Source: Ministeria vibrans ATCC 50519
Lineage: Eukaryota; Protista; Filasterea
Direction of reading: 5' to 3'
DNA length: 64,000 bases
Assembly (NCBI GenBank): GCA_943704425.1
Contig: CALSCP010002431.1
Location: 1 to 64,000 of the forward strand
The notes beneath the pieces are model-generated. The model saw only the letters and a list, made by a program, of their open reading frames with translations. It made no database searches and was not told the DNA's origin. Both the position numbers and the translations under genes were made by a program. Of this stretch, positions 1 to 64,000 are shown in pieces. The stretch's first letter is position 1. Each line of letters starts with the position of its first letter.

Positions 1-110
<110 letters not shown>

Positions 111-206
111 TTCACTTTTTCACTGTACTCGTATTCACTCTATTTTCATTTACCTGCGTCTCTCATTCTCTCTTTCATTCGCTCTCTTTTTGTCACCTCT
201 ACTCAG

Positions 207-410
207 TACATTGAGTTTGTGGCAGACCGTCTTCTGCTCTCACTGGGCTGTGACAAGCACTACAACGCGACAAACCCCTTTGGCTTTATGGAGCTTATTT
301 CCCTCCAGGGCAAGACAAACTTCTTTGAGAAGCGCGTGGCCGAGTACCAGAAGTCAGGTGTCATGACCGATAAGGCCGACCAGAAGTTTTCGTTGGATAT
401 GGACTTTTGA
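207..410 (+). CDS. RRM2: Ribonucleotide reductase small subunit, last exon (5' part outside window)
   Basis: After AG at 205-206 reads [10 protein letters not shown]...[27 protein letters not shown]...FSLDMDF*, the conserved R2 C-terminus. Confidence 0.95.
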
Positions 411-482
411 ATCATGCTTTATTTTTCAATACAGAATGTTTGCGTGTGTGTGTGTGGAAGGAAATAGAATTACATACGACAG

Positions 483-1217
483 TTACATGTAGCAGAAACG
501 AGCTGAGGGGTTGCGAAAGGCGTTTTGATGGACAACGCTGCGCGAGGAGGTGCGGCACTCAATGCGACAAAAGCCAAAGGAGTCGGAGACTGTGCGAAAG
601 ACGCGTCGATGGGCGCGCGTGAGGAGTTGGAGGACGAGGGAGCGCATAGAAGGGCGCAGACAGCAGGAGACGCACTCTTCGTAGGTGGGACAGCAGCCGG
701 TCTTGCTGTCACACCTTTGGCACGTGTATTGTTCACTCTGCGTGGGGTCGCAACAGCCCGAAGCGAGAAGAACATCAATCGGACAGAGAAAACCTGAAAA
801 TAACGTAGTAAATAATCGCTTTTTCTCTCAGCACTTACCTTTGTCGTCTGTGATGTGATCGGGTCCTTGCACAGTGTTACGACACTCAAGAGTCTGTAGC
901 GTGATGGAAGAGAGCAGCGTCATAAGAGAACGAGAGAGAGAGAGAGAAACGGAATTGACAGGCGGACGTACAAAGTTGGACAAGACTGATCGTTGCATGG
1001 CAGCCTTTACAATCTGCTGCTCTTTCGTCCGTATCCCATGCCAGGCTGACTCGGGTGGAGACAGCGGGCTCAAGTCGCCAAAGTGGAAGAAGGGGCGTTT
1101 GGACTGGGACTCGGGATGGAGTAAGCGCCACTCGCGATACTGCCCTATTCGGTGGACTACGTACAATAGGAAGCAAATGACAAGGGTGAATACGATCGGT
1201 TGGCGTCGTATTCTCAT
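483..1217 (-). CDS. SPRING1: SREBP-regulating protein SPRING1/C12orf49 (UPF0454) homolog, 3 exons; not captured in-frame by the ORF track
   Basis: N-terminal signal anchor, then after two GT-AG introns ECRNTVQGPDHITDDKGFLCPIDVLLASGCC...CCPTYEECVSCCL...FGFCRIECRTSSRSVVHQNAFRNPSARFCYM*, matching the Cys-rich C12orf49 pattern. Confidence 0.85.
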
Positions 1218-1271
1218 CAAATTTCAACAAAAAAGAGAGATAATGAGTAGATAATCTGATAATCTGTATTT

Positions 1272-3138
1272 TCAAGCACTCCACTCAGCGAAAAAGTCAT
1301 TGCCCTTATCATCAACCACAATGAATGCCGGAAAGTCCACCACGTCAACCTTCCACACGGCCTCCATTCCCTAAACAACAGAAGAAGAATTGATCAAAAT
1401 CAAAAAAAAACGAATCAGTTTCAAATCGGAATAATATATGTTATCTCCTTACCAGCTCAGGGTACTCTAGCACTTCGACCTTTTTGATGTTATCCTGGGC
1501 CAGAATTGCCGCAGGTCCACCGCTAAACCACAAAAAGAATGAATAAACAATAAACCCTCCATCCAATAGAGAGTCTTACATTGAGCCCAAGTAGAAGCCG
1601 CCGTGCTTCTGGCAGGCGCGCGTGACGGCCTTGGAACGGTTTCCTTTGGCAAGGGTGACCATTGAGCCGCCATTTTGCATAAAAACGTCGACGTACGAGT
1701 CCATACGACCCGCTGTCGTGGGCCCAAACGACCCGCTTGCGTACCCTTCGGGGGTCTTTGCGGGGCCCGCATAGTACACAATGTGGTCTTTGAGGTAGTC
1801 GGGCAGTGAGCCTGTGCGCGTGAGCCGTTCCAGCAGCGTCGCATGCGCAATGTCGCGCGCAACGACAATCGTACCAGTCAGCGAGAGCCGCGTGCGCACT
1901 GTCAGACGACTGAGCGTGGCGCGAATCGACTCCATAGGCTCATTCAGGTTGATCGACACCACATCCGTGCCCAGCGACTCTCCGCTGATATCCGGCATGT
2001 ATTGTGCGGGATCGCGCTCCAGCTGCTCCAGAAACACTCCGTCACGCGTGATCTTGGCGGTTGCTTGACGGTCCGCTGAGCAGCTCACCCCCAGTCCAAT
2101 GGGACACGACGCCCCGTGGCGTGGCAGCCGGATCACCCGCACGTCGTGGCAGAAGTACTTGCCACCAAACTGTGCGCCAATACCCAGCTCCTGGGTGTAC
2201 TGCTGCAGCTGTGCCTCGAGTGCCGTGTCGCGGAAGGCAGTGCCCTCGGCACTCCCACTCGTCGGGAGATTGTCCAGGTAGCGCGCTGACGCCAGCTTGA
2301 CCGTCTTGAGCGTCATTTCCGCTGACAAACCCCCCACGACAATTGCAAGATGGTATGGAGGACAGGCTGAGGTGCCAATCGTCTTGATTTGCGCGCCCAG
2401 AAACTCCAGAAGACTCTTTTCGTTGAGTACCGACTTGGTCTGCTGGTAGAGGAAGGTCTTGTTGGCCGAGCCGCCCCCCTTGGCCATGAACAGGAACTTG
2501 TAGGCGTCGCCGGGCGTCGCGTACAGCTCAATCTGCGCCGGCAAGTTCGTGCCCGTGTTCTTCTCCTGATACATGGTCAACGGTGCGTTTTGCGAGTAGC
2601 GCAGATTGCGCGTTGTGTACGTGTTGTAGACGCCGCGCGAGAGCGCCTCTTCGTCCGACGCATCGCCGTCCACCCACACGTTCTGGCCCTTCTTGCCCAG
2701 GACAATCGCCGTCCCGGTGTCCTGGCAACCGGGCAGAATTCCGCTCGCCGCAATGCACGCGTTTTTCAGCAGCTGCGTCGCGACGAAGCGGTCGTTCTTG
2801 GACGCCTCCGGGTCGTCGAGGATCTTCCTCAGTTGCGCGAGGTGGCCTGGGCGCAGCAGATGCGCAATGTCGGTCATGGCTTCGCTTGTGAGCGCCGTCA
2901 ACGCCTCAGGGCCGACGCGCAGAATCTCTCGGTCCCCAATCTTCTCCACCGACACAAATCGGCTCGCCTCCTCAAGGCGACGGTACGGCGTGGTGTCCTC
3001 GCCGACCATGGGAAACAGGTCGGTGTACTTGAAGGGTGGCGGGCTGGCGGGAGCGGCCGATGCGAGAGCGCTCGCATGAAGGGTTCGGGCGGGAGCCCCC
3101 ACCAGTCGTTGGCCCAGTTGGCTGATCCGCGAAAGCAT
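1272..3138 (-). CDS. Class I (Fe-S, FumA/FumB-type) fumarate hydratase with mitochondrial-type presequence, 3 exons
   Basis: Motifs [55 protein letters not shown]; spliced 3' exons give GGPAAILAQ...LGMEAVW...[15 protein letters not shown]; N-terminus [12 protein letters not shown]...ARTLH is Arg-rich and acid-free. Confidence 0.95.
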
Positions 3139-3313
3139 CCGAATGAAGTAGACAGACGGCAAAAAGACTAAAAGAATGGAGTCAGTCACTACTGTCACAG
3201 ACTACAGATTACAGAATTCAGATCACATAATCCGACTCAGACTTCAGACGTTCGGATGACATATGGCTCATCACATGAGAATAATTAAAACTATTATTTA
3301 TCACATTCTCGAG

Positions 3314-4806
3314 ATGAAATTGATTCTTGCACTTGCAGCGTGCATTGCGGCTGTGTCTGCTCTCAACTTTCGCCCCATCATTGGTAGGGGAGGTGTTGGC
3401 AATGAACTTTTCACATCTGACTCGCACTTAGGAATCATGACGGAGAAGTCGGGGGCGGACGGCGAGTACATTGCCGCTTCGTACATCAAGCACATCGAGG
3501 GCGCCGGCGGTCGCGCGGTGCCTATTCACTACAAACAGTCATTTGAGTGCGCTTCTGTTTTTTTTTTCCTTCTTCTTCTTTCCTCTTTCCTCACTCCTCC
3601 TCGTTCGCCCGCAGAGACCTCGACACGCTCTTTGACAGCATCAATGGGGTGCTTTTCCCAGGCGGCGGCATGGAGGCCAAGCCCGGCCAGACCTACTACG
3701 ACGCAACAAACGTAAACAAAGAACAACCACAGCACAACCCAAAACACATTTCTCTTCCCTTTTCAGCATATTTACAAGCGCGCCATTGCTGCGAACGACG
3801 CAGGAGACTACTTCCCGCTGTGGGGCACCTGTCTGGGCTTTCAGTTCCTGGCAGTAATGACGGCAGACGGCGAGGCGGTCCTCGAAAGTTGCGACAGCGA
3901 AAACTACACCATTCCCCTCAACTACACGGCCGACGCACAGCAGTCGCGCCTGCTCTCGGCGGTTCCGGCCGAAACCCGCGAGTGGATGCAAACCCTCCCC
4001 ATTACCATGAACAACCATCAGTCGTGTGTCCGCACCTCCGTAAGACAGACACAGACAGAGACAGAGAAACAGACAGACACAGACACAGACAGAGACAGAC
4101 AGACACAGACAGAGAGAGAGACAGAGAGAGAAAGGAGGGAGAAAGAAACAAAGTGATAGAGAGAGAGAGATACAAAGTGACGGAGAGAGTGTGTGTTTCT
4201 CATTCCGTGTCCCGCTTTTTTCTCAGAAATTTGCGTCCAATGAGAAACTCAATAGTTTCTACAATGTCATTTCAACCAATGTTGATCGTATTGGAAACGA
4301 ATTTGTCTCTACCTTTGAAGGTAAATACCAAACCCTATTGACAAACAAGCCTAACCCTAACGCCCCTTTAGCCAAGAAATACCCATTCTACGGAGTCCAA
4401 TGGCATCCCGAGAAAAACACTTATGAATGGACTCCCAAGGAAGTTATTCAACACACTTTTCCCGTAAGTCCAACACATCAAGCCATTCATAATCAAATAA
4501 CATCAACATTCATTTCACTCATAATATTTATTCTTATTCCTTTTTAGGCGGTAATGGCTCAACAGTCAATGGCAAACTTTTTTGTCAACGAAGGTTCAAA
4601 AAATCAAAAAAAAAAAAAAATCAAACAAAAAAAATCAAAACCACGCAAAGTTTTATTGATTGATTTTTATTGTAGCGCGAAAGAACTATCATAAGTTTGC
4701 GAGTGAAAAGACGGAAGAAACGACACTGATCTACTCGCAGGCAGACAAAGTGGTCTACACGGGCCCTCAGGGCTCCTCTTTCACTCAAGAATACATTTGG
4801 AATTGA
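3314..4806 (+). CDS. GGH: Gamma-glutamyl hydrolase (peptidase C26), multi-exon, signal peptide
   Basis: MKLILALAAC...RPIIG, YIAASY, NGVLFPGG, WGTCLGFQ (catalytic Cys), YGVQWHPEK (catalytic His); GT-AG introns join in frame. Confidence 0.93.
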
Positions 4807-6021
4807 AACAAACGTTTTTTATTGACCGATACTGATACATGGTAGTGTTTAGAAGAAAAAAAGAATACGTCCCGGTTCTTGTTGTTTGAATTGAATTGTT
4901 AATATATTTACGACAATAATAATTATTGATACTTCCACTGAACTTCACAAAAATTGTCGCTTTTCATTTGTTCTTCACTTTTTTCGTCACTTTTTTCTAC
5001 CACAACATTCCTTTCAGTTTTTCTACACAACCAAACGGTAAGTAGTAGAGGGTGAATAATTTTTTGTTCGTTTTGCACTGTTTGTGTTTTGTTTGTGCGA
5101 ACTTCTTTCGGCCGACTTTCTACTGTCTCTTCCCCCCCCCTCTTTATCACCTTGTGCTTCCTACCAGTATGTATAATTGGGTGTATGTTAACAGTCAGCA
5201 GCCGCAAAGGGAATTGTTGTTTGTTTGCAATTTCTCTCCATAACTTCAGTTGAGGAAAAGTTCGGGGAAAAATATCATTCTTTCAGACTTGGCAAAACAT
5301 ATGCGGCTTGAATCAATGGGCTCACAGCTGCTGTGCAAACCCAAATCCATGATAAAAGTCATCCGTGGAGGCCTGAAAGTGTTTGGATAATATTGTGGTT
5401 GGATGAACTTTTGGTCGAACTTTTAGAGAATTTTTTTGCTGTGGGTTTGTTTGTGGTTGAATTCGACATTTCTCGGTCCAACGAAGGAAATTTACACTCA
5501 CTGCGTATCAGGTGAAGAACTCCTTTGTAACTTTAGTCACCTTACAGTTTTACTTTGTCACGTGGGGGTTGGTTGGCAGCTGAACCTGCGAGGCATTGTG
5601 TTTGTGTTTGTGTTGTCGATTTGCTTACAAAACAAAGAGTAGCACAATGCGCAGCAAAATTGGAGTGTCTCAAAGAAGACCTCATACACGCACTAACAAA
5701 GTTATGATTGTTTGTTTGTGTTTTTGACAGACAGAATGGGATTTTGGAGCAAAGTTGGAAAAGGAATTGCGAAACGGGCCGTCAAGGTTCACCCGGTCGT
5801 CTGGGTGGCGGTGACAGTGGGTGAAGTTGCTATTATCGCCGCGACGGGTGGTGGAGCGGCTGCGATTGCTATTGCGATTGCCTTTTGACACAACTTGACC
5901 AAAAGAAAGTGAAAACAAACCAAACAATAACTCACACCCCTTTCGCGCGAGAACTAAGTAATCAGCAGAAAAAAGAAGAAAGGAAACAACAAAACCACTC
6001 TAGGTCTTGTTGGTGCTTTAC

Positions 6022-6360
6022 TTAAGAAAACAAGGTTGCGGTAGTTTGAGGAGGGGAATAAGGAGTAGAGTCAGCGTGGGTCGGAGCAGAGGTAGAGTGG
6101 GAAGGGACTGAAGTCGATGGAGTAGGGACTGAATGAGAGTGAGAAGAAGCAGAATCGGAGTGAGAAACAGTAGAGTCAGCAGTAGGGAGTGGGTTAGAGT
6201 GAGACGTGGTGGTGTCAGCAGTCGGGACTGAGTCTGAGTGAGAAGGGAGTGAATGTGCATCTGGTGTGTCAGTGGCGGGTGTTGGAGGGACAATGGCAAT
6301 GGTGGGCGAAGGCGCACGCGCGACTTGCGCTGACGACGGTGGTGCTGCTGGTAGTGGCGG

Positions 6361-6393
<33 letters not shown>

Positions 6394-6511
6394 GGTTGTT
6401 TTTGCGATGGGGGTGGTGGGGGTGGCGGTGGTGGTCACTGTCACTGTGTTCTCTTTGGGTGCGCGGGTGGGAATCCGATGCAGCAGCCCATAACCAATAT
6501 CACACCCCAAA
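6022..6511 (-). CDS. Low-complexity Ser/Thr/Pro/Ala-rich exon of an unknown gene; upstream exons not visible
   Basis: Acceptor-like CTTGTTTATAG at 6512-6522 on the minus strand followed by a 162-codon open frame. Confidence 0.4.
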
Positions 6512-6540
6512 CTATAAACAAGAAAGGTTACTCGTTTTCT

Positions 6541-6630
<90 letters not shown>

Positions 6631-6665
6631 ATTTTCGTTCCTCTTTCCCTTGCTCGCGATTTTAG

Positions 6666-8650
6666 GTACTCGATTGACGACGACAGCTGGTCGTTATTGC
6701 CCCAGTCACCCGTCGCCAATACTAAGACTGTCGAGGACCAGGACACTGCCGTTTACGCATGGGATTCCGTGTACGAAACCCCTACGCAAATTTTTCTTAT
6801 TTCCCTAACTTTTTATTTTATATACAGTACTACTGTGGGCGACAAGCTCTGCGTCATTACATTGCGGAATTGTCCCTTTTCTCGTATGGCCTGTCTTAAT
6901 CTTGTGGAGTGGATGCGTGCTGGGAAACCGTCGCACGGTCCATCGTGGTGGGCCGTCACGCCTGTCGAGTCACCTCCTTGTACTTTTACTGTAAGCCATG
7001 GCAACTTTCTGACGGGCCTTGCAGCTGCATCGCACTTCACCATTGTTCAGATTGGTATTCCACCAGGAGCGTTTACTATCACTCCCACGTGTGGGGTGGG
7101 CACTTTTTTTCAAGGAGGTTCAGCCGATTTCGCCAACACATCGTGTGTCCCTTGTCCCATTGGATCCTTCGCGTCAAAGTCGGGCGTCATTGCGTGCACC
7201 AGCTGCCCGGGCACCGTTGCTAGTACGCGAGCCGAGGGTGCCGTGAGCGCGCTTGAGTGTGTTGTGTGTAGCAACGACGTGGAGCAGTGCAATGGTCACG
7301 GGCACTGTGTGATTGCGGACGCTGTGTCGGGCGCTCATGAGTGCCTGTGCGACACAGGCTACTCGCGCCACGATGCATGTGCGCTCAATTATCTTGCGCT
7401 TGGCATTTGTGTTGCGCTTCTTATTGTATCTCTCGCTATTTTTCTTGTGTGGGTGGGTCGCAGGGCCGTTGAACGGTCCCGTGCTCGAACGGCGCTGCTC
7501 AACGCCAGAACACACGAAGTTGAAGTGCTCAAAAATGCATGGCGCATTGAATGGCAAGCACTGGAGATCCTCGAGCAGATTGGGTCGGGTGGGATGGGCT
7601 TGGTGTGGCACGCAAGATGGGGTGGTGATCGTGATGTTGCAGTCAAATGCCTTCTTATGCCCGACGATTCGTTCGCGCTGGATGATTTTGAGCGCGAAGC
7701 TGAAATTCTACGCAAGTTGCGTCACCCCAACATTGTGCTTCTCTTTGGCATTGGACAAACCGATGAAGAACTGCCATTTCTTGGTATACCTACAAAAAGA
7801 TTATGAGATTATTCTCATGTGTGTGTGTGTGTGTGTGTGTGTTTGATATAGTGATGGAGATCGTCGCTCACGGCTCACTGCGCAAAGTGCTCGACGATGA
7901 GCCAGACGCAGTCACCTGGCCCCGTCGCTGGCAGTGGGCGTGCGATGTTGCTCAGGGCATGGCATATTTGCATGGACATTCGCTGCTGCATCGGGATCTC
8001 AAGAGCCCAAATGTTCTCATTAGTGCCCGGTTCGTGTATGCATTTTCTCTTCCTTTTTTTTTGTGTGTGTGCACATTGCCTAAGTTGCTCTTTTTATGTG
8101 TAGGGCGAAAGTGACTGATTTTGGGTCTGGGCGACTGCTTGAGAAGCACAAAGAGAAAACCAAGAAGAAGAGTAGGAGAAGGGAGAGAAGGGAAGGAGCG
8201 GGAGCAGACGGAGCGTCTTCCGATGGAAACAATGAGATTACGCATCATTTGCTGTCGGATGTGACGGGTCCACTGCTGACCAAAAAAGGAGTTGGGTCGC
8301 TGCTATGGATGTCGCCGGAGTTGCTGTCGAACAATGCTGTGTATGGAAGGGCGACAGACGTCTATTCCTTTGCCATTGTGATGTATGAATTGCGCACGAC
8401 ACAACTGCCCTTTCCCGATCTGTGCGAATGGGACATTCCGCCTGCAGTGATGCGTGGTGAGCGTCCCCACCTCGAACCCTCTGATGATGCTGTTGACTTT
8501 GATGCGATCATGTGTCGTGCATGGCGGCACGAGCCACACGAGCGTCCTACGTAACAACACTCTAGACGTCTAGAGAAGGGTTTTTATAATAATAATTATC
8601 ATGTTTTTAGGTTTGATGAATTGGTGCTACTTCTCAGTGACAGGAGCTGA
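6666..8650 (+). CDS. Single-pass receptor TKL-group protein kinase with Cys-rich (GCC2/GCC3-like) and EGF-like ectodomain; 5' end missing
   Basis: CVPCPIGSF...CTSCP, CNGHGHC...CLCDTGY, TM segment, IGSGGMG, VAVK, HRDLKSPNVL, DFG, GSLLWMSPE, DVYSFAIV; ends TFDELVLLLSDRS*. Confidence 0.88.
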
Positions 8651-8707
8651 CGTCTGCCAAGAACGACGCATGTTCACGTTGTATAAATAATCATAATAAG
8701 TTGTATG

Positions 8708-8743
<36 letters not shown>

Positions 8744-8920
8744 AAATTAATTTTATTGTTATTATTATTATTATAATATTAATTATTATCAACGGCTCAA
8801 TTTCACGCTCAATTTTACTATTCAATTATTATTATTTATTAATTTGTGTCGTGCTACATTGACCTCTTCTATTCAGGTCTCTTCAGGGCAATTCGGTGCT
8901 GTTGCTACTCAGATTGACTC

Positions 8921-10818
8921 ATGTCGAATTTGACAAGCGTCAGAGTCGCTCGTTTTCCAGATGGTATCAATTCAACAGCCTCGCGCGCGGGGGGGCACAT
9001 ACACGTTGCATAGCCACCAAATACCAATCCCCAGCTTGATGCGTTTGTATGAATTTTGATGTTTTTTGGCAGGAAGTGACTTGTCTTCTGCCGTTGTCGT
9101 GACAACCGTCGACGAACGCCAGCCGACCGGGCCCCGCGTGAATGCCCGCGGTGAAATTGTGCCGCACTCTCTCTTGGGGAGTGTCGAAGAGTACGAAGCG
9201 ATGAACCGCTTGGTGAAAGGCCGCGGGAACGACGACATGGAAACCGACAACAACGACAGCAAATTCTCCTCCCAATTATATCATCATCCGCCTCTCTCCA
9301 ACACGTCGCTCCCTTCCTCGCCTCGTACCAGCCAACAGCGCCTCCATGCGCAGGTGACAGACAACTCCTTGGTGAACTGGGAGCGTCACAAGCAACAATG
9401 GAAGCGCCAACAACGCCATCTCTCGTCGATGCCCTCGCTCTCCAGCGACCAACACGGGCAACAACAAGGACAGCGTCAACTTGTGATGGATCGCACTAGT
9501 GGATTCCGCCACGTTGAATCAGGAGGCAGTCTGGTCTCGCCTGATTCGTTCTTTGCGCCTCCCTTGTCGTCACGACGACACCCCGAGCTGCACTTCTCGA
9601 CACCCGCCTCGCGTCACCAGACTGCTCAAGGGGGGAACATGGACACTGCCGGACTGGAGGTGCTCGGCCATGGCATTGCAAGTCGCGATCTCGAGCCCCC
9701 GGTATCTCCTACACCTCCGAGCAGCTACACAGGAGGTCCAGACGAGACCACCATCCATGACTCAGAGGCATCCGAATATCCATCGATGTCGCACCCTACC
9801 ACCACCACGCAGCCACACCAACTGGTTCTGTCGCACTCGCATCTTTTCTTTGACACCCCCATCGACACCCCGTGCACCCACACCCTGAAGCTTCACAACC
9901 CCAATCCCTACGCAGTCTATTTCCTCTGGCACACTCAACCGCCATCATCACCCCTGCTCCCCAACAACCCCAACAACTACCGTCACTCCTATCACCAACA
10001 CTTTTACTTTCCCACCAGCAACGGCATCATCCTCCCCGGCGACTCCGTTACCTTCTCTATCATCTTCAAATCCCCTTCCGCCGGCATCTTCACGACCACA
10101 TACTCCCTTCAAACATCCCCTCCTTCACCACCCTCACGGTATTCGTCGTCGTCTTCGTCTCTCTCGCTCTCCTTACGCGCCGTTGCCACCACGGACCCGT
10201 CCAGCGTCGCATCCGCATCGACTGCTCTTCTCACCACGCACGAGCGCGAAACAGTCTCTCACATGGTCCGCTCGCTCCTCACCAACATCATCCGTCGCAT
10301 TGACCTCCTCACCCCGCCACATCCATCCTTGTCTCTCCCTTCCCTTCCCTCCCTTCCTCCCCGCCCTCTCCGCTTCCACGCTGCCAACGCCTCCGCAAAT
10401 GCAGCCCATCTGGCTCTTCCACTCCACCACTACACCCCTGAGATCATAGTGGCCCTTGAGCGACTCGCACACGCCGCACACATTCCCCCCGACTGGTTCG
10501 CCTCTCCCTCTCTTTTTCGTCTCTACACTCACATCCGAGACTGCCCATCACCCCTCACGCGTGACCTTCATCTTCAACGCTTCTCCGTCCTTTTCACCCG
10601 TCTCATCACATCCCCTTCCACCACCTCCGCGTCTGTTCAGCCCAGCACGACGACACTCTGCCGCGCACTCGTGCGGCGTCTCGCCCGTGCCGTCTCCCTC
10701 TGCGCTCCCCCTCGCCTCTTTCCTGTCGTTCCTGTCGCCCCGCGTCAACGTGTCTCTCTTCCCGCACGCATCGTTGAGCGGCGTGAGAAACAGGCGGCTG
10801 CAGAGGCAGCGCTACGCG

Positions 10819-10858
<40 letters not shown>

Positions 10859-11189
10859 ACCAAAGCGAGGCCGATCCTCCCGCCCCACCAAAAAGGGTCC
10901 CCTCAGTCGCTCTTCAAGTGCCACCGGTCAAACGGCAGTGAGAAACAGCAACAGTGGAGGTCGCAAGGCCACAGTACGCAGTGTGCGTCAAGCCGAGAAG
11001 CCTCAGCCGGTCGTGGCTGAGCCTTTGTTTGCATCTCAAGCAGAGCGTGACGCGTTCATTCGAGCTGTAAGTATATAGAGGTGACGAGTTTGTGAGTTGT
11101 TTTTTTAAAATAATATGATCTTTGCGTCGTAGGTGCGAAAGGAGGTGTCCAAGACGATTGATGTTTACGTTGAGATGCTCTTCTCATAA
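8921..11189 (+). CDS. MYCBPAP: MYCBP-associated protein (MYCBPAP)-like, ciliary central-apparatus family
   Basis: GPRVNARGEIVPHSLLGSVEEY, LVNWERHKQQW..QQRHLS, LVMD, and Ig-like segment FYF...GIILPGD...F.IIFKSPSAGIF; short first and last exons via GT-AG introns. Confidence 0.7.
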
Positions 11190-11278
11190 CCGCACAAACA
11201 AACAAGAAAATAATTATACTATAGTCATAATCTCATTCAAAATTCAAATTATTTCTTCGCTGAGCTTGATCCCAAAAC

Positions 11279-13771
11279 ATGTCCGACGACAGTGCGATGG
11301 CGGCGGTCGCCGACCGTTGGGAATCGCTTGGGTTTGACGCCTTCTTGCAAGAACTCGAAAAGAACGCTCAAGGAATCGAGCAGCGTCGCCAGCAGGGCGA
11401 GGAGTCCCGCCGCTCCCTCGTAGACACTACCCATGAGTTTCGTGAAGTTCGCAAAACTCAAGTGCTCGAGGAGCGCCTCAAAAAGTCGCTGGCAACAGGT
11501 TTGAACGAAAGTAGTGTTTCAAAAAAAAAAACTCAACTTTGTCTCTCTTTTCTCTCTCTCCTCTCTGCCTTTTCGCACTTCTTAGTGATCAAGGCGTATC
11601 AGCAGGAGATTGACTCGGTCACGCGTCGTGCCCGTGCCGCTGAACAAGCAGTTCTGTCGGTCTACAAGCAGTTTCACGACATTCCCGATCCCGTTCCCGC
11701 ACTGCGTCGTGCCGTAGTGAACGCCAAAAGTGCCGCCGCCGCCGCTACCGCTGCTGCTGCTGCTGCTAATACTACTACTACTACTTCGACGCTTGCTGCT
11801 GCAAGGGGTTCGGCAGGCTTAGGCGCAGCGTTCACCGGCGACCTCGAGACGACGGTCGGTGGTGGCGCCGACGAGAAGCATACAGTGGCAGCGTTGCGCA
11901 CGGAGAACGCCCGCTTGCGCGACACGCTCGACGACTACCACCGCGACTTGGCTGAGGTGAAGAACCAAGAGGTGACCATCAAGCGACTGCGTGAACGTGT
12001 GCGCGCGTCCGAGACTGAGGTGGCCACGCGCGTCGCCGCAAGCGTGCAAGAAGAGCGCCAGCGCATGCAACGCGAGCACGACGAGATGCAGTCGCGGGTG
12101 CGCGAGCGCGAGAACCAAGTGCAAAAGTTGACGGGTACCATGGAGGCGTCGGAGCGCCGTCTCTTGCTGCAGGTCGAAGATGCGCAAACACGCCTGATGG
12201 AGGTGCGAGCCCAGATGGAGGAGCAGCAGTCGGCGCACACAGCCGAGATTGACATGCTCATGACAGACCTCGAGCGCGCCAATGGCTCATTGTCAAGCGC
12301 CGAAAAGGACCTGGAGCTTCTGCGCGCACGTCTTCACGAGAATAGCATCTCTTTGGTAGACGGTGGGAATGGTGCAGGTGGTACTAGCGGTGGTGCTGGT
12401 GGTACTGTGGGCGGATTTGCAGCCGAACTGGCGGCCAAGGACCGTGAAGTATCCGAGTTGGTGAGTGAGGTACAGCAGCTGCAGCAGCAGCGACGTGCCG
12501 ATGCGGATCGATGGGCGCAGGAGACGACACGCAACGAAGAACAGGTGCGAGTATTGACATCGAGGGTGGCACAGCTGGAAGGGCGTCTGGAGGCAATGCG
12601 CGACTATGACGATGTGTGCGCGGAGAATCGAGTCCTGAAGCATGTTGAGTTTGGGGATGCTGCGACTACCGTTGCTGCCACTGCTGGTGGTGGGGACGCT
12701 GGCGGAACACGTCCTTTGGAGGCGTTGCTGCTGGACAAGTCGCGTGCGTTACAGACGGAGTTGGTGCGTTTGCGAGCCGAGGTGGAAGAGGAGCGCCAGT
12801 CGGCGACAGAGCTGCGCGATGCAAATAGTGAGCTGCAACAGACAGTGCGGAAGCAAACGGCACTTGTGGGACGACTAGAGAGCGATCTGCTGAACATGCA
12901 ACCGGGTTCGCCCATGTACGTGGGCTCGCCTGCGCCGCGTCGACGCCCCAGCGACGTCCTCTCGAGTCAAGCGGTTGTCGCGTCGTCGTCTGCGGCGCCC
13001 ATTCTATTGGAAGTACTCACTGCCAGTGGCGGGGATGGCGGCACTATGGAGCGTGTTGCGACAACAAGAGGAGAGGGTACGGACGGAAGTGAGTCGGCAC
13101 TGCCGACGACGGTGGGACCCGAGAGCACGACTGGGACGCGTGAGGCACTAGTGGGTGCCGAATCAACCAGTGTTGCGACCGAATCAAGCATTTTGTCGAT
13201 TGTGGCGGGTCAACGTGATCGTTTGCGCCAGCGCATCACCGATCTGGAGGCTGAGTCTACGCATTTGCAGCAGAAGATGTTGCGTGTAGAGCAGGAGTGT
13301 CAGTCGGTGCGCACTGACAATGTCCAGCTCTACGAAAAGATCAAGTTTTTGCAGTCGTACACCATTGGCGATCGTCAAGCAGCATCAGCAGCGGCAGCGA
13401 GTGCGTCGGTGCCCATGGGCGACACGGCAGCCATTGCGGCATCGTCGTCGTCGTCGTCGGGTCCTGTCGAGCGCTACAGTGCAGCATACGAAGACCGTCT
13501 GAACCCTTTCCGCGAATTTAGCAATCGCGAACGCCAGCGACGCATTCAGTCGTTGGGTCCCATTGATCGGTGCACGCTCAACACCGGCCGGTTTATCCTA
13601 GGCAGTGGCCAGTCGCGTCGCGTCTTCTTTTTCTACACCGTCGCACTTCACCTTCTCGTCTTCATGGTTGTCTTTAAGCTGTCCAGTATGAGTGAGCAGA
13701 TGGGCGATCACGATCGCGAGTGCACCGAGGCGTACGCCACACACATGATTCAGTTTCACAATCACCATTAA
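11279..13771 (+). CDS. CASP: CASP/CUX1-type golgin (Coy1 family) with C-terminal TM anchor
   Basis: IKAYQQEIDSVTRR, PDPVP, NQEVTIKRLRE, QRDRLR, DNVQLYEKIKFLQSY, YEDRLNPF, TM FFFYTVALHLLVF; no CUT or homeodomain; one 87-nt intron 11499-11585. Confidence 0.92.
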   Translation: MSDDSAMAAVADRWESLGFDAFLQELEKNAQGIEQRRQQGEESRRSLVDTTHEFREVRKTQVLEERLKKSLATGLNESSVSKKKTQLCLSFLSLLSAFSHFLVIKAYQQEIDSVTRRARAAEQAVLSVYKQFHDIPDPVPALRRAVVNAKSAAAAATAAAAAANTTTTTSTLAAARGSAGLGAAFTGDLETTVGGGADEKHTVAALRTENARLRDTLDDYHRDLAEVKNQEVTIKRLRERVRASETEVATRVAASVQEERQRMQREHDEMQSRVRERENQVQKLTGTMEASERRLLLQVEDAQTRLMEVRAQMEEQQSAHTAEIDMLMTDLERANGSLSSAEKDLELLRARLHENSISLVDGGNGAGGTSGGAGGTVGGFAAELAAKDREVSELVSEVQQLQQQRRADADRWAQETTRNEEQVRVLTSRVAQLEGRLEAMRDYDDVCAENRVLKHVEFGDAATTVAATAGGGDAGGTRPLEALLLDKSRALQTELVRLRAEVEEERQSATELRDANSELQQTVRKQTALVGRLESDLLNMQPGSPMYVGSPAPRRRPSDVLSSQAVVASSSAAPILLEVLTASGGDGGTMERVATTRGEGTDGSESALPTTVGPESTTGTREALVGAESTSVATESSILSIVAGQRDRLRQRITDLEAESTHLQQKMLRVEQECQSVRTDNVQLYEKIKFLQSYTIGDRQAASAAAASASVPMGDTAAIAASSSSSSGPVERYSAAYEDRLNPFREFSNRERQRRIQSLGPIDRCTLNTGRFILGSGQSRRVFFFYTVALHLLVFMVVFKLSSMSEQMGDHDRECTEAYATHMIQFHNHH

Positions 13772-14167
13772 ATTAAACACACAACAATAAAAATGATAAA
13801 AGTTAATATTATTATTCTTGTATAATTATAATTATTTTTGCTCATCTCTGCTTTGACCGTGCCACTAAGTTCGTAGTTATAAAATAAAATAAATAATTAT
13901 CTTACTCACGTTTTCATTGTCGTTCCGGGGCAACACTGGGCCTGCTCTACAGTCGCTAGCTGCTCATCAACACTTTAGAGCAGATCTACTCGTAATATTA
14001 TTGCTGTTTCTCAATCGTTCTTACAAGTTAGAAACTCCCACTGTGTGTTTCTCCGAAAAGAAAACTGTGTGTGTGTGAAACTCCGGAAAAATACCATAAT
14101 CAATTTCGTTGAAAATCTTTGTTTAATTAAAAAAACAAACGCTGAGCTTCCTCCCGGCACCTCGTGA

Positions 14168-14494
14168 TCAGATGGTCAGGTCACCAGAGATAATCTTGAC
14201 CTGTCCCACTTCCGAGCTGGGAATTGTTCCGCCGACGTTGAGATTTTTGGCCGTGACATCTCCGTTGAGGGTTGCGCCCGCGACGTACAAATTCGTGGCG
14301 CTGACGTTGCAGTCGACGACCACACCTTGAAGGTAGGTGTTGGCGGCGGAGAAGCTCAGCTCTTTCGACTTGACCGTTTTGATGGTAATAGACCCGCCCT
14401 GCCCCGCGACAAAGTTTGCAGCAAGGCTAGCGCTGCCCTCGCTGACCGTCACGATCGCGCTGGTTCCCGGCAATGTTTTGTATGTGGTTGGCAT
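14168..14494 (-). CDS. Small intronless beta-rich protein, possibly a bactofilin-like beta-solenoid
   Basis: 108-aa ORF with coding-like composition between AT-rich flanks; repeated motif VDCNVSATNLYVAG / LNGDVTAKNLNVGG. Confidence 0.55.
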   Translation of the reverse strand: MPTTYKTLPGTSAIVTVSEGSASLAANFVAGQGGSITIKTVKSKELSFSAANTYLQGVVVDCNVSATNLYVAGATLNGDVTAKNLNVGGTIPSSEVGQVKIISGDLTI

Positions 14495-14927
14495 TGTTGT
14501 TAATGTAGATTGAGAAGGGTCAAGAGGGGTGGTTAGGGTTGTGAAGAGACAGAAAAGACTGACTAATTATTTGTCGAAGATTAATATTAAAAGCAGAGCA
14601 AAGGTCGAAAAGTGATTGAGTGGCCGAATGTTTTTTTCGACGACCCCGAGAAAACTTTGGACCTAATCTGAACAAAAAAAACAGAAGGAAAGAAGGAAAG
14701 CAAAATCCGATCAAAGGACGTGTATTCGTGTAAGAAAGACTAAGAACAGTTGAATGAACGACGACTTGAGTCAACATTATTATTGGGGAGAGATTGGGAA
14801 TTGATTTGCGAAACGATAGTATTGAAGACATTCCAATTTATCATCAATCAACTGTAAAAAATGATCAAACTCAACACTTTTTTCCTCGGCCCTCCCCTCC
14901 CCGTTCCCCCTCAGCGCTTTGCTCACA

Positions 14928-15158
14928 ATGCCGCCTCCACCGGCATCGCGCATCGTGTCGCATTGCGTGGTGCTGGCGGTGTGTGTGTTTGCCCTGTCGT
15001 TTGTGTTTCGCTTCCAAATGCTCAAGACAGTCGCGCTCTGCGTCGCTGCCATTGCCGCCCTGGGCCTCTTCCTCTTCTCGGAGGCCCGCTTGCTTGCCAA
15101 CCGTCCGCTACGCAGAGCCTACACGAGGAGTGTGCCGATGAAAGTCAAATCCGAATGA
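14928..15158 (+). CDS. Small two-TM hypothetical protein
   Basis: 76-aa GC-rich ORF with two hydrophobic stretches and a basic tail; acceptor-like ccctcag at 14908-14914 just upstream. Confidence 0.4.
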   Translation: MPPPPASRIVSHCVVLAVCVFALSFVFRFQMLKTVALCVAAIAALGLFLFSEARLLANRPLRRAYTRSVPMKVKSE

Positions 15159-15471
15159 ATTGTATAAACCATTGTGTACCTTTCTGTTTTTCTTTTTGAA
15201 CTCTTTCCTGCGCCCGCTATGATCGCCTCGCATAGTCAAGGAGCACTGAAGAGTTCTCGAAGAATAAAATCGCTTCTATATTAGTTTCATTTGATATTTG
15301 TTCAGAAACAGTCTAGACACGACTTGTATTGTATCTGTTAGGCTCAGCTTTAACGTGTTATCCAACTGCCGATAGACCACGCACTGTGACATCATTTCAT
15401 TCTTCTTCTTCTTCTTCAAAGTATAATCAATTATTATTATTATTATCCATTATTTGATTCTCTCATGGAGT

Positions 15472-17834
15472 TCAATGAAGCACAAGTCGTACATCGTCAC
15501 GGTCCGTCTCATCGTACGCCGGCGCAGTGTCGTCGTCCTCAACGCCAGCAGCACCCTCGTCCATCGGCTCGACGCTCATACTGACGCAGGCTTCGTTGAA
15601 GGCATCGACGTCGCTTGCAATGAGGAAGTAAGGGTTCTCCTTGCGCAGACGAAAGATGAAGGCGAGCGACGAGAGGAAGAGGAAGAGCACAATGTCGAGG
15701 GCAATGAGCAGCCAGGTGGAAGCGCTCGGCTTGAGCGCAGTGAGCACCAACAAGGCAACTTCCGCCAAGAGATACAGCGACACGGAGATGTTGTAGCGGT
15801 ACATGAGAGTGTACTTGAGATGCAGTGACTCTGCATCGTCGTGCGTGTGAGTTGCACCATCCGACCCATCCTCTTCCTCATTATTACTCCCACTCACACT
15901 GCCACCACCACCACCACTACTATTACTGCTGCTGCTGCTACTACTACTGCTGCGAATGATGCCATTGCTGCGCCGTCGTCGAGGCCTTCTGCCACTGTTG
16001 CGTACGGGTCGCAATGGCGGCAGCGCAATTCCGTCTTCGGGGTAGTTTCGCAGTCGTGGCAATGACTCCAAGGCGATTGTAGAGTTTGCAGTCGTGCTTG
16101 CATCCTGATTAGGCTCTTCCGCCGCACTCGCCAGCAACACAGCAGCGGCACTTGCACTTGTATCTACATAAATGAAAATAAAGATTCAAAAACATCCACT
16201 CTCAGAGTTCACATGGTGACGGTGTGCTCCGACCTTGCAAAGAAGACTCTGAGGCATCAAAGGGCGGTGGAGGCGGCAAGGAAGCCAATCGTCGCTCGGC
16301 AACATCAGGCGCAGCTGCCACCACAGCCTCATCACCGCCTGTCTCGGGGGTGTAGGGTGGCGGAGCGCCTGTCGTCAAATCCACTGCGTGTCGTTCGCGC
16401 GCGATCCGTTCGCGCTCCTGTCGCGCCTGCTCCTCTTCCGTCACACCAAACAGGACGTTGTCGACATTTTCAAGGAAAGGCCGCAGTGCTGCTTCGTGAG
16501 CTGCTCGTTGAGCGGGTGTCTACAAACACAAGAATGACAGAAAGTATGTGTGTGAGAAAAAGAAGGGAGAAGAGAGAGAGAAAAATAAAGTGATGGAGAT
16601 AGAAACAAAGTGAGATAGAAAAACTAAGTGATAGAGAGAGAGACACACAGCGATAAAGAAATAGAGAGAGAAATAATAAAGTAACAAAGTGATATAAGAA
16701 ACAAAGTGAGAGAGAAAAACTAAGTGATAGAGAGAGAGACACACAGCGATAAAGAAATAGAGAGAGAAATAATAAAGTAACAGAGTGATATAATAAAGTA
16801 GCAAAGTGATATAATAAAGTAACAAAGTGATATAATAAAGTAACAAAGTGATGGAGAGAGACAAAGTGGTGGAGAGAGAAGCGATAGAGAGACACCACAG
16901 ACATTTCTCACTTGTAAGTCCCAGTGAAGTTCATGAAGAACGAGTCGTGTCGACTGGAAAATCCATAGCCACATGTAAATGAGCGTAAAAAAGTTGGTAG
17001 CTGACATGGCAAACATGACACGCTTCTCAAAGTCGGATGAGAAATGAACAGTGCTAAGGTTACGACCTGACGCCGGATCGTGTGAAGTGTTGTGTCCCGC
17101 TTCGAGTTCGATGATGTAGTCGACGACAAGCGACGAGACGAAAAGAATGATGGGTGCTAAGCGTGTGTCAAAGACGGTTTAGAATATAACATGAGATGAC
17201 AGAACATGAAACACACCTGCAATGATGGAGCGAGTGTGTTTGAGTTGGGTCGTCGTAATACAATAGCCGCACGAAATGATCATCAGCAGCGCCATGAACA
17301 CCGCCGCTGAGAGGTTCCCTGAGAAGATGAGAACGCCATACTCTATGGAGATGTGCCGGACGTGCTCTGCGTCCTACAAAGAAAGCGACAAGAGAGATGG
17401 CACAACATAATATTATTGGGATGGCCAAAAGTAGAATGTTCTCACTCTCACTCTCACTCTCACTCTCTCACTCTCTCAAATTGGACTGTAAAGACAGCGC
17501 ACAAGGGAGAAGCCGCACACAACGCATGTGTGGGCAGCCATACAGCAGCGCACGGTAGCCCGTGTGAGTCGCAATGTGTCGATGACGCGAAGGGAAAAAA
17601 AGAAAAAAAATAGAACTTGTGTCGTACGTCAGTCTGAAAGTCAGCGAGGAAGAAGACAAGGATCTCATCAAGAAGACGCACGGCCACAGTGAGGGCCACC
17701 AGGCGAGAGAGGATGTAGCCGGTGGAGCGGACAGTCCAATGACGGACAGTGTCAATAGCAACGGCCGTGCCCAGCGCACACCACAGGCCGAGCCGCACCG
17801 CCAGGTATGTGTGGTTGCCAATGATGTCGGCCAT
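15472..17834 (-). CDS. Multi-pass membrane protein resembling the 7TM part of the GPR107/TMEM87 (GOST) family, with a long cytosolic insert
   Basis: Spliced exons give about 7 hydrophobic segments, ...LLMIISCGYCIT..., and terminal LAFIFRLRKENPYFLI followed by an acidic tail. Confidence 0.55.
16585..16880. repeat. Intronic tandem array of the AAAGTGATA/TATCACTTT unit
   Basis: Repeated acaaagtgata(taataaagta/gagag) units. Confidence 0.85.
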
Positions 17835-18135
17835 CAGCACAGGCAAAAATTCAGAGAGATGATAACTAAAATTGTGAAAAATGAAAATAAAACAGGAATT
17901 TACTCAAATAAGTGAATGAATAGCTGTAAAAATAAAATATAAAATAAAGTACTTTGGAGTGTGCTGAGAGACAGCTGCATCTGCTGACGTATGACTACAA
18001 TGATTGCACCATAGGCTAATCGCAAAAAATGAAAACATTTACTCCGTTCGCTTGCAAATAACTAACAGCTGTGACTATCCGCCTTAAAAAATTAATATTA
18101 TTATATTAATGTACAATAATTATGTTTTAATTCAA

Positions 18136-20294
18136 TCAATTTACAAGTAAAGGCGAGCTGTCAGCACCATCTGAATTGGTTTCGGAGTCCGTCGCGGGCT
18201 CACGGAGCACATCCGAAATGGAAAGGCCATTGGGAGCAAGAGACTCACTCATGTCAATCACGGCCGCACTGCTACCACTTGCACTTGCTGTCGTGGCGGT
18301 GGTAAGGGGACGCTCGTCGGCCGAGTCGTCGTCCTCGAGAAACATACTGGGTACCTTGGCAAAGCCTGAACGCGGCGCAAACTGGGTGAGACGACGGTCG
18401 CGCTCGCGACGCGACCGTTTGCGTGACTTGGAAGAGTAGGAAGAGGAAGAGGCAGTTGAGGAGCCCGAGAGAAGCCCCCCAGGACCACGCAGACGACTCA
18501 GTTGCAGCCGTTTCCATCGAATACAGGCAATGCATAGCGCCAGCAGTGCAATAAGACCAAGCACAGTGGCAAACACAGCGACAAGAGCTTGCCACACGGC
18601 ACACGTCGCAGAGCGCACACACACTACACTCCGACTACTGCTGCGACTCGTCGTAGTGCTTGAAAGAACACGATGAAATCCAACAGAGCACTCGCAATAG
18701 AAGGCACCCTCCGTGTTGACACACTGCTGGCCCTCGGCTGGCCCACAGGGATCGCCCGAGCGACACTCATCGACATCCTCGCAGGTCACACCGTCGCGTC
18801 CCTTGTGCGCATAACCCACCTCACAGCCACACGACTGCACCCGCGTCACATTGTTCCACACACATACCTCGTGACCGGCCAGCGAACATCCGCCGTTGTG
18901 CTCCGTACACGGGTCCACCAGTTCACACTCGCTGCCGTTGCCCCTTGCTTGCAACACACTGTGCCGAAGACTCGGCACATGGAAGCCCGCCACACACGCA
19001 CACACAGCCAGATCCGCCGACAGTTGCACACACTCCGAGTGACCCACGCAATCCATGGAACTGGTCGCACACAAGTCAATGGTGTGCTCGCACGAGACGC
19101 CCGTGTACCCATGAGAGCAGACACACGTCCCGTCGACGCATTCACCGCGACCGTTGCCGCACGTCGCGTCGGGCAGACAGCGGGCACTTGTCGCGCACAC
19201 AATCGTTGTCACGTTGCGGGCACATCGAAAGTTGTTGTTGTCACGGCACTTGTCCGATGGGTTGTTGGCGAGCTGCCCAAACTCGCGAACAAATGTGCCC
19301 GAGCCGCCTCCGTCGAGATTGATGGCGTTAAAAAAGCCATACTTGATGAGAAGCGTGGCAAACTCGTAGAGGCTCACGCCACGCGAGTAGCTCTGGCCAT
19401 CCACTTGCATGATCATGACGCGCCCCTGCGCATCGTGCCCAACGGCAACACGCGCTGACACGAGCGTGTCAAAGTTGTCACCGCTCTCTTGCGTCCCCAT
19501 CTCCTCAAGGCTCATGCTCTCTCTGACAAACGTCTCGCCGTTTCGCACCACCCAGCCAACGCCCGCAATAAGCTGCTGAAACCCAGCCGTGGCAATAAAG
19601 TCGCGATGGAGATAGCCGACGACGAGCGAGCCGTTCTGCAGCAGCCCAAAGTTGGCATTCTGTATGCCCGTATTCTGCACGATGCGACTGTCGGAGACAA
19701 CGTTGCCGAGACACGCGCCCGTCTGCGTGTTGAAGAAGCCGCCGTTGGTCGCCGCGACACAGTGGTGCAGCTGGGCCGTGCTCGCGACCAGAGCGCGAGG
19801 ATCCGTCACATTCTGCAGCGGCTCTTCGCTCCCTTCGCTCAATGTGTCGTTTGCGCCCGCTGCGCTTACCGATTCGTTTACCGGCGGCGCCCACGACACA
19901 TTGGCGCACCCTAGCGGCGGTTCAAACACGTGGAACTGCTCGAGAGGGTTTGCAATGGTGACAAGATGCGCAATGGCGAAACGATGTTGCCAGGACTGTC
20001 CAGTGTCCTGGATGATGCTGCGAACGGAGACAGGCACGCCGGGGGTCTGTGCTGCAGGCCACAAGTCAAACGGTGCTAGTGATGCCGACGCGAGCCGGCG
20101 AGTGATTTCCTGCGAGTGAACAAGAGAGAGAGATGATCAGGATTTCATTCTTTTGAAAGTCAACACGTTACTCCGTGTGACGCACGCGGCCCGTGTTGCA
20201 GAGCTCCAGGGTATGGGCGCGTGTCTTCATGGAGTGTCGTGCCCACTGTGAGGGCTGGAAGAGAGGCAATAAGACACGCAAGCGTAAAGATCAT
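18136..20294 (-). CDS. NAGPA: NAGPA (mannose-6-phosphate uncovering enzyme) with extended EGF array, TM and cytosolic tail
   Basis: Signal peptide; ATNGGFF, CLGNVVSD, QNANFG, SARVAVGHDAQGR, VDGQS..RG, NAINLDGGGS, NNPSDKC, RCARNVTTIVC; several EGF/cbEGF repeats. Confidence 0.92.
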
Positions 20295-20443
20295 TCCAAA
20301 AAAAAAAAAAAAAAATAATCACCGTTGGTTTGTGAATCGTGATTACTCAATCACTGATAAGTGAATAATAATTACATTGATAAACATTAAACTCATTAAA
20401 ATTATTGTGCTTTTTTTCTTCGAGCTGTTCTACCTGACAAAGG

Positions 20444-27882
<7,439 letters not shown>

Positions 27883-28230
27883 TTTCTTTTGCTATCTTTT
27901 GACCTTATTTTTTGTCCCTTTTCTTACCGTTTTGAAAATTTCAAATAAACCCTAAATCTCTCTCTCTCTCTTACTCTTTAAGACTCTCTCTTTTTCTCCA
28001 TCTCTCTTCTCTATTTTTTCCATCTCTGTTTGTTTCTCTCTCATGTCTCTCTATCAAGCTCCCTCTCTCGAACAGAGTCGAACTTTCTCATGTAGCTTCG
28101 ATCTTAATAGGCAACCAAATTAACATAATTAGGAATGAAATGACTCAAATGAAGNNNNNNNATATTCCTTTTCCACTAAATCCACTTTCTTTCCAGTCAT
28201 TTTTCACACGCCAAGCATCTGATTGTGAGC

Positions 28231-30267
<2,037 letters not shown>

Positions 30268-30387
30268 GAACAAAAAGTGTGTGTACAAACTGTGTGTGTG
30301 AAACGGCATGATAATAACCCATTCAATCGCAAGTAAAGAGACTTTGGTATGTCTTTTGCGTGTTTACGTATTATACACTTAATGCGG

Positions 30388-31883
30388 TTAGACGGAGAGA
30401 GCGAGTTTGGTGTAAAGGGCCTCGAGAAACTTTGTGGCGTCGTCACGTTTGACTTCAATGATAGACGAGTCAAAGCCATCGTGGCGGATGCGGGCAGAGG
30501 TGGACTCAGACGCAGCGCGAAAGGCATTACCAAAGGTGCTGCGCAAGCAAAAGTCGCAGAGTGAGTGGGGTGTGGAGAGTGTATATCAAAATCAACGGGT
30601 ATAAAACAGTTTAGCAAGGGTGCGTGAGTCAAGCACGCGAAATAGGATCAATGATTTTCTTTGTTCTGCGTCTTGGTTCTTTCTCTCGATTTTTTCTCCC
30701 CCCCCCCCTCTCCTTTGCTTCTTTCTCCCTCTTTTCTCTCTCATTCTCTTACTTCCTTGCAATAGCTCCATCTGCTTTGGCATCGCTTGGCATAACTCCC
30801 ACCACACTGTACAAATCCGTTGCGCGATTCAACACAAGCGCAACAAATGGTTTCGCTTGCTTGTGTTTCCTGTTCTCCTGCAAATCATTGTCAATTGTCG
30901 ACATCAAAAAAGACCCCTTTATTCTTCATTCTTACTCTGTATGCGTCCACGATAAAAAGCGAAAGCTTAATGAGAGTCATCGGGTGGAGAAACTCCTGGA
31001 GATTTCGTGCGTCATCTAATCGAATGTAGCGGAAGGGTCCCATTGGAATGATGCTCTTCTTGGTGATCATGTTAAAGACGGTCGTCATGATGGCCGTTTG
31101 CTGTCGGATGGCCAGGTCGAGTCCATCGCGCAGCTTCACATTACAATGGCTGACATCAGAGAGCAATAGTGTGAGTGAGGTGAACGCTTTGTTCCTGGGG
31201 TGAACGTGTGTGCATTTGCTCACCTGTCGGTCGCAAGTGCATCAAATGCCTGATAGAAATTGCGCGTCCAGTTTGGTACACCAGACACAGACGAAGCATC
31301 GCCCGTCTGGTACAGCAGTGAGTTTACAGCATACACAGCATCACTCGCAGACACTACACAAAACAGAGACAAGCATTCAATCTCACTCGAATCACCCCTT
31401 TTGTTTTTCCTTCTGTCCCGCTTACACTCTTGACGAAATCCAATTTTGGCGGAGAAGGAACCAAATGAGAGGTCGGGAAGATTGGCTTCGGAGACGTACT
31501 TGGAGCGCAGAGACTCGTCCAGAGACGATTTGAGATCGACATTCATAGACGAGAATTTTTGTCGACACTCTCGCAAAGGGAGTCTGAACAAGACAAAGGA
31601 GAAATCAGATTAACACGTTTTCTCCTTGATATGATACAAATGTGTGAGTGTATACCCCAAGTGCGCAAGAAGATCGTCAAGAGTTCGACGCCCCTTCTCA
31701 GACCACGTTTGCAGTCGACTAGCCACGTAGCTCGAATGGATCATACTATAATAAAAAGAGTGTTTAAGACTGATTCTCCCATTTCCGCACACACTAAGCG
31801 CTACGCATTGAGCACTAATCATTCAGCACTAAGCATTAAGCACTAAGCATACACAGACACAGACACAGACACACAGACACACA

Positions 31884-31937
<54 letters not shown>

Positions 31938-33542
31938 CACAGACAGACACACGCACACACACACAGAGACGCACACACACACACACACACACACCCGCGC
32001 CTTCTGCTTTCTTCTCGTTCCCCTCTTTTTCTTTTCTTCTTCTTACCTGTCGTAGAGATTCCAATGACGAAGAAGCATAAGCCGGAACTCGAGCTCAAAC
32101 CGAATGCGAATCGAGTCGGACACGAGAGGATTGGCATTTTCCTATAAAATGTATGGCGGAACAACAACAAGAACGCAGGCAAACAAAAAGGTTAGATAGT
32201 GTGACAGGGACGCCCAATGTTCAGTGTACGTCGTCGTTGTCAGCATCGTCAGGATTGTAGCGCAGCACTTCGGCGTGCAACTGCAGCGCTGTCTTCGTGT
32301 AGCGCGTGCTGTCCATGCGCTCGTGCACATACAAGTCGGTAACACCCACAATGGCCATCCACAGCATCTCGTTGGTCGATTTGTTCATGTCAAGAGCCAT
32401 TTGGAAGACCGCATTGGCCACTGAACCCCCAAAGTACGATCCGGCATAATACTCGGCGAGTCGTGCCTTTCGCATCCGTCGTCGTTGTCCTCGCGTCAGC
32501 ACCGCCTCCCCTTTGCCCCCTTCGTCCAATCGCCGTCTCTGTGCTGCTCGTTCAGCCGCATATTCTGCATCCGAATCCTCATCACTCTCATCCTATTAAG
32601 CATTCAGGTTTGAGTGAGATTGCTTCAGTTTGTCCTGGCACTCTTACATCGTCACTCTCGTCCCCAAAGATTTCAGCAGCCGGTGGAATGTCGGTGTCGT
32701 CGTCGGCATCAAGAATCAATACCTTCAACACACACCCAAGGCGAATCAGCACGGCAACAAATACACGAGTGCGACTGTGGCAACTTGCTACCTGTGACTC
32801 CGAGTAGACATTCTCCAGATTCAGCGGCCGATGGCTGTCGACGACGTAGAAGGTCACTGCACTGCTCACGTCCGGGAAAATGTCGCTCAGATCAACAATG
32901 CCACCGCAGTTGAGCATAAACACTGACTTGTACTGTTCCTAAGAGAGCAAAATGCAAAGCAGACGAAGAGAAAAAAAAGTCAACGGTCGTTGGGATTGTA
33001 AAGAGACCCCCAACACCATGCCAAGCCACACCAACCACCTCACCACAGAAATACAACGGTATGGCGTGACAAACGCAACGCAACAGGCACATAGGAAAGC
33101 GCAGGTAAACCCCAACACCAAAATGACTTTTTTTTTTCTCTCTTCTTGTTTCACCTTTCCCGCTCCGAGTTCGACAGCACGCACTGCTTCAAGGTCGGTA
33201 AACGACGACACCGGCATCAGCTTGTACTGTAAGAAGTCGGCACGCAGCAGCGCCTGCAAATCAAACAGCGCTCAGCGACAACATCGAAACGAGTTTTGAA
33301 TTTTGGCGCGCGACCCAAACGAAAAACGTTATTCGGGTGTTGCGCTCAGTGCCGGGCGGACGGATACACCGCAAGGGGTGGAAGGAGGGGCGGAGGGGCA
33401 CCAGGCGTACCGTGAGAATGCGCGTTGCGGCGACTGAGTCGGCATCGTTGGACGCCAATATGAGTATGCTACAGTCCGACTGAAGGGCCGACTGCTTCAC
33501 GCTCGCGTATATGGTTCGGAACTCTGTTGAGGGGATCAACAT
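30388..33542 (-). CDS. CDC45: CDC45 replication initiation factor, multi-exon
   Basis: [65 protein letters not shown]. Confidence 0.93.
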
Positions 33543-34016
33543 TGTGCGGTGAAGCAGGAAGGACAGTGTCAGTCAATTAAAATGATAATTATAAATTATT
33601 TGATTCCATTTGTTTTGTCATGAGTTGAGAGACAACAATCTCTCCACACTCTCTCACCGACTCGCATCCCTGACCTCTCCTGAACCCAAATAAGAAAAAT
33701 CATCAGTTTCGCCTTTCAGTCTTCAGACCTTTCTTCCTGTCCTGTCGCTCAGTTACTCCAGTAATCACTATCGATTGTCAATATTGCAAGGCTCTCCGCA
33801 ATCACTTAGTCGGATCCAGACCATTGAAGCATTGATCGAGTGATTGGACTTTGGAGCCACATTAGAGTTTAGACTACATTAATGGTTGAGCTAGCAGTCG
33901 GCTGTGGGTGGGCCAGTGGGCCGCGGGAGTCTGCCGGAAGAGAGTAATATGTGAGTAATATTCCTTTTTCATGGTTGAATAATAATTAGAAGTCTATTTA
34001 TTCTATTATTATTTTC

Positions 34017-34103
<87 letters not shown>

Positions 34104-34155
34104 TTCCCTCTCTTTCTCTCTCTCTCTCTTTCTCTCTCTCCCTCTCTNNNNNNNN

Positions 34156-34236
<81 letters not shown>

Positions 34237-34316
34237 CTTTGTTTCTCTCTCTCTCTCTTTCTCTCTTTCCCTCTCTTTCTCTCTTTCTCTCTTTCTCTCT
34301 CTCCCTCTCTTTCTCT

Positions 34317-37300
34317 CTACTGGAGAAAGACTGTAAAGAATCCTCCTTGGTCCAAGGTGCCGCTGCCCCGGTCACCTGGCTGACCCACCAGCAAGTCGGG
34401 GATGCCGTCGTCGTTGAGATCGCCAATGGTGGAGATGGAAGCACCCACGCGCTCGAGTGGGCTAATGGAGGACCCGTTCAGCACAGACAGGTTCAGTTCG
34501 GAGGCAAAACGGACTGTGCCATCGCGCTGAAGCAGACAAACAGCAACGGACCCCTGGCGCAGACCTCCGCTGCCTGGTGCATCTGGGAACCCGAGTACCA
34601 AGTCAGGAATGCCGTCGAGATCTGCATCGCCCAAGCCGGCGACGGCGGCACCAAATGGCACTCCGACAAGGAGGTTCAAGAAGACACTCACACCTCCATT
34701 GGTGGCATCGAGACGTTGCTCACCGACCGCCTGGCCTGTGCGCGACAGGAACACAATAAAAACAGCAGTCTCGTGTGTGGGTGTGTCCCAGAGTGCTGGG
34801 TTATAGGCGCCGATGGCACAGTCGGGCACCCCATCACCGTTCACATCGCCGAGAGCAGCGACTGATGCACCAAAGCGCATGTTGTCTTTCAGAAGCCCTC
34901 GAAAGTTGCCTTGCGTACTACTAAGCCAGGTGAAGGAGCGCAAGCTTCCATTCTCGTTGAGGAATGCAACGAGCACGGCGCCTCGATCGCTGCCTCCGTC
35001 ATCACGCCCAGGTGTACCAATCAGTATGTCGGTGATGTTGTCACCGTCCACATCGAGAGACCCCAGCGAGGCACCAAAACTGTCGTCTTCTGCCAGACTC
35101 GTCACGTTGGTTTTGTCCATTTGTGCCACAATGGTAACCAGCCCCCAGCGAGCAATGTGAACAAGGTAGACACGACCGCCGTTGATGGTTCCTGGAGCAC
35201 CAACGTAGACGGCCACCTTGACACTTTCCCAAGGCACCGGCAACGTGGGTGGCGTGAAGTCAACCATGGTGATGGCAGATCCAAACCGATCTGCCTCTTG
35301 CCCCGAATAGTCATAATAATACTTGTCGCGCTTCGTGTAGCCGTTCTTTTCAAGGTTAAACACCCAAAGCGAACCACGGTCGCTACTAATACCAGGCGCG
35401 CCCACGACAACGTCTGGGACATTGTCGCCGTCCAGGTCTCCGATACTCGCGGAAGCAAAGCCAAGCTCGTAGTTTGTGGAGATTCCGGTTATAATCCCTC
35501 CAGAGTTGCGACTGATAGTGTGTTCGTCTGTGACTACACCTTCGCTTGTCAAAGTCGTGATTGTAACACGACCCTTGCCGTCTCCAGTATCTTCGCCAAT
35601 CGCAATTTCGGGTAGTCCGTCACCGTCCAGGTCTCCAAGAAGAGTAACGGAGCGCCCATACGAACTCGAATGGGCAACACGAGTGTCGAGCGGGACGTTG
35701 CTGTAGCGTACAAGTATCTCATGCTTCACTGTTGCGTTGGCAAAGAGATTCAACATGTACACGCCCGTGGAAGTATCACCAACAAAAATATCAGTGACAC
35801 CATCACCGTCCATGTCACCCGCTGAGGCAACAGAATACGCGAAGTGCCTAATCCCGGTCGCTTTCAGACCACCGTTTCCTTCAGAAATGACCGTCGTCTG
35901 CTTTTTCGTTCCATCACGGTTCATAAGGTAAATCAACACAGCACCTGGCGTTTGCGTACTGACTGCGTAATTCTTACTGCCCACGGCAATATCCGGAACA
36001 GAATCGCCATCCAAATCACCAATGCCGGCAACGGAATAACCGAATTCAGAGGAAGTCGCACCCGACGCGAGTGTCATGGACTCTTTAACGTTAGCAGATC
36101 CAGATGTAGGGTTGAGGAAGAACAGATACACCTTCAAACCTCCGTAGGCGCCCACTGCCAAGTCAACAGTGCCGTCCCCATTGACATCTCCAACGGCTGC
36201 CACGCTCCATCCAAACCTATCTGAATCTACCAACGTGATTCCACTGGGTTGGAGTTGGTTGGTTGTCAGCACTCCCCCGTCGCTCGCAAGGAACAGGATA
36301 TACACTCTGCCAGCTTGAGTATCCCAACCCGAGGAACCAACAGCGATAGCAACTGTTCCATCTTCGTTTAGGTCTCCGAGCGCCGCAACGCTACTTCCAA
36401 AGTTAGCATTGTCAGGTATCGAAAGACCAGTATGACTACTACTAATCTCTTTTTCTGCGTGAAACGTGCCATCGGTGTTCAAAAAGTATATGAACACAGC
36501 TCCATCTCGAGTTTTTCCCGGAGTACTCCACCATTCCACTCCTACGGCTAAATCAGCGGTGCCATCTCCGTCCAAGTCACCAATATTAGCAACGGCCGTG
36601 CCGAACTTTTCGACCTCACTTTCCCACTTGGTTGCGTGTGAAGTGTCGTTAATTTCCTTGCCACCAAGGACAGTGCCGTTCCAGGCGACAGGGAGACGGG
36701 CACAGACATCACCAGAACCAGCAAAGCCAATGTTGCACGCGCATCGAAAAAGACCTGGTGCCATAAAGAGGCAGGTGGCATCGCTTGAGCAGTTGTGCGT
36801 TCCTAACGTGGAGACGGGTCGTGGGGCCATGGATAAGAAGGGGTGTACAATAAAATCATTACTAATCGCTTTATATACCGTCTGTGCAGGTGTCAATCGG
36901 AACACAGGTAAATCCGTTTCCACGATAACCTTCGCGGCACGAGCACGTTGCAAAGTTGTCGTATGTCGTACAAAGAGCGGCCAGGCTACATGACGTACAG
37001 GCCGACGAGGGGTTCAATGGCGGTACTGAAGGCAGCGTCACACCGCACACCTATGTAGACAGGCAAGAAGATCGAAATTAATCGTCTTTTACGGGCAAAA
37101 TTGTGAAAGTTTAAAACAAACCTGCAGAGCAGTTTCAAGTTCCGATACGCGCGCGTTGGATACATTGAGCTCCGCTGTACACGTGGATGAGAGCGTGCTC
37201 TGACACGGCGAAACGGTAGCCGTGCTCAGCGCAGCCACAGCGGCGTCCAAACGCGTGATCAACGTAGATACGTCAACACCATTGCCGGGCATGACAAGTG

Positions 37301-37520
37301 AGCCGTGGAGCAAGACGGAGCCATTCTCACTCGGACTCAACACGAGATTGCCGTTGTCGTTGAAGCTGAAAGTGAAAGAATGGTAATATTAGACGGGGTT
37401 CCGCGGCGTGCTTGGTGCTTACATTTGTGCGGATTCTCCGCGAATTGTTGGCAGAAGCACAAAGAGACTCGAGACGATAAGTGCGTAGCCAAATATCGAA
37501 ATATGTTCGCTTTTTCGCAT
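34317..37520 (-). CDS. Secreted protein: signal peptide, cubilin-N-like segment and coiled coil, 2 EGF, 12 FG-GAP (integrin-alpha-type) repeats; no TM seen
   Basis: Spliced model MRKSEH...IRGESAQIFNDNGNLVL...; CSCREGYRGNGFTC and CACNIGFAGSGDVC; 12 FG...GD(L/V)(D/N)GDG..D..VG repeats in one large exon. Confidence 0.85.
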
Positions 37521-38804
37521 CTGATCTGAGTCAAGGGTTCGTACTTGAGGAGCTGCGGCCTACGGAAACGTAGCAGGGAAGAGAGGGTTACACCGAAGTT
37601 ACACCAAACAAAGGAAAGAAAGAAGAAAAAAAAAGCAAAGAGTGAAAAGAAAGCTGATATGAAGTTGATATTATTGCCAACATAAGGTGCATATCACCCC
37701 CCAGTGAAGCCCTAAAGAAAGGATCAAAAAGAACGTTCAACGCCCCCGGCCCTGGAGGTTATGAAAGGATTATGAAGAACGGAGTATTTTCGTGACGGAA
37801 AAAAAAACGAAATGACGAAAAAAAAAAAAACTTAGGCCCATCAGTTAGTGGACCGCACAGAGAGGTTGGGTCGACTGGTCAAGTTCTGGTTGAGCAGGTT
37901 GGTCAATGGCCAGTGGCGCTTGGATGTGTCTGTTTTTTCCGAACAATTTCCAAAAAGAAAAAAAATANNNNNNCTTCAAAGAAGAACGAAGGCAATCGCG
38001 ACACCCACAGACAGAACACAGACACAAGCACAAGGGGGCTAAGCCTTGAACTAAGCTTTCCCTAAGCTTAAGAAATCAATATTGCCACGCTTAAGCTTAA
38101 GCAATTGCAAGCCTATGCTTAAGCGTTTGCAAGCGACGACTCCCCAGGGGACGACAAAGCAGAACACTAACGAAAATCAATCCCCTTTCACTGCTCTTTC
38201 ACTTCGTTCATCTTCCATTCATCCCCACACGTTCCTGCGAGCGCCTCCCACGCACCCTCCCCCGTCTTCAGACAGCATGCCGCTTTGCGTGTAATTCTCG
38301 CAACTGCCGCAACCATCACACCGACGGTCTACTGAATACTGATATGATTCTGTTCTTACCGTGTGGGAAAAGTTCTGAAAAAATTGAAATTTGAAAATCG
38401 ATCAGAAATAATCGAAATAATTATAATGAAAAGTACGACTAGTTTCATTCTAAGATATTCCCGCCTGGAAGTCTACACTCTACGGTGGCCAGTGGTAGCG
38501 TTGTACAACTCTAAAAAAAAACAAAGAGAGTTAGAATGAATTTAGAATCACACACAATCTATATAATTATATAGAAAAATGCAACTCATTTATCCAGGGA
38601 GATCAACAACAAAATCACGAGTTCAGCACGAGTGCAATCGCTATCCAGTGAGATCACAATTAAATAAAGATTTGGAAGGTAGTGTTGAGTCCGTGTTGAG
38701 CCAGTTTTATGCGAGACTCAATTTTGGAGATCTCAGATCGTGATCATTCAAACTCGTTTTTTATTCAATTTCCTTTTCCCCCTCTCTCTCTCCTCTCTCC
38801 TCTC

Positions 38805-41800
38805 TCAGTATTCATAGAGCAATCCAATGGTCTCGCACACCTTGGTGCGCACAACTGGAGTAGGGTCCTTGAGCAGGTTGATGAGCGCTACAGCAAGAGA
38901 GAAAGATAAGAACAGTCTTGTCGACTACGCTCCGCTTACCGCTACAAACATGCTCGGAAGTAATGACCTTGCGTGTCTCAATGGGGAGATTTCCAAGCAT
39001 GAACCCGGTGAACATGGATGCGTTAGCGCGGATGGTGTCCCACGACGCTCGGAAGAAGCCCACACAGCCCATCACATAGAAGTTGATCTAAACCCAAGTG
39101 AAAGTGTGAACGGCTTGTTTGTCGATCTCTCTTCTCGATCTCACTATGTACCTTCTCGGGAAATTCGGCAATCATACACTTGGAGAGATCGTTGATGAAC
39201 TCGCCATATGCGAGTGCCCGCTCATCCTTAAGTGCCTTCTGGAACAGATCATTGACTGACAGAGAAAGAGAAGATCGAAAGATGAGAAGAAAAACACAGA
39301 CACAGACACACACAAAATGTGATCACCTTGAGGAGCAGACAAGAGAGGTCCAACAGCCCTGAGACTCTGCTTGCACGCAAGACGAACAGTTTCTTCCGCG
39401 TCATTAAGGTGGAGCAGCATTGACACGAGGTTGGCGTGGATCTGCTCGAGGTACGGTGCCTTGGATGGGCCATTACCAAACATGGCCAGACGCCCAAACA
39501 GCGTAAATGCAGCCGCACGAACCCCCCCTTGGTCCTGTTATAAAAACAGACCAGGACAGAGATGAGAGACAGAAACAGACACAAAGTGACACACACACAT
39601 ATATATATATAATAGCAGGAAATTCGAGAACGTTGTACGAGTCACACAAAATATGCCATTCACTGTATGTACCTTCTCGAAACACGGTCGAATTCGCAAA
39701 CAAATGTTAATGAGAATCGGACGAATGTTGTTCTCGCCCAATTTGCCCATAATGCGACTGAGTCCGTTCATACTCTCCAGCGTAATCTCATCCTCGATGT
39801 CGTTCTTGTCGTCCATGCCCGCCATCATCGCAGACAGAATCGTCGTGCTGAACTTGGACACCTGAACAGAGACAGAGACAGAGAGAGGGACGAAGACAGA
39901 GAAACGGAGACAGAGAAACGGAGACAAAAGAGACAGAGACAGAGAAAGAGAAAAAAAAAATGATAGAGAGAAACGAAGTGATAGAAAGAGATGAACAAAA
40001 GTGTTAGAGAGACAGAGAAAAACAAGTGAATAGTAAGACACAAAGTGAGTACAATGTGTGGCAATAATCAATAATAATTATAACTATTGTGTTTTCTTTG
40101 CTTTTGCTCTGTACCTCTTTTTCGGGCGCTGCTGCTACATTGCCCAGTCCGCGAATACAGAGCTTGCGCACAACGTGACTGTCGTCAACGAGACGCGCCA
40201 ACAGTGAATTGATGAGCGTCTCCATCATCTCCATGGACCCACAGCACCCTTGCTGAATGACCTCGGCAAAGAAGGCACACACGACAATGCGCTGACTGTC
40301 GTAGGGCACAAGCAGGAAAGGCACAAGGAACTCAACGAGCTTTTGGATCTCATCCGCATTGTTCTCGCACAGTGCGCGCGCAATCAGTCCAATCGCATCC
40401 GGATACAGTCCCCCGTGGCTCAGCTCGTCCCATCCAGGCCCACCCATCTCGCTTGCCGCGTCAAGATCCTCCGTCAAAAAGTCCGACTGCGACCGTAGAA
40501 TCGCATTGCGGAACAGACGCAGTGCATCGTCGACGGGCTGAGCAAAAGGCATTGACGGCGCATCGCCTTTCTTGGACCGCGCCTTCTTCTTCTTCTCGTC
40601 GACCACCGGCTTCACAATCTAAACCACAAACGAGCCCCATCCACAGCCACTTCAGTACCATCTAATATTCATAGCGACACAATATTCCACATTTCATACC
40701 TGAACATTGTTTGCAGTGCCAATGCGCAAGAGAGCCGCGCCAAACACACGAGCGTAGTTGCGATTAATAAGGTCCTCGGTCTCCTCAACCACCCAGATCT
40801 CGGCAAAGGCGGCCGTTGCCTGGCGCACCGAGAGAGTGGCGGTGCGTGTGCCATCGCTCTTCTCCTCGTACGGCTGGTAGCGGTTGATGATCTCCAGCAA
40901 GTGGTCAATGAGTGGCGGTGCAAGGTTGCCGTCGGCCGCAAGCGAGTGCCACATCTTGACGGTGACCACGTCGTACGGCAGCTCCATCTCAAGCAATTGC
41001 GCCACGACCTTGCTAAGGTGGTGCGCCGAGAGCGTGCGAATCGATCGCAATGTGCCAATTTCCGTCTGTTCGTTCTCAAGGTGGTCCATCTTGTCGTGGA
41101 TCGTCTCGATGAGTTTGGGCACTTCTGCCTCGAGCTCCTTGCCACGCTGTTTGAACAATCCATTGAGCATGACACACGTGCCGGCGCCACTGTTCGCCTC
41201 GCGGTCCACAAGTCCGTCAATGAGCCAGTACAAGAAGTCGGGCAACTCGTCTTGCGCCAGCTTCTTTGCCAGCACCTTGCTCATATCGTTGACGACAGCA
41301 AACTGTGCGGTGGGTTCGGTCTTCTCAGCGCGCTCGCGCAACACCGAGAGCGCCTTGACAGGCGCATCGTTCTCGGCCACCTCGACGGTGGCACCACGCA
41401 CGAGCAAGTCAATGCGCAGCAACGTCTGCACACAATCAATGGCGTCCTGACGAATGGAGAGCGATGGATCCGAGCAGCGTGGCACCACAAGCGCAATGAG
41501 TTTGCCCACACCGGCGTAGGTACCCTTGACAAGAGCGTGTTCGTCATCTGCGCCCTGCTCGGCGGCCGCATAGCTGAAAAACTTGCGGAGCACAGCAAGG
41601 AGCGTCTGAACAGCTCGAACGCGCGTGTGCTCCTTGTCGGAGCGCAAGTATTCGAGGAAAGCGTCCACAAGTGAGTGCAAGTGTGCAATGGAGAGGTCCT
41701 CATAGATGGTGGCGGCAAGCACGTCAACGAGCGACTTGAGGGTGCCCTCAAGTCGCTCCTCGTCGACAGCGTCGGGCAAGTTGAAAACGGCAGCAACACA

Positions 41801-43628
41801 CTTGGTCTGCAGCTTGTCGCGGTCGTCCTCGGGCAACTTAGGGGGCAGATGTACCATGGTGGTGCATGCGTTCATGGCGTACGACTGCACGTTGGTCTTA
41901 AGCTTGTTGCCCTCCTGCCCAATAAACGTGAGCATTTGCTCCATGAGCTCTTGACGGCGGTTGCACACAAACTTGATGTCCTTAAGGCGACGCGGCAGCA
42001 GTGCCTCACAAATGAGGTCGACGCCCTTGATGGCGTTCTCCTTGACAACCGTCTCGCGAATGGACGCAAAATGAGGCACAATGACACTGAGAATGGACAC
42101 GTCGAGGCGCGACGTGATCATATTGGTGGGCGCATAGAGAGCCGCATAGCCATACGACAACATCAGGGTCGCCTTGACGCGCTCCACGTCCGCCTCCGTC
42201 TTGTCCTTGACCAGTCCAAAGAAGCCGCTCGCCTTGCGCACCATGTCGTTCTTCGCCACATGCTGCAGCTTCTCCATCACCTTGTCCATATGCGCTGACG
42301 CCACAAAGCCCGCTCCGATCGCACATCCCTACAAAAAAAATAAGGGGTAAAAAAATCGTAAAAATATTATATTTAAAAATAATAAAAATAATAATAATAA
42401 TAATAATAATAAAAATTTATTATTATTATAATTATTTTTTTTGTTCTTTTTCACCTCTCGCTCGGTCTGATCTTTGTGGTCGACAGTGGCAAACATGAGA
42501 TCAAGGTGGGTCTTGATAAAGTTCTTGTTGGAGGACTTCTTAATGGCGACGCCGAGACAGCGAAAGAGGAAGTTTTTGAAGATAGGACGAGCGTGATAAA
42601 GCTCGAACTGACGGGCCATCTCTTCGCCGAGGAGTAGGGTGAATTCCTCGCTGCTCTTGAGGTCAAAGAGTTTGCTGAGAAACTTAAGAAGGAGATCTTC
42701 CCACGCTTTGTTGTCGAAGGGCACCGAGTCATCGCTGCTAGAGTGGTCGTCGAGCCACTTGAGCATTTTGGGGAGGACCTCGTCCCACATGGGCGCAATG
42801 TCGTCGTCGAGGACAGGCCCCAGTGCGAGCAGCGCACGCAGCACATGTTCACCTCGGTTGTCCTCCAATGGCTGTGATGCCATCACGAGCAGTCGCGCAA
42901 TCACTTGCACTGCCTTGGGCACGTTGACCTACACAATCACACACAAAAGAGAAAGAGAGAGAGGAGAGAGATTTCATCAGAGGACGAGAGACGACGGCAA
43001 AATAATCACATACCTGAGTGGAATAATCGACGAGGTAGTCTGAGGCGCTCTCGGAGCGTTTCTTTGCGCCAAGATAGCCAATGCAGCGACAGACAATGGG
43101 AATGGCATCGGTGAATTCGGCGGGGATAAGGAACTCGGTGAGGTAGGGCCAGAGGACGGGCTCCATGCAGGGAATGGTGGTCGTGACAAGGTGCAGTACG
43201 TTGGCACACATCTTCTTCATCTCGGACGGCGATACGTCTTCCGGATCCGACATCTTCTCCTTGGCACCCGCTTCCTTCTTTTTGGCCTCCTTCTCCACGT
43301 CCACCTTGAGGCTGCACTGCTGCACAATGAACTCGACCATACGCTCGCCACCGTCCAGGTTCAGATAACCCTTGGATGCCATGGCAATGATCACTTGCGC
43401 AAACGCCTTGTTCACCTGTGTTGGAACGAGGGAGGAAAAAAAGGTAAAGGTCAGGGGAAATAATAATAATAAAATAAAAGAATAAAAATAATTAATTTAT
43501 TATTGTTATAATAATTATTATTAATTTTGTTATTATTCTTATTCTTATTGTTATTATTATTCTTATTGTTATTATTATTATTCTCATTGTTATTCTTATT
43601 ATTATTATTTTTATTCTTATTATTATTA

Positions 43629-43693
<65 letters not shown>

Positions 43694-46014
43694 TTCATGC
43701 GTGGTATACCTTGAGGTTGGTGGACTCGAGAAGGGGCTTCATGCCAGAGAGAAAGAGTTCCTTCTTGTCGTCAAGGACCTTGTCGCACGCATTGACAAGA
43801 TGCTTGACAATGTCGAGTGAGCCAATGCGGCTCTTTTCGTTGGCCGCAGCACCTTCAATGCGCTGGATGAGGAACGAGACGACTCGGTCACTGAAGACAC
43901 GACTCATAATCTCAAAGCAACGCAACAGTTCGTTGTGGTTCTTGAGCGACGATGGATTGGAATAGTCAACGCGCGTAAACACAAACGGCTGAAGGCTCGT
44001 CAAGACCTATCAATAAGAAGAGAAAGAAGAACAACCCAAAGTGATGAGTACAATGCCACATTCTCCTTTTCACTTTGTTTCTTTCTTCCTCCTTTTCTCT
44101 CCATCACTTTGTTTCTTTTCTTTCTCTCTCTATATATATCATATATATATATCACTTTGTTTCTTTCCCCCTCCTTTCTCTCTATCTCTTACGGGTTCGA
44201 GAAGAGGAAAGAGCGCCTGTGAGTCATCTGCAACTGCAGCCTCCAAAATCATCGAGACGCCCTGTGTGATAGGAAAGACATCCTCCTTGTGCTTGTTGTA
44301 CAGGCCCATGATAGTCGGTAGAAGGGTTGGCAGCTGCCCTTCAAACTGGTGGCGGTCCAACACATGGCAGATGGGCCCCAGCGCAGCCACAATTGCAAGA
44401 CGCGTCTGGATTTCATTGCTCTTGAGCCACACACTCACCATCACCTTCAAACAAACAATAACGTTAATTTTCCATATTGTGGCCGTTAATCCATCAATAT
44501 CATGCATCCATACACTCACACTCACACACTCACATACCTCGTAGATGGTAAAGGCCTGTCCGCTAAAGTCCTTGACGGTGATACTTTTGTTCTCCACCTG
44601 GTCAATGTTTGCGACGTAGTTGAGAATCGCCTCACAGAAGTGGCCCATTGCTGTGTGAGAGAAAAGCCAAGAAGCATTGAATGAGAACACGAGAGCGCGA
44701 GGCAGAGAGAGACAAAGACAGAGACAACAACAGAAACAAAAACAGAGATAGATACAAAGTAAAGAGTGAGATAGAAAGAGACGGATGCAAATGATAGTGA
44801 GAGAGAAAGAGACAGATACAAAGTGATAGAAACAAACAATGTGATAGAGAAAGAGAAGAGAAAAAAGAAGCAAAGTGATAGAGAGAGAGATGTCTTTGTC
44901 TTCGTTGTACCGGTGGCAAAAACCTTCTTCATGGCGGGCTGTTGGATCATGGCCAGAACGGGCAACAGACGACTGAACACATCTTGCAGCTGAGGCACAA
45001 TCAAGAACTCTATTGACAACACATCGAGTACCATACACCCAGTTTAGTCTTTCAAACGCCCCTCTTTCTCCTGTCTCTCTCTCTCTCTCTCTCTCTCTCG
45101 CACTTACGATGACTGGAGGCAAACTCGCCCAAGGTCTGCAGGACAAAGTAGCTGGGAATCGAGCCTGGTTCGCACTTTTCAAGGAGCGCCTGGATCACTT
45201 TGGTGGAGAAGCGCTGGCCCAAAGCAATGAGGAAGCTGCACGCCGTGTCCTGCCACTTTTCGACCCTTTCGCGCGACGCAGTAAGCTCACGAACGCCCAG
45301 TTTGATGAGACCGTCGACAAGCGATTCGTCGAGATGCTTCTGCTGCGCAATTGCAACCTCACACATGGCCTCGAGAAGAGTCACGCGGTGAGGCGTGGGC
45401 ACCTGCGTCAGCCATATCCACAAACGCGTTCGTGTGAGATTGTCACAAGTTCGAAGTCACAAAAAAAAAAAAAAAAAAAAAAAAAAAANNNNNNNNNNCG
45501 TCGTCATCATGGATCGCCTGCCGAGTGACGGGACCCGCCCAGAGGTCTTGAGGCGACTGGTGAAAGTATAATCATTCTCTCTCTCTCTCTCTCTGTCTCT
45601 CTGTCGAGCGGAAAGAGCGCCAGCGCCAACGCAGACGAAGCATACCTTCTTGTGGACAGAGAGGAAGTGTTGGCAGGAGCTGAGCAGCAGGGCTGGCTTT
45701 CGCATTCCGATGTCCTGTGTGGCGCAAAGAGCAAATGTGAGGGATGGGGAGAGAGTCACCGAAGAAGAAAAAAAAAAAAAAAATCCCCTAAGTTTGATGG
45801 TTGGCGTGAGGCTGTACCGCAAGAGACTCTTTCACAGCACGTCGCGTTGCACCGTCTTTGTCGCCGGCAGTCTCCGCCAGGGCCATGACGAGGGCTACGG
45901 AGAAAGAGAGGGCAAATCAGAAGGATCATTCTGTTGACAAAACGTCCTTTTCTCACCGTCAATTTGACCGCCCGTCTTGATAACGGACGGGGCAGCAGCC
46001 TGTTCCTTTCCCAT
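38805..46014 (-). CDS. MROH1: Maestro heat-like repeat protein MROH1/HEATR7A, multi-exon
   Basis: KNHNELLRCF, LWPYL, KATLMLSYGY, VPRCSDP...RQDAIDC, LLHLND, W..IRANA; long HEAT-repeat character. Confidence 0.88.
43490..43695. repeat. (ATT)n intronic microsatellite
   Basis: Degenerate tta run in an MROH1 intron. Confidence 0.9.
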
Positions 46015-46274
46015 ACTGGAATGCACGAAGTCAAAAGAAATTGTTTATTGTAAATATTGATTATTGATTATTCAATAATATTATTATGGTTATTCTGGAC
46101 CTAAAGAAAGTGTATATAAATCAAATCAATCGATTATCGCGCGACATCAACTCCCTACGAACCATTCAAGCTTTGCTGCTTGCTTGCTGGTTATTTTAAG
46201 TTTTAACAAGCTTGTCAAGACATTTGATCATTTTCATGCACAATATGCCATATTAATACTTTTGTTTATTATTA

Positions 46275-47655
46275 TCAGTTTTCATCTTCAAACAGCACCT
46301 GTACATCTAGCGCATTCTCTGGCCCTACAAGAAGGCCTGCTACCGACTCGCGCACAGCCGCGCACACGAGGCTTCTAAGGTGTGCTGTGTCGCGGAACAG
46401 CTCAACGACAATGCGCGTGCGGTTCTCTTCAGTGCGCCACACTCCCTCGACCTTTCCACGGTACAGCACAGTCGCTTGGATAAATCCTCCTGTCGTCCAC
46501 ACTCGCTTCGATTCCCGCACAAACTCCTCGCCAAACCAGAACGGCTTGTCCGCATACCCCATAAGAAGTGGATCGAATTTGCCCAACAGCCGCACAGGAA
46601 GAGACGCGAGTGCCTCTGCTGCGCACTCGTCACTGCCATACTGTCTCAGCGTATCATCAAGGCCACCGTGGTCCCCGCGTGCCAGACATACCAAAGGATC
46701 TTCTTCTTTTCTCCGTTTCCTACGTCGTTCACGCCCACCACCTTCTTCTTCTTCTTCTTCTTCTTCTTCTTCTCCTTCTTCTTGATCACTCTGCAGCCTC
46801 CTGCGCACTCTCACAAGTGTGCCGCTCTCCAGTCCCTCTGTGATGCACGCGCGCGCAACAAGTACACCAAACCCAGACCAGTAGGCAAAGTCGGCGGCAT
46901 CGGCGGGCCCATGGCCCACCAAATAGCGTTCCAGCAGCACACGCGCACTCTCGTCAAAATCGCCGGGTCTTGCATCAGCATCTTCGGCCCACTGAAAACA
47001 ATTAGCGCTGCCCATCTTGGCGGCACACAGCCACAAGCGTCCCTCGGCAACAAGGGTGTGGACGGCCCCGTCGTAACGCAGTACTTCTTCGTGGTAGACT
47101 CCACCGCGTCGAAACTTGGCGTTGCGGAATTTGAGGGACGCGAGCGCCGTGGTCGAGTGAGGTCCTGGCGCTCGCTCACAATGCCGCTCGATGTCGTCCA
47201 TGGTGCTACGGTACCCGTTGTACGGCACGTCTCGCTTTTGAAGCATTTCGCGAGTGGACCTCTGTAAAGCAGACAGAATAATGCAGACAGAATAATATTA
47301 ATAAGGTTTCGTAAACAATCCACCAATTTTATCGTACGCTTTTTCGAAGAAGCGCCGCGCTCATGAGAGGCCAGACGCCACGCTCAAAAATATGCATCGT
47401 GTGTCGAATGCCCCATGAGCGCACCGCAGACGGGGCGTGCCCTCGCACGTAGTGGATGGGTCCGCCTGCGTCGGCGACCGTCTGCGCATCGACGCGAACG
47501 CGACTCGTTACACTGTACGCCCCCGCGAATTCCTGCTGTGACTGGACCGCGACAAGCGTTCGCAGCACATCGCATACATGCGTATGAGGTGACTCGTAGA
47601 GCCCGCTAGCGTACAGCCGGTGCAGGCGCAATTGCGATTCAGAAATAGTCAGCAT
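46275..47655 (-). CDS. AlkZ-like (HTH_42 / winged-helix) DNA glycosylase, 2 exons
   Basis: VAVQSQ, WGIRHTMH, RYLVGHGPADAADFAYWSG, VRLLGKFDPLLMGY, GKVEGVWR; 76-nt GT-AG intron 47262-47337 joins in frame (RKS|RSTREMLQ). Confidence 0.85.
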
Positions 47656-47894
47656 CGACTTAATAAAAGAGGATGCACACCCCTGGCCAGCAGCAGAGGC
47701 TCTCTTGGCAACAGGCCGACAGTAGTAGATGAGGGAGGGGCTCACAAGAGTGTGAGAAAAAATGGAATGATTTTTTGATATAATATTTTGGTAAATTTGG
47801 CTCTGGTCTGTTTTCACCGGAACGCACAAATCACATCACAATTCACAGCCTAGTTCACACGTTTTGTACTTGACTCTTTGAGATATATATCATC

Positions 47895-50562
47895 ATGTCT
47901 ACTTGTCATACGTATCGCGGCGACGGCGCCCAAGTGTTTGTGGCGCACGCATCGAGTGGCCGACTCGTTGCGTTTGACTCTGCACGAGGCACCGTTCAAC
48001 TCGATCATGTGGACGACAGACACACCGAAGCCGGCGGTATAACCGTGCTGGCCGTGTCGCCTGCGTCACAGGGACCCGTGCGAAAGCGAAAGCGTCGTCG
48101 TAGCGGCGGCGATGGCGACGAAAACGAGGACGACAATGACGAGCAAGGCGGCGAAGCTCGCGTCGCCGTTGGCCTTGCTTCGGGCGCCCTTCTTGTCCTT
48201 TCAGCCAACGATGGCCGTCTCCTGACCACAGTGCCGGCGGGAACGCTGCATTCGGGCGCGATTCGCGCGTGTGTGTGGCAAAATGCCGAAACGCTTTACA
48301 CGGGCGCCGACGATGGCTATGTTTGCCAGGTAAATGCCGTCGCAGGGCGACAGACTGCACGCTGGCTGGCCGACCGACAAGGCGTTGCCGCGTTACACGT
48401 GACACGCAACGAGCGCGTCCTCGTTGTGGCCGGGCGCGCCATCACACTGTGGGACACGAAAACACACGAGAAGCGCGGAAACCTGACGGGACACGATCAG
48501 CAGGTGTTGCGCGTGCTCGAGCCGCGACCCACCGCCACAGCCGGCAAGGGCAGTAAGACACCTAGCAAGGGTGCCGCAGCCGGAGACAGCGATGCTCCTC
48601 TCGTGCTGGTGAGTGGCGCCCGCAACGACCGTTTTCTCTCGGTTTGGCAGTGTGACGCCGACGGCTCCACCAACTCGCCAGCGGCCGTGTGCACTCTCTC
48701 GTGTGGCAACGCCACGCCCGAAGTCCTTGATGCGGTTGTCAACACCGATTCGGGTACTCTCACGGTGGTCATTGCGTCGGCGACTGGCGCTGCTCAAGTG
48801 TTTGACGTAAGTTTTAGCTCTCACATAATAATTTATTATTATTAATAATTATTTATTTTTATTATTGTAAAAATAATATTCATGCCCTCTTGTGTAGGTG
48901 ACTAAAAAGCAAATGGAACGACCGACCGGCAAGCGAGCGAAGAAGAACAAGGAGAGCGGGGAAGAGACGGGACCGGTGAAGGCGCGCACAACGATTGTGG
49001 TGCGGGAGGAGAGCAAAGGTACACAGACAGCAAAGAAGAGCAAGGGGAAGAAGAAGGGAGGACAAAACGGGAACAACATTGCGATTGTGTCGGTACACGT
49101 GGACGGAACGGGCGAGCGGGTGATGCTAGTCCGAGGTTCGTGGCTGCGACCGGGATTTGAGTGGTGGGCACTCGACACGACTGAGCCTATGTGCGTGCTC
49201 GAGCGTGCACAGACTACCAATGTGCTCGGGGACAGCGGAGTCGGTTCAAGCGACGCTGCTGCGCTCTCAGAGCTGCACCAGCTGCCGGCAGGGCGAGGCA
49301 CCGATGACGGGCAGGTGCTGGGACGCACGTCACTGCCACTGGCGGGCGCAGCACCCACAGCCGGCGCAGGTGCAGATGAGCCCACCATGGCCGACCAGCT
49401 GCGTCTGCTCTCCGTCACGGACGGCACAGGCGGACGCGCCAAGCAGACTAACGCAGTCCCAAAGGTACGCATGAGGATCTATAGAGAAGAGACATACGTG
49501 TGATGCTAAATGATTCTCGCTAGGCGCAATCACTGGCTGCGATGCTGGTGCAAGCACTGCACTCGGAAGATGCACATCTGCTCGAGGACTGTCTCAACAC
49601 GACCAACAGTGCGACTGTGACTGCCACAGTGCGCCGTCTTCCCTCCGCGTACGTCGTGCCGCTCTTGGCGCGCATTGTGGAGCGCTTCCAGGCCAAGCCC
49701 AGTCGTGGGGCTATGCTGGGCGTGTGGATCCGCACACTTCTGGTCGTCCACACTGCCTACATCATGTCGGTACGTATTTATGCCTGTGCCTGCGTTTCGT
49801 CTTCTCTCGCTCGCTTTCTCGCTTTCTTTGTTTGTGATGCTATTGCTTACTGTCATTCTCTCTATCACTTTGTTTCTTTCTCTCCTCTCTCTCTCTCTTT
49901 CAAACACTCACTCTCTCTTGCTCTTTTGCGCATGTGTATGTTTAGAGTGGCGATACTCTTGCGAGTCTGTCGACTCTGTATCAGTTGTTGGACGAGCGAT
50001 TGAGCGTTTTTAAGAAGTTGATGAAACTGTCGGGACGCATGGACTTGATTTTGTCACAGGTAAGCAGGAGAAAGAAGAGTCGTTCGTATCCGTATTGGTC
50101 TCTAATGCATAAGTATCACTTTATTTCTCTCTCTCTCTCTCTATCACTTTGGTTCTTTCTCCCTCTCTCTATCACTTTGGTTCTTTCTCCTCTCTCTATC
50201 ACTTTGGTTCTTTCTCCTCTCTCTATCACTTTGTTTCTTTCTCCTCTCTCTCTCCCCTCTGGTGTTAGATTGCGTCGCGCGCACACGACGAAGATGAGGA
50301 GGACGATGGAGATCTGAGAAACGCCGCCACTGTGTATGAGGAGGACGATACGGATGAGGAGGATGACGATGAGGAGGACGACGAGGACGAGGATGATGAT
50401 AGTGATGAGGAGATGTTGACCGAGTCAAAGGGTGACGATGAGGAGGGCGAGAGTGATGAGGATGATGAGAGTGACGAGGAAGCGGGAGAGGAGGACGAAG
50501 AGGACGAGGAGGAGGAGGAGGATGAAGACGACGACGACGACGAGTCTGACGACGACGAATGA
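47895..50562 (+). CDS. WDR43: WDR43/UTP5 SSU processome factor
   Basis: WD40 repeats, NLTGH, NDRFLSVW, Utp12-type domain LVQALHSED..LLE.CL...WIRTLL..H..Y, KLMKLSGRMDL, acidic tail. Confidence 0.88.
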
Positions 50563-50819
50563 GCGTATTTTGACTGACTGATGTAATACAACACCTTAAA
50601 ACGTTGAATCAACAATACGAATCAATATGATTTTGCATGATGAATTGATGGTATTGACTATTGAGGGGTTCTCAAGAGAGCCACATAAGCGCTGTCGCCG
50701 AATGTTTTTGTTGTCGCTTTTTGATAAAATGAATTATTATAATAATAATCATCAGCTTCCGAATTTCATTTTTATTCAAAATAATTTAAAAAAAAACAAA
50801 ATAAAATAAAAAGGGCGTG

Positions 50820-54188
<3,369 letters not shown>

Positions 54189-54342
54189 TCAATGAATGAT
54201 CAATATTTTTTACCTATTAATTTTATTTTCTTATTTCGGAATTTCCCATTTCAATTTTCATAAATTTCAATTTTCTTTTAGTTCTTCTTTTATTTTGTCT
54301 TCTGACTATTGGGCTGGAGAGTGCGAGCGCAGGGCCAGCGAA

Positions 54343-56000
<1,658 letters not shown>

Positions 56001-56228
56001 TTTGACCACCCTGTGCTCTTCATGAGTCTCATCCTTGTGTATGCCCCTCTCTCTCTCTCCCTCTGTGTATTTTGTACTAAGATATGGCGCCTTGCGTCTT
56101 TTCCGATTCGTTCATTGGAAATAGAAATTTTTCCTCCCATTCGTAATCGAAATGACCAATCTCAAATTCTCAATCAAATAACATTATTATTTTAACTCTT
56201 ATTCTTCTTCTTGTTCGTCTTGGTTACC

Positions 56229-57590
56229 ATGTCGGTCGAAGACCAGATGGCTGCCGCCACGCACCTGTCCAGCTTCTTGGACGAAATCAAAAAGGTTGAA
56301 GTGCGCGATTCGCAATGGACGTCCGAAATCCAGATTGCGCGACTCTTCCGCCCAGGTGCGACCGCCCCACTCTCGCGTGCACCCTCGCGTGCAGCGCCCT
56401 GCTGAAATCGTCTCCCGCCTTTCTCCGTAGGACACAAATACTTCAATTTGAATCCGTTTGAAGTTCTCCAGATCTCTCCCGACGCCTCTCCCGAAGACGC
56501 AAAGAAACAGTACCGCAAGGTAGGCCGCCCAACACGCCCTCCACATCCCCATCCGCCCCTTGCCCTGGCTTGCACTCTCCTTTACTTCCCACAACAGTCG
56601 TTTTTTAAACCAGTTGTAGAAAAGAAGAAGAAACAACGGAAGAAAAAGCGTTTTTTTTTTTTTTTTTTTTACTATCTCTTTTCTTTCTTATCCCTAATAA
56701 TATTATGTCTGTCTGTGTGTTAGTTGTCCATTTTGGTTCATCCCGACAAGAACCGCGACAACCCCAAGGCGCAGGATGCGTTTGCGGTGGTCAACGAAGC
56801 GTACAAGGCACTGACAGACGAGGAGAAACGTAAGACGCTGATGAACATTGTGTCTGAGGCGCGACTGCGCGTTGACGATGACCTCAAGGCGAAGCGCAAG
56901 GCAGCCAAGCGCGACACAGGCAAGACCGAAGTCATTCTCGAGGAAGACGACCCCGCCTGCTACACCCGCGTTCTCAACGCAATGACCTGCCGTCTCTTTG
57001 CCGAAATCGATCAAAAGGTACACAAATTCATATTGTTTTGAAACGACATAAGAGATATGTGTTTTATTTTGTAACCCATTTAATGTTATTAATTATCAGA
57101 AACAAAATGCAATGCGAAAAGATCAAGCGGAGCGTAAAAGACAACGTGAAATGGAAATCGAAGCAGAAGAAGGCGCAAAACGAAGAGCAGAAGAAAAGAA
57201 AGCGTAAATTAAACCTATCTCACTGTTCTCTCTCTGTCTTCTCTCACTCTCTCCTTCTTTATTGCCTTTCTTTCTTTCTTTTCTCTCTTTTCATATCACT
57301 TTGCTACCTTTTCCCTCCTCTCTCTCTCCCCTTCTCTCTCTTTATCTATGTGTGTTCATTTAGTTGGGAGGAAACTCGAGACAAACGAGTGGATTCGTGG
57401 CGATCGTTCCAGAGTGACGACGGAAAGAAGAAGAAGAAAAAGAGCACTTTTAAGGTACGCCTTTTTACACTACACTGTGTCGATCGATATATATATCATT
57501 GATTTCTTTCTCTCCTGTTCGTTTCTCTTTCTGTGTGTGTTTTAGCTGGGGACATTTAAACCGCCTAAACTCAAAGTAGACCAAAAGTGA
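56229..57590 (+). CDS. DNAJC8: DNAJC8/Spf31 J-domain protein
   Basis: FLDEIK..E.RD, QIARLFRPG.KYFNLNPFEVLQ, SILVHPDKN, WEETRDKRVDSWRSF, FKPPKLK. Confidence 0.93.
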
Positions 57591-57634
57591 GAGAAGTAAC
57601 CCTCAACTACCTGTTAATATGAAAACAAAAGAGA

Positions 57635-57667
<33 letters not shown>

Positions 57668-57753
57668 CATAATTATCATAATAATATTATTATCAACGTG
57701 ATGTTATATTATTTTATTTTTATACAAAAGAGAAAGCAAATGAGAGAGAAAAA

Positions 57754-58815
57754 CTAAAAGAGAAAGACCTCTGAATGAAAGTCAAAGCCGAAGCGGAAGG
57801 CACTGTCGCTGACGGCGGAGACAAGACCGGGAGGGCCGCAGACCATGGCCATGGTGTCGCGGGTGTCGTCGGCGTACGCGTACTGCGCCTGCTGGAACAG
57901 GATAGACATGTCGGGCCGGTGGCGGTTGACACGCGCCAGCCAGTGCGCCCCCAGCTCGGGAGGGACGTCGCTAAACGTTGCACGGTCGACGGCGCTGCCC
58001 CCCATGGATGCTGCTTCAATCTCGCCGTGCGTGGCGTACAGGCTGATGGTGAACCGGATGGGGGCACCCGCCGTCTCGTTGAGATCAACGGCACGTTGGA
58101 AGGTCGGCGCAAACATACTCAGAATGTTCTCGTCACGAGCACACCAGATTACATGCACATGTTCAATCTGGTTCACGTGCGACGACCGCTCCTGCACCAC
58201 AGACTCCTCGTCAAGCATAATCTGCGAGCGGTCAATGAGATCCGCCAGAATAGAGTGCAGCGGCGTCATGCCAATGCCACCACCAATCAGCAGCAACTGC
58301 CGGTGGTGCGAGTAGTACGTCGACCGCCCATACGGTCCGTCCAGCGCAATCACAGGCAAATCATCCGCTTCCGACAAGGGCTCCGACGCCCCCACTCCAC
58401 AGCACATTCCTTTGCCCGCCCCCACCGTTGCCACCTCGTCCGACATGGCCACTCCATCAATGCGCTCTTCACTCAGCCCTTGCTCGCGTCGCTGTTGCTG
58501 CCGAACAATCTTCTCCTTCAGTCGAGGTGCGCTCCCTTCCGTTGCCCCATCAATACTCTCGGCCTTGCGCGAATACTCATCGAGGTCCGCAGTGCTTGAG
58601 CGCGACCGCGCGCCAATCGGCGGCCCAATCTCTTCGGCCCATTGAATCATCTTGTCCGTAAATGTGTAGCGGCCCATTGTCTTCACATAGAGCAAACGGG
58701 TCTTGGCACCCGGTGACGACGAAATGGTAAACGGATGCCACTCGGTCCAACTGATTCCGGGAATCTGAGAAAAAGTATTCAAATAAACAACAACAATAAT
58801 AATAATAAAAATAAA

Positions 58816-58899
<84 letters not shown>

Positions 58900-58937
58900 T
58901 ATTATTATTATTCATTATTATTATTATTAATAACGTC

Positions 58938-58970
<33 letters not shown>

Positions 58971-61771
58971 GCTGTTATTAATAAAATCATACCTGAAGGA
59001 AGACGTATTCGCCGGGATAGTGATGTTCACAGGCAGAGCGAGAAAATTCAATGCGAGTGATGCCATGAAAGGACTCCACCGACAAGCACCGGTACACATT
59101 GGCTGAGGACAGGCGCAACCGATGTACTCGGTCGAACAGCCACAAAAGCAAACCTAATGCACTCAGTTACACACACATATATAATTATAATACGTCACAA
59201 ATGCTCCGTACCTCCAATGGCATAGAACCAGAGAGTCCAGGCGTGAAGAAGCGCGACGATGAAGAAGAAGATGGCGGCCAACTGATGCGAGTGGTAGAAA
59301 AGCTCATAGTGACTGCGGCGGAAGAAGACGGCAATAATAATGGCAAGAGTGAGCAGCAACCAGCCCATTTGCGCAAAAAGGAGTGTAAAGTTGTCAAAGT
59401 GGATCACTTGAGGATCAATCTGCCACGAAAACGAAACAAGCACAACAGTTTGTTAGGAGATTTCGCTTTCACTTTTTGTGCATGCATACTCTGAGATAGG
59501 CAATGGAAATGACGTTTTCCCACAGAGTGTGCTCCAGAGCCCACTTTAGCCACCAGAGGCAGGCGTGAATGGTGACAAATAGCCAACCGAAAAAGCCAAG
59601 GACACGGTGGTAGCGTAGGGCACGCTCGAAGGGAATGCCAAAGACACTTTCCCACAGTGAATTGTGCGCAATGGGAAACAGCATAAAGGATAGACTCAGA
59701 TTGGCCATGTGCGCACACACACGCGCCCAGATTTGCAGCTGAGGATGCTGGGCAAGCGGACCGGGCGCATACGCTTCAACCACAATCCGCTTGTAGTCCC
59801 ATCGCCAGTAGTACAGCCTGTAAAAGAGATAGAGAAAAAAGATCAGCCCATTCGCTGCATTCTTCGCGTGTGGCGGTGCTGCTGCTGTCTTACCAGAATC
59901 CATAAAGGCACAACACGGCAATGAGTACAATAAGCTCACCCACCGAAATACCATGACGAAAGGGCACAAGGATGCTCCGCAGTTTGCGCCAGTTCTCGCC
60001 CGACGAGCAGCCATCAGGACGGGGCGTGGCATTGGCAAAGGTCTGTGCATTGTACTCACTCCCAGTCTTATTGGCGACCGACGACGATGAGCCGCCCGAG
60101 CGCCGTGACGACTGCTGCTCCTGCTGTTCCCGTGAGCGCGAGTCGAGCTTCTCCCGTGTCGCAGTGGTGCGCTCGGCGCTTTTGACCCACGAGTAAGGGA
60201 CAACGCGCAAGCGCAAGGACAGCATGCGACGCAGATGCACATTGAAGTGCCCCACTGCCCCAAGCACAATCAGGAAGAGAATGAAGAGGAAATACACAAC
60301 CACATCGAGATAAAGCTACAAAAGTTTACAAGACAAAATGAGCACACGTAGGAATAACGTGCATTTTCGTTGCTCTATGCGTCTGGTACCTTAAAGTTAA
60401 AGTGACCCGTGACAGAAATGTTAGCCAATGAGTAAGGAGACTGAAAAGGGAAGTAGGAGTTTGCGCTGTAGTTCCAGACGGGCGAGAGGGAACAGGCGAG
60501 AATAAAGACGGCGACGAAGAGGAGAACAAGCAGGAAGATGCGCGTCATGTTGAGAGCAAATCGGATAGGCTCAATGTCGACAGTGACACCACGACTGTGG
60601 AGAATGGCCGCGGCGGCAGGGACCGCAGCAGCGGCGTCCGTCATGCTTGGGTCCACTTCGCCGTTGATGTTTTTCGCATTGTTCTCGCCCAGGTGACCTC
60701 CATTGGATCGATTGAGGGCGTCGTCGAGCAGCGGCGTAGAGGCGTCTTCCATCCAGCTGGCGGTGACAACGGCGTCGACCGACACCTCACGACTGGAACG
60801 CGCTGCTTTTTCACGGCGAGCGCGGCGCTTGAATTTCACAATCTCCGCCTGCTCCTTTGTCTCCTGTGAACGTCGGTACAGCGTATACGCATGCCAGTAG
60901 GCACACACAGCCAAGGGAGTGCTTAGGGTGAACACCATGCCCTATATGCGGCGAAAGAGTACGAGAGAGGGGAGAAAGAAACAAAGTGATAGAGAGAAAG
61001 ACACAAAGTGATAGAGAGAGAGAAAAACAAAGTGATAGAGAGAGAAACAAAGTGATAGAGAGAGAGAAACAAAGTGATAGAGAGAGAAACAAAGTAATAG
61101 AGAGAGAAACAAAGTGATAGAGAGAGAAACAAAGTGATAGAAGAGAAGTAAGGAGAGGGACATTGATTTAGATAGCAAAGGAGAGTGTCACGTACACCAA
61201 GAAGTTGTTGCAGAGGGTCTGAGTCGTCGGGCGCAGTGCCGAGACTAAAGGTTGCTTGTGGCTTGCAAAGGAAGGCCATGGCCCAGGCGGCCAAGCCCGT
61301 CATGTACGCGGCGAGGAGCAGCGAGGCGCCGTGGAAGCGCCAGCGGGAGGCGAGCAGCAGACACTGGCCAAAGGCGAAGGGCAGCGCCATGCCGGCCACG
61401 ATCACAATGTAGATGCCGACAATGTCCTTGGGTGCCAGGCAGCCCGTGTATCCTTGTGCGGCCGCAAAGGGATTTGAGCTGGAACGGGAAAAGTGCATGA
61501 TCGGTTAGAGTTGGATGACACCAGAAAAAAGAGCACAGACGAAGCGACAACAGCCGGAGAGGGGGGCGGAGGAGGTGTCGCTGGCAGAGGGCCCCGGACG
61601 AGGCGGGGGAGGGCGGGGAGGGGCGGGGCAGAGGCCGTACCAGGGTTCGGAGAAGTCTTTGCCCACAATCAGCGTCATGCACACCACAATGGCCACCGTC
61701 GAGGACACGAGGCCGCCCAGGCCCATGGCAGTGAACTGCCACAGGTTGGGCGTATCCACGTACATGCGCAT
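57754..61771 (-). CDS. Ferric reductase (FRE/FRO, NOX superfamily) with an additional N-terminal multi-TM region
   Basis: Heme His pairs YHRVLG...IH and FYHSH...LLH; PGEY, EWHPFTISS (FAD), DGPYG, IGGGIGMTP, VCGP, FHSEVFLF (NADPH). Confidence 0.88.
58785..58970. repeat. (AAT)n followed by (ATT)n intronic microsatellite
   Basis: Direct inspection. Confidence 0.9.
60975..61140. repeat. Tandem array of about 20-bp GAGAAACAAAGTGATAGA units
   Basis: About 8 copies in a ferric reductase intron. Confidence 0.9.
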
Positions 61772-62001
61772 CGAGAAAACTGTTGACTTAAAGTAAAATC
61801 GCAAAAGGTCACAGAACAGTTTTCAAAAGGTAGAAAGAATTTAGATGTAGATATAAATTTATTTTACTTTCCTGCTGGTAAAATAAAAAATTATTATCTT
61901 TCACTTTATAACAGTCGGAATCGTTATTCGTTAAACTCGTAGTTGGATGGCGAGTGAGATGGTGTAAAAAGTGGAAAATTAGAAGTTTTGTACAAAACAA
62001 C

Positions 62002-63639
62002 TCAAAAGCTGAGATCGCTTTTCTTGTCCGCGTCAGGCGCAGTGAGATCGCTTTTCTTTTCAGCGTCAAATGGGGTGAGACCGTGTTTGGGCATGTACTC
62101 ACGAGTGCGTCGCTGAAAGAGCGGCTGGGATTCAGCACGGTACTTGCGGTGAATTTCGATGCGACGGAGACGCAGGAGACCGGTGCCAGTGTAGCGTGTG
62201 CCAAGGGCCAAGTGGATGGCCGACATTGCAATCTTGTAATCATCGCGGGAGGGCATTTCGATGGAGAGGACGTTGCACAATCGCTCGACAGTGGTGTGCG
62301 TGAGAATCATAGAAGATGGCTAGATGAAAGGGAAAGTAGCGAAGAGTCAGTCTGCTGAAGAAAGCCTGTTGATCATAGTGTTGTTGTTGTGTGCATACGA
62401 AAATGTTGACCATGGAGAGAATGTGGTCGGTGGTGGCCTGACCGTCAAGCGCGCACATCAGCGTACTCTCCAGGACGTCGGAGGGGAAGGCTAGGCCCTC
62501 GCGGCTGAAAAGCGAGAGAACGCCAATGACAAAGGCAGGCCGGGACGACGTAAAAAGCTCGCTGAAGAGCGGTGCGGCTGTGTCAACGCGCGTGATCTGC
62601 TGCCCAAAGCGACGCCCCAGCTCCATTTCTTCCTCGTCCGTCCACTTGCTTGCCTTCTCACGCATTTCCTCCTTGTAGTTGGCCAAGAGCATGCTGAAAA
62701 GAGGGTTCATGCGGAGATCCAGCGTGCCGTTCTCGGGCAGCAGATGAACGTGCAGTTGCAAGAGCACCTCCAGCCCATGCAGCATTTTGGACGACTGGGC
62801 CTATAAAACAGTGTGAGTATGAGTGCCCCTGTTTGGCTTATTGACTGTATGTGGGACCTCTTGCACAAGGCTCATCAGACGGCCAACAAGAATGGGCGAG
62901 TAGAGGGGCAGTGGCACTTCAGAGTGCTCAAGAAAGTGAATAAAGTGCTCGTCGAACTGGAATGGAGGGGCAGTCAAGTACACCTGAGGACACAAGAAAA
63001 AAACACACAGTCAGTGGCCTTTCCCCTCGCTACTTTGCTGTTTCCTTCTTGTCTCTCTCTAACACAATGTTCTTTTTCCCTCCTCCTCCTCCCTCTTTAT
63101 CACTTTGTTGTTTCTTTTTATCACTCGGTTCTTTCTCCCTCCTCCTCCTCCCTCTCTATCACTTTTGTTGTTTCCTTCTTGTCCCTCTCTAACACAATGT
63201 TTCTCTCTCTCTCTCTGTATCACTTTGTACTTTCTCCTCTCTCTCTCCCTCTCTGTGTCACTTTGTTCTTCCCCCCCCTTTGACAACACCGAGGAGTACA
63301 CGCGCCTCAATGCGTTCATCANNNNNNNNNNNNNNNNNNNNNNNNNNNNNNNNNNNNNNNNNNNNNNNNNNNNNNNNNNNNNNNNNNNNNNNNNNNNNNN
63401 NNNNNNNNNNNNNNNNNNNNNNNNNNNNNNNNNNNNNNNNNNNNNNNNNNNNNNNNNNNNNNNNNNNNNNNNNNNNNNNNNNNNNNNNNNNNNNNNNNNN
63501 NNNNNNNNNNNNNNNNNNNNNNNNNNNNNNNNNNNNNNNNNNNNNNNNNNNNNNNNNNNNNNNNNNNNNNNNNNNNNNNNNNNNNNNNNNNNNNNNNNNN
63601 NNNNNNNNNNNNNNNNNNNNNNNNNNNNNNNNNNNNNNN

Positions 63640-63720
<81 letters not shown>

Positions 63721-64000
63721 CTTTGTTTCTTTCTCCCTCCTATTCGTACGGGTTGCTCTTGTTGCGACAGCAATCGGTTGACTGCATGTCCATTTGGACG
63801 GTGCGGAAGCACATCTCACGGGCATTGGTGAGATGAATTTTGGCAGTGGGGGGGAATGAAGGGCCGAGGGGATCAACGCAGAGGCAGATGTTGAGAGCGC
63901 TGGCGAGGAGACGGCGGGCGACGGCGCCTGAGCCACGGTGAAAAAACCCCAGGGTGCGAACAATGTTGTCCCAGGATTGGTTGGGGGCAGTCAGGACTTG
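62002..64000 (-). CDS. Unknown protein, 3' exons only (5' part outside window; spans a gap)
   Basis: Coding-like exons joined by GT-AG introns, e.g. VNIF|PSSMILTH; ends ...AEKKSDLTAPDADKKSDLSF*. Confidence 0.6.

Follow-up and report, generated by a model that had tools for sequence, protein, structure and literature searches.

An expressed AlkZ-like gene of Ministeria vibrans, a putative DNA glycosylase from an old and patchy eukaryotic lineage of a mainly bacterial family

The AlkZ-like gene of Ministeria vibrans lies on the minus strand at positions 46275-47655 of the window (the whole stretch of 64,000 nucleotides that was analysed) and consists of two exons. We consider it likely that this single-copy nuclear gene encodes a monofunctional AlkZ-like DNA glycosylase which has been naturalised in its host, and whose clade most probably goes back to an ancient transfer from a bacterium to a eukaryote. 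A six-frame search of the 29.7-Mb assembly with PF06224 recovered the gene as a single copy (66.3 bits). Its features, in the direction of transcription, are the following.

47656..47760, minus strand: 5' UTR of about 90-105 nt, in which a UTR scan found no upstream ATG
47655..47338, minus strand: coding exon 1 by translation, 106 codons with an ATG start; 47338..47655 holds the first winged-helix domain, which contains the catalytic Q-x-Q and the W-x-x-R-H-T motif
47536..47544, minus strand: AlkZ-type Q-x-Q catalytic motif read from the sequence, CAG TCA CAG = Q38-S39-Q40
47337..47262, minus strand: spliceosomal intron, 76 nt, GT..AG (GTACGA...TTTACAG), 32% GC
47261..46275, minus strand: coding exon 2, 328 codons plus TGA (46277-46275); 46275..47261 holds the second and third winged-helix domains along with the C-terminal beta-barrel
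46695..46793, minus strand: lineage-specific acidic/basic insert at the tip of a beta-hairpin; its coding sequence is a simple repeat of the GAA/GAG type
46231..46274, minus strand: 3' UTR, with AATAAA at 46270-46265 and poly(A) addition sites at 46239 and 46231

The transcript was examined by placing four public runs on positions 45600-50000 (4,401 letters), namely the deep runs X7 and X9 from one 2025 study, X18 from a 2011 study, and X2, a second sample under the same organism label. Exactly 47262-47337 was absent from the RNA contigs of X7, X9 and X18, thus in three runs from two studies, and the resulting joint 47261->47338 shows CT..AC ends on the plus strand. Run X2 behaves as DNA and lacks this joint. 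The introns of the neighbouring genes at 48807-48897, 49463-49521 and 45714-45816 were likewise spliced out in the RNA contigs. If the intron of the AlkZ-like gene is left unspliced, the frame terminates two codons into it, and as 76 nt is not divisible by three, splicing is required for the full protein. The initial annotation had proposed an in-frame 76-nt spliceosomal intron; the RNA bears out the intron to the letter, but its length is not a multiple of three and the term in-frame has to be dropped.

The RNA contigs carried 22-nt poly-T loose ends at 46239 (X7) and 46231 (X9), which are poly(A) tails added 26-34 nt past AATAAA, and in these two deep runs the depth fell to zero in the intergenic stretch 46041-46187. 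The 5' ends of the contigs were located at 47744 (X9) and 47760 (X7). The contigs of the divergent WD40/Utp12 neighbour begin at 47856-47861, so that a head-to-head promoter of some 100 bp serves both genes. The contigs, RNA and DNA alike, were interrupted at the simple repeat 46730-46789 since repeats are skipped by the contig method, and that the mRNA runs on through this repeat is an assumption based on the open reading frame.

The database, PDB and fold searches were run exon by exon, and the exons were folded separately. PF06224 (AlkZ-like) matched the two exons colinearly, at profile positions 2-67 in exon 1 (E 2.7e-4) and 127-320 in exon 2 (E 6.9e-20). Against the cut-off of 25.9 bits, exon 2 scored 72.4 bits, while exon 1 taken alone remained below it with 21.1 bits. 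A profile built from both exons and 16 relatives aligned end to end with AlkZ 5uuj (E 3e-59) and partially with the YcaQ-type AlkX 9zd6 (E 3e-8). The AlphaFold model of exon 2 (pLDDT 82, pTM 0.78) retrieved AlkZ 5uuj as the top Foldseek match (E 1.4e-10), followed by AlkX/YcaQ 9zd6 (E 4e-5). Exon 1 was modelled as a winged helix with pLDDT 92, whose best geometric match was the N-terminus of AlkZ 5uuj (TM 0.55, rmsd 3.6 Å), without significance for Foldseek when taken alone (E 0.25), and phmmer of exon 1 against the PDB returned zero matches. Together, the two separate exon models give three tandem winged helices followed by a C-terminal beta-barrel. Since the domain already begins at about residue 5, an organellar presequence can be rejected.

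In this family, the catalytic motif, located in winged-helix domain 1, is (H/Q)-φ-(D/Q), of which Q-φ-Q marks the AlkZ-like and Q-φ-D the YcaQ-like members (PMC9040887, PMC13303869). In the M. vibrans protein, the VQSQ sequence (Q38-S39-Q40) falls in the VQAQ/VQGQ column of its relatives and corresponds to QAQ of AlkZ 5uuj; the middle residue, Ser, is atypical for a position that is usually hydrophobic or Ala. With Gln as the third residue, the motif agrees with the Q-φ-Q of the AZL subgroup and not with the Q-φ-D of the YcaQ-like (YQL) one. A genotoxin gene cluster, which is typical but not universal for AZL genes, was absent at the locus, where the neighbours are Maestro-HEAT and WD40/Utp12 genes. 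The near-invariant positions of the family were retained in exon 1 (W81, R84 and T86) as well as in exon 2 (Y113, P119, D124, F229, D230, K239, W255 and W275). Judged by its sequence, the protein belongs to the HTH_42/AlkZ-like superfamily and to the AlkZ-like (Q-x-Q) subtype, and the AlkZ/HTH_42 motifs including VQSQ that had been recognised at first sight, together with the expected hit to Pfam HTH_42 (PF06224), were recovered.

The protein has no close relative among 1.84 billion protein representatives, where an exhaustive HMMER search gave 1,131 matches with a best score of 79 bits and none reaching E 1e-30. Word-index protein searches returned 2 and 6 matches only, because the protein is too divergent for them, and the relatives were recovered by the exhaustive HMMER search along with a 19-row eukaryotic profile. 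A scan of JGI metagenomes with the clade-A alignment yielded no confirmed relative, and the neighbours in the ESM Atlas, which is uninformative for small eukaryotic clusters, were bacterial clusters only. The nearest relatives form clade A, which comprises the M. vibrans protein and four others (P0004, P0006, P0169 and P0171) with bootstrap 100 and SH-aLRT 98-99, the values of 100 and 98 being obtained under the site-heterogeneous model LG+C20 PMSF (posterior mean site frequencies). In a quick tree, exon 2 of the M. vibrans gene grouped with P0004 and P0006 at an SH-aLRT of 99, and clade A persisted with either partner removed. Its members share derived residues that are rare elsewhere, namely R-H-T where others have R-G-T, F-W/Y-F following the DK motif, and further ones in exon 2 (P13, Y63, H68, N87 and F243). 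The M. vibrans protein is about 22-34% identical to these partners, and the branches are long, with 0.9-1.6 changes per site. By BLASTP, exon 1 matched residues 34-125 of P0004 (E 8e-13) and exon 2 matched residues 138-434 of P0004 (E 9e-25) and also matched P0171 (E 4e-18), and the exon junction is colinear with P0004.

The partners in clade A are eukaryotic by their gene context. P0004 is encoded on a 263-kb contig of 30% GC carrying RRN3, RhoGAP, ubiquitin/Rad60-SLD and protein-kinase genes. The 209-kb contig of P0171 (L024), 57% GC in the stretch read, carries genes for eIF2B-epsilon with a W2 domain, a THOC3-like WD40 protein and a leishmanolysin-like protein (Peptidase_M8) with SH3 domains. 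The contig of P0006 has 62% GC and is eukaryotic because of its synteny with this P0171 contig. Across clade A the GC content of the genomes is 30%, 50% and 57-62%.

A separate eukaryotic clade B (bootstrap 100, SH-aLRT 99) includes the chytrids Spizellomyces punctatus, S. 'palustris', Powellomyces, Geranomyces, Thoreauomyces and Phlyctochytrium, together with the plasmodiophorid Spongospora subterranea and the red alga Pyropia vietnamensis. The accession QEAR00000000 comes from a genome study of chytrids. The base of clade B was occupied by P0166, whose gene context is bacterial. Among the nearby bacterial groups are a set composed mostly of Planctomycetota and Verrucomicrobiota MAGs (single-protein contig scan with P0116), Listeria costaricensis and Candidatus Blackallbacteria. 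In the site-heterogeneous tree, clades A and B were not sisters.

The deep order was assessed by AU tests under LG+G4, which left three groupings unrejected, including a single eukaryotic origin. Constraining all eukaryotes together cost 0.39 log-likelihood units (p-AU 0.495), the grouping of clade A with the Planctomycetota-type group had p 0.56, and constraining clades A and B with P0166 gave 9.2 log-likelihood units above the free search. One ancient transfer, several transfers, or ancestry in early eukaryotes with massive loss would therefore look alike in the tree. The phylogeny proposed with the initial annotation thus settled the nearest relatives, which are those of the eukaryotic clade A, but neither a bacterial donor nor the deep order. 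The gene belongs to an old eukaryotic lineage, patchily distributed, within a family that is mainly bacterial, and given the overwhelming share of bacteria in this family the gene may plausibly have come from bacteria at some depth. A broad vertical distribution among eukaryotes had been named beforehand as evidence against a transfer; several lineages indeed carry the gene, but their pattern is patchy, which goes only half of the way.

The alternative that survives best is an ancestral gene of early eukaryotes that was lost from most lineages and descended vertically without any later transfer. It agrees with the single clade of all eukaryote-labelled members that the AU test does not reject, with the very deep divergence of clade A among genomes of such different GC content, and with the presence of members in fungi, Rhizaria, red algae and the M. 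vibrans lineage. We regard it as unlikely, since it would require very many independent losses to leave a handful of eukaryotic carrier lineages against thousands of bacterial ones, and since P0166 with its bacterial context stands at the base of clade B and the two eukaryotic clades are not sisters under the site-heterogeneous model.

The insert at 46695-46793, of about 33 residues, is composed of a glutamate run followed by RERRRKRRK, which resembles a nuclear localisation signal (NLS), and 7 of the 8 residues at exon-2 positions 177-184 are K or R. The insert is gapped in nearly all aligned relatives and was modelled as disordered (pLDDT 55-59) between the exon-2 strands 149-152 and 190-193. 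Clusters of K/R (at least 6 of 8 residues) were found in 8 of 29 eukaryotic members and in 3 of 126 others, counts that are phylogenetically non-independent, and in the eukaryotic members they are mostly N- or C-terminal. A winged-helix DNA-binding or chromatin protein that has lost its glycosylase activity could carry such a large disordered acidic/basic insert in its hairpin, along with a long branch, Ser in the middle of the motif and R-H-T in place of the near-universal R-G-T. This reading is quite unlikely, as both motif glutamines are present in all members of clades A and B and the other near-invariant positions are kept as well. Moreover, an orthologue pair of clade A with 88% identity has a dN of 0.073 and a dS of 0.50, and the dN/dS of 0.15 indicates purifying selection within the clade. 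A retained glycosylase is thus preferred.

The gene was compared with the host DNA on both sides. Downstream lies a Maestro-HEAT gene with several exons (PF21047 E 5e-48; PF23210), and the upstream divergent neighbour encodes a WD40 + Utp12 protein (PF04003 E 3.6e-17), both with spliced introns. These agree with the MROH1 and WDR43 identities that had been put forward as eukaryotic neighbours arguing against contamination. The X2 contigs span the gene into both of these neighbours without joints and are interrupted at the repeats 45755-45795 and 46730-46789. The GC3 of the exons (0.65 and 0.57) is inside the range of the neighbours (0.48-0.75), and the relative synonymous codon usage (RSCU) of the gene correlates with that of the neighbours at 0.54, against 0.60 between the halves of the neighbour set. 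The base and codon composition is host-like and fully ameliorated. None of the four remaining genes of clade A carries the intron, nor does P0026, the only chytrid gene examined at the DNA level (P0004, P0006, P0171 and P0026 being single ORFs), so that a gain in the M. vibrans lineage would be the simplest explanation. In our own reading of the frame, X2 differs at 46953 by G>A, a synonymous change at the third codon position (GAC to GAT, Asp).

A recent, lineage-specific transfer from prey bacteria, kept against the genotoxins of the prey, could be suspected from the overwhelmingly bacterial membership of the family (PMC9040887, PMC13705206) and from atlas neighbours that are all bacterial clusters. 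We find it very unlikely, as no representative among the 1.84 billion searched comes near the protein, its nearest relatives are eukaryotic and its composition has been fully ameliorated. Further, among the carriers are chytrids, a red alga and a plasmodiophorid, none of which feeds on bacteria, and with several carriers that are not phagotrophs the rationale of prey genotoxins is not needed. The transfer into a bacterivorous protist envisaged at the outset is therefore set aside in favour of an older event: with nearest relatives that are eukaryotic and only 22-34% identical, any transfer must have been ancient. Bacterial contamination or an assembly chimera has nothing in its favour except the taxonomic bias of the family and can be practically dismissed in view of the intron spliced in RNA of two studies, the transcript with AATAAA and poly(A), the X2 DNA contigs that continue into the spliced genes on both sides with breaks only at two short skipped repeats, and the host-like composition. 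The domestication of the gene in a eukaryote, as first suggested, is confirmed by the same features together with its eukaryotic neighbours and the NLS-like insert.

The substrate, catalysis and localisation of the M. vibrans protein can be proposed by analogy with the solved bacterial enzymes. The gene is transcribed from the short head-to-head promoter shared with WD40/Utp12, and its transcript is spliced once and polyadenylated; the internal basic cluster probably directs the protein to nuclear import. The three winged helices and the beta-barrel would form a concave, basic DNA-binding surface, on which Q38 and Q40, in a strand of the first winged helix, may orient a water molecule for hydrolysis of the N-glycosidic bond. 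The target would be a bulky adduct of the N7-alkylguanine type or an interstrand crosslink, the base would not be flipped, and the abasic product may be handed to base-excision repair. AlkZ-like enzymes are substrate-specific, and because the gene-cluster context is also absent at the locus, the substrate is not to be guessed from the sequence. The small and deep eukaryotic clade was most likely founded by an ancient rather than a recent transfer from a bacterium; the gene then became fully naturalised, acquiring an intron, a poly(A) signal, the codon usage of its host and the NLS-like insert.

In six-frame searches of the assembly, FANCD2 was present (E 1e-147), and no H2TH domain, Fpg/Nei N-terminal domain or AAG-type glycosylase was detected, a provisional result. 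As Nei- and AAG-type glycosylases went undetected, there is room for the AlkZ-like enzyme as the glycosylase route of M. vibrans to crosslinks and alkylpurines, which we infer from these searches only. Tentatively, AlkZ-like glycosylases could be an old, nucleus-adapted unhooking route of eukaryotes, scattered over protists, chytrids and algae, that here would replace the apparently missing NEIL3/Nei and AAG-type glycosylases beside an intact Fanconi (FANCD2) pathway. NEIL3 is the known eukaryotic glycosylase for interstrand crosslinks, and the AlkZ-like enzyme would fill an equal niche by unhooking crosslinks alongside the Fanconi route; the Fpg/Nei fold of NEIL3 is, however, unrelated to that of the AlkZ-like family.

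Among the known systems, AlkZ of Streptomyces sahachiroi (5uuj) and the AZL proteins share with the M. vibrans protein PF06224, the Q-x-Q in winged-helix domain 1 and the arrangement of three winged helices with a beta-barrel, and AlkZ provides the best PDB match both in sequence and, for exon 2, in structure. The M. vibrans protein differs from AlkZ in being only about 20% identical to it, in having Ser in the motif instead of Ala or a hydrophobic residue, R-H-T for R-G-T and the hairpin insert of about 33 residues, and in being encoded in a eukaryotic nucleus by an intron-bearing, polyadenylated gene, which is located outside a biosynthetic gene cluster and hence has no cognate toxin. YcaQ/AlkX (YQL; E. 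coli YcaQ, 9zd6) belong to the same superfamily and fold. Like the M. vibrans gene, YQL genes lie outside toxin clusters, which would fit a general-purpose repair role, but they carry Q-x-D in place of Q-x-Q and their similarity to the protein is far below that of AlkZ (3e-8 against 3e-59).

The M. vibrans gene is not a new kind of enzyme, as eukaryotic members are already present in public databases without annotation. These include PF06224 proteins of Spizellomyces punctatus (SPPG_08174), Powellomyces hirtus, Geranomyces variabilis, Phlyctochytrium arcticum, Spongospora subterranea and Pyropia vietnamensis, labelled as 'winged helix DNA-binding domain-containing' or hypothetical only. Like the M. 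vibrans protein, they are encoded by eukaryotes and carry Q-x-Q, and many have K/R-rich tails, but they belong to clade B whereas the M. vibrans protein belongs to clade A. The papers that we found treat the AlkZ-like family as bacterial, 12 archaeal members aside (PMC9040887, PMC13705206). It has been studied as a factor of toxin self-resistance or pathogen fitness, and eukaryotes enter these papers only via NEIL3. Among them we found no study of a eukaryotic AlkZ-like member; one macroalgal survey lists PF06224 among its Pfam labels without comment.

The gene of M. vibrans is thus a eukaryotic AlkZ-like member with direct transcript evidence, placed in a robust clade made up of eukaryotes with a second eukaryotic clade beside it, and a crosslink-repair glycosylase family regarded as bacterial thereby extends into expressed eukaryotic genes. 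It offers a clean example of how a mainly bacterial family can be completely naturalised, with an intron gained, a poly(A) signal, the codon usage of the host and additions resembling an NLS. A testable question also follows, namely whether some eukaryotes may unhook crosslinks by the bacterial-type mechanism without base flipping, either in place of NEIL3 and the Fanconi route or in addition to them.

A grouping of DNA-damage functions was found around P0171, one of the eukaryotic (clade-A) relatives of the AlkZ-like protein, which is encoded on a compact eukaryotic contig. The neighbours of its gene are an AlkB-like 2OG-Fe(II) oxygenase, convergent with it and separated by 9 bp, and an MgsA/WRNIP1-like AAA ATPase, and the three genes form a small DNA-damage gene cluster. 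On the upstream side, the gene order WD40, ADH, NAD-binding, CREG-like, Ephrin_rec_like and AlkZ-like is common to the contigs of P0171 and of a second eukaryotic relative, P0006, and the regions concerned are as follows:

L024:10001-13800, AlkZ-like gene of P0171 and its neighbours
L005:5001-6305, region on the contig of P0006

In the window itself, the AlkZ-like gene is arranged head-to-head with its WD40/Utp12 (WDR43-like) neighbour. The outermost ends of their RNA contigs are no more than about 100 bp apart (window 47744-47861), which makes a shared bidirectional promoter probable. Six-frame searches of the whole assembly (G000) located FANCD2 at C245:59799-63971 (E 1e-147); the same type of search over the 2,860 contigs found neither Fpg/Nei domains (PF01149, PF06831) nor an AAG-type glycosylase (PF02245), absences that are provisional.

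The clade of chytrid, Spongospora and Pyropia sequences has at its base the protein P0166, whose locus (L025:8001-9242) lies in an operon-like context with a Na/H antiporter, a sulfatase and a RodZ-like HTH_25/DUF2914 protein. P0166 is bacterial, as judged from this gene context, and given its branching position it is therefore a candidate relative of the donor of that clade. Among the matches of the exhaustive protein search, a long repeat protein of 2,147 aa (P0005) aligned to residues 61-100 of exon 2 by 23 separate stretches, with 74 bits summed; this is probably a chance match inflated by the repeats.

The assembly gaps of the window amount to 1,166 N in total and comprise three shorter runs besides the following:

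45489-45498, N run within the Maestro-HEAT gene region, adjoining a poly-A/T tract
22551-23367, N run
63322-63639, N run

A lone G>A difference was seen at window 46953 in the DNA run X2, which derives from another sample with the same organism label; by translation it is predicted to be synonymous, altering the third codon position of Asp103 of exon 2 (GAC to GAT). The interval 45900-48100 was also present, partly or almost entirely, in runs labelled seawater metagenome and algae metagenome, and likewise in runs labelled with several other organisms. These labels suggest a marine flagellate that occurs in algal cultures.
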